Positions 1 to 64,000 of a DNA stretch of 64,000 nt are shown here, piece after piece. Under the pieces are notes generated by a model. That model saw only the letters and a list, made by a program, of their open reading frames with translations, made no database searches and was not told the DNA's origin. The translations under genes were made by a program, and so were the position numbers. This DNA is from Mobula birostris (taxonomy: Eukaryota). Where the stretch lies: NCBI RefSeq assembly GCF_030028105.1, contig NC_092394.1, forward strand, positions 35,694,752 through 35,758,751, written 5' to 3'. How positions within the stretch are numbered: position 1 is the first letter of the stretch; each line of letters begins with the position of its first letter.

Positions 1-714
1 AGTAGTACAGTGCAAAGACAAAATGACTATAAAATACAGATTAATTAAGTAGTGAAAGAAAAGGAATAATGAGGTAGTGCCTATGGACTGTTCAGAAATC
101 TGATGGTAGAGGGGAAGAAACCGTATCTGAATCTTTGACTGCAGGTCTTCAAGCTCTGATATTCTAAAAATAAAGCTATGTAAGCATCCAGCAACTCAAC
201 AAAAATAATGAATCACAAAACTAATGTGGCTTCATGGATATAATTGTCAAGGACCAAAAGCTCACGATTTTATAAAATATTTTTGGCAAAAGAAAACTTG
301 AATAGAAACAATTCTAGCTCAGAGCAGAGTCTGTTAAATTTAGTGTTACAGAACAATCTCGTCTAGTTTGTTAAAGGTTGGCGAAGCTTGCAGACAAATG
401 CAAGGCAGCAATATCATCTGGCTATATTGTGGAAGAGGGTGTTTAAAGAGGAAGATTATTCCAAGAAAAACCAATCAATCCAATTACTTGGGATTGTCCC
501 ATGGTTTAGAATCAGAATTGGTAAATATAAGATATAACTGACTCTAGAAGGGAAGCCAATAAATGAAATGTCATAGGATTTTGAAAATGATTAGTATACA
601 AAAAAGAGAAATCTTACACATAGCTGAAGAACTTTTAAAAAATTCGTACAATTGCATCTGTGTCACCCCAGTGCGTTGCAAGAAAAATGCATAGGTTTGC
701 AAGGCATCATGAGT

Positions 715-1030
715 AAGTATAGTGGTGCAGCGAGTAGAGCTGCTGCCTCTCAGCATCTGAGGTTCAAACCTCACCTCAGATTCTAGCGGTGCGGAACTTG
801 CACATTCTTCCTATTGCACAGTTCCCTCCAGGGGTCCACTTTATTCTCACATCCTGAAATTATGCAAATTGATAGGTTAAATGGCCACTATAAATTGTCC
901 TTAGTGTGGGTGGAGTTCACAAGAGAGTGTGAAGTATAAAATTAAGATCAATGTAGGATTAGTGGATGATTGTTGACCAAGAGACTGTGACTTGAAGGGC
1001 CCATTACTGTGCTCTATCACTTTATGACAC
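715..1030 (+). mobile_element. tRNA-derived SINE (V-SINE/HE1-like)
   Basis: A-box-like GTGGTGCAGCGAG, B-box-like GGTTCAAACC, central GGAACTTGCACATTCTTCC domain and CR1-like 3' end GAAGGGCC...CTGTGCTCTAT. Confidence 0.65.
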
Positions 1031-2542
1031 AGGGATGATACCATGGCTTTGAAAACAAGCTAAATACCTCTCAAAATAGAAATCGTCAATTTAAGACCAA
1101 TTTCTTCAGAATTGGGATGTGTTTTGCAGAGGAAGCAGGGAGGGAGAATGTGGAGGTGGCAAGGGCAAAGAGAAAGTCTGTGATAAAAGACAAAAATGAT
1201 GGTGCTCTCTAAGAGAGGATGGTCAATGCTTGTTAATCATAGTTAACCTGCCTGCAGGACTGTAACTAATGAGAGATTCAAAATAATCAGTATAAAGAAT
1301 TAACTTGAAATAATGCTCAATAATTAAATCATAAATAACCACACTACCACTACTACTACGTCAACTCAAGCCTAGGGGGCCTGCGTCGGGCAAATAACCA
1401 CAGGATAAGGAATATGGGTCTAAATGGCCAAAAGATGTGTTACAGACAAACGTAAGGAACTACGCATTCCACAGAATGCTAGGAGTAGGAGCGGCAAAAT
1501 ATGTGGAATGGTTTAAGAAATATAGACTGTGGAGTTCGTAAGTCTTAACAGAAAGATCATTTGAATAGCCTCCCTTTATCTGCACCATCTCAGAGAGAGG
1601 TCAGTGATTAAAAATCATAACTGTAGATCTTGGCTTAATACAATTATGCTAGCGTGCATTAAACTATTAAATCAAACACAAACAAAAGTAGTGTCTTGTA
1701 TGATGACTTGACACTTAATAAGCAGCTCAATTTCAGTAAGTCTACTGATAAAATATGAGTTAATGAGCAAAACGGTTCCTCATATTAGAATACATTTAAT
1801 ACTTGCATAAGGCACAAACCTAAACGTAATGGTTTAGTAAGATTTTTACCTGAAGATTAAAGGCTCTAAGTATTTTTGTGTAAAAAGACAACAGTTTACG
1901 TCATTTATAATCAAATTAGTATTATTTTAATGAGCCTTGTGAGATTTTCAAATCTATTTTGTGCTTTAACTTTAATACATAGGCTATACAGGCAATCCCC
2001 ACATTATGAGAAAGCTGCAGTCCTAAAAAATAGTCCATGTCACAATTTCCCATTACATGAAGCTGTGTCGTCTGTGCAGTCAAGAAATGCGATGAAAAAA
2101 TTGCATTGATTTATTTACTTCTTTCACACAACTTCTATGGGATGTTATTCCATATATCAAAATTTTCTGTAAATCCTGCAAGAGGGAATTTCCATCACCC
2201 AAATGGCCATAATGCGGGGGAGGGAGGCCACCTGTATGGAATAACAATATATATTTTGTTGCAGAATGAAGATTTGTCGAGGAAGGCGCATGAAAATATA
2301 TGCAAGAGGAAGAACAAATTAGGGATAGAAGCAAAGTAAAAATGTAAATGTAAGATAGACAGGCGCCACAGAACCAGATACACAAATGGAGTCAAGAAAA
2401 CTGATTCTGAATATGACAGGTAATCTTTCCGTGCAGAATGTATTTCCTTTTGAAGTTTTAAAAAAAACTTTAAACTTCCAAATGCAGAAAATCAAGATAC
2501 AGATCTAAAGCCAACCTGAGGTAACTTTCACCAGAGTCATAC

Positions 2543-2666
2543 CTTGCTTTGAGAGGGCACTCCTAAGTGCTGGAGTAATCATTTCTCTTGGTTCTCCCGT
2601 TTCTTTTTTCCTCATGGCACGCTTTGACAACTTAAATTTTGCAGTTTCTTTGTTCATTTCTTCCTT
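2543..2666 (-). CDS. TYW1: TYW1 coding exon 8 (entry to radical SAM domain; gene continues left of the window)
   Basis: atag|KEEMNKETAKFKLSKRAMRKKETGEPREMITPALRSALSKQ-G|gtatga; 124 bp, phase 1, matching the conserved MITPALRxALxKQG. The next exon (GY.LIGSHSGVK) was not seen in 1-2540. Confidence 0.93.
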
Positions 2667-3419
2667 CTATAAGAAAAAAGGGAGAGAATTAAGAAATATC
2701 ACAGGTTACAGCATGATGGTTCTACCAATACTGTCATAAGTTAACGTGCATTTTGGAAACTGAAGAAAGGAATACATATATTTTCTTAAGAACGGTATAT
2801 CTAATATAGAAATTATATTGTCAAGTAGGTAAAATAAAATCCTTAGATTTATATCAGCATCAGTGTCTTACCACAAGCACCTATTTTGTTTATGGTTACT
2901 GTTCTGATGGGTTAATGCAGCAAGCTAGATTTCCCTCTAAAGTAATAATTAAATGGTCCAATGTGCCTACAGAATAATTTCAGCACTAAAATGTAAATTA
3001 TGTCTACATATTGTCCATGATACTGCAAAAGCGTAAGAACAATAAACGACAATCCATGACCACGGAATAATTATTACAGATTTGAAGTATTGTTACTGAA
3101 GAATAATCAGCAAGTTTCAAAAATAAAACACTCAAAGAGGAACATCCATTTAATAGAGCTGACAAAATCCTGCTCATGCTTCACTTGCAATCAGGCACAA
3201 TGCACACATTTGCAGCCCAAGTTATTTTTAGATAGGCTAAGGATAACATTTCAATTAAAATGATAATCAAGGTGGCCAAAAATATATCTATTTTTTAAAT
3301 GTTAATTAGTTTATTATTGTCACATGCACCAGATACAATGAAAAGTTATTGTTTGAACACCATGCAAAGTAGTACAAATAGAAAATAAAATAATGCAGAA
3401 AATAGTACTACAGTTACAG

Positions 3420-6400
3420 AAAAGTTCAAAGTACATTTATTATCAAAATACATAAATGTCTCCATATTCAACCCTGAGATTCGTTTTCTTGAGAGCATAA
3501 TCAATAAATTCATAATGGAATAATACCATAATGAGAATCAATGAAAGACCTCACCAACTTTAGTGTTCAGCCAGCATGCAAAAGACAACAAATTGTGCCA
3601 ATACAAAGAAAGAATAATAATAAATAAATAAGCAATAAATATTGAGAAGATCAGATGAGTCCTTGAAAGTGAGTCCATAGGTTGTGGGAACACTTCAATG
3701 ATGGGGCAAGTGAAGTTTGGTTCAAGAGCCTGATGGTTGAGAGGTAATAGCAGTTCCTGAACCTGCACTACATATCTATAGAAGTTTGTCAAATTTTTAG
3801 ATGTCATGCCGAATCTACACAAGGAAGTAGAGGCTCTCCTGTGCTTTCTTCAGAATTGTACTTACATGCTGAGCCCAGGATAGGCACTCCGAAATAATAA
3901 CTTCGAGGAATTAAAAGTTGATGACCCTCTCCACCTCTGATGAGGACTGCTCATGGACCTCTAGTTTTTTCCTCCTAAAGTCACAAATCATCTCTTTGGT
4001 CTTGCTGACACTGAGTAAAAGTTGTTGCTATGGCACAACTCAGCCTTATTTTCAATCTCCCTCCTATAGGCAGATTCTTCACCACCTTTAATTTGGCCTG
4101 TCACAGTGGTGCCATCAGCAAACCTGAATATGGCATTGGAGCTGTGCTCAGCAACACAGCCAAAAGTGTAAAGCGAGTAGAAAGAGGTAAAGGAGGCTGA
4201 ACACACAGCTTTGTGGTGCACCTGTGCTCACGGAGATAACCTGCTTACGGTGATTGTTGCCAATCTTAACTAACGGGTGTCCGGGAACGTGGTGGGCCTT
4301 GCTGGTGGGGTCCAGGTGCGGTTCGGAGTTTAAGAAGCACTTCTGGCATGGTGGTTTCCAGCTGGGTCAGTAGCTTCACCAGGGTGTTGTTGATCTTGAT
4401 CTTGCTAGGTTAGAGGTTTAGAAGGGTTTCTCGGGTATAGGATAGTGGAGAGGGCAGTTTGCTCGGGAGAGCACGCACAAAGTCGCCAGTTACCGGCGCC
4501 ATCTTTAACAGATCTTTAAGGGCCCTCTTGAAGATAAATCCAAGTAGATAACGGGCCCAGATGGCGTCCCAGGATGGGTTCTCTGGGCCTGTGCAAGCGA
4601 GCTAGCTGGAGTGCTTGCTGACATCTTCAACTGCTCCTTGCTTCAGTCTAAGATCCCCTCATGTTTTAAGAAGGCAACAATAATCCCAGTGCCAAAGAAG
4701 AGCAAGGTGGCATGCCTGAATGACTATCGACCTGTGGCTCTGACATCAATTGCTATGGAGCGCTTCGAGAGATTGGTTATGGCACACATCAACCACAGCC
4801 TACCGGTCAACCTCGACACTTTGCAATTCGCCTACCGGAGCAACAGGTCAACGGCAGATGCCATCTCTCTGGCCCTACATTCCTCCTTAGAACACCTGGA
4901 GAATAAAGATGCATACGTAAGGCTCCTTTTCATTGACTACAGCTCTGCCTTTAATACCATCGTTCCAAATAAACTGATTCCTAAGCTCCGGAACCTGGGC
5001 CTTAGCACTCAGATCTGCAGCTGGATCTTCAACTTCCTCACAGACAGGACCCAGGCTGTAAAAATAGGGGACAAGCTCTCCTCTATAATCACTCTGAGCA
5101 CCGGTGCCCCACAAGGCTGTGTACTCAACTCCCTGCTGTACTCACTGTACACCCATGATTGTATAGCCAAGTTTCCATCAAACTCAATATATAAGTTTGC
5201 TGATGACACAACAATTGTAGGCCGTATCTCGGGTAATGATGAGTTTGAGTACAGAGAGGAAATTAAGAACCTGGCGGCATGCTGTGAAGACAATAACCTA
5301 TCCCTCAACGTCAGTAAGACGAAGGAATTGGTTGTTGACTTCAGAAGGAGCAGCGGACCACACGACCCCATTTACATTGGTGGTGCACAAGTGGAACAGG
5401 TCAAAACCTTTAAGTTCCTCGGGGTCAATATCACAAATGACCTGACTTGGTCCAACCAAGCAGAATTCACTGCCAAGAAGGCCCACCAGCGCCTTTACTT
5501 CTTGAGAAAACTAAAGAAATTTGGCCTGTCCCCTAAAACCCTCACTAATTTTTATAGATGCACCACAGAAAGCATTCTTCTAGGGTGCATCACAACCTGA
5601 TATGGAAGTTGTCCTCTCCAAGACCGAAAGAAGCTGCAGAAGATCGTGAACACGGTGCAGCACATCACACAAACCAATCTTCCGTCCTTGGACTCACTTT
5701 ACACTGCATACTGTCGGAACAGCGCTGCCAGGATAATCAAGGACACGACCCACCCAGCCAACACACTTTTCGTCCCTCTTCCCTCCGGGAGAAGGTTCAG
5801 GAGCTTGAAGACTCGTACAGCAAGATTTGGGAACAGCTTCTTTCCAACTGTGATAAGACTGCTGAACAGATCCTGATCCGGATCTGGGCCGCACCCTCCA
5901 AATATATGGACCTGCCTCTCGGTTTTTTTGCACTACCTTACTTTCCATTTTTCTATTTATGATTTATAATTTAAATTTTTAATATTTACTATTTACTACT
6001 TTTAATTTTTTAAATATTTAATATTTGTAATCCAGGGAGTGGGAAGCGCAGAATCAAATATCGCTGTGATGATTGTACGTTCCAGTATTAATTGTTTGGA
6101 GACAATAAAGTATAAAGTAAAATGTGAAAATCAAGGAGCCAATTGCACAATGAGGTAGTGAGGCCAAGGTCTTGAAGCTTCCTCTTTACTTTTGGGGGAA
6201 GGGTGGTATTGAATGCCGAGCTGTAGTCGATAAAGAGCATCCTGATACATGCATCTTTGCTGGCCAAATGTTCCAGGGCTGAGTAAAGAGCCAATGAGGT
6301 GGCAACTGCTGTGGACCTGTTGCTCCAGTAGGCAAATTGGAGTGGATCCAAGACACCTCTCAGGCAACAGTTGATATGTTTCATCACCAACCTCTCAAAA

Positions 6401-7830
6401 ATACCTCATCACAGTGGATGTAAGTGCTACTGGATGACAGTCATTGAGGCAGGTTACCACATTCTTCTTAGGCACTGGTATAATTGAAGCCTGCTTGAAG
6501 CAGGTGGGTACTGCAGACTGCATAAGCGAGAGATTAAAGAGCTCAGTGAACACTCCAGTCAGTTAATCCGCACAGTTTTTACTACTTGGCCAGATAACAC
6601 GTCTGAGCCAGATGCTTTTCTTGTGTACACCCTCTCGAAAGCTGCTCACATGTCTGCCTCAGCCTGAAATCACAGGATCATTGGGGGTCTGTGGAAGTTC
6701 ACAATGGTCCCCCATGGTTTGACGGTCAAAGTGAGCATAGAAAGCATTGTGCTCATCTGGAAGTGAAGCCCTGTTGTCGCCTATGTCACTTGATTTTACT
6801 TTATAACAGATTCAAACTCTGCCATAACTGTCGCGACATCCTTCATTGATTGTATCTAGATCTCTTGGTCACCAGACATGAATGCCTCTGACCTGGCCCT
6901 CAGCAAATTGGTTAATCCAGGGCTTCTAATGGGGTAAGACTCTGAATGACTTTGTGGAGACACACTCATCTACATCTATTTTAATACAGTCTGTGACAAC
7001 CATGAAGTACTCATTCAGATCCACAGATGAGTCCTTGAACACAACCCAGTCCACTGACTTGAAGCAATCCCATAGCCACTCCTCTGCCTCCCACGACTTC
7101 TTTGTTGTCCTAATCTGTGGAGCTTTGCTCTTTAGCTTCTGCCTGTATGCAAGTAGGAGGACAGCCAAGTGATCAGATTTGCTGAAGAGCAGCCTGAGCA
7201 TAGACTGATGAGCATTACTTATCTTAGCATGACAGTGGTCTAGTGTGCTGGGTAGGCATTCATTATCTTAGTATAACGGTGATCTAGTGTGTTGGGATCT
7301 CTGGTGCTACAGGTTATATGCTGATGGTAATTGGGCAGGGTTTTCTTCATAGTCTCTGACTATAACTTATAGTGCATTGAGATGGACTGTTTCTTGTTTG
7401 GAGATGGCAGTTGCAGTATCTCAAGCGCTTGACTCCAGTTGGCCACTAGTGGAGCTAATGCAGTGAAGATTGACAAATAGAGTGTAGTGTCCACAAAGAG
7501 ATAAAGGATCAAGAATTCATCTTTATCACGTAAAATAGCTGCTCAAGTGGGATGAAAGATGTTATTGTGTAACGTTACTTACGCTACAAACGTCAGAAAT
7601 GCCAAATTCACTTGCTGGGGTGGTGGAAATGTATCAAAATATTTTTAGAGGATGAACTTTGAATTGATTTTCAACCTTCTATCTGGAAGTCTTCCTAGAC
7701 ACTTGGCCATAAGTTGCTATTTTAGTGATTGCTCCATAGATTTTCACTGGCACATTCTGGATTTATCCCAATCTTGTCTGATTTACTGCTTGAGCAGTCT
7801 GTAACTGAAGAAGTAATATCACAACAGTAT
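3420..7830 (-). mobile_element. Older degraded Rex1-type LINE, interrupted by the 4280-6118 insertion
   Basis: Minus-strand RT and endonuclease remnants ([19 protein letters not shown] at 6126-6390; FADGTTV near 4110; SDHLAVLL near 7170) are collinear on either side of the insert. Confidence 0.8.
4510..6118 (+). mobile_element. Rex1/Babar-type LINE, 5'-truncated, young
   Basis: RT ORF 4611-5600 ([35 protein letters not shown]) with one TGG>TGA stop; 3' end AATAAAGTATAAAGT. Confidence 0.92.
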
Positions 7831-8844
7831 CAAGGAATTAGACATGATGCTTAGAGGAAATCAACACTCTATGCGAAACATTGTGTTCATTAGTACTAAA
7901 CTTCCTCAGACTATACTCAAAAAAGGCTGTGAATTGCTAAGGACAGGTAAAAGGTGCAGCTGAGCTGATAGGGGAAAGATGGCCAGAGGATATTAAACTT
8001 ATTGAAATGTTGATAGGTAAATATAGGTTAATAACATTTTTAAAATAGATTTTTCTGAGAAATTGGAGAACAGTATGCATTGAACATTTTTTTTTGTTGT
8101 AACTTTTTCTACCTCTGTAACTATTTCTCCCCATCAAGAATTTTACTTCAGTCTCTTCATCTCTAACCTTCAATATTTGCTTTTGTTTCTTCTGTAGTTA
8201 TTTAGTCTCTTGCTTTTCTTGTGTTAATGGCAGGTGCATTTTTTGATGATAGTAGTGGAGAGTAGCAGCTTTGGTTTGAGAGTCAGCATGGGTGGGATTT
8301 AGCCTGTGACATTGACAGCTTTGATTTACGGTACTAATGTTGGACCACATACCAACAAATAAAATCAAAGTGACTATACTCTGTTCAGTTACCTGATACT
8401 TATTATCGCAGCACTCTTACTATTCCCAAACACTAATCTCTTCAGTTCTCACTGACTCTTCTGCCCTATTATTCCCTTATCACTTCACACACCATCACAT
8501 GATTGGCATTTTCTCTACATAATGTAATTAGTAAGTTAAAAGTCAGGTTATGAATTATTTGTTAAGAGTTTGGTTAAAAATGTTTTTAAAATTTCATGAA
8601 AATTATTACATTTGAGGTAGCATTATGTTTCAGCAGGCATCTGTGAGGAATCATAAGGGTGGAAGAATTGAAAGATATTGAATCAGCATATTTAACATAA
8701 AAGTGTAAACAGATTTTTTTAATGCAGAATTCCAAAAGGAACAGCTTGTGTTCTGACACATTTTCACTGGTGGAATAAACACTACACAGGCTGGGATGAA
8801 GGAGAAGAATGAGTGTGAACACCTTCAGCCAGTCAAGTCAATGT

Positions 8845-11400
8845 AATCAGAATCAGGTTTATTATCACTGGCACGTAACGTGAAATTTGTTAACATAGCA
8901 GCAGCAGTTCAATGCAATACATAATATAGAGAAAAAAAAATAAATTACAGTATATGCATATTGAATAGATTAATAATCATGCAAAAAGCAAAATTACTCG
9001 TTATTAAAAAAAAGTGAGGTAGTATCCAAGGGTTCAATGTCCATTTAGGAATTGGATAGCACAGGGAAAGAAGCTGTTCCTGAATCGCTGAGTGTGTGCC
9101 TTCAGGATTCCGTACTTCCTACCTGATGTTAACAGTGAGAAAAGGGCATGCCCTGGGTGCTGGAGGTCCTTAATAATGGACACTGCCTTTCTGAGACACT
9201 GCTCCTTGAAGATGTCCTGCGTACTTTGTAGGTTAGTACCCAAGAGGGAGCTGACGAAACTTACACCCTCTGCAGCTTCTTTTGGTCCTGTGCAGTGCCC
9301 CCCCCACCCCCCATATCAGACAGTGATGCAGCTTGTCAGAATGCTCTCCACAGCACATCTATAGAAATTTTTGAGTGTATTTTTTGACATGCCAAATCTC
9401 TTCAAACTCCTAAAGAAGTATAGCCACTGTCTTGCCTGCTTTATAACTGCATCGATATACTGGGACCGGGTTACATCCTCAGAGATCTTGACACCCAGGA
9501 ACTTGAAAATGCTGACTCTCTCCACTTCTGATCCCTATATGAGGATTGGTATGTGTTCCTTCATCTTACCCTTCCTGAAGTCCACAATCAGCTCGTCTTA
9601 CTGACATTGAGTGCTAGGTTGTTGCTGCAGCACCACTCTACGAGTTGGCATATCTCACTCCTGTACGCCCTCTTGGCACCACCTGAGATTCTACCAACAG
9701 TGGTTGTAACATCAGCAAATTTATAGATGATATTTCAGCTATGCCTAGCCAAACAGTCATGGCTATTGAGAGAGTAGAACAGCGGGCTAAGAACACACCC
9801 CTGAGGTGCACCGGTGTTGATCATCAGCGAGGAGGATATGTTATCACCAATCCACATAGATTAACGGCTTCCGGTTAGGAAGTCAGGGCCTTGCAAGGGT
9901 TCACTGTCTTTAAAGACAGCCTAACATCGGCCTCTGAGACAGAGATCACAGGGTCATCAGGTGCAGCAGGGAACTTCACAGCTGCAGTTATATTCTCCCT
10001 TTCAAAGCGGGCAGAGAAGGTGTTGAGTTCATCTGATAGTGAAGCACTGCTGTCATTAATGCTATTGTGTTTCCCTTTGTAGGAAGTTATGTCTTGCAAA
10101 CCCTGCCAGAGTTACCATGCATCCGATGTTGCCTTCAACAACCTCATTCGAAATTCTCTTCGCCCTTGAAATAGCCCTCCACAAATCATACCTAGTTTTC
10201 TGGTACAGGCCTGGGTCGCCAGACTTGAATGCCACAGATCTTGCTTTCAGCAGACAACGTACCTCCTGGTTCATCCACGGCTTTTGGTTTGGGACTGTAC
10301 AGTAAGTCTTTGTAGGCACACACTCATCCACACAGGTTTTAATGAAGTCGGTAACAACTGCAGCGTACTCATCCAGGTTCAAAGATGAATCCCCGAATAC
10401 AGTCCAGTCCATCGATTCAAAGCATTCCTGTAGGTGCTCCTGTGCTTTCCTTGTCCTTGTCCTTCCTGGTCTTTTCTGCTGGTACTGCAGTCTTCGGTCT
10501 CTGCCTATACTCAGGGAGATACAGCCAGCTGATCAGACTTCCCAAAGTGAGCGCATGGAATAGCACGGTAGGCATTCTTGATGGTGGTGTAGTAATGATC
10601 TAGTGTGTTGTTTCCTCTAGTATTGCAAGTGATCTGTTGATGGTAGTTGCTTCGTGATTTTTTCAGACTGGCCTGATTAAAATCTCCCAAAACAATGATG
10701 AAGGCGTTAGGATGCACTGTTTTGTGCATGTTAATCCCATTGCTCAGATCATCTAAAGCCTGATTGACATTGGCCTGAGGTGGAATGCATACCACTACCA
10801 AAATTACCCCGGAGAACTCCCGCGGTAGGTAAAAAGGACGGCACTTAACTGCTAGATATTCCAGGTCTGGTGAGCAGAATTGGGAAAGCATTGATATATT
10901 TGTGCACCAAGAAGAGTTGATCATGAGGCATACTCCACCACCTCTGCTTTGGAGACTCTATAGATCTATCCTGACGGTGTATGGGAAACCCACTGATCTG
11001 AATTGCTGCATCCAGTACGGAATGGGTTAACCAGGATTCCCTGAAACAAAGGACACACGCGGTCCTAATGTCCCTCTGATTCAGCACCCTAGCTCGGAGA
11101 TCATCGATTGTATTCACCAGAAACTGCACGTCTGCCAGCAGGATAGTCGGTATAGGGAGTTTAAAAACCTGTTTTCTTAAACACACTTGTAGCCCCGACC
11201 TGCAACCATGTTTCCTACGTGGACCCTTCCGTCCACAATCAGTGCTGTTTCCATCAGTTTTAAGCAGCAATAGTTCATTTAAATGCATGCACTGAGCAGT
11301 CATCTAAATAGGATATGCCAAGAGTAAGAATTGGGATGTTACAAAATACTAGTTCAATCGCACATTGTATGGAGTTCTGACTCGAAGGCATGTAATTGCA
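8845..11400 (-). mobile_element. Rex1-type LINE with endonuclease and RT remnants and an internal deletion
   Basis: APE motifs (CRPFYLPREF, LGDFNQ, NTLDH, GKSDQ) at 10511-10924; RT/3' region at 9034-9880; (CTGATT)n tail at 8845; jump in the RT region near 9888. Confidence 0.88.
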
Positions 11401-11521
11401 CAGGTGAGAATCCAGATATTCACCAGGAATATTTCTAGACTTTATGACTTTACTTAGGAGCAGAGATAGGCTGGAGTGAACGAAGCCGAGGGGTAACCTG
11501 ATAATTTTACAGCATAGATAG

Positions 11522-11928
11522 TGTTGTAATGAGAACAAAGTCACCAGGGAGACACTGAAGCTAGTGGATGCAGAACTGTTTTATTCAACAAATGAGACAT
11601 TCTTGGAAGAAGAGGCCTATTTGACCCAATACTGCATGACATTTTATATGCCAAAGATCAAACAGTAGTGGCAGGACAATTCTATAGTTACAATGCATCT
11701 ACAAGACTCCCTTTGAATTACATATAATTTTCAAAACTCCTTCCTCACACTCACACTCTAAACACCCAAAATGAATGTTAGTCAGCATTGTCTGGTGTCC
11801 AAAGCTCCAGGAAACTATCATTCAGCACTGCACTTTAAATTTAAGATACAATCTACATTCAGGTCTAAAGATTGGCTGCCAAAGTTAATATTTTGCTATA
11901 TATCCTGACTCCAGAATATGCCCTAACA
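11522..11928. mobile_element. Solo LTR
   Basis: Termini TGTT...AACA, 5-bp direct repeat GATAG on both sides (11517-11521, 11929-11933), and a minus-strand AATAAA near 11580. It interrupts a CR1 3' fragment. Confidence 0.8.
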
Positions 11929-13084
11929 GATAGAGTAGAAGGTCAAGATCTTATTTCTAGGGTAGTGGTTTGAAAACAAGACAGCATGTGCTTAAAGTGA
12001 GAGAAATGATTTTTAGATGGGATGTGAGGACTAAGTTTTCACACACACACACACAAATAAACAAACAATCTGGAATACACTACCAGAGAGACAGGTAGAA
12101 TCAAATAAAATAAAATTACTATATTTAAGTGGAACTTAGACAGAAACACAAGATATTAATGCAAGCAAATGGAATTGGTGTAGATGGGCAAAATGTTTAG
12201 TAGTGATGTGTTGGCCCACAGGGTGTATTTTCACATTATACAATTCTGACTCTAAAGCCAAAGATGAGCAACACTTACAGATGCATTACCTAATCAATGA
12301 GTTAACTGGCTGGGGTAACTGTTTGCTTGTGATTGGTTTTGAGAAATTCAAAGAAGGGTATTCAAACTTGTTCACATTAAGGTAAAATGCAGGCAGTTAA
12401 CCATGGTCTTTGAGGTGGATGTTTCACAAAAGCATTGGCTTAACACCTTGATTCACTTTAGAATACCAGAAAAAATCTCTTGCTGCCCACAGCTGACATT
12501 GAGATGCCTTGCTGTTTATTGCCTAAGAAACAAACCTACAAAATAGGATTCTTCACATCTATTACGATAGTGGTGACTTTGTACTACTTTGATAATTATC
12601 TCTCTGTTATTCCTTTATGGACCAACGCAATTTCAAAAATTCATTGGGTAACGAGCAACTTTCAGAAAAAGTTAAAACTTTTATCCTAACCTTGCAGTCA
12701 ACCAGTTTCCCACCTCCTCTAACCATCTTCTTACATCAATATGCAAATTGAATTTCCCACCTTCTTCCCTCCTTCCCAACCTAGCCTAAATCTTAACACA
12801 TTACAATAACAGTGTGATGCTACTCAAGTTAATGAGAAATTAATGCCAGGAAGTTGAAGTGGAAAGAAGAGAGCCATTGGCTCCCAGAAGAGCCGCAGCC
12901 CTTCCAGGAAGCAGCAAGTGCTTCAAAGTGATGCACTAAAGGGCAAAAACAATGCTGGGCAAAAAGATAAAGCAGGGCTTTCGATGGCAGCTGAGACAAG
13001 TAGAGGAAAAAAAGCATAAAGGAAATAAAATTAGTAAAATAAAATGAGAAGAAAGTTTTATTTCAACCTAAATTCAAACTTTCT

Positions 13085-13559
13085 GATTCCTGGGATGGCA
13101 GGACTTTCATATGATGAAAGACTGGATGAACTAGGCTTATACTCGTTGGAACTTAGAAGATTGAGGGGGGATCTTATTGAAACGTATAAAATCCTAAAGG
13201 GATTGGCCAGGCTAGATGTAGGAAGATTGTTCCTGATGTTGGGGAAGTCCAGAACGAGTGGTCACAGTTTGAGGATAAAGGGGAAGCCTTTTAGGACCGA
13301 GATTAGGAAAAACTTCTTCACACAGAGAGTGGTAAATCTGTGGAATTCTCTGCCACAGGAAACAGTTGAGGCCAGTTCATTGGCTATATTTAAGAGGAAG
13401 TTAGATATGGCCCTTGTGGCTAAAGGGATCAGGGGGTATGGAGGGAAGGCTGGTGCAGGGTTCTGAGTTGGATGATCAGCCATGATCATACTGAATGGCA
13501 GTGCAGGCTCGAAGGGCCGAATGGCCTACTCCTGCACCTATTTTCTATGTTTCTATGTT
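13085..13559 (+). mobile_element. CR1 LINE 3' fragment
   Basis: LSYDERLDELGLYSLELRRLRGDLIETYKI...FFTQRVVNLWNSLP; (TTTCTATG)n tail. Confidence 0.92.
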
Positions 13560-13969
13560 TTAGAACTTGAATTAAGAGACAATCTGTTTAAGGAGGAGCA
13601 GCACCCCCTAGTGCCAGAGGAAACCAAGGAAGCACAGAGCAACAGAACCACCTGGTGTCAGATGAGGGTAATGACTTAACATTTAAAGGCAACCCCCACA
13701 TTAGAGATGGGTCATGTTCCTTAAAAAAGTCTATGTTGTGACTTCCTGCAAACCCTCCTTTCCCATTGAATCAATGTTATAAGCATTCCTATAGGATACT
13801 TCTCTCTCATGTTAAACATTTTTTAATGGTGATGACAAAGTGACTCACAATCATTACCTAGCAGCTGAAGGAATAGGCTCATCTCATGTAAATAAAAACA
13901 AAATTATTAGTTCTAGTCACTCAGTACTGAAAGGCAAAAAAACTTGGATATGATGTCATTGTGTTAACT

Positions 13970-14350
13970 AGGTTGGCAGTCACAGAAAGTCCTTCTTTTG
14001 CAGCAATCTTTCCATCTGAGGGCATGTGAACAGACCTCACAGAGCTGATCATCTGCATGGCATTTTCTCTGCTGTGCAAAATTTATGTAATTGGAAGAGG
14101 TTTAGGAAGTGGGCTAATCAAGAAAAGGGGTGGGATTTAAAGATTGGGGTTCACGGGAGAAAACTGGTGCTGAAGGAGTTCTGGGGTAATGGGTTAAAGC
14201 ACGGTGGTTTAGTGAAAGTACAGTAAAGGAGTTGGACACGGCTATAGTGGCTCCACACAATGTGCTAGCACTTCACTCTGAGAAGACTGTTCACATGCCC
14301 TCAGATTGGAGCGGTGTGCCCAAGGAGGGACTCACTTTCACTGTCAACAC
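13970..14350. repeat. Foldback / MITE-like element with long imperfect inverted repeats
   Basis: ATCTGAGGGCATGTGAACAGACCTCACAGAG (14014-14044) matches the reverse complement of 14276-14306 at 28/31; similarity extends about 45 bp further outward. Confidence 0.75.
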
Positions 14351-14487
14351 AATTTATGAGGAAAAATCATCGCCACATCTTATCCACAGTACTGAGTGAC
14401 TGAAATAAAATTGACAAATTTTTACAAAATATTTTGTTTATTTTCCCCCCACAAACTCTATTAAAGCAAATTTGATTCCATATCTCA

Positions 14488-14712
14488 AACAAGAGAAAAT
14501 CTGCAGATTGTAAAAATCGAAGCAAAACATGCAAAATGCTGGAGGAACTCAGCAGGCCAAGCAGCATCTATGGAAAAGAGAACACTTGACATTTCAGGCC
14601 GAAACTCTTCCTCCAGTTCTGATGAAAGATTCGGCCCAAAACGTCAACTGTTTACTCTTTTCCATAGATACTGCCTAGCTGCTGAGATCCTCCAGCATTT
14701 TGTGTGTTGCTT
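14488..14712. mobile_element. Palindromic Penelope-derived element (two inverted pseudo-LTR ends)
   Basis: Arms GCAAAATGCTGGAGGAACTCAGC...TATGGAAAAGAG and CTCTTTTCCATAGA...GCTGAGATCCTCCAGCATTTTG are inverted copies and match the ends of the Penelope copies at 21.6 and 37.3 kb. Confidence 0.8.
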
Positions 14713-17700
14713 TGAATCTCACTCTTTTGAGTAGTACTTGTTTTATTTTACCCAAAGATAGGTAACAGGTCCTTCCAGCCCAGCAAGCCTGCACTGCCCA
14801 ATTAATCGACTAACTTGTACATCTTTGGAATGGGGGAGAAAATGGGAGCACTCATTGGCCACAAGGAGAACATACAAACTCTTTACAGATAGAGGCAAAA
14901 TTGATTGAAACCAGTTCACTAGCGCTGTAATAGTGTTACACTGCTACATTATTGTGCGAGTTTATCGATATAGAAGCTTCAAATAATCATTGACATTTTT
15001 TGTTCAGTTTTCAAGACGTGGGAGTCACTGGCAAGGCCATCATTTAGTTCCCCTCCTCTACTGTTTTTGACCACAGCTTTAAGCCATTTTAACAGTTCTA
15101 CAGTTGATAGTGTTACCACAGTTCTATTTGTAAGGATGGATCAACAGAAATGATGGTGTGCTGTCTTCTTCAACTGCTGCAGTCCTCTGTTATAAGTACT
15201 TCCACAATGTTGTAAACATCAATCCCTACTGTTACAAAAGTCAGAAATGGATGACTTGCATATTTACTTATTACAACATGGAAGGAACCCATGCAGCCCA
15301 TCAGACCTATGCCTCCTCCCAGTCCCATTCTCCCCCTTCCTTATTTTCCCACAGCCTACAACATTCTCTCTTATGTGCAGCAACTTCTCTTTTGCCTCTT
15401 TAGGGGCAATTTACAGTAGCTAATTAACCTACCAGCACTCTTTGAGATGTGGGCAGTCAATGGAGTAGCTGGTGCCACTCAGTCACAGGCTGAACAAAGC
15501 CCAAATCAAACTATGGCCCCTGGAGCTCTGAGGAAGCAGCACTAACTGTTGCAGCACCCTTGAATATATTGACTGAGCCGTAATGAGTTGGATTGGATTT
15601 GCCCTGATTTTTGTTAATAAGATTAAGAAGATGCCAGGGTACTAGAACAGCTTGATTAGAATTGTAGCTACTTCTGGAGGACAAGGCTTCATTAATACAG
15701 CTGGGATGTTATCTGGCACCAAAGCCTTTGCTGGCTCTCAGCCATTTCTGACTTGTGATCTCAGAAAGAGGCCAGGTTTTCACCTGGCTGAAAATAATTG
15801 TGAATACTTCAGTCTAGTCTTTATCACTTATGTTAGGACCCACCATCATTAGGATGGGGATGCCTCCAAAAACTTTGTTCTACCAACAGTATAATTTTTA
15901 TTTTAGGAACTTCATACTTAACACTTACATTTTGTTTGATTTTTGGAAGGACTATAGAAGAATAAAAAGGTTAAAAGCAGAAAATATTCCTTAAACCAAG
16001 GGTGCACAACTTTTGAATTCATAGAATGAAAATAGTCATTTTTTAGACCAACACTGGCAAGTTTACAACTCCTTTAAAATAGACAGAAAGCAAAATCAGA
16101 ATTAATTATGTTTAGAAAAATCAATTGAGAACACCTAAGTACAAAATAATAGGAATAAATCACTGACGGGATTAGTTAATATATTAAAATAATCAAACAG
16201 GTATATTCATTAAACAACGTTGGCGTACAATAGTTAATGAAGTAATAAAAAAGATGAGTGATTTTATCCATTAAGTGATTAAATGAATTCTTCTCTTTCA
16301 ATAGTGTGTTGTCATTCCAGACAAGTTTAATTGAGCTGGATGGTTAATGACACATGGACCTGGATAAAAGTTCTGTCCTGCGCAAAATGCTCTGAGAGCT
16401 ATTAAATATACACAAAACTCTTAAGACAGATGTCATGCATCTTAAAATCCTCAAGGAATTATATTTCTTCAATGTTCCACAAATCCTGGAGAAATATCTG
16501 AAGATTATGAAATAAATGTGGTTTCAATATTCCAAACAACAGCATGCTGTGCAGCCTATAAACACAGCCAAATATATAAAGGACGAAATATGCTCTGTCT
16601 GGGCATAAGACAATCATTCAGTTTGCTCTGGGACTATTACTGCAATGACTAGATATTGCAGTAAAAACAACTGGGGAACCCAAATATCACTGGCAATGTT
16701 ACTAAAGATTAATCAGGTAACATCATCCAGGAAATCCATATCTACACTTCAACAAGGAACTCGAAATTTAGCATTGAGATGCCCTGTTCTTCCAAAACCT
16801 TCATTCTAGCAGAAACTTATTAAGATACTAAACATGTAATATCACACAACATATCATTGATTTTACAGGTACCAGTAAACACACTGGTGAAAGCTAGGGA
16901 TTATCCATTTCAGTTCAAGTGAACTTTCAGAGGGCAATCTTAATTACTGTCAAGTCACTGCACTAGAACCAAAAATTAACTACTGCAAGCAAGAGACTTC
17001 ATTCTTCAGATTTTAGTTACTGATAAACATAAAAACAATAACACTTTATTTGTCATTTGTCCTATTTCAGTCCCATTTTTCCATTAATTAGTTTGTCTTG
17101 TGCATGTTATTAGACACTGCATGAATAATTCTAGCTGACAGTCCATATCTCAGTGAGGAAACTGTAATGTGATTAGATTAAGGAGACATATACAGCTTGG
17201 AGTGGGCAAAAATTACAACCTCCTCACTGATGTCCATGAACTGTAAACAAAATGAAAAGAAAATCATTTTCCCTTTTCACACAGTTCTTGGATGCTGTGA
17301 AAATGACAGCACACTCGATGTTAATCTGCTGAGAGCCTTCAACTAGAAGCAAAACATCGTAGCATGTGTCATAATTGTTATAAAACAATAGACATATTGT
17401 TGCATGCTGTTCACAGTTGCCTTTTTTAAACCTATATCATTTCAGCTCCATTACCTTAGATAATGTTTATTAATCAGTCCTAATATTCTTGCTGATAAGC
17501 TTCTCTTCTTGCATCAAGAACTAAAAAACTTTTCAGAAGTTTGTGCTTTGTTCAATAGTTACTGACAAATTTAACCTCCCAAAGTGCTGATCGTGAATGC
17601 ACTGATGCATTCGATCAGAAAACATTTGCTTAAAACAGGATTTTCTAACCTGGGGTTAATGGTAGGGGTGCATTGCATAAAAAAAAGGTTGGGAACCCCT

Positions 17701-17724
17701 GTTTAAAAGATTCAGTAAGGCTGA

Positions 17725-18055
17725 CAGGGGTGGCACAGTCCCTCACAGTTCCAGAGATCCAGATTCAATCATGACCACTGGTGCTGCCTGTGGAGTTTGT
17801 ATGCTCTCCCCACGTCTGTGTGGATTCCCTTCTCCACCCCAACCCCCCACTCCCTACCAGGTGCACCCATTTCCTTCCACGCCCCAAAGACATAAAAATG
17901 CCCCTTAACATAGGTAACTGGCAAATAAATCAAAGGGGATCTGATAATCATGTGAGAGAGAGAAAAAGTTGCAGGGAACTAGGAAGGCAAAATGAAGACC
18001 GGTATCTGTTGGGAGCCGACGTGAATTCCGCAGATAAATGGACTTGTGTGAAGTA
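17725..18055 (+). mobile_element. tRNA-derived SINE (V-SINE/HE1-like)
   Basis: GGTGGCACAG...GATTCAATC...TGTGGAGTTTGTATGCTCTCCCC...TTCCTTCCAC central domain. Confidence 0.65.
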
Positions 18056-18984
18056 ATAGTTAGATAAATATCAATGATATCTATTATGCAATTAAAAAAC
18101 AATTAACATACCAGTGAATAGTTATACTAGTCAACCTATACTTGACAAAGTAAACAAAAATTTTTACCTGGGAATTTCCATGTAATGGACAATATAAGTG
18201 CGGGGTCTGAGCTTACATAGGCAGCTACTCTCTAATATTGGTTTTAAAATTTTATTTCTGCTCGTAATATCAGGACCACTGATTTAAATAAGTCAAAATC
18301 AATCCTATTCATGTTTATTTTTTTAAATATATACAATTATTTTCATCATGCATAGATGCTTAATTTATATTCTTGCTGAGTTCATTGCAGGTACTAGCTG
18401 AAACTGACAAGCATGCTCTCATTTATAAACTTCTTGAACGTACAAGAAAAATAAGAGAATAAATGAATTTCAAGAGGCATTTGCATAAATTATACTTATA
18501 CATTAATGAATGTTCATTAATGAGCGAATTATTGGTATCGGAAAGACAAGAGAGAAAAAAATAGGGCATTATGAAATTACTTTATCTTTTCACAAACTGT
18601 ACAGGTTTTATAACAATCCTCGCAGTTCATTCAATTCCTCAGGAAATTTGCTTGGATGATTTCAGCAACTGGATCTTAACAGTACATTCAAATTAATTAT
18701 CATAAACATTACTTTACCTGTGAGGTATTAATGTCACTATTTCCCCAGCTGCTTTCAATAAAAGTCAGCAAAGCAAAACAAAACATTTAAATGGTCATCT
18801 TCAGCTTCAAGGAAACACAGCAGAGGAGAGCTGAGTTCAAGAATAGGCATGATAGATCTATATAGACAACGGCAAGGGTTTCCTTTTGTCCATAGACTCC
18901 AAACAGCATTTCAATATTTCTCTAGGATAGAACTCAAAGTTCAGACAGACAAAAAGAACAGCTTTACTCAACCCTGGAACATCT

Positions 18985-20225
18985 GGAAAGCAAAGATGCA
19001 TACATCAGGATGCTCCTTATCAACTACAGCTCCACATTCAATACCTCATCCCTTTAAAACTAATCAACAAGCTTCAGGACTGTGGCCTCAATAACTCCTT
19101 GTGGAACTTGGGTCCTCAAATTCCTCACTTGCAGACCCCAGTCAGTTTGGATTGGCAACATCTCCTCCATAGTCTCCATCCCAGCAGATGCACAAGGTTG
19201 TGTGCTTATCCCCCGTTCTACTCTCTTTACACTTATGATTGCATGGGTAAGTACAGCTCCAATGCCATACTCAAGTTTGCTGATGGCACCAGTGTCACAG
19301 GCCGAATCAAAGGGGGTGATGAATCAGCATATAGAAGGCATATTGAATGTCTGGTGCCATAACAACAAACTCTTAATGTCAGCAAGACCAAAGAACTGAT
19401 TATTGACTTCCGAAGGAGGAAACCAAATGTCAATGAGCCAGTCCTCATTGGAGGATCAGAGTGGAGAGGAACAGTAACTTATATTCCTCAGTGTCATTAT
19501 TTCAGAGGGCCAGTCCTAGGCTCGGCATGTACGTGCAAATACGAAGAAAGCACAGTGGTACCACTGCTTCCTTAGGAGTTTGCTTAGTTTCAGCACGATA
19601 CCTAAAACTTTGACAAATTTCGATAGATGTGCGGTGGAGAGTATGATGACTTGCTGCATCACAGTCTGGTATGGAAACACCAATGCCCTAGAACTGAAAA
19701 TCCCACAAAAGTATTTGATATGGCCCCCCCAACCATTGAGCACACCTACAGAAAGTGTTGTCGCAGGAAAGTAGCATCCATCATCGGGGTCCCCTGGCAC
19801 TCAGGTCATGCTCTCTTCTCACTGCTGCCCTCACGAAGAAGGGACAGGAGCCTCAGGATTCCCACAACCTGGTTCACAAACAGCTATTTCCACTTAACCA
19901 TCAGAGTCTTGAACTAGAGGGGATAACTTCCCTCAACTTCACTTGCCCCATCATTGATATGTTCGCACAACCTACTTTCAGGGACTCTTCATCTCATGTT
20001 CAGGATACTTATGGCGTATTATTATTATTTATTTCTTTTTGTATTTGCAAAGTTTTTTGTCATTTGCACACTAGTTGAAAGCCCAATTTAGTGTGGTGTT
20101 TCATTGATTCCATTGGGGATATTATCCTATTACGGAGTTATTAATTATGCCCTCCAGAAAATGAATCTCAGGGTTGTACATGGTGACATATATGTACTTC
20201 GGTAATAAAGATACTTTGAACTTTG
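18985..20225 (+). mobile_element. Degraded Rex1-type LINE 3' half
   Basis: YSLYTYDC, KFADGT and TLTNFDRCAVES remnants; tail AATAAA...CTTTGAACTTTGA. Confidence 0.82.
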
Positions 20226-20486
20226 AAGGCCATAAGATAATAAACAAGACTGACGATAGCTGTCAACTTATTTGGAATTCAAATGACAGAAAATAAAAGT
20301 TCCATTTCAAAGATGATATTTCACTACTGAGAAAATAATAAAAATAAAGCTGATCTATACTTTGTGCTGAAAAAAAAAATTAAGTCTTGAACCTTAGTAT
20401 AGTTCTGTACCAGAAATCTTGATCGATTGATGTCAATCTTTGTTCACTGGTGCACTAACCTATCACCATGATTAATGGAGTCATAC

Positions 20487-20606
20487 CTTTGTTTGCTTCC
20501 TGTTGTTCATTATTGTGCCCAGGTCCTCTACATCAATGACGGAAGCAGCTTCTGTGGCATCTTCCACCCCAGATTCTTCTTCACTTGTTGTCTCAAACAA
20601 TTCTTC
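20487..20606 (-). CDS. TYW1: TYW1 coding exon 7 (acidic linker)
   Basis: ctag|EELFETTSEEESGVEDATEAASVIDVEDLGTIMNNRKQTK|gtatga; 120 bp, with the conserved (I/V)DVEDLG motif. Confidence 0.93.
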
Positions 20607-20955
20607 CTAGAGAACGTGCAAATAAAAACATGGGAAAATAACAAATCAAGATAAAAACTTATCACCATTAATTCCTTTGATTTTTCAGGTACACAAACGT
20701 CCTTCTGGGAGGAAATCTGCCATTGCTATCCAATCTACCCTTTGTATGACTCCAGAAATACAATAACATAGTTGATTCTTACAGTCCTCAGAGATGCCCT
20801 TCCGAGTCACTGAGTTGTACTATAACTACTATCTTAGAGCAAAAGAATAATAAAACTTTATAGCATATCTGGTATAACCTAGGCAACAAATTCTGATGTA
20901 GACAAGCCACTGACAACCCAGCGGATCGTTGCAAAATGCTCCTCAAAAACACTGA

Positions 20956-21540
20956 ATGTATGTTAAATCAAAACGGGAGAAAGAAGCCAACATAAAATTG
21001 ACAGAAGCTGATTGTTTAAACATACGCAGAACACATTCGACTACTTCAAGCTCAGATCTGTGGAGGGAATTCACCTGGAAGAATACCTTAAGATTTTTCA
21101 TAACGCTAAAAATAAAGAAGTTACAAAGTAACAGACCTGAACAAGGTCAATGTTGGAGAATGTGTGATAATATGTTGGCTGATCACTTTCATATTTTCTG
21201 GGAGTGTCCGAAGATTTTGTCTTATTGGTTAGATGTGGTAACAGAGGTAAGATTAATAATCAACCCAGAGATTAATTTTGATTTAAACATTATTTATTTG
21301 AGTAATGTACCAAATGGATATTTGTTACAATTGTTGCAAAGATACTTGTTACAAATACTACTAGCAGCCAGTAAGAAAGCAATTACCAGGAAATGGCTAA
21401 GCAAAGAGTCTCCTACAGTCCTGGAATGGATAGAAATAGTTCAAATTTATGTTATGGAATGATTGACTTTCTCTCTGAGACATGGCACTAAAAAATTTGA
21501 AAGATACTGGGAAAATTGGACATTTTATTTGAACATGACT
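20956..21540 (+). mobile_element. L1/Tx1-type LINE ORF2 C-terminal fragment
   Basis: CWRMC...DHFHIFWECPKI zinc-finger-like motif and ASKKAITRKW...PTVLEW. The presumed 3' UTR resumes at 22263-22345 and 23095-23296, ending AATAAAGTTT-A8. Confidence 0.8.
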
Positions 21541-21548
21541 TCTTCACT

Positions 21549-22263
21549 CAACACAACAAACAACAGGAATTCTGCAGATGCTGGAAATTCAAGCAACACA
21601 CATCAAAGTTGCTGGTGAACGCAGCAGGCCAGGCAGCATCTCTAGGAAGAGGTGCAGTTGACGTTTCAGGCCGAGACCCTTCGTCAGGACTAACCGAAGG
21701 AAGAGTGAGTAAGAGATTTGAAAGTTGGAGGGGGAGGGGGAGATCCAAAATGATAGGAGAAGACAGGAGGGGGAGGGATGGAGCCAAGAGCTGGACAGGT
21801 GATTGGCAAAAGGGATACGAGAGGATCATGGGACAGGAGGTCTGGGAAGAAAGACGGTGGGGGGGGGGACCCAGAGGATGGGCAAGGGGTATAGTCAGAG
21901 GGACAGAGGGAGAAAAAGGAGAGTGAGAGAAAGAATATGTGTATAAAAATAAGTAACAGATGGGGTATGAGGGGGAGGTGAGGCATTAGCGGAAGTTAGA
22001 GAAGTCGATGTTCATGCCATCAGGTTGGAGGCTACCCAAACGGAATATAAGGTGTTGTTCCTCCAACCTGAGTGTGGCTTCATCTTTACAGTAGAGGAGG
22101 CCATGGATAGACATGTCAGAATGGGAATGGGATGTGGAATTAAAATGTGTGGCCACTGGGAGATCCTGCTTTCTCTAGCGGACAGAGCGTAGGTGTTCAG
22201 CAAAGCGGTCTCCCAGTCTGCGTCGGGTCTCGCCAATATATAAAAGGCCACATCGGGAGCACC
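21549..22263 (-). mobile_element. Penelope-like element 3' part (GIY-YIG remnant + pseudo-LTR)
   Basis: The minus strand encodes LLYIGETRRRLGDRFAEHLRS...ATHFNSTSHSH...LRLEEQHLIFRLGSLQPDGMNIDFSNFR, followed by a pyrimidine-rich tract and a hammerhead motif. Confidence 0.88.
21656..21691 (-). ncRNA. Minimal type I hammerhead ribozyme motif
   Basis: AGUC-CUGACGA-AGG(GUCUCGG)CCU-GAAAC-GUC-AACU: intact core CUGANGA/GAAA/GUC, 3-bp stem II, palindromic loopless stem III (ACGU), and stem I with one C.A mismatch. Confidence 0.7.
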
Positions 22264-22347
22264 TTCATTTATTTCACTGTACATTTATTTGGTTTGAAGA
22301 ACTTTGTTTTATTTCTTCCTATGAGGGAACCTGCAGAATGGACTTTA

Positions 22348-23095
22348 AAGTCAGGTCAAGTCAAATCAAATTTATTTATTAAGTACATTTAAAAACAACC
22401 CATGTTGACCAAAGTGCTATATAAACCATAATAGGTAGCTAAAGTCACAAATACAAGAAACACAGATATAACCAACAAGGCACACCACTTATAGACACAA
22501 AATAAACACGAGCCTCGGCACAAGCCAAAAATCAGCCACATCAGTAAGATTCAAACGCTAGTGAATAAAGGTAAGTTTTGAGCCTGGACTTAAAAGAGTC
22601 AAGGGAGGGGGCAGATCTGATAGGGAGGGGAATGCTGTTCCAGAGTCTAGGGGCTAGAACAGCAAAGGCGCGGTCACCCCTGAACTTAAATTTAGATTGC
22701 AGGACAGCGAGCAGCCCCAAGTCAGCCAACTTGAGGGACCTGGAAGTAGAATAAGGGGTTAGAAGGTCTGCGATATAGGAGGGGGCCAGCCCATTTAGGG
22801 CTTTATAAACAAACAGGAGAACCTTAAAATCAATTCTAAACAGTATGGTAGCCAGTAGAGAGAGGCCAGGATAAAAGTAATATGGTCTCTCTTCTGGGCA
22901 CCTGCCAGGAGCCTGGCTGCGGCGTTCTGGACCAGTTGCAGACGGGACGAGGACGACTGACTAATCCCAGTATACAGGGAGCCGGGGTAGTCCAAGCGGG
23001 GGGATATAAGGGTGTGGATTACTTTCTCAAGATCTTTGAAAGAGAGAAATGACTTGATTTTGGCAATAGTACGAAGCTAGAAAAAACTGGCAAGG
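22348..23095 (-). mobile_element. L2 LINE 3' fragment
   Basis: RLQLVQNAAARLL...RDHIT.ILASLYWLP and GDRAFAVLAPRLWNSIP...FKSRLKTYLY; (TTGAC/TTTGA)n tail. Confidence 0.9.
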
Positions 23096-23628
23096 AGCTT
23101 AAGATTCCCCTAAGACTCTGAAGGACATTTATGGATATAAGAGTTTGGTTAACCTTGATACAGCAATGTATCCCATTTCTCTATTCATTTTTTCTATTAT
23201 GATATGGATTTTACTTCACCTATGATGACCCTGTCTGTCTGTTTGTTTTTATCCTGTTTGTTCTGTTATCGGCAAAACAATAAAGTTTAAAAAAAAGTGT
23301 CAAACTTGGGAAAATTGTACTACAGACTAGCAGAGCAGTAATGATATTTCCAGAATTATACCTCCCAGACAACATGCCTGTGTCCTTCATCACAGAGCAT
23401 GAAAACATCTTGCCCAGACACCAGAGGCAGCAGGACACTGGTAAAATAGTTATACCCGATCAAGCTGTTCCCACAACGTATCAAAGTCCAGAAGAGAGAT
23501 TTCTATGTGATTCAGTAAAAATATGAAAACACTATTTAATGAATCAAGTTGAATTCATCCTCTACTACACATAAGGTTACAGGTCAAAGTTGTAATGTGG
23601 TACTTGCTGTAATTTTGAACAAATTTAC

Positions 23629-23931
23629 CTCTCCACTACTGTGATCCTTTGTTTCTTCCGACAGTTCTTCATCCTGAAAGGATTTTTCTTTATGTTTCTT
23701 CTCTTTAGACTTGCAACTCCCTTTTTGGCAGGTACCATCACACTCTTTTTCGCCTCCTTTATCTCCTTTATGAAGTGTATGTAGTCTACTTAAGAACTTG
23801 GCTAGCCATCCACTGAAATCTGCTTCAATACTGCCATGTTTGCTCTTGACCACATTGCAATCACCCTCACCTCGAGTCATAATACGGCTGGCACTTAACA
23901 TCCACAGCCACATGTCAATGTTTTTACCAAC
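23629..23931 (-). CDS. TYW1: TYW1 coding exon 6
   Basis: cag|VGKNIDMWLWMLSASRIMTRGEGDCNVVKSKHGSIEADF...KDHSSGE|gtaaat; 303 bp. Confidence 0.95.
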
Positions 23932-24100
23932 CTGTAAAGAACGCATAAAGTATAACATTAAGAAACTTATTATTTTATTATTCTGGGTAGAATGCAGCAC
24001 ACAAAATACATGAGCAAAAAGACTAAAATGCAAGAGAGTAACCATGGAAAATGATTTACTGGCACAGGAATGCAGTAACAGGACCTCCAAAGGAAATATA

Positions 24101-24629
24101 CACTCAGTAGCCACTTTATTAGGTACAGCTGAACACCTGCTCATTAATGCAAATATTTAATCAGCCAATTATGTGGCAGCAACTCAATACATAAAAGCAT
24201 GCAGACTTTGTCTGAGTTGCTATTCAGACCAAACATTCGAATGGGGAAGTAATGTGATCCAAGTGACTGACTATTGGTGCCAGTTTGAGTATCTCAGAAA
24301 CTGTTGATCGCCTGGTATTTTCATGCAGAATTGTCTCTAGAGTGCACAGTGCAAACAAAAAACAAAACATTCAGTGAGCATCAGTTCTGTGGGGCAAAAA
24401 AAAACCTGTTAATGACAGAGGTCAAAGGAGAAAGGACAGACTGGTTCAAGCTGACAGGAAGGTGACAGTAACTCAAATAACCATGTGTTATAACTGTGGT
24501 GTGCACAAGAGTATCTCTGAGCACACAACACATCGAGCGGATGGGCTACAGAAGCAGAAGCCGGTGAACGTACACTGAGTGGCCACTTTATTGCATACAG
24601 CAGGTACCTAATAAAGTGGCTACCAAGTG
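24101..24629. mobile_element. Non-autonomous Tc1/mariner element
   Basis: TIRs CACTCAGTAGCCACTTTATTAGGTAC / GTACCTAATAAAGTGGCTACCAAGTG flanked by TA on both sides; extra internal TIR copy near 24573. Confidence 0.85.
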
Positions 24630-25662
24630 TATTCCTGTACAGCAGCATCGGTCAATACCTGACTACGCAATAGCGATAGGGGTCTCTGTAGTCAGGGTAC
24701 AGACTGGCGTTTCATTCGCTGTGAGCAAGAATCTAGGATTACGTGCTGCCTTCCCAATACCATGATAAAGGATGTCTCTGAGCAGGCACAAGGCATTCTG
24801 AGAATGAGCAGCCAGAGATCATGGGCCATATCTACTTGCTTATAACAACATAGGCAAGAAGAAAAGAGGTGCTGCAAAGAAGAGGTCACGTAGAAAGCTA
24901 AAGATTAGGACCCTCCAGGATTGCAATCCAAGGATTACTCCCTGTGTCTCAAAGTAGTGACAGTAGGACTAGGAGAATAAGGCAAATGGTTGTGTGGCTG
25001 CAGAAATACCAGAGACAGGATGCTTTAAACTAGTCTGGTAAAGATGTAGAATCCAAAGTGCCACTTTGATGAGATTATACCACAGGCCCTCAATAATTGC
25101 GGAGGAAAAGACTGAGAGTTAAAGATTTTGGTGAATAAAAGGTTAATATTGGCTTTTTGAATATGGAAACCAGTTTGCAGCTTAGTTTCTTAAAGATACG
25201 GCCTTGGCTTTTAGCAAACAACTATTAGAATAAATACTTGCAGTAGATTACCTTATTAGAATAAGCTTCTGTCTTTGTTAATACAGACTTGTACACAGGG
25301 CTGAGGTTTTTTTTTGAACTTTAGCTGTTGCTATGGGCATAGCTAATCCCAAACGAACTGCATGTGAACCTAACTTATCTTCTGTAATTCACAAGGGAAT
25401 CGAACAGACTTTGCAATTGATTTGTACATGTAATAAAAGGTGCTGTGCTCTCTGTATTAGTTAGAGATTGAAACCCACTGTTAGTAGTTCCAGTCCCCAC
25501 AACTTTGTGAATAAAGCTCTCTTTACTTCGGTCTGAAATGTCTGAGTGGTGTATTTGAGTAATTTCTCCAACAGTAAACAGAAATTAGAGGTGTATACAT
25601 GAGGGAAATCAAAGATAGCTGTAGGAACAAGAGGTGTAATAGATTATTTTAATTTTCTAAAT

Positions 25663-26870
25663 TCGGAATCAGAATCAGGTTTATTATCACCGGCATGTGA
25701 CGTGAAATTTGTTAACTTAGCAGCAGCAGTTCAATGCAATACATAATCTAGCAGAGAGAGAGAAAAAAATAATAAATAAAATAAACATAATAATAAACAA
25801 GTAAATCAATGATGTATATTCAATAGATTTTTTTTAAATATGCAAAAACAGAAATACTGTATATTAAAAAAAGTGAGGTAGTGTCCAAAGCTTCAATGTT
25901 CATTTAGGAATCGGATGGCAGAGGGGAAGAAGCTGTTCCTGAATCACTGAGTGTGTGCCTTCAGGCTTCTGTATCTCCTACCTGATGGTAATAGTGAGAA
26001 AAGGGCATGCCCTGGGTGCTGGAGGTCCTTAATAATGGACACTGCCTTTCTGAGACACCGCTCCTTGAAGATGTCCTGGGTACTTTGTAAGCTAGTGCCC
26101 AAGATGGAGCTGACTAGATTTACAACATTCTGCAGCTTCTTTCGGTCCTGTGCAGTAGCACCTCCATACCAGACAGTGATGCAGCCTGTCAGAATGCTCT
26201 CCATGGTACAACTATGGAAGTTTTTGAGTGTATTTGTTGACATGCCAAATCTCTTCAAACTCCTAATAAAGTATAGCCACCGTCTTCCCTTCTTTATGAC
26301 TACATCAATATGTTGGGACCAGGTTAGATCCTCAGAGATCTTGACACTGAGGAACTTGAAGCTGCTCACTCTCTCCACTTCTGATCCCTCTATGAGGATT
26401 GGTATGTGTTCCTTCATTTTATCCTTCCTAAAGTCCACAATCAGCTCTTTTGTCTTACTGACGTTGAATGCCAGGTTGTTGCTACGGTACCATTCCACTA
26501 ATTGGCATATCTCATTCCTGTACGCTCTCTCGTCACCACCTGAGATTCTACCAACAATGGTTGTATCGTCAGCAAACTCGTAGATGGTATTTGAGCTATG
26601 CCTAGCCACACAGTCATGTGTATACAGAGAGTAGAGCAGTGGGCTAACCACACAGCCCTGAGGTGTGCCAGTGTTCACTGTCAGCGAGGAGGATATGTTA
26701 TCACCAATCTGCACAGACTGTGGTCTTCCGGTTAGGAAGTCGAGGACCCAATTGCAAAGGGAGGTACAGAGGCCCAGGTTTTGCAACTTCTCAATCAGGA
26801 TGGTGGGAATGATGGTATTAAATGTTGAGCTGTAGTCAATGAACAGCATCTTGACATAGGTGTTTGTGTT
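25663..26870 (-). mobile_element. Rex1-type LINE, 5'-truncated (same family as 8845-11400)
   Basis: 301-aa RT ORF 25944-26849 ([28 protein letters not shown]); (CTGATT)n tail. Confidence 0.92.
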
Positions 26871-29277
26871 ACTGGAACTGCCCTACTACTAAAGGATTAG
26901 GTGAGGGAATTTTTTTTTTTAATTGTATCCAAGAAAGTTTTCTGAAGCAATACATAGATGACCCTACCAGAAATGGGGCCAAATTCAACCTCCTCTTAGA
27001 AAATGAAACAAGTGATTGACTTATTACTTTGGTACAGTAACCACTGATGCCCTCAGTTGGTTGGGGTCGACCATGGATATTGCATCTTAACTGCCAGGGC
27101 AGTAGGATATGGAAAACTAGCTGCCCAAGCTCCTCCTCCCCACGCAACTGATGAATCCAAAGGAACAGCAGAGACCAGTACAGTTTGGCACAGTGGTGTC
27201 ACAGGAGTTGCCAGTCAGCACTGGACTCAATGTAAGACTACGTCAAGGACACCAGCTCCAGATTTTTCCTAGGGGTTTACTCCTGAGAAGTCTTCCCCAT
27301 GAGTGGGTACAGTCGCAGGGCAGCGGAGGTTTGAGATCAAAGTTTCCCTTCTGCTAGATCAGCTGCCAACCACGGCTGACAAGACCTAACGGCCCAAAGT
27401 TTCTAGTTTTGATGTGCCAGTGACTCGCCTTTGCCTCTTCTTCCATCAGTAGAAACAGCAACACTGGGCTTAGTAGCTAAGCCGCATGTGAAGTCCAGGA
27501 GCTGGACTTGGCTGTTAGAGACACATGCCATTGGAAACCTTTAATAGTGGAAGCTTATCCCCACCCCCAGCTGTGACAACCTTAAGGAACCACAATTCAA
27601 CATATTCACGGAGAAAGATAGGACTGTTTTGCAAGTTAAATTGCTAAATTAGGGGAAGGTTAATTTGATGACACCAAACAGGAACATTCTAATGTTAATT
27701 AGGAGAGACTGTTTGCAGGTAAAGAGACATCTAGCAAATGGAAGACCTAAGTTAAGTAGGAAGACTTAAGGTCCAGCATGCTTCTGTTAGAGAGGGCAAG
27801 ACTGTCAAGATTAGAGAAACTTGGTTGACAGGGATATTAAGGGTCTTGTTAAAAAAAAAAAAGGAGCCAAATAGATTCAGACTCAAAGAGTCACTCAGCC
27901 CAATTCAGCCATGCCAGCCAAATTGCCTCGCCACATCCCAACCCCCTAAACCACCCCTATCCAAGTACCCATTGAAATGTCTTTAGAATGTTGTAAATAT
28001 ATCTTTCTTCACCACCTCCTCTGGTAGCTTAGCTCACATGGCCACCACTTTGCATAGAAAAACTTGCCCTCTATATTCCCTTTAATCATTCTCTTCCTCA
28101 CTTTAAACTTATGTACATTAAATCTAAACCTAAAAGGATAGGTGTAGGTGAGAGGGAGAACGTTTAAGAGGATCTGAGAGGTAAATTATTCTCAAAAAGT
28201 GTAGGTAGTACCTGGAATGAAATGATAAAGCCAAGAACAGCAACAACATTTATGAGATGGAACACACACAAATATGCAGCATCTGACAATTTTCTTTTGT
28301 GATTGAACATTTATGAGGTAATTGAACATTAAGGTACTTGACTGAAGAATGAGGTGACATGGAATTAATGGAGGCAAGTCAGATTAGTATAAACAGGCAC
28401 AATCATCAACATAGATGTGGCAGATTGAAGGCCCTGCTTTAATACTAGGCAGCATTAAAATAACAACTCTAAGTTACTATGTAACATTTAATGAAGCGCC
28501 CCAAAGTAAAATATTTAAAAATATTTTTTTGGGACGTGGTCAATGAGCAGAACAATTCAGCTATGAAAGATCACTGCCATTAAACTTTAGCTCAGCACTT
28601 CTCTCCACAGAAGCTGCCTGAGCAGAGTACACTGGCATTTTACATTTTATTTTAGTACTAATTAAATAGCTTACTCTACCTACCTTACATGTAATTACCA
28701 TCCTCTTGTTTAACTTCAAAGCTTGTTATGTCAAAACAGGTAGATCTTTCCTATTCCTTAACATTGTGTCAAAAGCCACAATTTAGTGAAGCAAGGTAAC
28801 ACTATCTAAAGCATATGCTAGAACGTTAAAGCACGTACACTGGCATCAGATAATTCACAAAATTACCTGATTTATATATTTAACACAAGATTAAAATGTT
28901 TATAATCAGTAAAAAATTATATTTGTAGTTGGTACCTTAATGCCAATTTACAAAGGAGCATTTTGTCCCCCTTCCAAATACAATAGAATGCACACTAAAC
29001 CAGACTGTTGTAATGAAATAAAAAGCAAACCTCACATACTAGTAGAGTATGTAATCTAGATCAGAATTTCAGCTCTGTCCAATACAGGGCTATAGGATCA
29101 ATAGCCACACTTTGTTGATTTCTATTCCATTGGAATCTTCCTCCAACCTTTCAGATACTGACCAAAATGCAATGAAATTCCAGAAGACATTTGGATCGAC
29201 ACATTATAATTATTTAGCATCCACACAGCAGAACATCAAATCATAAACTTTTACAAATACAAAGGCAGTTTACTTAC

Positions 29278-29472
29278 AGTATTGTAGTGATTTGTGTAAA
29301 CAGAATTGCCCAATCCAAATACTGCATATCTCAAGCCTTTGAGGTAAGTTTTGCCATATCTAAAGTCATGCGTTGCCTCTTCCAACCACTTACAGAACCA
29401 GGCTGCGCTTTCTGTTGGTTGCCCATCAGTGTATGTGGAAACCATGAATATGCAGAGAGTTTTATTAGAAAT
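29278..29472 (-). CDS. TYW1: TYW1 coding exon 5 (flavodoxin core)
   Basis: cag|ISNKTLCIFMVSTYTDGQPTESAAWFCKWLEEATHDFRYGKTYLKGLRYAVFGLGNSVYTNHYNT|gtaagt; 195 bp, with the flavodoxin motifs STYTDG and YAVFGLGNS. Confidence 0.96.
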
Positions 29473-29999
29473 CTGAACATACAAAAAAAATTAAAACATT
29501 TTGTAAAACGTGGCATAGCCTCAGCTCCTCTATCATTCTCCTCAGATACCACTTTGTATAATGACAATTGTATATTCATTAACATATTAAGATCATTCAA
29601 CAAAATTCAGGCCTGTATATGACACCAGATTAAATAATATTGAGGTATTTCTGTAAAGCCAACAACCTAGACTTTTATTTCAAACATCTCAGAGCAGATT
29701 TTAGAAATAAATATTGCAAAATATTCAAAGTTGAAATATGGGGTGTTATACAAAACTCTGTAACATGCAAAAATACTACAAATCAAGTCAATCTGTTTCC
29801 TGCAAGTATTAAAATTTAAAATCAAGTATCAAAAGCAATGAAAGTAATCTTTTTGGAGAACTTCTGGATTGTTGTTGCTACATGCTGTATTAATATAAAT
29901 ACAGCTAAGATTCTTAGCATTCCTCAAACGCAAACTACAGAAAGGTGGGAGCTTGCCTTTAACCCTAAGAAAAAGAACTGCACCATTACAGAATATATA

Positions 30000-30310
30000 C
30001 AGTAGCAGTTAGTGTAACAGTCTACAGCACCAGCAAAGGAAAGATTAGGATTCAATTCCCACTACTGTCTGCAAGGAGTTTGGATGTTCTCCCCGTGGCC
30101 TCATGGGTTTTCTCCCACATTCTAAAAAAAACGTATGGGTTAGGATTAGTAGGTTACGGGCTTGCTGCGTTGGTGCCAAAAGCATGTGATACTTGTGGGT
30201 GACCCTCCCCACCACCCCAGCATCTCCGGACTGAGTTGGCTGTTGACGCAAACAATGTGTTTCACTATATGTTTCAGTGCTTCAATGTAAATGTGACAAA
30301 TAAAGCTAAT
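30000..30310 (+). mobile_element. tRNA-derived SINE
   Basis: GATTCAATTCCC...GTCTGCAAGGAGTTTGGATGTTCTCCCCGTG; ends TGTGACAAATAAAGCTAAT. Confidence 0.65.
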
Positions 30311-30726
30311 ATAATCTTATTTCGTAGTATCGAATAACATTTCTGTGCTGGAAACTAAATGATACAAATAGGTTTAAAGCCCTTTCAACTTTAGGATACT
30401 AGATTCAAATCTAACTCAGTGGGTTGAAAATCTTCTGTGTGCTGTATCAAAGGGTCTTGTCTGAAGAAACCCCAAACCAGTTCCTATAGCAAAAATAAGT
30501 TATCTTTAAAACAGTAATAATTAACCATTTGATTCAGACATGTACAGGATACACAGGAAAAGAAAACACTCTTTCGAGTGGAAGAGGAAATTTACTTGGG
30601 TTTGGGTCTTCCATGGTGTTAGAATTCTACTCCTATACATGACAGACTATATATCCACTTTTATGAATAATAGTTATCCCCTTTCATTGTGAGCAATATA
30701 AAAACTGATCCATTAAAATAACTAAC

Positions 30727-30828
30727 CTCATTCACCAGGTTATCGTCAGGATCATACTCCTTCAGATCAATAACTTCCGCAGGTAATCCAACTTTCTGTA
30801 TGGCATCTGCAAGAATGTTGGCAAACCC
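30727..30828 (-). CDS. TYW1: TYW1 coding exon 4
   Basis: ctag|GFANILADAIQKVGLPAEVIDLKEYDPDDNLVNE|gttagt; 102 bp, phase 0/0. Confidence 0.95.
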
Positions 30829-31254
30829 CTAGAGTGAAGGAATTTAAAAACGAAATAGGTATTCAAAATGCTGCCTGTCCTATATTAGCACCATACGGTT
30901 TGATCACAGCAGCTTCAGCTCAGATCCAACTCCATGCAGTGTCCAAGTTTTTACCTTTCACTTTACAAATCACCTATGTGTCTGTGATTCAATTCAAATC
31001 AGAAACCCAAACCAAACTATGGACAAATCCACATGTAAAGTTTCAATTCTATGATATTGCATACACAGTCCTAGTAGGAAAGAACGTAAGGGAATAACAA
31101 AGAGCATCATGGATCTGAACTAAGGCGGCATACTTAGAGAAAAAGTTTCAGAATTTTTTTTGAAACTGGGAACATATGTAGTGGAGCAAAGAAAAGAAGA
31201 TAAATAGAATGGGAAAACCTAGAAAACAGTACACACAGTGCAGTCCATCATGGT

Positions 31255-31595
31255 AAAGCTCTCCCCACCACTGAGTACATTTACCATCCGTTTGTTTATT
31301 GCAGCCATATCAGAAGACAGAGATGATATGGTATTACCATCGTCAGGCTCAACCAAGATATACAATTGTGTGCCATCTGCGTAACTGTGGAAATCAAGTT
31401 TATGCTCTCTAATGATGTCTCCTAAAGGGAGCATGTGTGAGGAAAAGAGTAGGGGACCAAGGCAGCTTCCCTGAGCAACACCAAATGGTACATCGTAGCT
31501 CTTAGAAAAATGGTCTCCAAGACAAAAGCAAATCTCTCCAAGTGAAACCAATTAAGGACACGATCAGAGAGCCAACCCAGTTCTCAAAGCCATCT
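31255..31595 (-). mobile_element. L2 RT fragment
   Basis: FGVAQGSCLGPLLFS...FHSYADGTQLY. Confidence 0.8.
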
Positions 31596-31604
31596 TGGAG
31601 ATTA

Positions 31605-34600
31605 TAAGAAATACAGTCAGGGAGAGCAAGGAGGTGATAGAAATGAGTTATAGGCAGGTGGTCACACCGGGGCCACGGGAGACAGACAAGTGGGTCACAG
31701 TCAGGAGGGGGAAGGGGAAGAGTCAGCTACTAGAGAGTACCCCTGTGGCTCTACCCCTTGACAATAAGTACTCCTGTTTGAGTACTGCTTAGGGGGGGAC
31801 AGCCTACCTGGGGGAAGCAACAGTGGTCATGCTTCTGGCACAGCTTCTGGCCTTGTGGCTCAGAAGGGTAGGGAAAGGAAAAGGAAGGCAGTAGTGATAG
31901 GGGACTCTATAGTTAGGGGGTCAGACAGGCGATTCTGTGGATGCAGGAAAGAAACTCGGATGGTAGTTTGCCTCCCAGGTGCTAGGGTCCGGGATGTTTC
32001 AGATTGCATCCAAGATACCCTGCAGTGGGAGGGAGAACACCCATAGGTCATGGTACATACTGGTACCAATGACATAGGTAGGAAAAGGGAAGAAGTCCTG
32101 AAAAAAGGCTACAAGGAGTTAGGAAGAAAGTTGAGAAGCAGGACCGCAAAGCTAGTAATCTCCGGATTACTGCCTGTGCCACACAACAGTGAGTATAAGA
32201 ATAGAATGAGGAGGAGGATAAATGCGTGGCTGAGGGATTAGAGCAGGGGGCAGGGATTCAGATTTCTGGATCATTGGGATCTCTTTTGGGGCAAGTGTGA
32301 CATGTAAAAAAAGGATGGGTTGCACTTGGATCCCAGAGAGACCAATATCCTGGCGGGTAAGTTTGCTAAGGCTACTGCGGAGAGTTTAAACTAGAATTGT
32401 TGGGGGGGTGGGGGGGAACCGAACTGCAGAGACTGGGGAAGAGGCAGTTGACTCACAAATAGAGAAAGCTTGTAGACAGTGCGAGAGGGAGGATAGCCAG
32501 GTGATAGAGAAGGGATGCACTCAGACCAACAGTTTGAGATGTGTATTTTAACGCATGGAATATTGTGAACAAAGCGGATGACCTTAGAGCGTGGATCAGT
32601 ATTTGGAGCTATGATGTTGTGGCCATTACAGAGACTTGGATGGCTCAGGGACAGGAATGGTTACTTCAAGTGCCGGGTTTTAGATGTTTCAGAAAGGACA
32701 CGGAGGGAGGCAAAAGAGGTGAGAGCGTGGCACTGTTGATCAGAGATAGTGTCATGGCTGTAGAAAAGGTGGACGCCATGGAGGGAGTGTCTACAGAGTC
32801 TCTGTGGGTGGAGGTTAGGAACAGGAAGGGGTCAATAACTTTACTGGGTGTTTTTTATAGGCCATCCAATAGTAACAGGGATATCGAGGAGCAAAAGGAA
32901 AACAGATCCTGGAAAGGTGGAATAATAAAAGAGTTGTCGTGATGGGAGATTTTAATTGCCCAAATATCGATTGGCATCTCCATAGAGCAAGTGATTTAGA
33001 TGGGCTGGAGTTTGTTAGGTGTGTTCAGGAAGGTTTCTTGACACAAAATGTAGATAAGCCTACAAGAGGAGAGGATGTACTTGATTTGGTATTGGGAAAT
33101 GAACCTGGTCGGGTGTCAGATCTCTCAGTGGGAGAGCATTTTGGAGATTGTGATCATAATTCTATCTCCTTCACAATAGCATTGGAGAGAGATAGGAACA
33201 GACAAGTTACAAAAGCGTTTAATTGGAGTAAGGGGAATTATGAGGCTACCAAGCAGGAAATTGGAAGCTTAAATTGGGAACAGATGTTCTCAGGGAAAAG
33301 TATGGAAGAAATGTGGCAAATGCTCAGGGGATATTTGTGTGGAGTTCTGCATAGGTACTTTCCAATGAGACAGGGAAGTTATGGTAGAGTACAGGAAACA
33401 TGGTGTACAAAGGCTGTAATAAATCTCGTCAAGAAGAAAAGAAATGCTTACAAAAGGTTCAAAAAACTAGGTAATGATAGTGATCTAGAAAATTATAAGG
33501 CTAGCAAGAAGGAGCTTAAGGATGAAATTAGGAGAGCCAGAAGGGGCCATGAGAAGGCCTTGGTGGGCAGGAATAAGGAAAACCCCAAGGCATTCTACAA
33601 GTATGTGAAGAGCAAGAAGACAAGACGTGAAACAATAGGAGCTATCAAGTGTGACAGTGGGAAAGTGTGTATGGAACCGAAGGAAATAGAAGAGGTACTT
33701 AATGAATACTTTACCAGTATTCAATATGGAAAAGGATTTTGGTGATTGTAGTGATGACTTGAAGCAGACTGAAAAGCTTGAGCATGTAGATATTAAGAAA
33801 GAGGATGTGCTGGAGCTTTTGAAAAGCATCAAGTTGGGTAAGTTGCCGGGACCAGATGAGATGTACCCCAGGCTACTGTGGGAGGCGAGGGAGGAGATTG
33901 CTGAGCCTCTAGTGATGATCTTTGAATCATCAATGGGGACAGGAGAGGTTCCAGAGGATTGCAGATGTCGTTGCTTTATTCAAGAAAGGGAGTAGAGATA
34001 GCCCAGGAAATTATAGACCAGTGAGTTTTAACTCAGTGGTTGGCAAATTGATGAAGAATAACCTAAGAGGCAGGATTTATGAACATTTGGAGAGGTATAA
34101 TATGATTAGGACTAGTCAGCATGGCTTTGTCAAAGGCAGGTCGTGCCTTACGAGCCTGATTGAATTTTTGGAGGATCTGACTAAACACATTGATGAAGGA
34201 AGAGCAGTAGATGTAGTGTATATGGATTTCAGCAAGGCACTTGATGAGGTACCCCATACAAGGCTTATTGAGAAAGTAAAGAGGCATGGGATCCAAGGGG
34301 ATATTGCTTTGTGGATCCAGAACTGGCTTGCCCACAGAAGGCAAAGAGTGGTTGTAGCCGGGTCATATTCTGCACGGAGATCAGTGACCAGTGGTGTGCC
34401 TCAGGGATCTGTTCTGGGACCTTTACTCTTCGTGATTTTTATAAATGACCTGGATGAGGAAGATGAGGGATTGGTTAGTAAGTTTGCTGATGATACAAAG
34501 GTTGGAGGTGTTGTGGATAGTGTGGAGGGCTGTCAGAGGTAACAGCAGGACATTGATAGGATGCAAAACTGGGCTGAGAAGTGGCAGAAGGAGCTCAACC

Positions 34601-35392
34601 TGGATAAGTGTGAAGTGGTTCATTTTGGTAGGTCAAATATGACGGCAGAATATAATATTAATGGTAAGACTCTTGGCACTGTGGAGGATCAGAGGGATCT
34701 TGGGGTCCGAATCCATAGGATGCTCAAAGCAGCTGCGCAAGTTGACTCTGTGGTTAAGGTGGCAAATGGTGTATTGGTCTTCATCAATTGTGGAATTCAA
34801 TTTAGGAAACGAGAGGTAATGTTGCAGCTATATAGGACCTTGGTCAGACCCCACTTGGAGGACAGTGCTCAGTTCTGGTCGCCTCACTACAGGAAGGATG
34901 TGGAAGCCATAAAAAGGGTGCAGAGGAGATTTACAAGCATGTTGCCTGGATTGGGGAGCATGCCTCATGAAAACAGGTTGAGTGAACTTGGCCTTTTCTC
35001 CTTAGAGTGACAGAGGATGCCAGGTGACCTGTTAGAGGTGTATAAGATGATGAGAGGCATTGATCATGTGGATAGTCAGAGGCTTTTTCCCAGGGCTGAA
35101 ATGGTTGCCACAAGAGGACACAGGTTTAAGGTGCTGTGGATTAGGTACAGAGGAGATATCAGGGGTAAGTTTTTTACTCAGATAGTGGTGAGTGCATGGA
35201 ATGGGCTGCCGGTAGTGGTGATGGAGGCGAATATGATAGGGTCTTTTAAGAGACTTTTGGATAGGTACATGGAGCTTAAAAATATAGAGGGCTATGGGTA
35301 AGCCAAGTAATTTCTAAGGTAGGGACATGTTCGGCATAACTTTATGGCCGAAGGGCCTGTATTGTGTTGTAGGTTTTCTATGTTTCTATGTT
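31605..35392 (+). mobile_element. Near full-length CR1 LINE (ORF1 SGNH-esterase remnant + ORF2 APE-RT), inactivated
   Basis: ORF1 motifs VIGDSIVRG, VHTGTNDIG and DGLHL; ORF2 motifs [42 protein letters not shown] and KFADD; multiple frameshifts and stops; (TTTCTATG)n tail. Confidence 0.95.
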
Positions 35393-36511
35393 TACGTGAT
35401 CAATCAGCATTTCAAATTTAGCTTTGAGCTCCAACCATCATATTCTCAAATATTTCTTCTTTGTTATCTGTCAATCTGAGATTTAAAATAAAACTCTTTT
35501 AGCCCAGTTTACCTTCTGGACATTTCCTAAACCACAACAGCAAGATATGGTGGTACTATCATGCAAATTAATGATACGATGGATTAAGATGATCCCTAAA
35601 ATGTCATAATAAAACACTATGACAACCCAAGATATTCTTTAGCAAATAGTTCTGTAAATCAATGTCTTAAAGTCAGATTGAAATGTTTCTAGTTATAAGA
35701 AGACCCACATGTATTTCAATTCCTTGATATTGCATAAACAGACTAGTTTATGGTCGGTCAATAATGGTATCCCAAAACAAAGGAGCAGACTGTGACATGT
35801 ATCTGATGACCATCACTGCTGAACAATCTCAACTCAGTATCATTCACTGCCATTTGCATAAAACTGTCAAGCAGACTAGAAACTATATAATAAATTTCAA
35901 TATTTTTAAAAATGTTGCATAATAGCATTCAGATAGAATGGTAATTCTTGTTTCAATGTTATGACATACTGCTAGGAAAGGCAACACGATTGTCTACAAC
36001 TTTGCACAATATATCAAATTAGATAATTTAAAGCAGAATCCTTTATTTAATATTCTTTCACAAGAGCGCTTATGTCCATCCAAACTGTCCTTGCACTGGG
36101 TGGATTTTCAGTTCTTTTTAGATGCCAGTTAAAAGACTCAAATCAAATACTTTGGGTCTGAAGTCACAAAGGCCAGAACAGCCTATTTTATCAAAGAGCA
36201 CAGGTTACTCAGAGGCATTTCTCCATCATTCCAGTAGATTCATGGTCACTATTATTTATCCCGGATTTTCACAATAACTGTAGTTAAACTCCAATGTCCA
36301 TGCTAGAATTTGAATTCATAACTCCAGTTTATTTGAAGGTAAGATTTTAAGTGAATTAACAACCACAACGTGTCCATGTAACACACATAAGCTAATTTTG
36401 TAAGTTGTGGACATTTTAAAATAACATTATGAAACTTTAAAACACACATCAAACTAAGACAAACTCTAAAATAAGAAAACATGCACTAATTTGTTTAAGA
36501 GATAAAAATAT

Positions 36512-37408
36512 AACCACCTCCACTTTCTGCTTTCCGCAGGGATCGCTCCCTACGCGACTCCATTGTCCATTCATCCCTCCTCACCGATCTCCCTCCTGGC
36601 ACTTATCCTTGCAAGCAGAACAAGTGTACACCTGCTCCTACACCTCCCCCCTCACAACCATTCAGGGCCCCAAACAATCCTTCCTAGTGAGATGACACTT
36701 CACCCGTGAGTCTGCTGGAGGTCATCTACTAAATCCGGTATGGCCTCCTGTACCTCAGTGAGACCCAACTTAGATTGAGAGACCACTTCGCCGAGCACCT
36801 ACACTCCGGCTGCCAAAAAAAGCAGGATTTCCCAGTGACTACCCATTTTAATTCTACTTCCCATTCCTATTTTGACATGTTAGCCCTCTACTGCCGCAAT
36901 GAGGCAACGCTCAGGTTGGAGGAGCAGCACCTTATATTCCGCCTGGGCAACCTCCAATCTGATGGCATGAACATCGATTTCTCGAACTTCCAGTAATGGA
37001 CACCACCGCCCCTTCACCATTCCCTATTTCCTCTCTCACCTCACCTCCTAACCTGCCCATCACCTCTCCTGGTGCTCCTCCTCCTTCCCTTCCTTCCATG
37101 GCCTTCTGTCCTCTCCTATCAGATTCCTCCTTCTCCAGCCCTTTATCTCTTTCACCAATCCACTTCCCAGCCCTCTACTTCGCCCCTCCCCCTCTCCTGG
37201 TTTCACCTAGTTGGTATTTCTTCCTCCCCTCCTTCCCACCTTTTTACTCTGACTTCTCATCTTTTTTCTCCAGTCCTGATGAAGGGTCTCAGCCTGAAAA
37301 GTCAACTATTTACTCTTTTCCATAGACGCTGCCTGGCCTGCTGAGTTCCTCCGGCATTCTGTGTGTGTTGCTTGGATTTCCAGCATCTGCAGATTTTCTT
37401 TTGTTTGT
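36512..37408 (+). mobile_element. Penelope-like element 3' part (GIY-YIG remnant + pseudo-LTR)
   Basis: RDHFAEHLHS...FPVTTHFNSTSHS...LRLEEQHLIFRLGNLQSDGMNIDFSNFQ; hammerhead-like motif at 37272-37307. Confidence 0.88.
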
Positions 37409-37501
37409 GAACCTTCCTAATTCCTGCAACTTGCACCAACTTCTACATCAATCTTTTCCCTATTTAATCCAACACAAAATGCACCCAGATCAAGCACATA
37501 C

Positions 37502-37639
37502 CTCTGCAGTACCAGTCTGAGAACCAAAGAAAATCTTCACACCAGCAACAAGGATTTCTTTTTCTTCGTGGACTAAATGTCCATTTTGAATCAATTCTTT
37601 AGGTACATTTGCAGTTAAGACTTCTTTTACTACTTCTTT
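37502..37639 (-). CDS. TYW1: TYW1 coding exon 3 (start of flavodoxin domain)
   Basis: KEVVKEVLTANVPKELIQNGHLVHEEKEILVAGVKIFFGSQTGTAE, containing the flavodoxin FMN loop GSQTGTA. Donor GAG|gtatgt. 138 bp; tandem GAG-CAG-CAG acceptors allow 141 or 144 bp. Confidence 0.93.
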
Positions 37640-37959
37640 CTGCTGCTCAAAAAAAGTGTCAAAAAATAAGCTAGTTGCATATAAACACCACAACTCTACA
37701 CAATATAAAGCAGTCCACTTCTCAGGAAAAATTTGCAGGTAATTAATATAGACAGGATCTTTTGTTTTTAAAACAGATAAAAGTAACAATTAAAGAGTTG
37801 ACACCATATTGTTTCTAATTGTTTAACATGCATTTTTTAAAGTGGCTTGACTTTAAGACAAATATATATGTGCTAAAGATTTATTAGTTTAACAATTAAA
37901 AAGCTTAAAAGTTGCAATTCTATTTTCATCCTTCAAGCAACAAATATGGTTTTCATATA

Positions 37960-40022
37960 CAGTGGATTATGATTAATTGATCCATCAGTTAATCAGGACT
38001 GCCGCTTATTTGGGACAACTCAAAGAACAAAAACTCATGGAGAAAATAACTGGGCTTCCCTTTGTTTATTTGGGACACTATGCAGCTTAATAGGGACAGA
38101 AACTGTTACCAAACAGTTTCTAACCGATGCTTGTTGCATGAACTCGTGTGGCTGTTAGGCACTATACCATGCTTAGAGCAAACAAGTTTTTTTAAAACAG
38201 TGTCATTTGTGTGCATTTATGTTCAAAATGAGGTGATTTTTGTCACTGATGATTGGCGGGAAATAAACAGCAAGACAATTAGAAACATTTGCTCACTGCA
38301 GTTCAAGCATTCAGGCTTGGAGATGACACGAAAAATTTGAAGGCATCGACAATCATCTTGAATGTTACAATGAAAATGAAAATTTAGAAGATGCAATTGT
38401 CAAAAGCATTGTATGAAGGCAGTCCATTATGTGCACAAGGTGTCCGTGATAATTATGTTCATTTACAATCAAAAGAACATGGCAGCATGTTGGCTACCCG
38501 TTGTAACCAACGATGCCAGTGAAACCTAGGCAGGAGAGTTTTTTAAAGTAGAAAAGCTATTGCATTGGGACAGTTCCTCTCTCTTGACCTCCGGAAGTCC
38601 GGATCCAGTAGAACGAGTAGCCATCACAAACTGGAATCTTCCTTGATTGAAGTGGATAACCATGACTTCTGCTGTGCCTTATCATCCCCTTCTCTCTCCA
38701 CGAAGTGTTAAAGAACCACCTTCGTGTCCATTACATCTCACTGTTGATCTCATCCACCCAGTCCACCAGAGCTGACTTCACGTACTAGGACAGACGTGTC
38801 CCTACTTCACTGGGGTAAGAAGCCTGCCAGCTACCCTCTCCTGGTTTAGCCTCCCTTTCAAAATAGTGCATCAGGGTGTGGCTACTGTCACATGCAAACA
38901 GATAGTTTTTACAGCAAACAAATACAATTTACATCGGTGGTGCACAAGTGGAACAGGTCAAAAGCTTTAAGTTCCTCGGGGTCAAAATCACAAATGACCT
39001 GACTTGGTTCAACCAAGCAGAGTTCACTGCCAAGGCCCACCAGCGCCTTTACTTCCTGAGAAAACTAAAGAAGTCTGACCTGTCCTCTAAAACCCTCACT
39101 AATTTTTATAGATGCACCAGGGTGCATCACAACCTGGTATGGAAGTTGTCCTGTCCAAGACCGAAAGAAGCTGCAGAAGATCGTAAATGCAGCGCAGCAC
39201 ATCACACAAACCAATCTTCCATCCGTGGACTCACTTTACACCGCACGCTGTCGGAGCAGTGCTGCCAGGATAATCAAGGGCACGACCCATCCAGCCAACA
39301 CACTTTTCATCCCTCTTCCCTCTGGGAGAAGGCTCAGGAGCTTGAAGACTCGTACAGCCAGATATGGGAACAGCTTCTTTCCAACTGTGATAAGACTGCT
39401 GAACAGATCCTGACCCCGATATGGGCTGTACCCTCCAAATATCCAGACCTGCCTCTCGGTTTTTTTTGCACTACCTTACTTTCCATTTTTCTATTTTCTA
39501 TTTATGATTTATAATTTAAATTTTTAATATGTACTATTTTTTAATATTTAATATTTGTAATCCAGGGAGTGGGAAGCGCAGAACCAAATATCGCTGTGAT
39601 GATTGTATGTTCTAGTATCAATTGTTTGGCGACAATAAAGTATAAAGTATACTTGGGGCCAAGTACGAAAGCTGAGAGTTTGGTGGGAACCAAAGGTGAG
39701 TGAGCTGTCCCAGATTGGACACAACAACCCCCTTCACCAGAGGTGCTACCTCTCTCTGGACACCCCATACACCAGATGAATTCCTCCAGCAATAACTATT
39801 AGAAACTAATACACAGTATTATAGTACTGTAGTAACATTGGTAGTGTTCTAATTTATTCTGTATTTCATTTAAATGCATAATTTGTTACTCAGTTAACTG
39901 ATAGCTTGTCTTTTTAAAAACCTTTTAAACTCTTTCCATGAAACTTCAGCTAATTGGGGCAGCCATTTAATTGGGCCAAAATGTCCTGGTCCTGATGTGT
40001 CCCAATTAAGCAGAATCCACTG
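37960..40022 (+). mobile_element. pogo/Tigger-like non-autonomous DNA element carrying nested insertions
   Basis: TA-CAGTGGATT...TTAATTG start and CCCAATTAAGCAGAATCCACTG end; transposase-like remnant near 38230-38400 (WREINSKTIRN). A related copy begins at 63509 in the opposite orientation. Confidence 0.7.
38928..39650 (+). mobile_element. Rex1-type LINE 3' fragment (same subfamily as 4510-6118)
   Basis: Nearly identical to 5370-6118, including the 3' UTR and AATAAAGTATAAAGT tail. Confidence 0.9.
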
Positions 40023-40225
40023 TGTTCATGACCAAGAGGCAAGAACCACTCCAATTTTCACTCAGCCCACTGACACATTCCACTAATGAGGAAATGTCAA
40101 GCATCCATTCAGCACCTCACAACAGTGAGGTCAATACCCCAGCAGAGTGACTTTCAAAAATACACCTCATTTCTTCCGTGTTCTAATACAAGCAGGATAA
40201 CTACTGAATTTACTACACTTATTAC

Positions 40226-40355
40226 CTTGTTATTGGCCTTAGCCAAGAACTCAAAAACTGCCCAAATTCCCACGGCAACAGCAATGGAAGAGTAGATGTA
40301 GTATCTAATGTGCCACAACGACAACGCATAATTCTGGAAGGAGTTCCAGGTCTCA
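40226..40355 (-). CDS. TYW1: TYW1 coding exon 2 (N-terminal hydrophobic anchor)
   Basis: Translates ETWNSFQNYALSLWHIRYYIYSSIAVAVGIWAVFEFLAKANNK, similar to the vertebrate TYW1 N-terminus (SLWINRFYIY). Donor AAG|gtaata. Two candidate acceptors (40355 catcag, 40365 ttctag). Confidence 0.85.
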
Positions 40356-40706
40356 CTGATGTAGACTAGAAAGTGAGAAAATAAACCTCAGTGTCAAAAC
40401 TTCTAATTTACATTCATTTTTCTCTGATTGATTGTCTTTCCTTCACTCGCTGCCTCATATTTAAAATTTTCAGCTTCCAGACTTCTGCATTATTGCAGGT
40501 TATGTTTTCAAACATGACCCTCTGCAGCAGACATTAAAAGCTGTATGTCCTTACTCAAATAGAAGTAGTTTTCCAATGTTCTATCCAACATATTTTGTTT
40601 TGATGTTTGTTGGCGGTAATAACTGCCACACATCACTTGTCCTTATCTTAAGATGTCCTAGAGCTGTTCTCTCAAATTCTCTCCCTGAATCTCATTTTGT
40701 TTCTTA

Positions 40707-41020
40707 AACACAAGAGATTCTGCAGATGCTGTAAATCTAGAGCAACTCACACAAAATGCTGGAAGAACTCAGCAAATCCAACAGCATCTAGGAAGGAGAA
40801 TAAACAGCCTATGTTTCAGGCTGAGCCCCTTCACCAGGACAGAAAAGGAAGAGTAGAAGCCAAAATAAGGAGGTGAGAGGAGGGGAAAGTACAAGCTGGC
40901 AGGTGAGGGGGAAGGTGGGTGGAAGAGAAGGGATGGAGTATGAAGCTGGGAGATGATAGATGGAATCCCCTTCATAGATGCTACCTGATTTGCTAAGTGC
41001 CTCCATCATTTTGTTTGTTG
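40707..41020 (-). mobile_element. Penelope-derived pseudo-LTR fragment with partial inverted arm
   Basis: ACACAAGAGATTCTGCAGATGCTG...AAAATGCTGGAAGAACTCAGC end shared with the other copies; degenerate hammerhead near 40810-40840. Confidence 0.7.
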
Positions 41021-41509
41021 CTTTTATTTTTTTTCTTAACCCTTTTCCCCCCTTGAACAAAACCTGTCCCACTGAGCATTCATTTGGACAGCATTACTTT
41101 TTTTTTTGCTTGCTATCCATTCAAGTCACCTCTGAAATGCCAAAGGATACTGCTACAGATGTTAAATGAATTCATACCTTGTTTATTCATTCAAGTTGCT
41201 ACTGAGATATGAGCTCAGAAAAGTTTATAAACAATTTGATTGTATAGAATTAGAGAAGCCTGAACAATAAACGGACATCAATGTAGAATAAGTGAATCAC
41301 ACATCCACACTAATGATGGGCAAATTAAGGACCAATTGTCAAGAACACCACACAAAAAAAATCAAGACTTAGACATGGGTTTTCAAACAAGGGCAACATA
41401 ATTCTAAAGTCTACTAAATTTAGTTTTAAAAAAGGAAGTGGGGATTCTGTGTGGATAAACGGACAGGGCGAAATACAAAATATATTTATTAAATCTACGT
41501 TCCTTTGTT

Positions 41510-42080
41510 AAACACCGGCTTTCAAGATTAGGTCCGCGCCTGTATCCAATGGTGAAGTCCGACGCTCAATCGGCGGGAGGAGGATCAGGCACGACCGACA
41601 TACCGAAAACTCCTCAATCAAACGATTCACAGACAAGTTAATCTCCGTTAGTAACTTCAGACGAAGGTTGTGGAAGTCTCACCGTCACCACGTTGTTCCC
41701 CGCACACCGGCCCGGGACGGCAGAGCCCCAATAACACAACGACCATCAGCGCCCACATAGCAGTCCGCTTCCTGCCCGGCGAGTACACGGGAGCCTCGGG
41801 TACAGCAGAGACGCGCGGTCCCCCTCCTCGCCCGGCGGGCAAACAGGAGCCTCGGAGACAACAGAAGGATGTGACCCCCCACTCCTCACAACTCCCCCAG
41901 CACCGCCATTGCTCAACGCAGAGGGTGCTGGGATTCAACCAACTTTATTCACACTTCCGTCCTCACTCCGCCGGCAGACTAGTGAATGGGACTCTCCCTG
42001 TCCTGTGTCACGTTCATCCCGCAGAATGGAAATATTATCCCCAGTGCACGCTGCCCTCGGGAGGAGGCAACGTTCACCCA
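41510..42080 (-). promoter_or_regulatory. CpG island / TYW1 promoter and first exon
   Basis: Sharp rise in GC and CpG against an AT-rich background; ETS/GABP-like CGGAAGTG on the minus strand at 41952-41959, about 45 bp upstream of the ATG. Confidence 0.75.
41890..41909 (-). CDS. TYW1: TYW1 probable coding exon 1 (MAVLGE + TT, phase 2)
   Basis: The minus strand reads GCA-ATG GCG GTG CTG GGG GAG TT|GTGAGG inside a CpG-rich island, just downstream of an ETS-like CGGAAGTG. It joins in frame to the acceptor at 40355, giving MAVLGEFETWNSF. Confidence 0.65.
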
Positions 42081-42090
42081 CCTCAAGGCT

Positions 42091-44207
42091 GTCTGTTTGT
42101 CTGTATCTTGTTTTACGGCGGTTTGCATCCAGCTTAATGGTGCATTACCGCCACCCTCTGCTCCAGAATGTGCACTAGACATACATTCTAAATCCCTACA
42201 CACACTTCACCCTCCCATCTTTGACCATCCTAGTATCCTATTCCTGTTTATTCGTCATATTCTATAAAAAAAAAACCCTGTACCCCTTAAAAACGCTAAA
42301 AATACCCGGACTTGTGCTCAGCCCATGCCCAGCAACCCTTTTAATGTGAATTCCTGCATCCCCAACTCCCTTAATTTATTTCTCATCATCTCTCTCTGTA
42401 TCCCATACTTCCTGCAACACAAAACTACATGTTCTACTGACTCCTCTTCCTGACATTCCTCACACAATCCTGTCTGGTGTTTCCCTATCATTTTCAATGT
42501 TTTGTTTAATGCACAATGCCCCAGCCTTAACCTAGTCCACACAATTTCCTCTCTTCTGTTTCCATTACCTACCCTAGTAACTGTAACACTCTTTTGTATT
42601 TGATATAAATGCCTCCCTTTCCCCTCCCTGTCCCATCTTTCTTGCCACATTCGGTTGACTTTTTCCCAGATTACACACTTAACCTCTGCTTTACTGATAC
42701 TAATGTGCATTTCCACATTTTCTTTCTTTAATGCCCTCTTTGCCAACTCATCCACCCTCTCAATCCCCTTCACCCCTACATGTGCTGGAACCCATAGAAA
42801 TTTTACCTGACCTCCCTGATTTGCAATTCTTGTAACTAACTAGGACTTCATAAAGTACATCTTGCCGACTGTTTACGTGAAAAGACCTTAAACTTGCTAG
42901 AACTGAGGATGAATCTGAACGTATCAATGCTTTGGCTTGTCTGGCTTTCTGCACCCATTGCAACGCAACCAACACTGCCAGCATCTCCACTGTAAACACT
43001 CCTAACTTATTAGATGTTCTTCTGCTGATTCCAATTTCTTTTGCTGGTATTACCACCCCAAACCCTGTCACTCCTGTTTCAGGTTCCTTCGCACCATCCG
43101 TATAAATGTGAGTATAATCACTATACTTTTCCATCACATGACAGTTAAACGCATTTACCAAATCTGTTTTATATCTTTCTTTCCTTTTTACCTCTAACAA
43201 ATGCCAGTCTATGTCAGGCCATACAAGCTTCCATGGAGCTACAACCAGATAAACTACTGAAGGACTTATCCTCAGATCAAACACTCCACATTCTTTCGCG
43301 ATATCATTCCCTACCCGACTAGAGGTATCCCTCTGAAACCTCCCATTTTCCCGGCACTCCTGCAACACTCCTTTAGTAGGATGAGAATCATTGTGCCCCT
43401 GCAAGTTAGCCCAGTAGTTTGCCATCAGTTGCATTCTTCTTAGTTCCAAAGGCATTATTCCCATTTCTACCTGTAGGGCTGACACTGGTGACGTTTTAAA
43501 AGCCCCACTGCACACTCTCAAGGCCTGAGCCTGAATCACATCCAGTTTCCTTATAAGAGACCTAGCTGCTGATCCATATACTATATTTCCATAATCCAAT
43601 ACAGATCTTACTAAAGCCACATACATTCTCTTCAAAGCTGAACAACTTGCTCCCCATTCCCTACCAGTCAAACATCTCATCACATTTATTACTTTTTTAC
43701 ATTTCTCATCAACTTTCCTGATATGGTCTGCCCATGTTAATCATGAATCAAATATAACTCCCAGAAATTTAAATGATGCAACCCTTTCTAATTCAACCCC
43801 ATACATCCTTAACTTCTTCCCTAACTCAACCCTTTTCCTGGTAAAAAATACAGTTTGAGTTTTATCTACTGAAAATCTACATCCCTAATCATAACCCCAC
43901 TCCACCACTTCATCAATTGCTTCTTGTAGTTTCCTGATTATATGGTCCATGTTCCTGCCTCTTTTCCACAAGGCCCCATCATCCGCAAACAGTGACCTAC
44001 CTATATCCACTGGTACCTTTGTGAAGACATCATTGATCATAATGATGAAAAGTAAAGGGCTAATCACACTACCTTGAGGTGTGCCATTTTCCACTATGTA
44101 CTGTTTTGATAATTCTGATCCAATCCGAACTTGAATTTTTCTACCAAACAAAAAATCTTTAATCCAATTAAAAACTCTCCCACCAACCCCCATTTTGTGC
44201 AGTTTAA
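42091..44207 (-). mobile_element. 5'-truncated I-group (Nimb-like) LINE with RT, RNase H and zinc knuckle
   Basis: RT motifs GTPQGSVISPLLF and LFADD; RNase H IYTDGAK; C-terminal CEEC...ESVEHVVLCC; short ACAG/ACAA tail; flanked by the direct repeat CACCTCAAGGCT (42079-42090, 44208-44219). A few stops and frameshifts. Confidence 0.9.
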
Positions 44208-45029
44208 CACCTCAAGGCTACAAAGACATGAATCTGATGAAGAGTCTCAGACCGAAAGTTCGACTCTTTATTTCTTTCCATAGATGCTGCCTGACCGCTA
44301 AATTCCTCCAGCACTTTGCAGGTGTAACTCTGAGTTTGACGCTGACCTGGATTGCTCTCGATGCTCTCTATTCATTTGTCCCTCTGACTATGCGATTTCT
44401 GTTAGAAATTCTAATTTCCACATCACCCCAAAGTCATACAGTTTTCTTAATTGGCTACTGGAAAGCATCCAGAAGGTTGATAGGTGGCAGAATCCCCATA
44501 GAGGGAGAAATTAATAGGCATGGGAGACAGAATAAGTTATATTTTGGTGGGAGACAAGACTGATGAGAATGCTGTGGGATATGGCCCAGCATAACCTTGG
44601 TGGACTGAATGGCCTCCTACTTTGTCATAAGGTAACAAGTGAAGTGACAGGATTTTGGACGAGTTGGAATTTGGAAAAATGTTTAAAGAAGTAACTTGCA
44701 GTTCCTTCTCCAAAGCACTTTAATACGTTATCTCCTGGAAATCCAGTCAAATCTGGTTTTGCAGTCCCTTCAGTCAAGTTGTCCTGTGGCTGTATGCTTT
44801 TAGCTTCAACACTAATATTCTTAAATCACATGAATGAAAGTCACATATAAATTTTTTGTAACAGTGATCATGCGAGCCATGCTCAACATCTCTACAATAT
44901 ATATTTAGACTCAATAGGTCGAATTGCCTAATTCTGTTCCTCTGACTGTTCACTGATTCTTGAGAATTTGGATAAAACAGCTTTTAATTTTGAATAGAAA
45001 AAATTTTAAATGTTAAGAAATATAAACTT

Positions 45030-45765
45030 ACATCAAGTCAAGTCACTTCTATTGTCATTTTGACCATAACTGCTGGTACAGTACACAGTAAAAATGAGAC
45101 GACGTCTTTCAGGACCATGGTGCTACATGAACAATACAAAAACTACACTGAACTATGTAAAAAAACAACACGAAACTACACTAGACTACAGACCTACCCA
45201 GGACTGCATAAAGTGCACAAAACAGTACAGGCATTACAATAAATAATAAACAAGACAATAGGCACAGTAGAGGGCAGTAGGCTGGTGTCAGTCCAGGCTC
45301 TGGGTATTGAGGAATCTGATGACTTGGGGGAAGAAACTGTTACATAGTCTGGTCGTGACAGCCCGAATACTTCGGTGCCTTTTGCCAGATGGCAGGAGGG
45401 AGAAGAGTTTGTGTGACGGGTGCGTGGGGTCCTTCATGATGCTGTTTGCTTTGCGGGGGCAGCATGTGGTGTAAATGTCTGTAATGGTGGGAAAAGAGAC
45501 CCCGGTGATCTTTTCAGCTGACCTCACTATCCACTGCAGGATCTTGCGATCCGAGATGGTGCAATTTCCGAACCAGACAGTGATGCAGCTGCTCAGGATG
45601 CTCTTGATACATCCCCTGTAGGATGCCTTGAGGACATGGGGGGGGGGGGGGGGGTTGACTTTTCTCAGCCTTCACAGGAAGTAGAGATGCTGCTGGGCCT
45701 TCTTTGCTATGGAGCTGGTGTTGAGGGACCAGGTGAGATTCTCCGCCAGGTGAACACCAAGAAAT
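45030..45765 (-). mobile_element. Rex1-type LINE 3' fragment
   Basis: VRSAEKITGV...[21 protein letters not shown]...NSFFPQVIR; (CTTGA)n tail at 45033. Confidence 0.85.
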
Positions 45766-45884
45766 ATGTTTACAGAAAAAGGTCTCAGCAATCAAGCAAT
45801 TTTTCGGTGCAACCTCCTGATTTTGTAGTTTTTTATAAAATATGTGCCTTTTCATAAAATATGTGTCTTTTCCTGTTATTACTT

Positions 45885-47980
45885 AGTTTTTGTCAACAGT
45901 CACACACAATAAAAAGCTAATTATTCCTGTTTATTTAGTCTTATATAGATTTAGAGCCTTTAAATCATTGTGTCTACACCATAGGTACACATATATGCTG
46001 TTAAATGTTGAATATTCACTTTTGTTCATTTTTTATACTATTTCATGTGTACTCCTTTAAAAACTCTTACATCATGCAACTTTTATCATTAGCATTAAAT
46101 ATGCAAAATAACAATTTTGGACATCATAAACACATTTTTAATTTTAAAGAGACAATTACTTTAATAAATCAACTGTTTTGGAGGAACGGATTGTAAGTAT
46201 ATTAATTTGTAACAAAGGAAGTTCCATCTGACGGTGGTGACTGAGACCTGACGTTGATGGCAGTGGCCTAATTACAACAAACAATTCCAACCTTTTCACC
46301 ACTCAAGTCAATGCTTCCTTGCTTAACAACTTTACTTAACAACTTCGTACAACGAATAACAATTCGTCATGTACATTTTATCCTTTTGTAAATATTAATA
46401 ACAGTAAACAGCAAAATAAAAACTACAGTAGAACTGCAATGTTTAAGCATAAACATCAGAAAACACACCAGGAACTTTAAAAAAAAATTCCATCCATTTC
46501 TGGGCCTGAAAATCTTTGAAAACGTTCAGTCAGCTTTATCAAGAAGTAGACGATTAATATGCTCCTTCTCTATGAAGTCCATGACTTCAGCAGACAGGTG
46601 GTAGATCTCCCTCGTCCTGCTTCCACAACCCGGTGATGATGGCTCCATCAGTTTGACCAGGATATCTTCAACTGGTACGAAGCACATATCCTTTCCACCT
46701 GGTTTTGGATGGAAGCGCATGTTGGGCCCATGAGGGTGGAAAAACTCCACTTGAACATCTTGATGATGAGCATCCACAGTGACAGCCTTTGCTAACCACC
46801 AATTTTGGTCATAAATGACTGCAAGCCAATCTCCACAATTAATGACACCAGCAGACATATCTGTTGTAGTCCTGTCAGGTCCACTCTGGGGTTCCTGCTC
46901 CATTTCCTCCATCAGCTTTCTCTTACGCTCTCTTGACTCTTGCTGTCTACGTTTCCATGCCTTTCTCTTACTCCTCTTTTCCCTTTCATTCAAATCACTG
47001 ATAGTTTTTATCTTCCCATCCTCTACTCTCTTCTTCCATCTTTGCTTTTCCTTTCTCAGGTATTCCTCCTTTAACTCTGGCTTACTATATATTTTCTCTC
47101 TCCGCTTTTTTTGGTATTCCCTGTTTCTTCTCCTTCGCTCCTCCACTGATAGCTGCTGCCTAGCCATAACTTCCTAAAATACATAAAAGGAAGGTCAGAA
47201 TTTAATGGAATTACTATGAAATTGTGCAAAATCACTATGAATTTAATTATGTTTAATTTGGTGAAATTTTCTAAAATGATTATGAAATGGTGCAACTAAA
47301 TTCATTTATGGTTTTAGTCATTGGGGATACATATAGTAAGGAAATATTGTAAGCCTGTGTGTGGAAGAAATAAAGGGGAAATTATGTATATTATAAATAA
47401 AGAGGTTAATGAAACATTAATGAAAACATTAATGAAACCAATTTCCCCCGGGATCAATAAAGTATGACTATGACTATATTACTATTTATTGTGATCATAA
47501 ATTATACTCAAGCCTCCATTGAGGATGATTTGGATGGTTTTTGTCAACACCGTCAAACTATGTGTCACCACCGTCAGACAAAACCTGACGGTGTTGATGT
47601 CTGACAGTGGTGACAAAAACACACTTTTTTACATGACATGCATGAGTTATATACAGGAGCCATCTCGTTTTCCTTCTGTTGCTAGCTGCCTCTGGCCTCT
47701 ACTTAAAATGCATAAATGTATGTCATAACTTAAAATAATTCTTTCTATACAAAAGAGACAGTGTTGACACGTCATGGTTCTGACAGTAGCAACATCAATA
47801 AATATGTAAAAATTATTGAAAAATAGCAAACTTACAGGAGCTTGTTTGACCTTGTTTGCATTTAGCAGATGTGGTGGGTGGAAAGGGGGTCCTTAGGAAT
47901 ATAGTTGACCATGTGGTTGCCTGATTTTATTGCTTTTTTTAAAAAATAAATATCTGACGGTGTTGACAAAAACTTGGGAC
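45885..47980 (-). mobile_element. Putative internally deleted DNA transposon with repeated CTGACGGTGKTGAC motifs
   Basis: Perfect 14-bp inverted repeat AGTTTTTGTCAACA (45885-45898) / TGTTGACAAAAACT (47961-47974). Motif copies at 46228, 47543, 47564, 47585, 47601 and 47954. True ends are uncertain. Confidence 0.55.
46526..47167 (-). CDS. Intact 213-aa ORF of probable DNA-transposon origin (basic coiled N-terminus + SH3/Tudor-like C-terminus, no catalytic core seen)
   Basis: Uninterrupted ATG-to-TGA ORF. A strong acceptor (ctgac...ttccttttatgtattttag) lies 6 nt upstream of the ATG, with a matching donor CCT|gtaagt at 47836/47835. The C-terminal GDWLAVIYDQNWWLAK...VEFFHPHGP...D.CFVP pattern resembles C-termini of animal transposon proteins. 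Confidence 0.6.
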   Translation of the reverse strand: MARQQLSVEERRRRNREYQKKRREKIYSKPELKEEYLRKEKQRWKKRVEDGKIKTISDLNEREKRSKRKAWKRRQQESRERKRKLMEEMEQEPQSGPDRTTTDMSAGVINCGDWLAVIYDQNWWLAKAVTVDAHHQDVQVEFFHPHGPNMRFHPKPGGKDMCFVPVEDILVKLMEPSSPGCGSRTREIYHLSAEVMDFIEKEHINRLLLDKAD

Positions 47981-48841
47981 CCATTTTGAGCCAACCACAA
48001 AATAAGAGTAAATATTGTTGAAAACTCACTGCTTTTAGTTTTAAAGGTTTTTCACAACGCTTTCATCTGGCAGATACACATTTTAAATAAATTTTTCACT
48101 TTTTTTTATCAAATTGAAATGATAATCTCTTGTCTGCGGACAGCTAATTTTGTGGGTTACTGGGCTATCATATAAAAATATAATTTATAAAATCAAAAGC
48201 ATGAAAAAATATTGCATTTGTGCAAACCACCCTCGGATGATCAACCCTGATTATTTTAAATAAGAAAATGTTATTCATTTTCAACGGAATTAGCACTTTA
48301 CTTAGTGGGGCATGTTTTCAGAATCAGTGTTTTTAATCATTTATCGAAGATGAAGATAAAACTTCAAATACACCTGCTGAAGTTGGTAGTTACTTTCTGG
48401 CCTTCTGGTGCTAGACAGGCTGAGTCTACAACAACGTTCATGCACCCGAGATAACCTGGTAGAATCTGGAGTCCAGTGCCTCTGGTCTGAGGTTTGCATG
48501 CCCGCCGGATCGACCCCTGAAACCGAGATGATCACCCAAATCTCTGACCGGGAAACGGTGGGCAGACCCCTCACTCTCCCTACCCGTGTCGCTACAGCCG
48601 TCCCCTTGCGCAACAATGGGCTCATGTTTTACGCTAAATAAATATTTACTTTATTTGTGCGGAGTCTTACAGCATTGACATTTATTTTCCAGACGAGTAG
48701 GGTAATAGCCGAAGACAAGACCTTTAGCATCGGTCTGTCCAAGAGTTGGTGAGAGCAGGTGGAACAATAGAACCGCCTTCGTGTTTCCCGCCGGAGCCAA
48801 CCGGGAGGGGACGAGTTCTTCGCCTCTGCGCTGTAGGGTGA

Positions 48842-49049
48842 CAGGGCCGGGGCTGGGCGTGCGGGACCGAGAGCACCAGGGCCGGGAGCTCAGTGTGCGG
48901 GAACAGGAGCAACAGGGCCGGGGGCTCAGTGTGCGGGAACAGGAGCAACAGGGCCGGGGGCTCAGTGTGCGGGAACAGGAGCAACAGGGCCGGGGGCTCA
49001 GTGTGCGGGAACAGGAGCAACAGGGCTGGGGGCTCAGTGTGCGGGGCCG
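48842..49049. repeat. 36-bp GC-rich minisatellite (VNTR)
   Basis: Unit CAGGGCCGGGGGCTCAGTGTGCGGGAACAGGAGCAA starts at 48877, 48913, 48949 and 48985, with degenerate copies at 48842 and 49021. Confidence 0.97.
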
Positions 49050-49172
49050 AGGCTCGGGATAAACGGGCTGAACCGAGCGGCGAGTTCCCAAGGTAGGAGC
49101 CAAAACTCGGGCAAGAGAGGCTGTGGTTACGGACCGCCCGTGAGGAGTCTGTTGACCGAGGGCTGATTCTGA

Positions 49173-49313
<141 letters not shown>

Positions 49314-50464
49314 TGAGTATCCCGTCCATGCAGTTTGTTACATCTGTTAATATAATATATCTCCATTTGTTTGTGTTTGTACGTAATTTGGTATTGTCGT
49401 GCACTGTTTTTTGAGATAGTATGTATTTATAATAAAGGGGGCTTCTGTTCGTTAAATATCCGAAGGTAGTATAGAGCTTTCTATGTGGTGACTTCCGTCT
49501 CAAAGTTCATCGTGAGTCACGATACTCACTTAAACCTTGATGCTATTCCCACAGATCAGCTGAACATCGAACATAACTTCCTAACCTCTCATTGTCTGAT
49601 ATCTGAATTTGGGTGCCGACCCCTCCCATTCAATTTTGTTATCCTTGCAGCTCTCCTCTCACACGAAGAGTGTGTCCATTCTTAGTTATTTGTGTCTCCT
49701 GATCCCGTTGACCAAGAGCTAAAAAAAATTAGGACTCATTGAAGAATGAACATAAGGACTAGATCACATGCTTAGAACTTTTTTGAGATATTTTATCTCA
49801 CATATATACCCTACTATTTACGTTAATATTTTATCTAAGAATATATTTATTAATATATTATTGTGCTTAATCTCACTACAAATAGATTATAATTCTGGAA
49901 ATAAATAGAACTATAGGGGCTTTTTCCAAAAAAGGTCAAATATCTAGGATGACACGGCCAGTGACTGGTGTGATTGCTAATAAAAAAAAAGTTTTGTTCT
50001 GATATAATTACATTAAAACTAACACAGTTTATATTTCAGTTTACAACTTCAGAGTTTTACATGACATCATTGAATATCATAGAAATTAAACATATAATTA
50101 TGGAACTGTAGATGGGGTTGCTAAGATCACGCAATATAATGAAAAGAATTTTCACTCTTTTACAAAAATAACATTTGTAAGAAAAGATTAGTCTCTGTGA
50201 CAATGCAATATCGACCAAATGAAAATTTTAAGTCAGTTTTTGTTTACTAAAAGTTTGATTCCAATTGGATCACATCCAGTGAAAGCATCTGGTTTTCATT
50301 CTGGGTCCTAGGAAGCAAGGGAGAATGCAGTGATACAAACTTTTAGATAACATGATCTACTGGATAGGTCAGTGAAGTATGGGTTTTTAAAGAAAGATTT
50401 GTGTGGATTTGTTCTGTATGTTTTTATGAACAGCTCTTTATCTCAACCAATTTTGTATTTTCAG

Positions 50465-50594
50465 GGAAAAGGATCTCGATGAAGTTCTTCAGACACACAC
50501 AGTGTTTACAAATGTGTCCAAAGGACAAGTGGCAAAAAAAGAGGATTGTGTTGCAGCATTTCAGACAGATAATATGACGGACATATGTAAACAG
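50465..50594 (+). CDS. SBDS: SBDS exon 2
   Basis: tcag|[44 protein letters not shown]|gtgtgt; 130 bp. It ends at c.258, the same junction as human SBDS. Confidence 0.98.
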
Positions 50595-50955
50595 GTGTGT
50601 TTTCACAAAACTTGTAGATGGAATAAGTTGCGTTGAAAGCTATTGCCTGATTGAAAATCGTTATTTTATAAGTTTGTTTTAATGTCATAGTGACAGATTG
50701 ATATATTTTGGAGGTGTATTCCAATAACTTAAATAAATATTGTATCTGGGTTGCCCAGACTCCACCTGTCCCTGAAGTGCTTCTAACCAACAATGTTTAA
50801 AATATATAATAAATAGTTATCGTGAGAAACTCTGATGAGAATCAATAGAATCAATATTAATCTCTCCAAATAACTTACGATTGTGTCATTATAATAGTTA
50901 CTCTTTAATACTTTGAATTCAATTTTAAATACAAATAAATATCTTTACCTTTCAG

Positions 50956-51156
50956 ATTTTGGCAAAGGGTGAATTGCAGGTATCTGACAAGGAGCGGCAT
51001 GCGCAGCTTGAACAGATGTTTCGAGACATAGCGACCATAGTAACAGAGAAATGTGTCAACCCCGAAACGAAGAGACCTTACACCGTGAACCTAATAGAGC
51101 GTGCCATGAAGGACATTCACTACTCTGTGAAGGCCAACAAGAGTACCAAGCAGCAG
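50956..51156 (+). CDS. SBDS: SBDS exon 3
   Basis: ttcag|[67 protein letters not shown]|gtagac; 201 bp. Confidence 0.98.
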
Positions 51157-51479
51157 GTAGACTAGCACAAAGCCCTAAATTGGGCAGTTTTTACTGGATA
51201 TTCTGGGGTCTTTAAGTCAGAGTGCATGTTCTGATGTTCACAGTTACAAGAACAAGACTTCCAAATGATTGTTCTGTTGACAAAACAATTTCATCTGTGT
51301 TGAGAACACCAGATGTGACAATAAGACCTTTATTTTACCCAATTATACAGGTTTCTTTATGTTTTGTAATTTTTGTTTAAGCTTGCAATATTTACTTTCT
51401 GCGTTGGCTGGTTCAGCTTTTGAAGTAAGATGAGAGTAGCGATGTATTTAGGGTTTTTTTGTTGTTAATTCATTTTTTT

Positions 51480-54400
51480 GTGCAGATCCAAGCATCGAGC
51501 TATCCAGCTTCTCAACAAAACTCACTCAGGTGTAAAGCCTTAACTGTCCCTGCACAATTTCAACAGGTTACTTAAAAACTACTGCGACTTCGTTTTCAGT
51601 AACTTGTTGATTCAGAAGTCTGGAGAAAGCAGCACCTGACCAGATTTCTAGGTTGATGTGTACTTGATTTCAAAATCATAGGCTAATACATTATGGCCCA
51701 TTTTAGTAGATGGTTAACTGTATCCACCGAGATGACTTTTCTTACACCCAAACATGGACAACAGTGGTTTGTGATCAGTAAGGAAAGTGAAGCATCTTGT
51801 GGAATTTCTTCACAGCAAGGATGATTCCCAAGGCTTCCTTCTCGATTTGTCCATATTTCCTTCCTGCTGAGGTCAGTGATCTTGCTGCATGCATGTCAGT
51901 TTTTTTCGGAACCATCAAGGAATATATGGGATTAGACAGCTCCCACCCCATAGTTGAATGCATCCTTCTTGACTACGGTTGACAATTCTGAGTTTTTTTA
52001 TGTGACAATGTTTTTTTTTCTTTCTACTTTATATGCACGTGTATGTTTCTGCACTTTGGCCCCAGAGGAACCCTGTCTCGTTCAATTGTACCCATGTACG
52101 GTTTGAATAACAATTAAACTTGAATTGATCTAATTTGATTTAAAATGTGTCAAAAGAAGGTTGCATGACACAATATTCTTCACCTTATCAAAAGCTTCTT
52201 GGACTAGCTCCACATGGCACCCTTGTTGAACAGGGCATTGAGTACTGCAGGAAGAAATACTGAATAATGACTGATCATGCCTAAAATTGATCGTAAAGTG
52301 CTGACATTCTGATGGTGGAGGCATCTTTAAGATAGTAGTAATGTTTTTGGGAGCAGGGCAGTGACAGAATCCCAGATACTTGATTGAAGACAGCAGGAGA
52401 CTGCATTTTTCTGCCCAAAATCTTGTAGCTTGTTCAAAACGTGGTCCAGACATTGGCATAGTTCTGTCTGATCTGTGCCCATCACATTATCAAGGTAAGT
52501 GGAACACCATCAATACCCACTCAGCATGGTGTCCGTAAGCTGTTAGAAAATTGAAGGAGCCGCTGTACATCGAAAGGCAGAGAGGGGAATAAGACAACAC
52601 CTTGTGTGTTGTAATGGTGAGAAGCTCCTCTGTATTTTCTGCCAATTCAACCTGGAGGTAGGGTTCAGCAAGTCCAGCTTCACAAGGTATTGACTATCAT
52701 TCAATTTAGCAAAGAGATCTGCTGGTACCAGTAATGACTGCTGGTGTGTCTACATAGCCACTTTTGAGACCAGCTGAGAAGTCTGCACACAGCCTCAGTG
52801 TACTGTTGGCTTTCTTGCTAATGACTATTGGAGCTGCACACATCAGTAGTTGCCATCTTTAATCACTCCAGCTTGTTGTAGGCAATCTAGCTCTTGCTGA
52901 ACGATTGGTAAGGCTGCGTATCGTACCGGTCTTTTGGAACGGAAGACTAGCTTTGTGTCTGAACAAAGATGGAATTCTGCTTGCAGTTTGGTCCATCGAC
53001 CTATACCTTCTTCAAACACTGCTGCATAGTGCTATTATAGTTGTTGTATGGTCTCGTGTACTGATGGTGGTATGGCGTCAAATGACATGATTTGAACAAC
53101 CAATATCTTCATACAGACCTCATCCAGAGGGATACTCCAGAGATCAAGCTTGTCCATCCAGTCAATGCCAAGGACATTCAGGTCTGGCTGGTCTGTTGGG
53201 TAACACACACTGTTGATTTGGTTACCATTCAGCTCCACCATGCAGTTTAGCTCATCAATCAGCTGGAGGGTTCCACACAATGCACTGCAGAACGTGATGA
53301 GTTGATTAGACTGGTAGGGACCGAAGTGCCCACCACTTGCTTTTGGAGATGATACAGTGTCAAACATCACCACTGAGTTGAAGCTTAACCAACTGATTTT
53401 TGGTAAATACATTGATGTACCATCTCCTGGGGGTGAAGTTTACTTTGAACATGACCATTAAACTTCTTGTACATTTTGATGGCTTTTATAACTTCTTGTG
53501 CTGTGTTTCACTAGCCGGGAAGACAGTGAAGGACGGCAAAATTCTTTGTTACTATGGTGTTGGCATTTGCTGCAAATGTGTTTCTTGTATTGACAGTTTT
53601 TTTTGCATTATGCCATGCAGCACAGTTCCAACAAGCTGTGTTTGGCTATTTGGAGACCTACTGAGTGATGATGTCTGGGCCATTGGAAACTGCATTGACA
53701 TGGTTCTGTTTGACCAGTATGGAATTCTGTTTCAAGTTGACATTCTTTAGTGACAGCTTGTATAGTAATATCAGGGTCTTGTTCCAGTCTAGCCAGTAGC
53801 CGTTTGTGAATGTCTGCTTTGCCAAGTGCCTGAAATCTGCAAATAAAAATCAGATATTTGAACTGTGATTCAGTCATGTTACCCAGCTTGAACTTTTCAC
53901 ATTCGCGATTGATGATACCAGCATATGTGATGAAGTCATCTGCATCGTGTTTAACATCTTTTAGGCAAGGGTAGCAAACACCGAAGAAAGATGACTGTTC
54001 TCCAAAAAAGCTTGCTGGCTGTTGGACACTTTCATCAAATGGTAGGTCACACGGGATCTGAGGCAGAATGAAGTTGAAATAACATTCGTATTCAACAGTA
54101 CCCAATTTTCGGAGGAAAGTATGTGTCTTCCATGAGTCATCTTTACTGGCAAACTTGACTTGGAATATATCTTCGTAATGTTCGAACCATGATCATTGCT
54201 CCTTCTAAGCTGTGTCAGTGCATGGCCATTTAGTAACTGAAATGCTCCCAAGCACATAGCCTTTGTTGCTGCACAGCTGGTATTTTCTTTTACATAATTT
54301 TAATATAATTGTGAAATATCCTGTAATTATATGTTAATGAATATAATCCATAAATTTTCTAAATAATAAATGTACCACAACCTTCACTTTAAAACATTTT

Positions 54401-55173
54401 AGAGCTTCAGTGTTTGTATTTACATTGCTGGTGTTTCAAGTTACAACACTGTTACAAATTGTAACAATAAACATAGAATGGAAATCAGTAGTCATTGTAA
54501 ATAAACTGCCAGCCTTCGGAAAGCTGCCAACACAGTCCAGTCAATACTCATAGTATGCATGTTACAAAACAAAATGCCAGTTTTCAAGCTCTAAATTTTT
54601 TTTGCTCAGAGCAATGGTTGGTCCACACAGCTGTAAAAACAAATGGAGGACACTGATCATGATTTAAACATAACTCACAAAGTGGCATCAAACTGGAAGT
54701 TGGTAATGGACGCAACAACTGACTCATATGAGTTCTTTTCGGTGTTTAACACCAATGTTGTTGGACTCAATAATAACCTGCTGGTCAAGGTTTTGATTAA
54801 CTTCAGCTGGGCCGTCCAGAATTGAGCTTGCTGCTATTGTAGAATTGCTCTCAAGTCTTCTGAGAAAATTGTTTTGTTGTTATAATACAGCAGCTTGTCA
54901 CCAATTTGTTGTTTGCTTGCCCAATAATTACTGATGAGACCCAAAGCCAGGAGATAGAATAAAGCCAGAACTCGAAATAAATCTTTATTCAGTCAAACCA
55001 CTCAACTACAAAAATCTCAAAACTCAACAATACGTCCCAAAGCAGGACTAATTAAATACTTTACTCAAGAAGACTCAAGATGTTGATAGGAATGACGACC
55101 AATCAGTGAAAGTCAGCCTGGGATTGGTTGTCAGCTGACCAGTAGGCATTGGTTGTTTTGGCTTGCTGTAACA
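51480..55173 (-). mobile_element. Degenerate Gypsy-type LTR retrotransposon in SBDS intron 3
   Basis: LTR-like 54907-55173 (TGTTAC...CAACA) followed by PBS-like TGGTGAC; gag-like remnants at 53600-54870; protease region LGIDWMDKL; RT TYLDN near 52490; RNase [31 protein letters not shown]...TDHKPL. Many stops. Confidence 0.82.
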
Positions 55174-56582
55174 GATATCAGGAGATGCAGTGTCTGATCT
55201 GCTCTTGCAACCATGTTATTTGTATAGCTGGTCCAATTATTTACAATCAATGGTGACCGTCAGGATGCTGATGGTGGAGGTTTCAGTGATGTTCATCCCA
55301 TCAAGTAGAGGGTGAGGGATTAGACTCTCTCATTACACTTGGTCGTTGCATGGTATTTTTGTGGCACACATTACTTGCCATATATCTGCTTATATCTGTA
55401 CAGGTACAGGTGTGAACTGTCAGTTGCTGTAAATTTGTAGTTAAACATGGTGTAAACATCAGCTGACTTACTCACTTCTGACCTTTATGACGGATGGGAA
55501 GAACATTGAAGCAGCTGAAGGTGGTTGGGCCTAGAACACTGTCTAAGAAACTCCTGCAATGATACCTGGGGTTGAGATGACTGACTTCCAAAATTCACAA
55601 CCATTTTCCTTTGTGCAAAATATTACTCCAGCCATCAGTGTTAAAAATCCTTGAATCTTAAGTTTATATTTGTGCTCTTCAAAACAAAGGAATTAAAGCT
55701 GTCCTGCAGTGTTATTCTTGAAATTGGCATGTTGACAGGCATGATATTTATGTATCACCACCAGTTGTCTAGATGATAGTGGTACAAATAAATGGAGGTT
55801 GACAGCTCAACCTTCTACTTCTGCTGCTCGGAAGTGCTGGACAGTCAGTGAAGATACTGCATTTGTCTTGAACGAGTATGGGAGAATATCCCTGAACCCT
55901 TTCCTCTGTTCACCTGGTGTCCTCTTCCCAAAAGCGATTTTGAAATTTGATGTTTTTTTTCAGGAGTTTGGTAACTGGTTCAGTGGTAGAGAGAGAACTT
56001 TTAGAGATGCTGGCTTTCAGTTTAGAAGTTTGACCCGAGGCACCATTTGGACTGCTGAGATGCACACATAAAGCAATCATAGTGTTACTGGAAAGAGTTC
56101 AACAAAGTAGATTTTTTAAACCAAGTGTGTGTATGTGTGTATGTATATATATGTTACCATATATAACTCTGAGATTCATTTTCTTGTGGGCATACACAGC
56201 AAATACAATTTTTCCCAGTGAATGTAATGCTCAACCAATTATGACTGTACATTCATCTTACTTTCATCTAAAATTTATCTGCTATATTTGACTATATTTC
56301 AGAAGTAATCTATGCAAAAGAAACATTATTTGAAAAAATAAATTTGTAAAGGAATTAATGCATTATTGCAGGTAAGGTTCCACTGGACACAGGTCAGAAA
56401 CAGGTTTTTGGATTAATATTTGAGTATCAGTAGTGTAATGTTAATGCTGTAGAAACAAATCCAGATTAAATTACATTACAGTGCTGATGTTTAAATGTGC
56501 GTATGTAAATTCTACTTGCTTAAATGTTCCAGTGTACAGAACCAAAGTAACTAACTTTTAATTTATCTTTTCATACGTAAAG

Positions 56583-56747
56583 GCATTGGAAGTTATCAGA
56601 CTGCTCAAGGATAGTATGCAGATTGAACGTGCTCACATGAGACTCCGACTCAGGATTCCAATAAAGGATGGAAAGCGGCTTAAGGAAAAACTGAAGCCAC
56701 TGATTAAAGTGATGGAAAGCGAAGAATTTGCTGAAGATTTAGATGTT
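56583..56747 (+). CDS. SBDS: SBDS exon 4
   Basis: aaag|[55 protein letters not shown]|gtaagt; 165 bp. Confidence 0.97.
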
Positions 56748-57014
56748 GTAAGTTTTTTTTTACATTCCTGGTATATTGGAGTATCATAATCAATGCTATT
56801 GGTTTGAAGATTTCAGATTTGGATTAGTTTACTTTCATGTTCACCACGGTGCAATGTGATTTCTTGGCTTGTATTAAAATCACAGTTTAATTACTCAAAA
56901 CATATTTAATCTCTCAATTTTTTTCTAGTTTGATAAAAATTGTTTATCTGCATATCCAGTGAAACCATGTTAATTCATTGGACCTAAACATTAATAAATG
57001 GAATTTATTTTTTT

Positions 57015-57612
57015 TAGATTATGAAGACCCGTAGTCCTCTTTTATTGTCACTTAGTAATGCATGCATTAAGAAATGATGCATTATTTCCTCCGGTGTGAT
57101 ATCATAAAACACAGGACAAACCAAGACTAAAAAACTGACAAAACCACATAATTATAACATATAGTTACAACAGTGCAACAATACCATAACTTGATGAAGA
57201 AGTCCGTGAGCACAGTAAAGTTCAAAGTTTCTCAAATGTCCCACATTTCACGCAGACAGGAGAAGGAAGAAAACCTCTCCCTGCCATGCTGACCACAATC
57301 CAACTCTGAGTCATGGGAAAACTTCGAGCTCTGATCAGCTGACACCGAGTACTGAGCGCCATCTCTGTCCGAGCGATTCGACCTCTTTCTCGGTCGCCAA
57401 CAGTGGGCAAGGCCGGGGATTTTGAGGCCTTCCCTCCGAAAGATTCCCGACCGTACAGTAACGACAGCAGTGAACGAGCGTTTCAGAAATTTTTCCAGAT
57501 GTTACTGTGCTTTCACATCCATTCTCCATCAAATCAGAATTGTCCACACCCCCATTTAACAGATACGACATCATTTTTCACTGGAGAGCTGCTAACGCAC
57601 AGCCATCTTCTC
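57015..57612 (-). mobile_element. Short non-autonomous retroelement (LINE-like 5' and 3' ends, no ORF)
   Basis: The minus strand starts GGAGAAGATGGCTG and ends with a Rex1-like ...TGACAATAAAAG...CATAATCT-A tail. Confidence 0.5.
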
Positions 57613-58459
57613 CTCCCGCCTTTATCAAAGATGTTAAGATATCTCAATGCAATAAATTTGTAATGAGTCAGAGTTCTACAAAATACAAATGGACCCTTTG
57701 TCCCACAATGTCTGCACTGATCATCATGCCTACCAATATTAATTCCACTTGCCTGCATTAATTCCATATCCCTCCTCCTCATTCTCGTACTTGTAGAAAT
57801 CCTCTTAAAGTGCTTTACTGTTCCTGCATACACCACCATTTATGGCAGCTCAATCTGTATTCTGGCTACTTTTTATGTGACGGTAACATGCTTATAATTT
57901 TTTTCTCTAGCTTAATCATGTGAGATATTAGCTGATTTGATTGCATAAAACAGCAGTTGTTGATTATTTAAGAAATACTGACTCCAGGAAATAAAACAAT
58001 ACTAAGTTCAGCAGGGTTAAAAAATGTTATAATTCTGTTAATATTTCCTATGTGGAGTTAACATGTCTTAACTGAGGTAGAAAACAGGTGTTGGCCTACT
58101 CTGGGATGCTGCAGACATCAGACTGAGTACTAGTCATTGTAGGTAACTGTTGCCTTTTACTGAGAAATGTTGTTGGCTGGATACCAACTGATGTTTGGCT
58201 AACCTGTGCTTTATCATCCTCTCTGGTCTACTAAAATTCACACATGAATACCCACTGCATAGCTGCAGGGTTGAAATATAAAGGGAATTAGGCTACACAC
58301 TCGTTGATGGAAGGGATAGAAAGATTTGAGATCTGAAATTTCTTTGAATGTTAGATTACACAGCCAGCAGCTGCAGAAATTTTCTGATGGTCCAAATGGC
58401 CATTTGATTTTTTTTGCTTTGGTAATTAAATAGAAATAATCTTTATGATTTTACTTCAG

Positions 58460-58588
58460 GTATGTTTGATTGATCCTGGTTGCTTCAGAGAAATTGATGA
58501 ACTAATCCGACAGGAAACAAAGGGAAAGGCTTCCCTGGAAGTTCTCAGCTTAAAGGAGGTGGAAGAAGGTGATGAAAAACTTGAATAA
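58460..58588 (+). CDS. SBDS: SBDS exon 5 (coding part, to stop)
   Basis: ttcag|[45 protein letters not shown]; 129 bp. The spliced CDS totals 753 nt = 250 aa + stop. Confidence 0.98.
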
Positions 58589-58649
58589 GTTGTTCATGGA
58601 AGCTTTGGTCCAGTTGCAAAACCAAGTATTCTTAAACCACACTGGTACC

Positions 58650-58715
58650 AATAAATAATCCATTTAAAGTGCACTGAAACTGTGTTTGCTTCAGTGGGAC
58701 TGGAAAAGGAATAAA
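58650..58715 (+). terminator. Candidate SBDS polyadenylation signals
   Basis: AATAAA at 58650-58655 and 58710-58715, shortly after the stop, followed by U/GU-rich sequence. Confidence 0.55.
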
Positions 58716-58919
58716 TAATATACAATTTTTAATCCTTAATCCACTTGATATTCTATTCTATTCTTACATTATTTTCTCTTGTATTTAATTAAAATGTGTA
58801 TAAAGATACTAAAACATTGCTTTGTGGATTTCTTTTCTTGAACTTGTATAGTTACATGACTGTAATGCTGGTGTTCGTTTGCTTTGAATTATGAGTATTC
58901 TGAAGTTCCATTTATCCAA

Positions 58920-59710
58920 GAGAACATTTTATCACAATATTGAAAAGTCCACAAAAAGTTTTGGATACAGCCTCGTCCATCACAAGCAAAGACCCCCCCA
59001 TCATTGAGCACATTTACAAGAAAGCAGCATCCATTAAGGACCTCCATCATCCAGGCTATGCATTCTGATACCGTCGGTCCCACACCACCACGTTCAGGAA
59101 GTTACCCTACAACCATCAGACTCCTGAACCAGTATGGATCACACATCATGTCTCAACGCTAAACTGACTCCACAACCTATAGATTCACTTTAAAAGGACT
59201 CTTCAACACCACAGTAGTGTAGTGGTTAATGCAACACCATTACAGCTCAGGGCGTTGGGAATTTGGAGTTCAATGCTGGCGTCCTCTGTAAAGAGTTTGT
59301 ATGTCCTCCCCCTAGAATGCCTGGGTTCATTCCAGGTGTTCTAGTTTCTTTCCACAGTCCAAAGACATGCTGGTTAGTAGGTTAATTCATCACTGTAAAT
59401 TGTCCTGTAATTAGGCTAAGGTTAAGTAGGGAGTTGTTAGGGGTTGCTGAGTGGTGCAGCTTGGAGGACTATAAGGGCCTATTCCACACTGTATCTCTAA
59501 ATAGATAACTAAATAAACTTGTTCTCAGTATTTTTTTTATTATTTGCATAATTTGTCAACTTTTGCACATTAGTTGTTGGTCAGTCTTGGTTATAGTTTT
59601 TCATAAATTCTATAGTTTTTGTTTCCTGTAAATACCTGCAAGATAAATCTTAAGGTACATATGCTGATATATACTGTACATACTTTGATAATAAATTTAC
59701 TTTGAGCTTG
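58920..59710 (+). mobile_element. Degraded Rex1-type 3' fragment split by a SINE (about 59205-59515)
   Basis: KAASI.KDLHHPG remnant and AATAAATTTACTTTG tail; the internal SINE has A/B-box-like TAGTGGTTA and GAGTTCAAT. Confidence 0.65.
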
Positions 59711-62700
59711 TAGTGGTAGAAATACACTGAAACAAGAAGTGAGTCACTTACCACAGAATATTTGCTCTTCTATACTGTTCAAAAGACACTTAGAAGGTTA
59801 TTATTGTTAATTTCATCAGAATGTGAGCAAGCACTTATCAGATATAGACCTGGTCATTTATTAGTTAAAGCCTGAATGGTCAAACCCCACTGCAATTGGC
59901 TACAAACTGTGTCATTGGTCTTGATGAATCTGACCACCTCATGGAATACACTTGTAACAGTTTTTCATAGATAGTGACCGGCCATCTCTACTGCATTGTC
60001 ACATTGATTGTGTGATCCTTAAGTTTCATTGTTGTAGCACCGATGAAACAAGGCTTTAACCATAGAGTTTGAGACATGGCCCTGACTGTTAGGACAAATA
60101 CCATAGGTGACACAATGACTACTGTTGATGTTATGTTATAAAGCTATTCAAAGCTCAAATGTCTTCTGCAGTTTAGTCACTCCAGATTTTGTCCAGCTGT
60201 GGAGTATCTGTAATTACATCTGCAATTACTTATTATTAATAAGTATACCACATTGTTGGAACTGTCTATAATACCTATACATTGCTACATTTTTGGCACT
60301 GCAGCAGTGGAAAGAGTTTGGGAAGGATTAAAAATGATTAAAGGAAAATGTTATGCAGCAGGTTGCAGGTTGGGAAGCAGGAACTCCAGAGAACAAAGTG
60401 CATATCCAACTGAAGTAAATTAAATATTTAAATTGTTGGCTAATTTCCAGTAGAAATTGTTATATAGTGAGGAAAATTGCTTAATAGTATCTACAACTGT
60501 ACAGGATTGTCACATTGGAGATGAACTCAGTGTGAGAGACAGCACAAAGAATTGCAAACGATCTCTAAAATTTATATCATGTAAATTACTTCACTTCCAG
60601 CTATGCAAAGTGTCATGGATAGATGGAGTATGTCTCTCACTTTTCTTAAGGTACATCTGATAAATACTTAGTGCACAACAAATATTAAGGTAACCAGCAT
60701 TGCAGTGTGTGGGGTTGGATATATAAAATCATAATTGTTTATTTTGAACATACAGTTCAGGAATACACAATTTACTGTGTCCTTTATTGCCTGATACAGG
60801 TGTAAGGAAAGTTGCTTAAATTCTGGAAACAATGCAGACAATACAAATACAAAATAAATAAATCATACAAATTTAGATAATAAATTGCTGTGAATAGATG
60901 AACAAGCAAATTTTGCAAAATATTAAGACAGTCAAAGAACAAGCAACTTTTATCAATTCTTAATATGTAATGTTCTCCAAACCCCATCTTTCTGAATCTA
61001 TCCTTTAAACCTTGCTTCATCTGAATATAATATGCACTGTATAAAGTATTTTCTGGCTCTTAATATAGCCAATTAGTTGTGTGTAATTGATCATGGTTTA
61101 AACATGCTTAAGTTTCTGCATTCCATCAAACTGCTGTAATGAAAATGCATCTTTAAAGTAACCTCAGTGGAAACAAATGCCAAGTTGGTAAAATAGACAG
61201 ACACCACATTTAATGACATAACCAAACACGTATCCAAGTGAATGAGCTTATATAAATTCTGAACATTTTAATAGCAAGAACAGAAACATCTTTTTACTGA
61301 ACGTTGTTTATGAAAATAATCAATGAAAAAATACACTATAAAACTGCAAACAACTTCAATCAGCATGTTTATATGCTTAGTTTAGTCAAAGCATTCTTTC
61401 AACAAAGTGTTTTTATCCTCATTTCTTCTGAGGAAAAGCTAACTTGGCATTGTAAGCTGTACTAAAGTGTACCAATGATGTGAAAATAAAGTTCAAATGA
61501 AATTTAAACAGCAAAACCAGTTTCTCACATGGCTGCGAATCTTTCTAAAACAATGAGAGTGGACCTTCTAAATGTTCCAGCTAATCTTAATAATGAAAAT
61601 TCACATCAAACCACTCAATAGGCAATCTTTTCTTTCTCCCTGTGAATTAAATATGGCTCGTCTCCTTAAAGTATCTTGAATTTTCTATAGCTATAGAGAT
61701 CTTTTCCACATTAATTTTCTGCCATTTACAACAAAACCCCATGATCACAAAACTCATGAAATGCAGAGGCTGGAAATTTTAAACACCATAATATGCTGGG
61801 AACACTCAGTAAATCATGTACCATCTGCAGAAAGAAAAAGCTAACTTTTTAAACTCCAAAGACTTTTCATCAGAGCTGCAAAGAAACCCTCCATTTTCCA
61901 GTTTTGACAAAATGTCCATGAAATATTGACTTTAACTCTCTTTCCTCAGAGGTAGTCTGACCTGACAAGTGTTTACAGCATTTTGTTTTTTTAAATCATG
62001 ATCATCCTTAGTTAAGGATGAATATATTCTTATAATTGAATTTTTGCAAAGAAATTGATTCAATTGAAGAAATGCAAACCTATACATATCTGTTGATTGG
62101 AAACCACCAAATTATTGTGCAAATGCCAACGTATGGAAATTACGCAAACCTATTTGAATTATTTTCACTATCTTGTTGGAATCTGAAAATGTCTCATTTT
62201 ATAGCTCTGTATTTAACAGAACATTTTGAAGACTTAAGTTGTTTTTTTGAGAAGCTATCAAGAATTTGCACAAAAAATAGTTTCACATACATCAGGTCTA
62301 AAACATTAGTGTATTAAAACAAAGTAAGACTGATTACAAAAAGAAAGATTGTGATTTTATAATTTTATGCTCATACCTACCAATCCAACGCACCCCATGC
62401 GGGCTTTATAGGTTTGGTCACATTCAATTTTATTTTGTTATAAAAACTCAATTAAAATGATGTGTATATGAATGTCATATTCTTGTGCATTGTACTATTA
62501 TCATTTAAATATCACTAACCATTACTACAAACATTAACCAAGCTATAAATGTAGTTTGATGAAGATTTTTAAATATTTGAAACATATTGGATGGGTCTAA
62601 TCATCATTAGGAAGTCATGGTTTTTAGTGTTAACATTTCAATACAGTACAACATAGTACTCTTAAATGACAACCAGTACAACATGCGAAATAAACATCTT

Positions 62701-63200
62701 TGAAATAAAATGCTGGACAATGAATTTATAGAAGTGAAATACTAATATTCACCACTACAGGTTTTCATCTGAGTGGTGAAAATGATAAAACAATAATAGA
62801 GGAGCAAGTTGGATGAAATCAGCAAATGGATCCATGTTTTTGACTATTTGTGAATAAATAACATTTTTAATATGGATGGCTAAGTATCCTGACTGAAGCA
62901 TAAATGATTCCATTAGTCCATAATCATATTTAGAATAAGCAGCAAAGGCACTAACATTTAGTGTTATAACTGGGAATTACACATAACATTTCCCATTTAG
63001 TGTAGCTATATATGCTCAGTGACTTAAACACACCAGTCTTTGCCAGTATGTAAATCATTATATTTGTAGTTTCAAACAGAATTCCTCTTCTTTTATAAAA
63101 CAAATTGCTGAAGTTTCTTAAAAAAATTGTGCTGAATTCACTTCTTGGCTCTGGAATGCAAGTAGATCAAACTCGTGAGCGGACCAGAGTTTTGTGAAAG

Positions 63201-63257
63201 TCAGAGTTCTTCCAAAAAGGCCACTTGTGTCTTTGCAGTTACACTCTGTAAATTAAG
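63201..63257 (-). CDS. Probable terminal coding exon of a convergent gene (TMEM248 candidate)
   Basis: A polypyrimidine tract and cag acceptor(s) at 63257/63245 precede (LNLQ)SVTAKTQVAFLEEL-TGA, then about 2.4 kb of AT-rich, repeat-poor sequence ending in minus-strand AATAAA at 60783-60788 and 60738-60743. TMEM248 is tail-to-tail with SBDS in human and ends ...VALAEA (from memory). Confidence 0.4.
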   Translation of the reverse strand, partial: LNLQSVTAKTQVAFLEEL

Positions 63258-63508
63258 CTGTTGAATTAAAGCAAAAAACACATTAATAAATTGTTGAGAG
63301 AATACCTTTCAAATTTTTTCACGAACAAGTTTCCAAATAATATCCAAGTCTTATCCCTGTATTGTATTACTGTGTGGCAAGGTATCTTTCCTATGGGAAA
63401 TATATGTGGCTACCAACAAAAAGGAGGGTTACATTAGTTGGAATGGTTTTAAATGCCAAGTTCATTCATTCGAGGATCAACCTTATTCGCCATATACTTT
63501 TACATTAA

Positions 63509-64000
63509 CAGTGAATTACGGTAAACTGGGACACACTGGGCCCCAATACATTTTGGTCCAAATAAACAGCTGCCCTAATTAGCCAAAGTTTCATGGAAAT
63601 AGTTGAGGTTTAAAAAAACTGTTCAACTGAGTAACAAGTTGTGTATTTAAATGAAGTACAGATCAAGTTACAACATTATCAATACTACTACAGTACTATA
63701 AAACTGTATTAGCTCCTAATAGCTATCGATTGAGGAATTCATCCAGAGTATGCTGCCATGTTCTTTTGATTGATTGTAAATGAACAAAATCAGCAGACAC
63801 CTAGTGCAGAAAGTGGACTAACTTCATGCAATGCTTTTGACAATTGCATGCTCCGAATCTTCATTTTCATTGAAACATTCAAAATGATTGTTGATACCTT
63901 CAAATCTTTGTAGTTCCTTAACTTGAAACAGTGAAATCATTTCATTTTCACTTCTAGGTATTTCTGGCATGTCCAAGTCAGAATGCTTGAAACCACAGTG
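63509..64000 (-). mobile_element. pogo/Tigger-like element (same family as 37960-40022), runs off the window
   Basis: Reverse-complement similarity to 39780-40022 and 38300-38480. Confidence 0.7.

What the first reader, a model, noticed from the sequence alone, without database searches (positions are those of the whole stretch)
46526..47900. Intact, apparently spliced 213-aa transposon-derived gene between the TYW1 and SBDS promoters
Seen: most other mobile-element coding regions here carry stops, frameshifts or truncations, but this ORF is open from ATG to TGA. It has a branch point, polypyrimidine tract and AG 6 nt before the ATG, and a GTAAGT donor 662 nt upstream (intron 47174-47835), implying a non-coding first exon that points away from the SBDS CpG island. 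The protein is a very basic, helical N-terminus (RRRRNREYQKKRREKI...) joined directly to a beta-rich SH3/Tudor-like module (GDWLAVIYDQNWWLAK...VEFFHPHGP). Inference: the two halves look like the N- and C-termini of a large animal transposase (Sola2-like, from memory only) with the catalytic core deleted in frame. It could be a domesticated DNA/chromatin-binding protein or a dominant-negative repressor (like the P-element KP protein), possibly driven by divergent transcription from the SBDS promoter.
Basis: partly seen in the sequence, partly recalled or inferred. Interest (0 to 1): 0.75.

Follow-up and report, generated by a model that had tools for sequence, protein, structure and literature searches.

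The report
Captured Sola2 transposon remnant in rays
A cut-and-paste transposon that lost the middle of its transposase gene sits next to the SBDS gene in two devil/manta-type rays, keeps an open and transcribed reading frame, and is likely spliced to a host exon, so it may be a young gene being recruited from mobile DNA.

Summary
The ORF, the acceptor and the donor are present as described. Residues 1-84 and 85-213 are the two ends of an ~850-aa Sola2-type transposase (73-74% identical to P0037); about 643 residues with the DDD/RNase H core are deleted in frame. The ORF lies in a 3.4-kb element (44951-48329) of a multi-copy family. The intron is likely the transposon's own, since its donor appears used in another copy's RNA. 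A Mobula hypostoma RefSeq protein (P0302) is the orthologue: same junction, 4 of 213 residues differ. RNA contigs identical to this copy make up about half of the family's depth over the ORF in one run, but that splice joint was not seen. Early changes look neutral (7 amino-acid changes); changes since the species split lean synonymous (7:3, post hoc P about 0.01-0.04). Best reading: a young, promoter-captured transposase remnant under some constraint (0.45). A neutral passenger is close behind (0.35). A KP-like repressor is unlikely.

The parts
44951..48329 (-). Non-autonomous, internally deleted Sola2-type DNA transposon copy (includes two later insertions)
   Evidence: DNA contig depth 26-319x (X4) and 122-431x (X3) the flanks; ends estimated at about 48328 and 44947; unique contigs stop at 44977 in both DNA runs
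48320..48329 (-). 5' terminal inverted repeat (10 bp perfect, CACTG start); outer flank AAAA
   Evidence: X4 joint 44980/48294 on opposite strands suggests a longer repeat in other copies
44951..44960 (+). 3' terminal inverted repeat; outer flank AACA read on the minus strand
46916..47167 (-). Codons 1-84: basic helical N-terminus of the transposase
   Evidence: tblastn to P0037 1-93, 73%; helices in the model
46526..46915 (-). Codons 85-213: transposase C-terminus (P0037 728-854) with a predicted Tudor/SH3-like barrel
   Evidence: tblastn 74%; model 751-818 vs PHF19 Z 6.5, rmsd 1.7, 55 aligned
46915..46916 (-). In-frame deletion junction; about 643 codons lost; one shared G (inferred)
   Evidence: an X3 contig carries 25 unmatched letters beyond 46916, i.e. 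a copy without this junction
47174..47200 (-). Transposon's own branch point, pyrimidine tract and AG acceptor
   Evidence: used in the P0302 model
47830..47836 (-). Transposon's own donor CCT|GTAAGT; likely used by other copies, not shown for this one
   Evidence: X10 joint 46626/47834, depth 115, absent from DNA runs X3 and X4
48374..48625 (-). 84-codon open frame in unique host DNA outside the element, ending at donor CAG|GTGTAT, in phase with the transposon exon
   Evidence: 83 of 84 residues match the N-terminus of P0302; no Pfam hit
47537..47975 (.). Cluster of subterminal repeats (core CACCGTCAG / TGTCAACAC); further copies at about 46228-46241 and 45885-45898
45030..45763 (-). Later LINE-like fragment inside the 3' part of the element
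   Evidence: joint 45029/45764 skipping 734 nt in X3, X1 and X10; resembles the RT fragments elsewhere in the window by eye; no Pfam hit
47435..47477 (.). Later short high-copy repeat inside the intron
   Evidence: loose ends at 47435 and 47477; joint 47419/47476 in 4 of 4 runs
49185..49313 (+). SBDS exon 1; its CpG island is the likely source of divergent transcription
41683..41915 (-). TYW1 exon 1 (neighbour; no link to the element seen in RNA)

Best explanation
This is an internally deleted Sola2-type transposon copy, shared at this site by two mobulid rays, whose own splice acceptor likely captures divergent transcription from the SBDS CpG island through a host exon, and whose protein is likely a young recruited gene under partial constraint. 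The inferred order: (1) the element inserted between SBDS and TYW1 and carried or gained an in-frame deletion of the core; (2) it drifted and gained 7 amino-acid changes in its C-terminal half; (3) minus-strand transcripts from the SBDS island splice from the host donor at 48374 into the acceptor at 47173; (4) translation gives 213 aa from the transposon ATG, or 299 aa if the transcript reaches the ATG at 48625. The product lacks the DDD residues, so it cannot cut DNA. It is predicted to be a nuclear chromatin binder: basic helices contact DNA and the Tudor-like barrel would bind histone tails or DNA. Shown: anatomy, orthology, transcription of the ORF. Inferred: the splice in RNA, the promoter, translation, binding and selection.
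For: Orthologue P0302 (XP_062888035.1, M. hypostoma) has the same junction, all 7 copy-specific residues, 209 of 213 identity, and an 84-aa leader that maps to window 48625-48374. A DNA contig of organism B bridges the unique flank and the element's 5' end (48270-48790, 8 differences in 521). X1 contigs identical to the window cover the ORF at depth 60-69 out of about 138. They do not run into the intron (total depth 18.6 at 47271), and the 5'-most one starts with the AG that an exon ending in CAG would supply. Changes since the split: 4 synonymous and 1 non-synonymous in the host exon; 3 (2 seen, 1 inferred) and 2 in codons 96-160. Pooled omega is 0.17-0.26, P 0.007-0.036. Codons 2-85 have no amino-acid change (P about 0.05 at d=0.017). 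[quoted passage not shown]
Against: No 47173/48374 joint is among the joints shown (15 of 74, 15 of 61). X1 has zero depth at 48418-48790, where the 84-codon exon lies, and X10 and X2 contigs cross the 48374 donor unspliced at depth 4-6. The window's own protein record is the 213-aa form. The P0302 model is automatic and I could not see its RNA support. Before the split the C-terminal half took 7 non-synonymous changes against about 1-2 synonymous, at columns no less conserved than random (P 0.24), which looks neutral. After the split the C-terminal half has 4 changes against 4.7 expected. Over all 299 codons, 5 are seen against 7.5-13.7 expected (P 0.24-0.007, depending on the neutral rate). 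The synonymous tally is small, post hoc, and partly rests on assigning X10 contigs to the orthologue. The contig's AG start could instead be a graph break caused by a variant at 47145.
Confidence: 0.45

Rival explanations
1. A neutral passenger: the same deleted copy is transcribed because it sits beside a housekeeping CpG island, but the frame is open by luck and the protein does nothing useful.
For: An open frame has a 1-10% chance per copy in a family at tens to hundreds of times flank depth. The early branch looks neutral, with changes at conserved sites (G99R, R181C, P209L). The C-terminal half evolves at about the neutral rate after the split. Similar in-frame end-to-end joins recur in teleosts (P0003/P0305, P0016/P0312, P0033).
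Against: Synonymous excess since the split. Both exons stay open and in phase in both species. Codons 2-85 show no change.
Confidence: 0.35
2. One reading: this copy is transcribed from the transposon's own promoter and non-coding exon 1 (donor 47836), and the host exon is an annotation artefact.
For: The donor matches the consensus and appears used in another copy's RNA (X10 joint). X1 shows no depth on the host exon.
Against: X1 depth is 12.6 at 47855 and 0 at 47875, against 69 in the ORF. The copy-identical contig starts with AG, not CT. No 47173/47836 joint is shown although joints of summed depth about 64 were listed. The orthologue's model uses 48374.
Confidence: 0.08
3. A KP-like dominant-negative repressor of its own transposon family, poisoning transposase complexes or blocking the ends.
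For: Small non-autonomous P elements often encode repressors such as the 207-aa KP protein (PMC7776569, passages read). End-to-end joins recur in this family, one in several Xiphophorus copies. This copy supplies about half of the family's ORF RNA depth in X1.
Against: The deletion removes the long coiled coil, the helical and Cys/His regions and the core, the likely end-binding and pairing parts (inferred; not mapped for Sola2). The one named Mobula core seen (P0303) has changes in conserved motifs (HGKG to RGKG, DGP to DGL). Other copies' contigs differ from this copy by about 5-10%. None of the 11 longer hits is named as Mobula (6 are unnamed). The family looks old, leaving little to repress.
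Confidence: 0.07

Closest known systems
Sola2 DNA transposons (Repbase; alignment in PMC3627910 additional file 10)
   Same: The parent protein has the same motifs in the same order, by eye: SR..GKK, RPF..R.TC.C..H.N, the C..C cluster, QW, DFSE..EVQS.HFG, SDGP..QY.NK, HGKG..DG.GG.VKR. It is closest in look to the silkworm and leech rows. The element has short terminal repeats.
   Different: This copy lacks the core. Its apparent ends start with CAC and its flanks (AAAA/AACA) fit a 4-bp duplication at only 3 of 4 bases; the amoebozoan Sola2 ends in additional file 11 start with G after an AT-rich 4-mer.
Host-transposase fusion genes (KRABINER, SETMAR, PGBD3-CSB; 10.1101/2020.05.07.082677)
   Same: A host exon is likely spliced to an acceptor that the transposon carries just upstream of its ORF.
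   Different: The upstream exon belongs to no known coding gene and has no known domain, so it looks de novo. The captured part is a deletion product with no recognised site-specific DNA-binding or catalytic domain. 'Sola' does not occur in that paper's main text (supplements not seen). Selection is not established.
P-element KP repressor (207 aa; PMC7776569)
   Same: A short open frame from an internally deleted element.
   Different: KP binds P-element DNA and dimerises (reference titles in the review). Here the likely equivalent parts are deleted and the C-terminus is kept in frame. Amplification of this exact deletion was not shown.
Tudor/chromo-barrel readers (PHF19, MTF2, MRG15) and the integrase SH3-like C-terminal domain
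   Same: The predicted small beta-barrel at P0037 750-817 aligns at Z 6.2-6.5, rmsd 1.2-1.7 A for PHF19 and MTF2; it follows an RNase H core, as in retroviral integrases.
   Different: 10-14% identity; Z under 8 may reflect only a common fold; the ligand is unknown.

Membership tests
Sola2 transposons | Transposase similar to Sola2, with a DDD triad | tested here: met
   For the parent protein: D476 in 121 of 122, D557 in 122 of 122, D599 in 121 of 123 (first 123 of 149 rows). Motifs match the published alignment by eye (part 1 of 2 read); no score computed.
Sola2 transposons | RNase H-like DDE/D catalytic fold | tested here: met
   Model pLDDT 85.7; residues 454-637 match integrase cores (Z 10.2, rmsd 3.0, 143 aligned) and Mos1 (Z 9.6, rmsd 3.5, 162 aligned). 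Foldseek gave nothing at E<=0.001 (best 1.4e-3).
Sola2 transposons | Short terminal inverted repeats | tested here: met
   10 bp perfect at 48329-48320 and 44951-44960, where contig depth changes
Sola2 transposons | 4-bp AT-rich target-site duplication | tested here: inconclusive
   AAAA vs AACA: 3 of 4, or a 2-bp AA; one old copy only, no empty site seen
Sola2 transposons | Ends starting with G (GRG recalled; GA/GT) | tested here: inconclusive
   The apparent ends start with CAC; an inner GAA.../...CTC pair lies about 10 bp inside; ends are mapped only to a few bases
Sola2 transposons | Intact transposase in this copy (autonomous) | tested here: not met
   Five full-length queries hit only the two end segments in the window
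Host-transposase fusion genes | Host exon spliced to the transposon's own acceptor | tested here: inconclusive
   Present in the P0302 model; joint not seen in the RNA rows shown
Host-transposase fusion genes | Host part is a known domain from a parent gene | tested here: not met
   No Pfam hit for the 84-aa leader; it lies outside the SBDS and TYW1 exons mapped here
Host-transposase fusion genes | Shared at one locus between species | tested here: met
   P0302 and the X3 flank-bridging contig; two species only
Host-transposase fusion genes | Purifying selection on the transposase part | tested here: inconclusive
KP-type repressors | Keeps end-binding and dimerisation domains | tested here: inconclusive
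   The coiled coil and Cys/His regions are deleted, but Sola2's end-binding domain is unmapped
KP-type repressors | Same deletion amplified to many copies beside an active element | not testable with these tools
   No genome held; the junction's copy number was not among the rows shown
EnSpm/CACTA (considered because of CACTG ends and a possible 2-bp duplication; features recalled) | CACTA-type transposase domain | tested here: not met
   None of 6 full-length proteins hit a transposase family in Pfam at E<=1, while the motifs follow Sola2

The most novel reading that the evidence does not exclude
A gene born in mobulid rays from two non-genes: a de novo 84-codon exon from the divergent side of the SBDS promoter, fused to a core-less Sola2 transposase, giving a 299-aa basic-helix plus Tudor-barrel chromatin reader now under purifying selection. 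It would be a Sola-derived vertebrate host gene, which my searches did not find described, and recurrent end-to-end joins in teleosts would point to a reusable mini-protein.
Probability: 0.25. Interest if true: 0.72.

Novelty: new variant of a known kind. Interest (0 to 1): 0.45.

Why it matters
If selection is confirmed, this is gene birth caught early, with every step still readable: insertion, in-frame deletion, neutral drift, promoter capture through the transposon's own acceptor, then constraint. It would add Sola2 to the sources of vertebrate host genes and show capture of a Tudor-like accessory domain rather than the usual DNA-binding domain. It also gives a small, separable domain for asking what the C-terminal barrel of Sola2 transposases binds. 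If neutral, it is an ordinary transcribed relic that gene annotation lists as an uncharacterised protein.

Tried and rejected
No genome is held, so copies and junctions could not be counted. Pfam gave nothing for the 213-aa protein and only sub-threshold hits for 3 of 6 full-length proteins and for P0302. Solved-structure sequence searches gave only chance or coiled-coil hits. The Atlas gave unnamed clusters and a weak DUF7869 lead (0.83 and 0.77). Related-locus scans found 2 distant loci at 28-29% and none in viral contigs; GTDB genomes were not scanned. A local alignment for inverted ends over wide regions did not beat shuffles (best 29, shuffle maximum 37), so the ends rest on contig depth plus the 10-bp match. 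Rfam found nothing in 41000-50000. I rejected the idea that the element lies in TYW1 intron 1, because TYW1 contigs start at about 41915. I rejected EnSpm/CACTA on protein motifs. Four look-ups in earlier findings returned nothing. The original Sola paper and the DDE superfamily survey are not held, so GRG ends are recalled. The absence of X1 depth at 48418-48790 is a hole in filtered contigs and proves little by itself. No complex prediction was sent. Literature searches. No title or abstract listed describes this locus or a Sola-derived host gene; one search listed 15 of 45 papers. The mobulid genome preprint's main text has no 'Sola', 'SBDS' or 'LOC134337114'; bioRxiv supplements could not be seen and may bear on this.

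Full report
Observation. The 213-aa ORF (47167-46526, minus), the acceptor 6 nt before the ATG and the GTAAGT donor 662 nt upstream are all present. The ORF lies between TYW1 exon 1, which RNA contigs of 4 of 4 runs place at 41683-41915, and SBDS exon 1 at 49185.

What the protein is. A search for longer relatives gave 11 hits among 1131 candidates, six of them 809-867 aa. Residues 1-84 align to their N-terminus and 85-213 to P0037 728-854, at 73-74% identity. Nothing from the core is in the window. About 643 residues were deleted in frame. Across 123 of 149 aligned relatives, D476, D557, D599 and HGK are nearly invariant. The motif order matches the published Sola2 alignment by eye (PMC3627910, passages plus additional files 10 part 1 and 11). 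A model of P0037 from 149 sequences (pLDDT 85.7) has an integrase/Mos1-like RNase H core (Z about 10) and a Tudor/SH3-like barrel at 750-817 (Z 6.2-6.7, weak on its own). The short protein keeps three basic helices and the barrel and loses the coiled coil, the Cys/His clusters and the catalytic core.

The element. DNA contigs of two organisms show depth 26-319 times (X4) and 122-431 times (X3) the flanks between about 44950 and 48330. The tool warns this is no copy number, but it shows a multi-copy family. A 10-bp inverted repeat marks both ends. The flanks AAAA/AACA leave the duplication length open. Subterminal repeats occur near both ends. A 734-nt LINE-like piece and a short repeat were inserted later, since other contigs skip them. 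Other copies' contigs differ from this copy by about 5-10%, and one continues past 46916 into sequence deleted here. This is an old copy, not a young burst.

Orthology. The window protein's cluster has one other member, P0302 (XP_062888035.1, Mobula hypostoma, 299 aa). It has the same junction, all seven residues that separate this copy from the family-like P0002 (G99R, I104M, T150M, R181C, A182G, E201K, P209L), and 209 of 213 identities. The host is therefore inferred to be a mobulid ray. A DNA contig of organism B runs from the unique flank into the element (8 differences in 521) and carries the same H-to-D allele as P0302. A preprint puts the split of the two mobulids it compares at about 20 Mya (10.64898/2026.10.27.761883, passages read); whether that date applies to this pair is not established.

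Transcription and splicing. Runs X1, X2, X10 and X18 are RNA by the TYW1 splice. In X1, contigs identical to the window cover 46401-46541, 46631-46916 and 46959-47175, at depth 60-69 in the ORF out of about 138 in total. The 42-nt gap around the junction was not among the pieces shown. The first 84 residues of P0302 map to unique DNA at 48625-48374, outside the element on the edge of the SBDS CpG island, ending at CAG|GTGTAT and joining in frame at 47173. That would explain why the X1 contig begins with AG. Against this, no such joint is among the rows shown (15 of 74; 15 of 61), X1 has no depth at 48418-48790, and low-depth X10 and X2 contigs cross the donor unspliced. So the 5' end remains unresolved. 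The transposon's own donor appears real: an X10 contig joins 47834 to 46626 with one extra letter, which reads as a splice from 47836 to a downstream acceptor in another copy, and DNA runs X3 and X4 do not show it (inference). Published fusions mostly use an acceptor native to the transposon (10.1101/2020.05.07.082677, section 5 and passages read).

Selection. An open frame is not rare enough to count alone. Before the split the C-terminal half took 7 non-synonymous changes against one seen synonymous change (about 2 allowing for hidden rows), with no avoidance of conserved columns. That branch looks neutral. After the split, the host exon shows 4 synonymous and 1 non-synonymous change (P 0.02-0.03), and codons 96-160 show 3 and 2. 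Pooled omega is 0.17-0.26, P 0.007-0.036. Codons 2-85 show no change; the C-terminal half shows 4 against 4.7 expected. Over all 299 codons, 5 are seen against 10.7 expected at the flank rate of 12/699 (P 0.045), but P is 0.24 at a rate of 0.012. These are small, post hoc counts from tables that show only part of the rows (40 of 421; 40 of 308), and codons 1-95 and 161-213 have no synonymous count. They raise the odds of constraint without proving it.

Mechanism and rivals. Most likely, divergent transcription from the SBDS island is spliced into the transposon's acceptor and yields a catalytically dead protein with basic helices and a barrel, predicted to bind chromatin and likely under partial constraint (0.45). 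A transcribed neutral passenger is nearly as likely (0.35).

Novelty. Deleted transposon copies and exon capture are known kinds. The variant here is a Sola2 source, a core-less product that keeps an accessory barrel, and an apparently de novo host exon. The ten searches listed under Tried and rejected showed no description of it in the listings; most papers were seen only as search listings, and supplements of preprints could not be seen. Other papers seen in passages: PMC4455052, PMC5753468, PMC12477816, 10.1101/2021.09.26.461848. Interest 0.45.

Noticed in passing
window 41900-49200: TYW1 and SBDS, recalled as sharing a short bidirectional promoter in mammals, have two separate CpG-rich stretches about 7 kb apart here, with mobile-element insertions between them. 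Insertions may have split one island, leaving a spare divergent promoter.
   Followed up: partly
P0303 vs P0042: A Mobula copy of this transposase is 76% identical over 408 aa to an icefish copy, which suggests horizontal transfer between rays and teleosts. No tree was built.
   Followed up: partly
P0003/P0305, P0016/P0312, P0033: Independent end-to-end joins of the same transposase occur in teleosts; the Xiphophorus form is annotated at several loci in two species. The search favours such forms, so the recurrence may be an artefact.
   Followed up: partly
window 48375-48640 (+): The antisense strand of the 84-codon host exon also has a long open frame. The exon may derive from an older coding element.
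   Followed up: no
L001 (about 830-5100): A distant relative (28%) with GGG-starting inverted ends and subterminal repeats; its ORF looks to carry an Ulp1-like protease region before a similar C-terminal barrel (by eye, motif recalled).
   Followed up: no
window 48808-49081: A 36-bp GC-rich tandem repeat (about 6 copies) in the SBDS CpG island, 100-380 bp upstream of the ATG.
   Followed up: no
window 42300-44250 (-): A decayed non-LTR retrotransposon with an RNase H domain directly upstream of the TYW1 start.
   Followed up: no
window 48237-48319: RNA contigs of depth 82-134 in X1 and X10 cover the element's 5' end with a non-window allele at 48310; their source is unexplained.
   Followed up: no
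window 41683-41915 (-): TYW1 exon 1 holds a short upstream ATG-TGA frame before the in-frame ATG (read).
   Followed up: no
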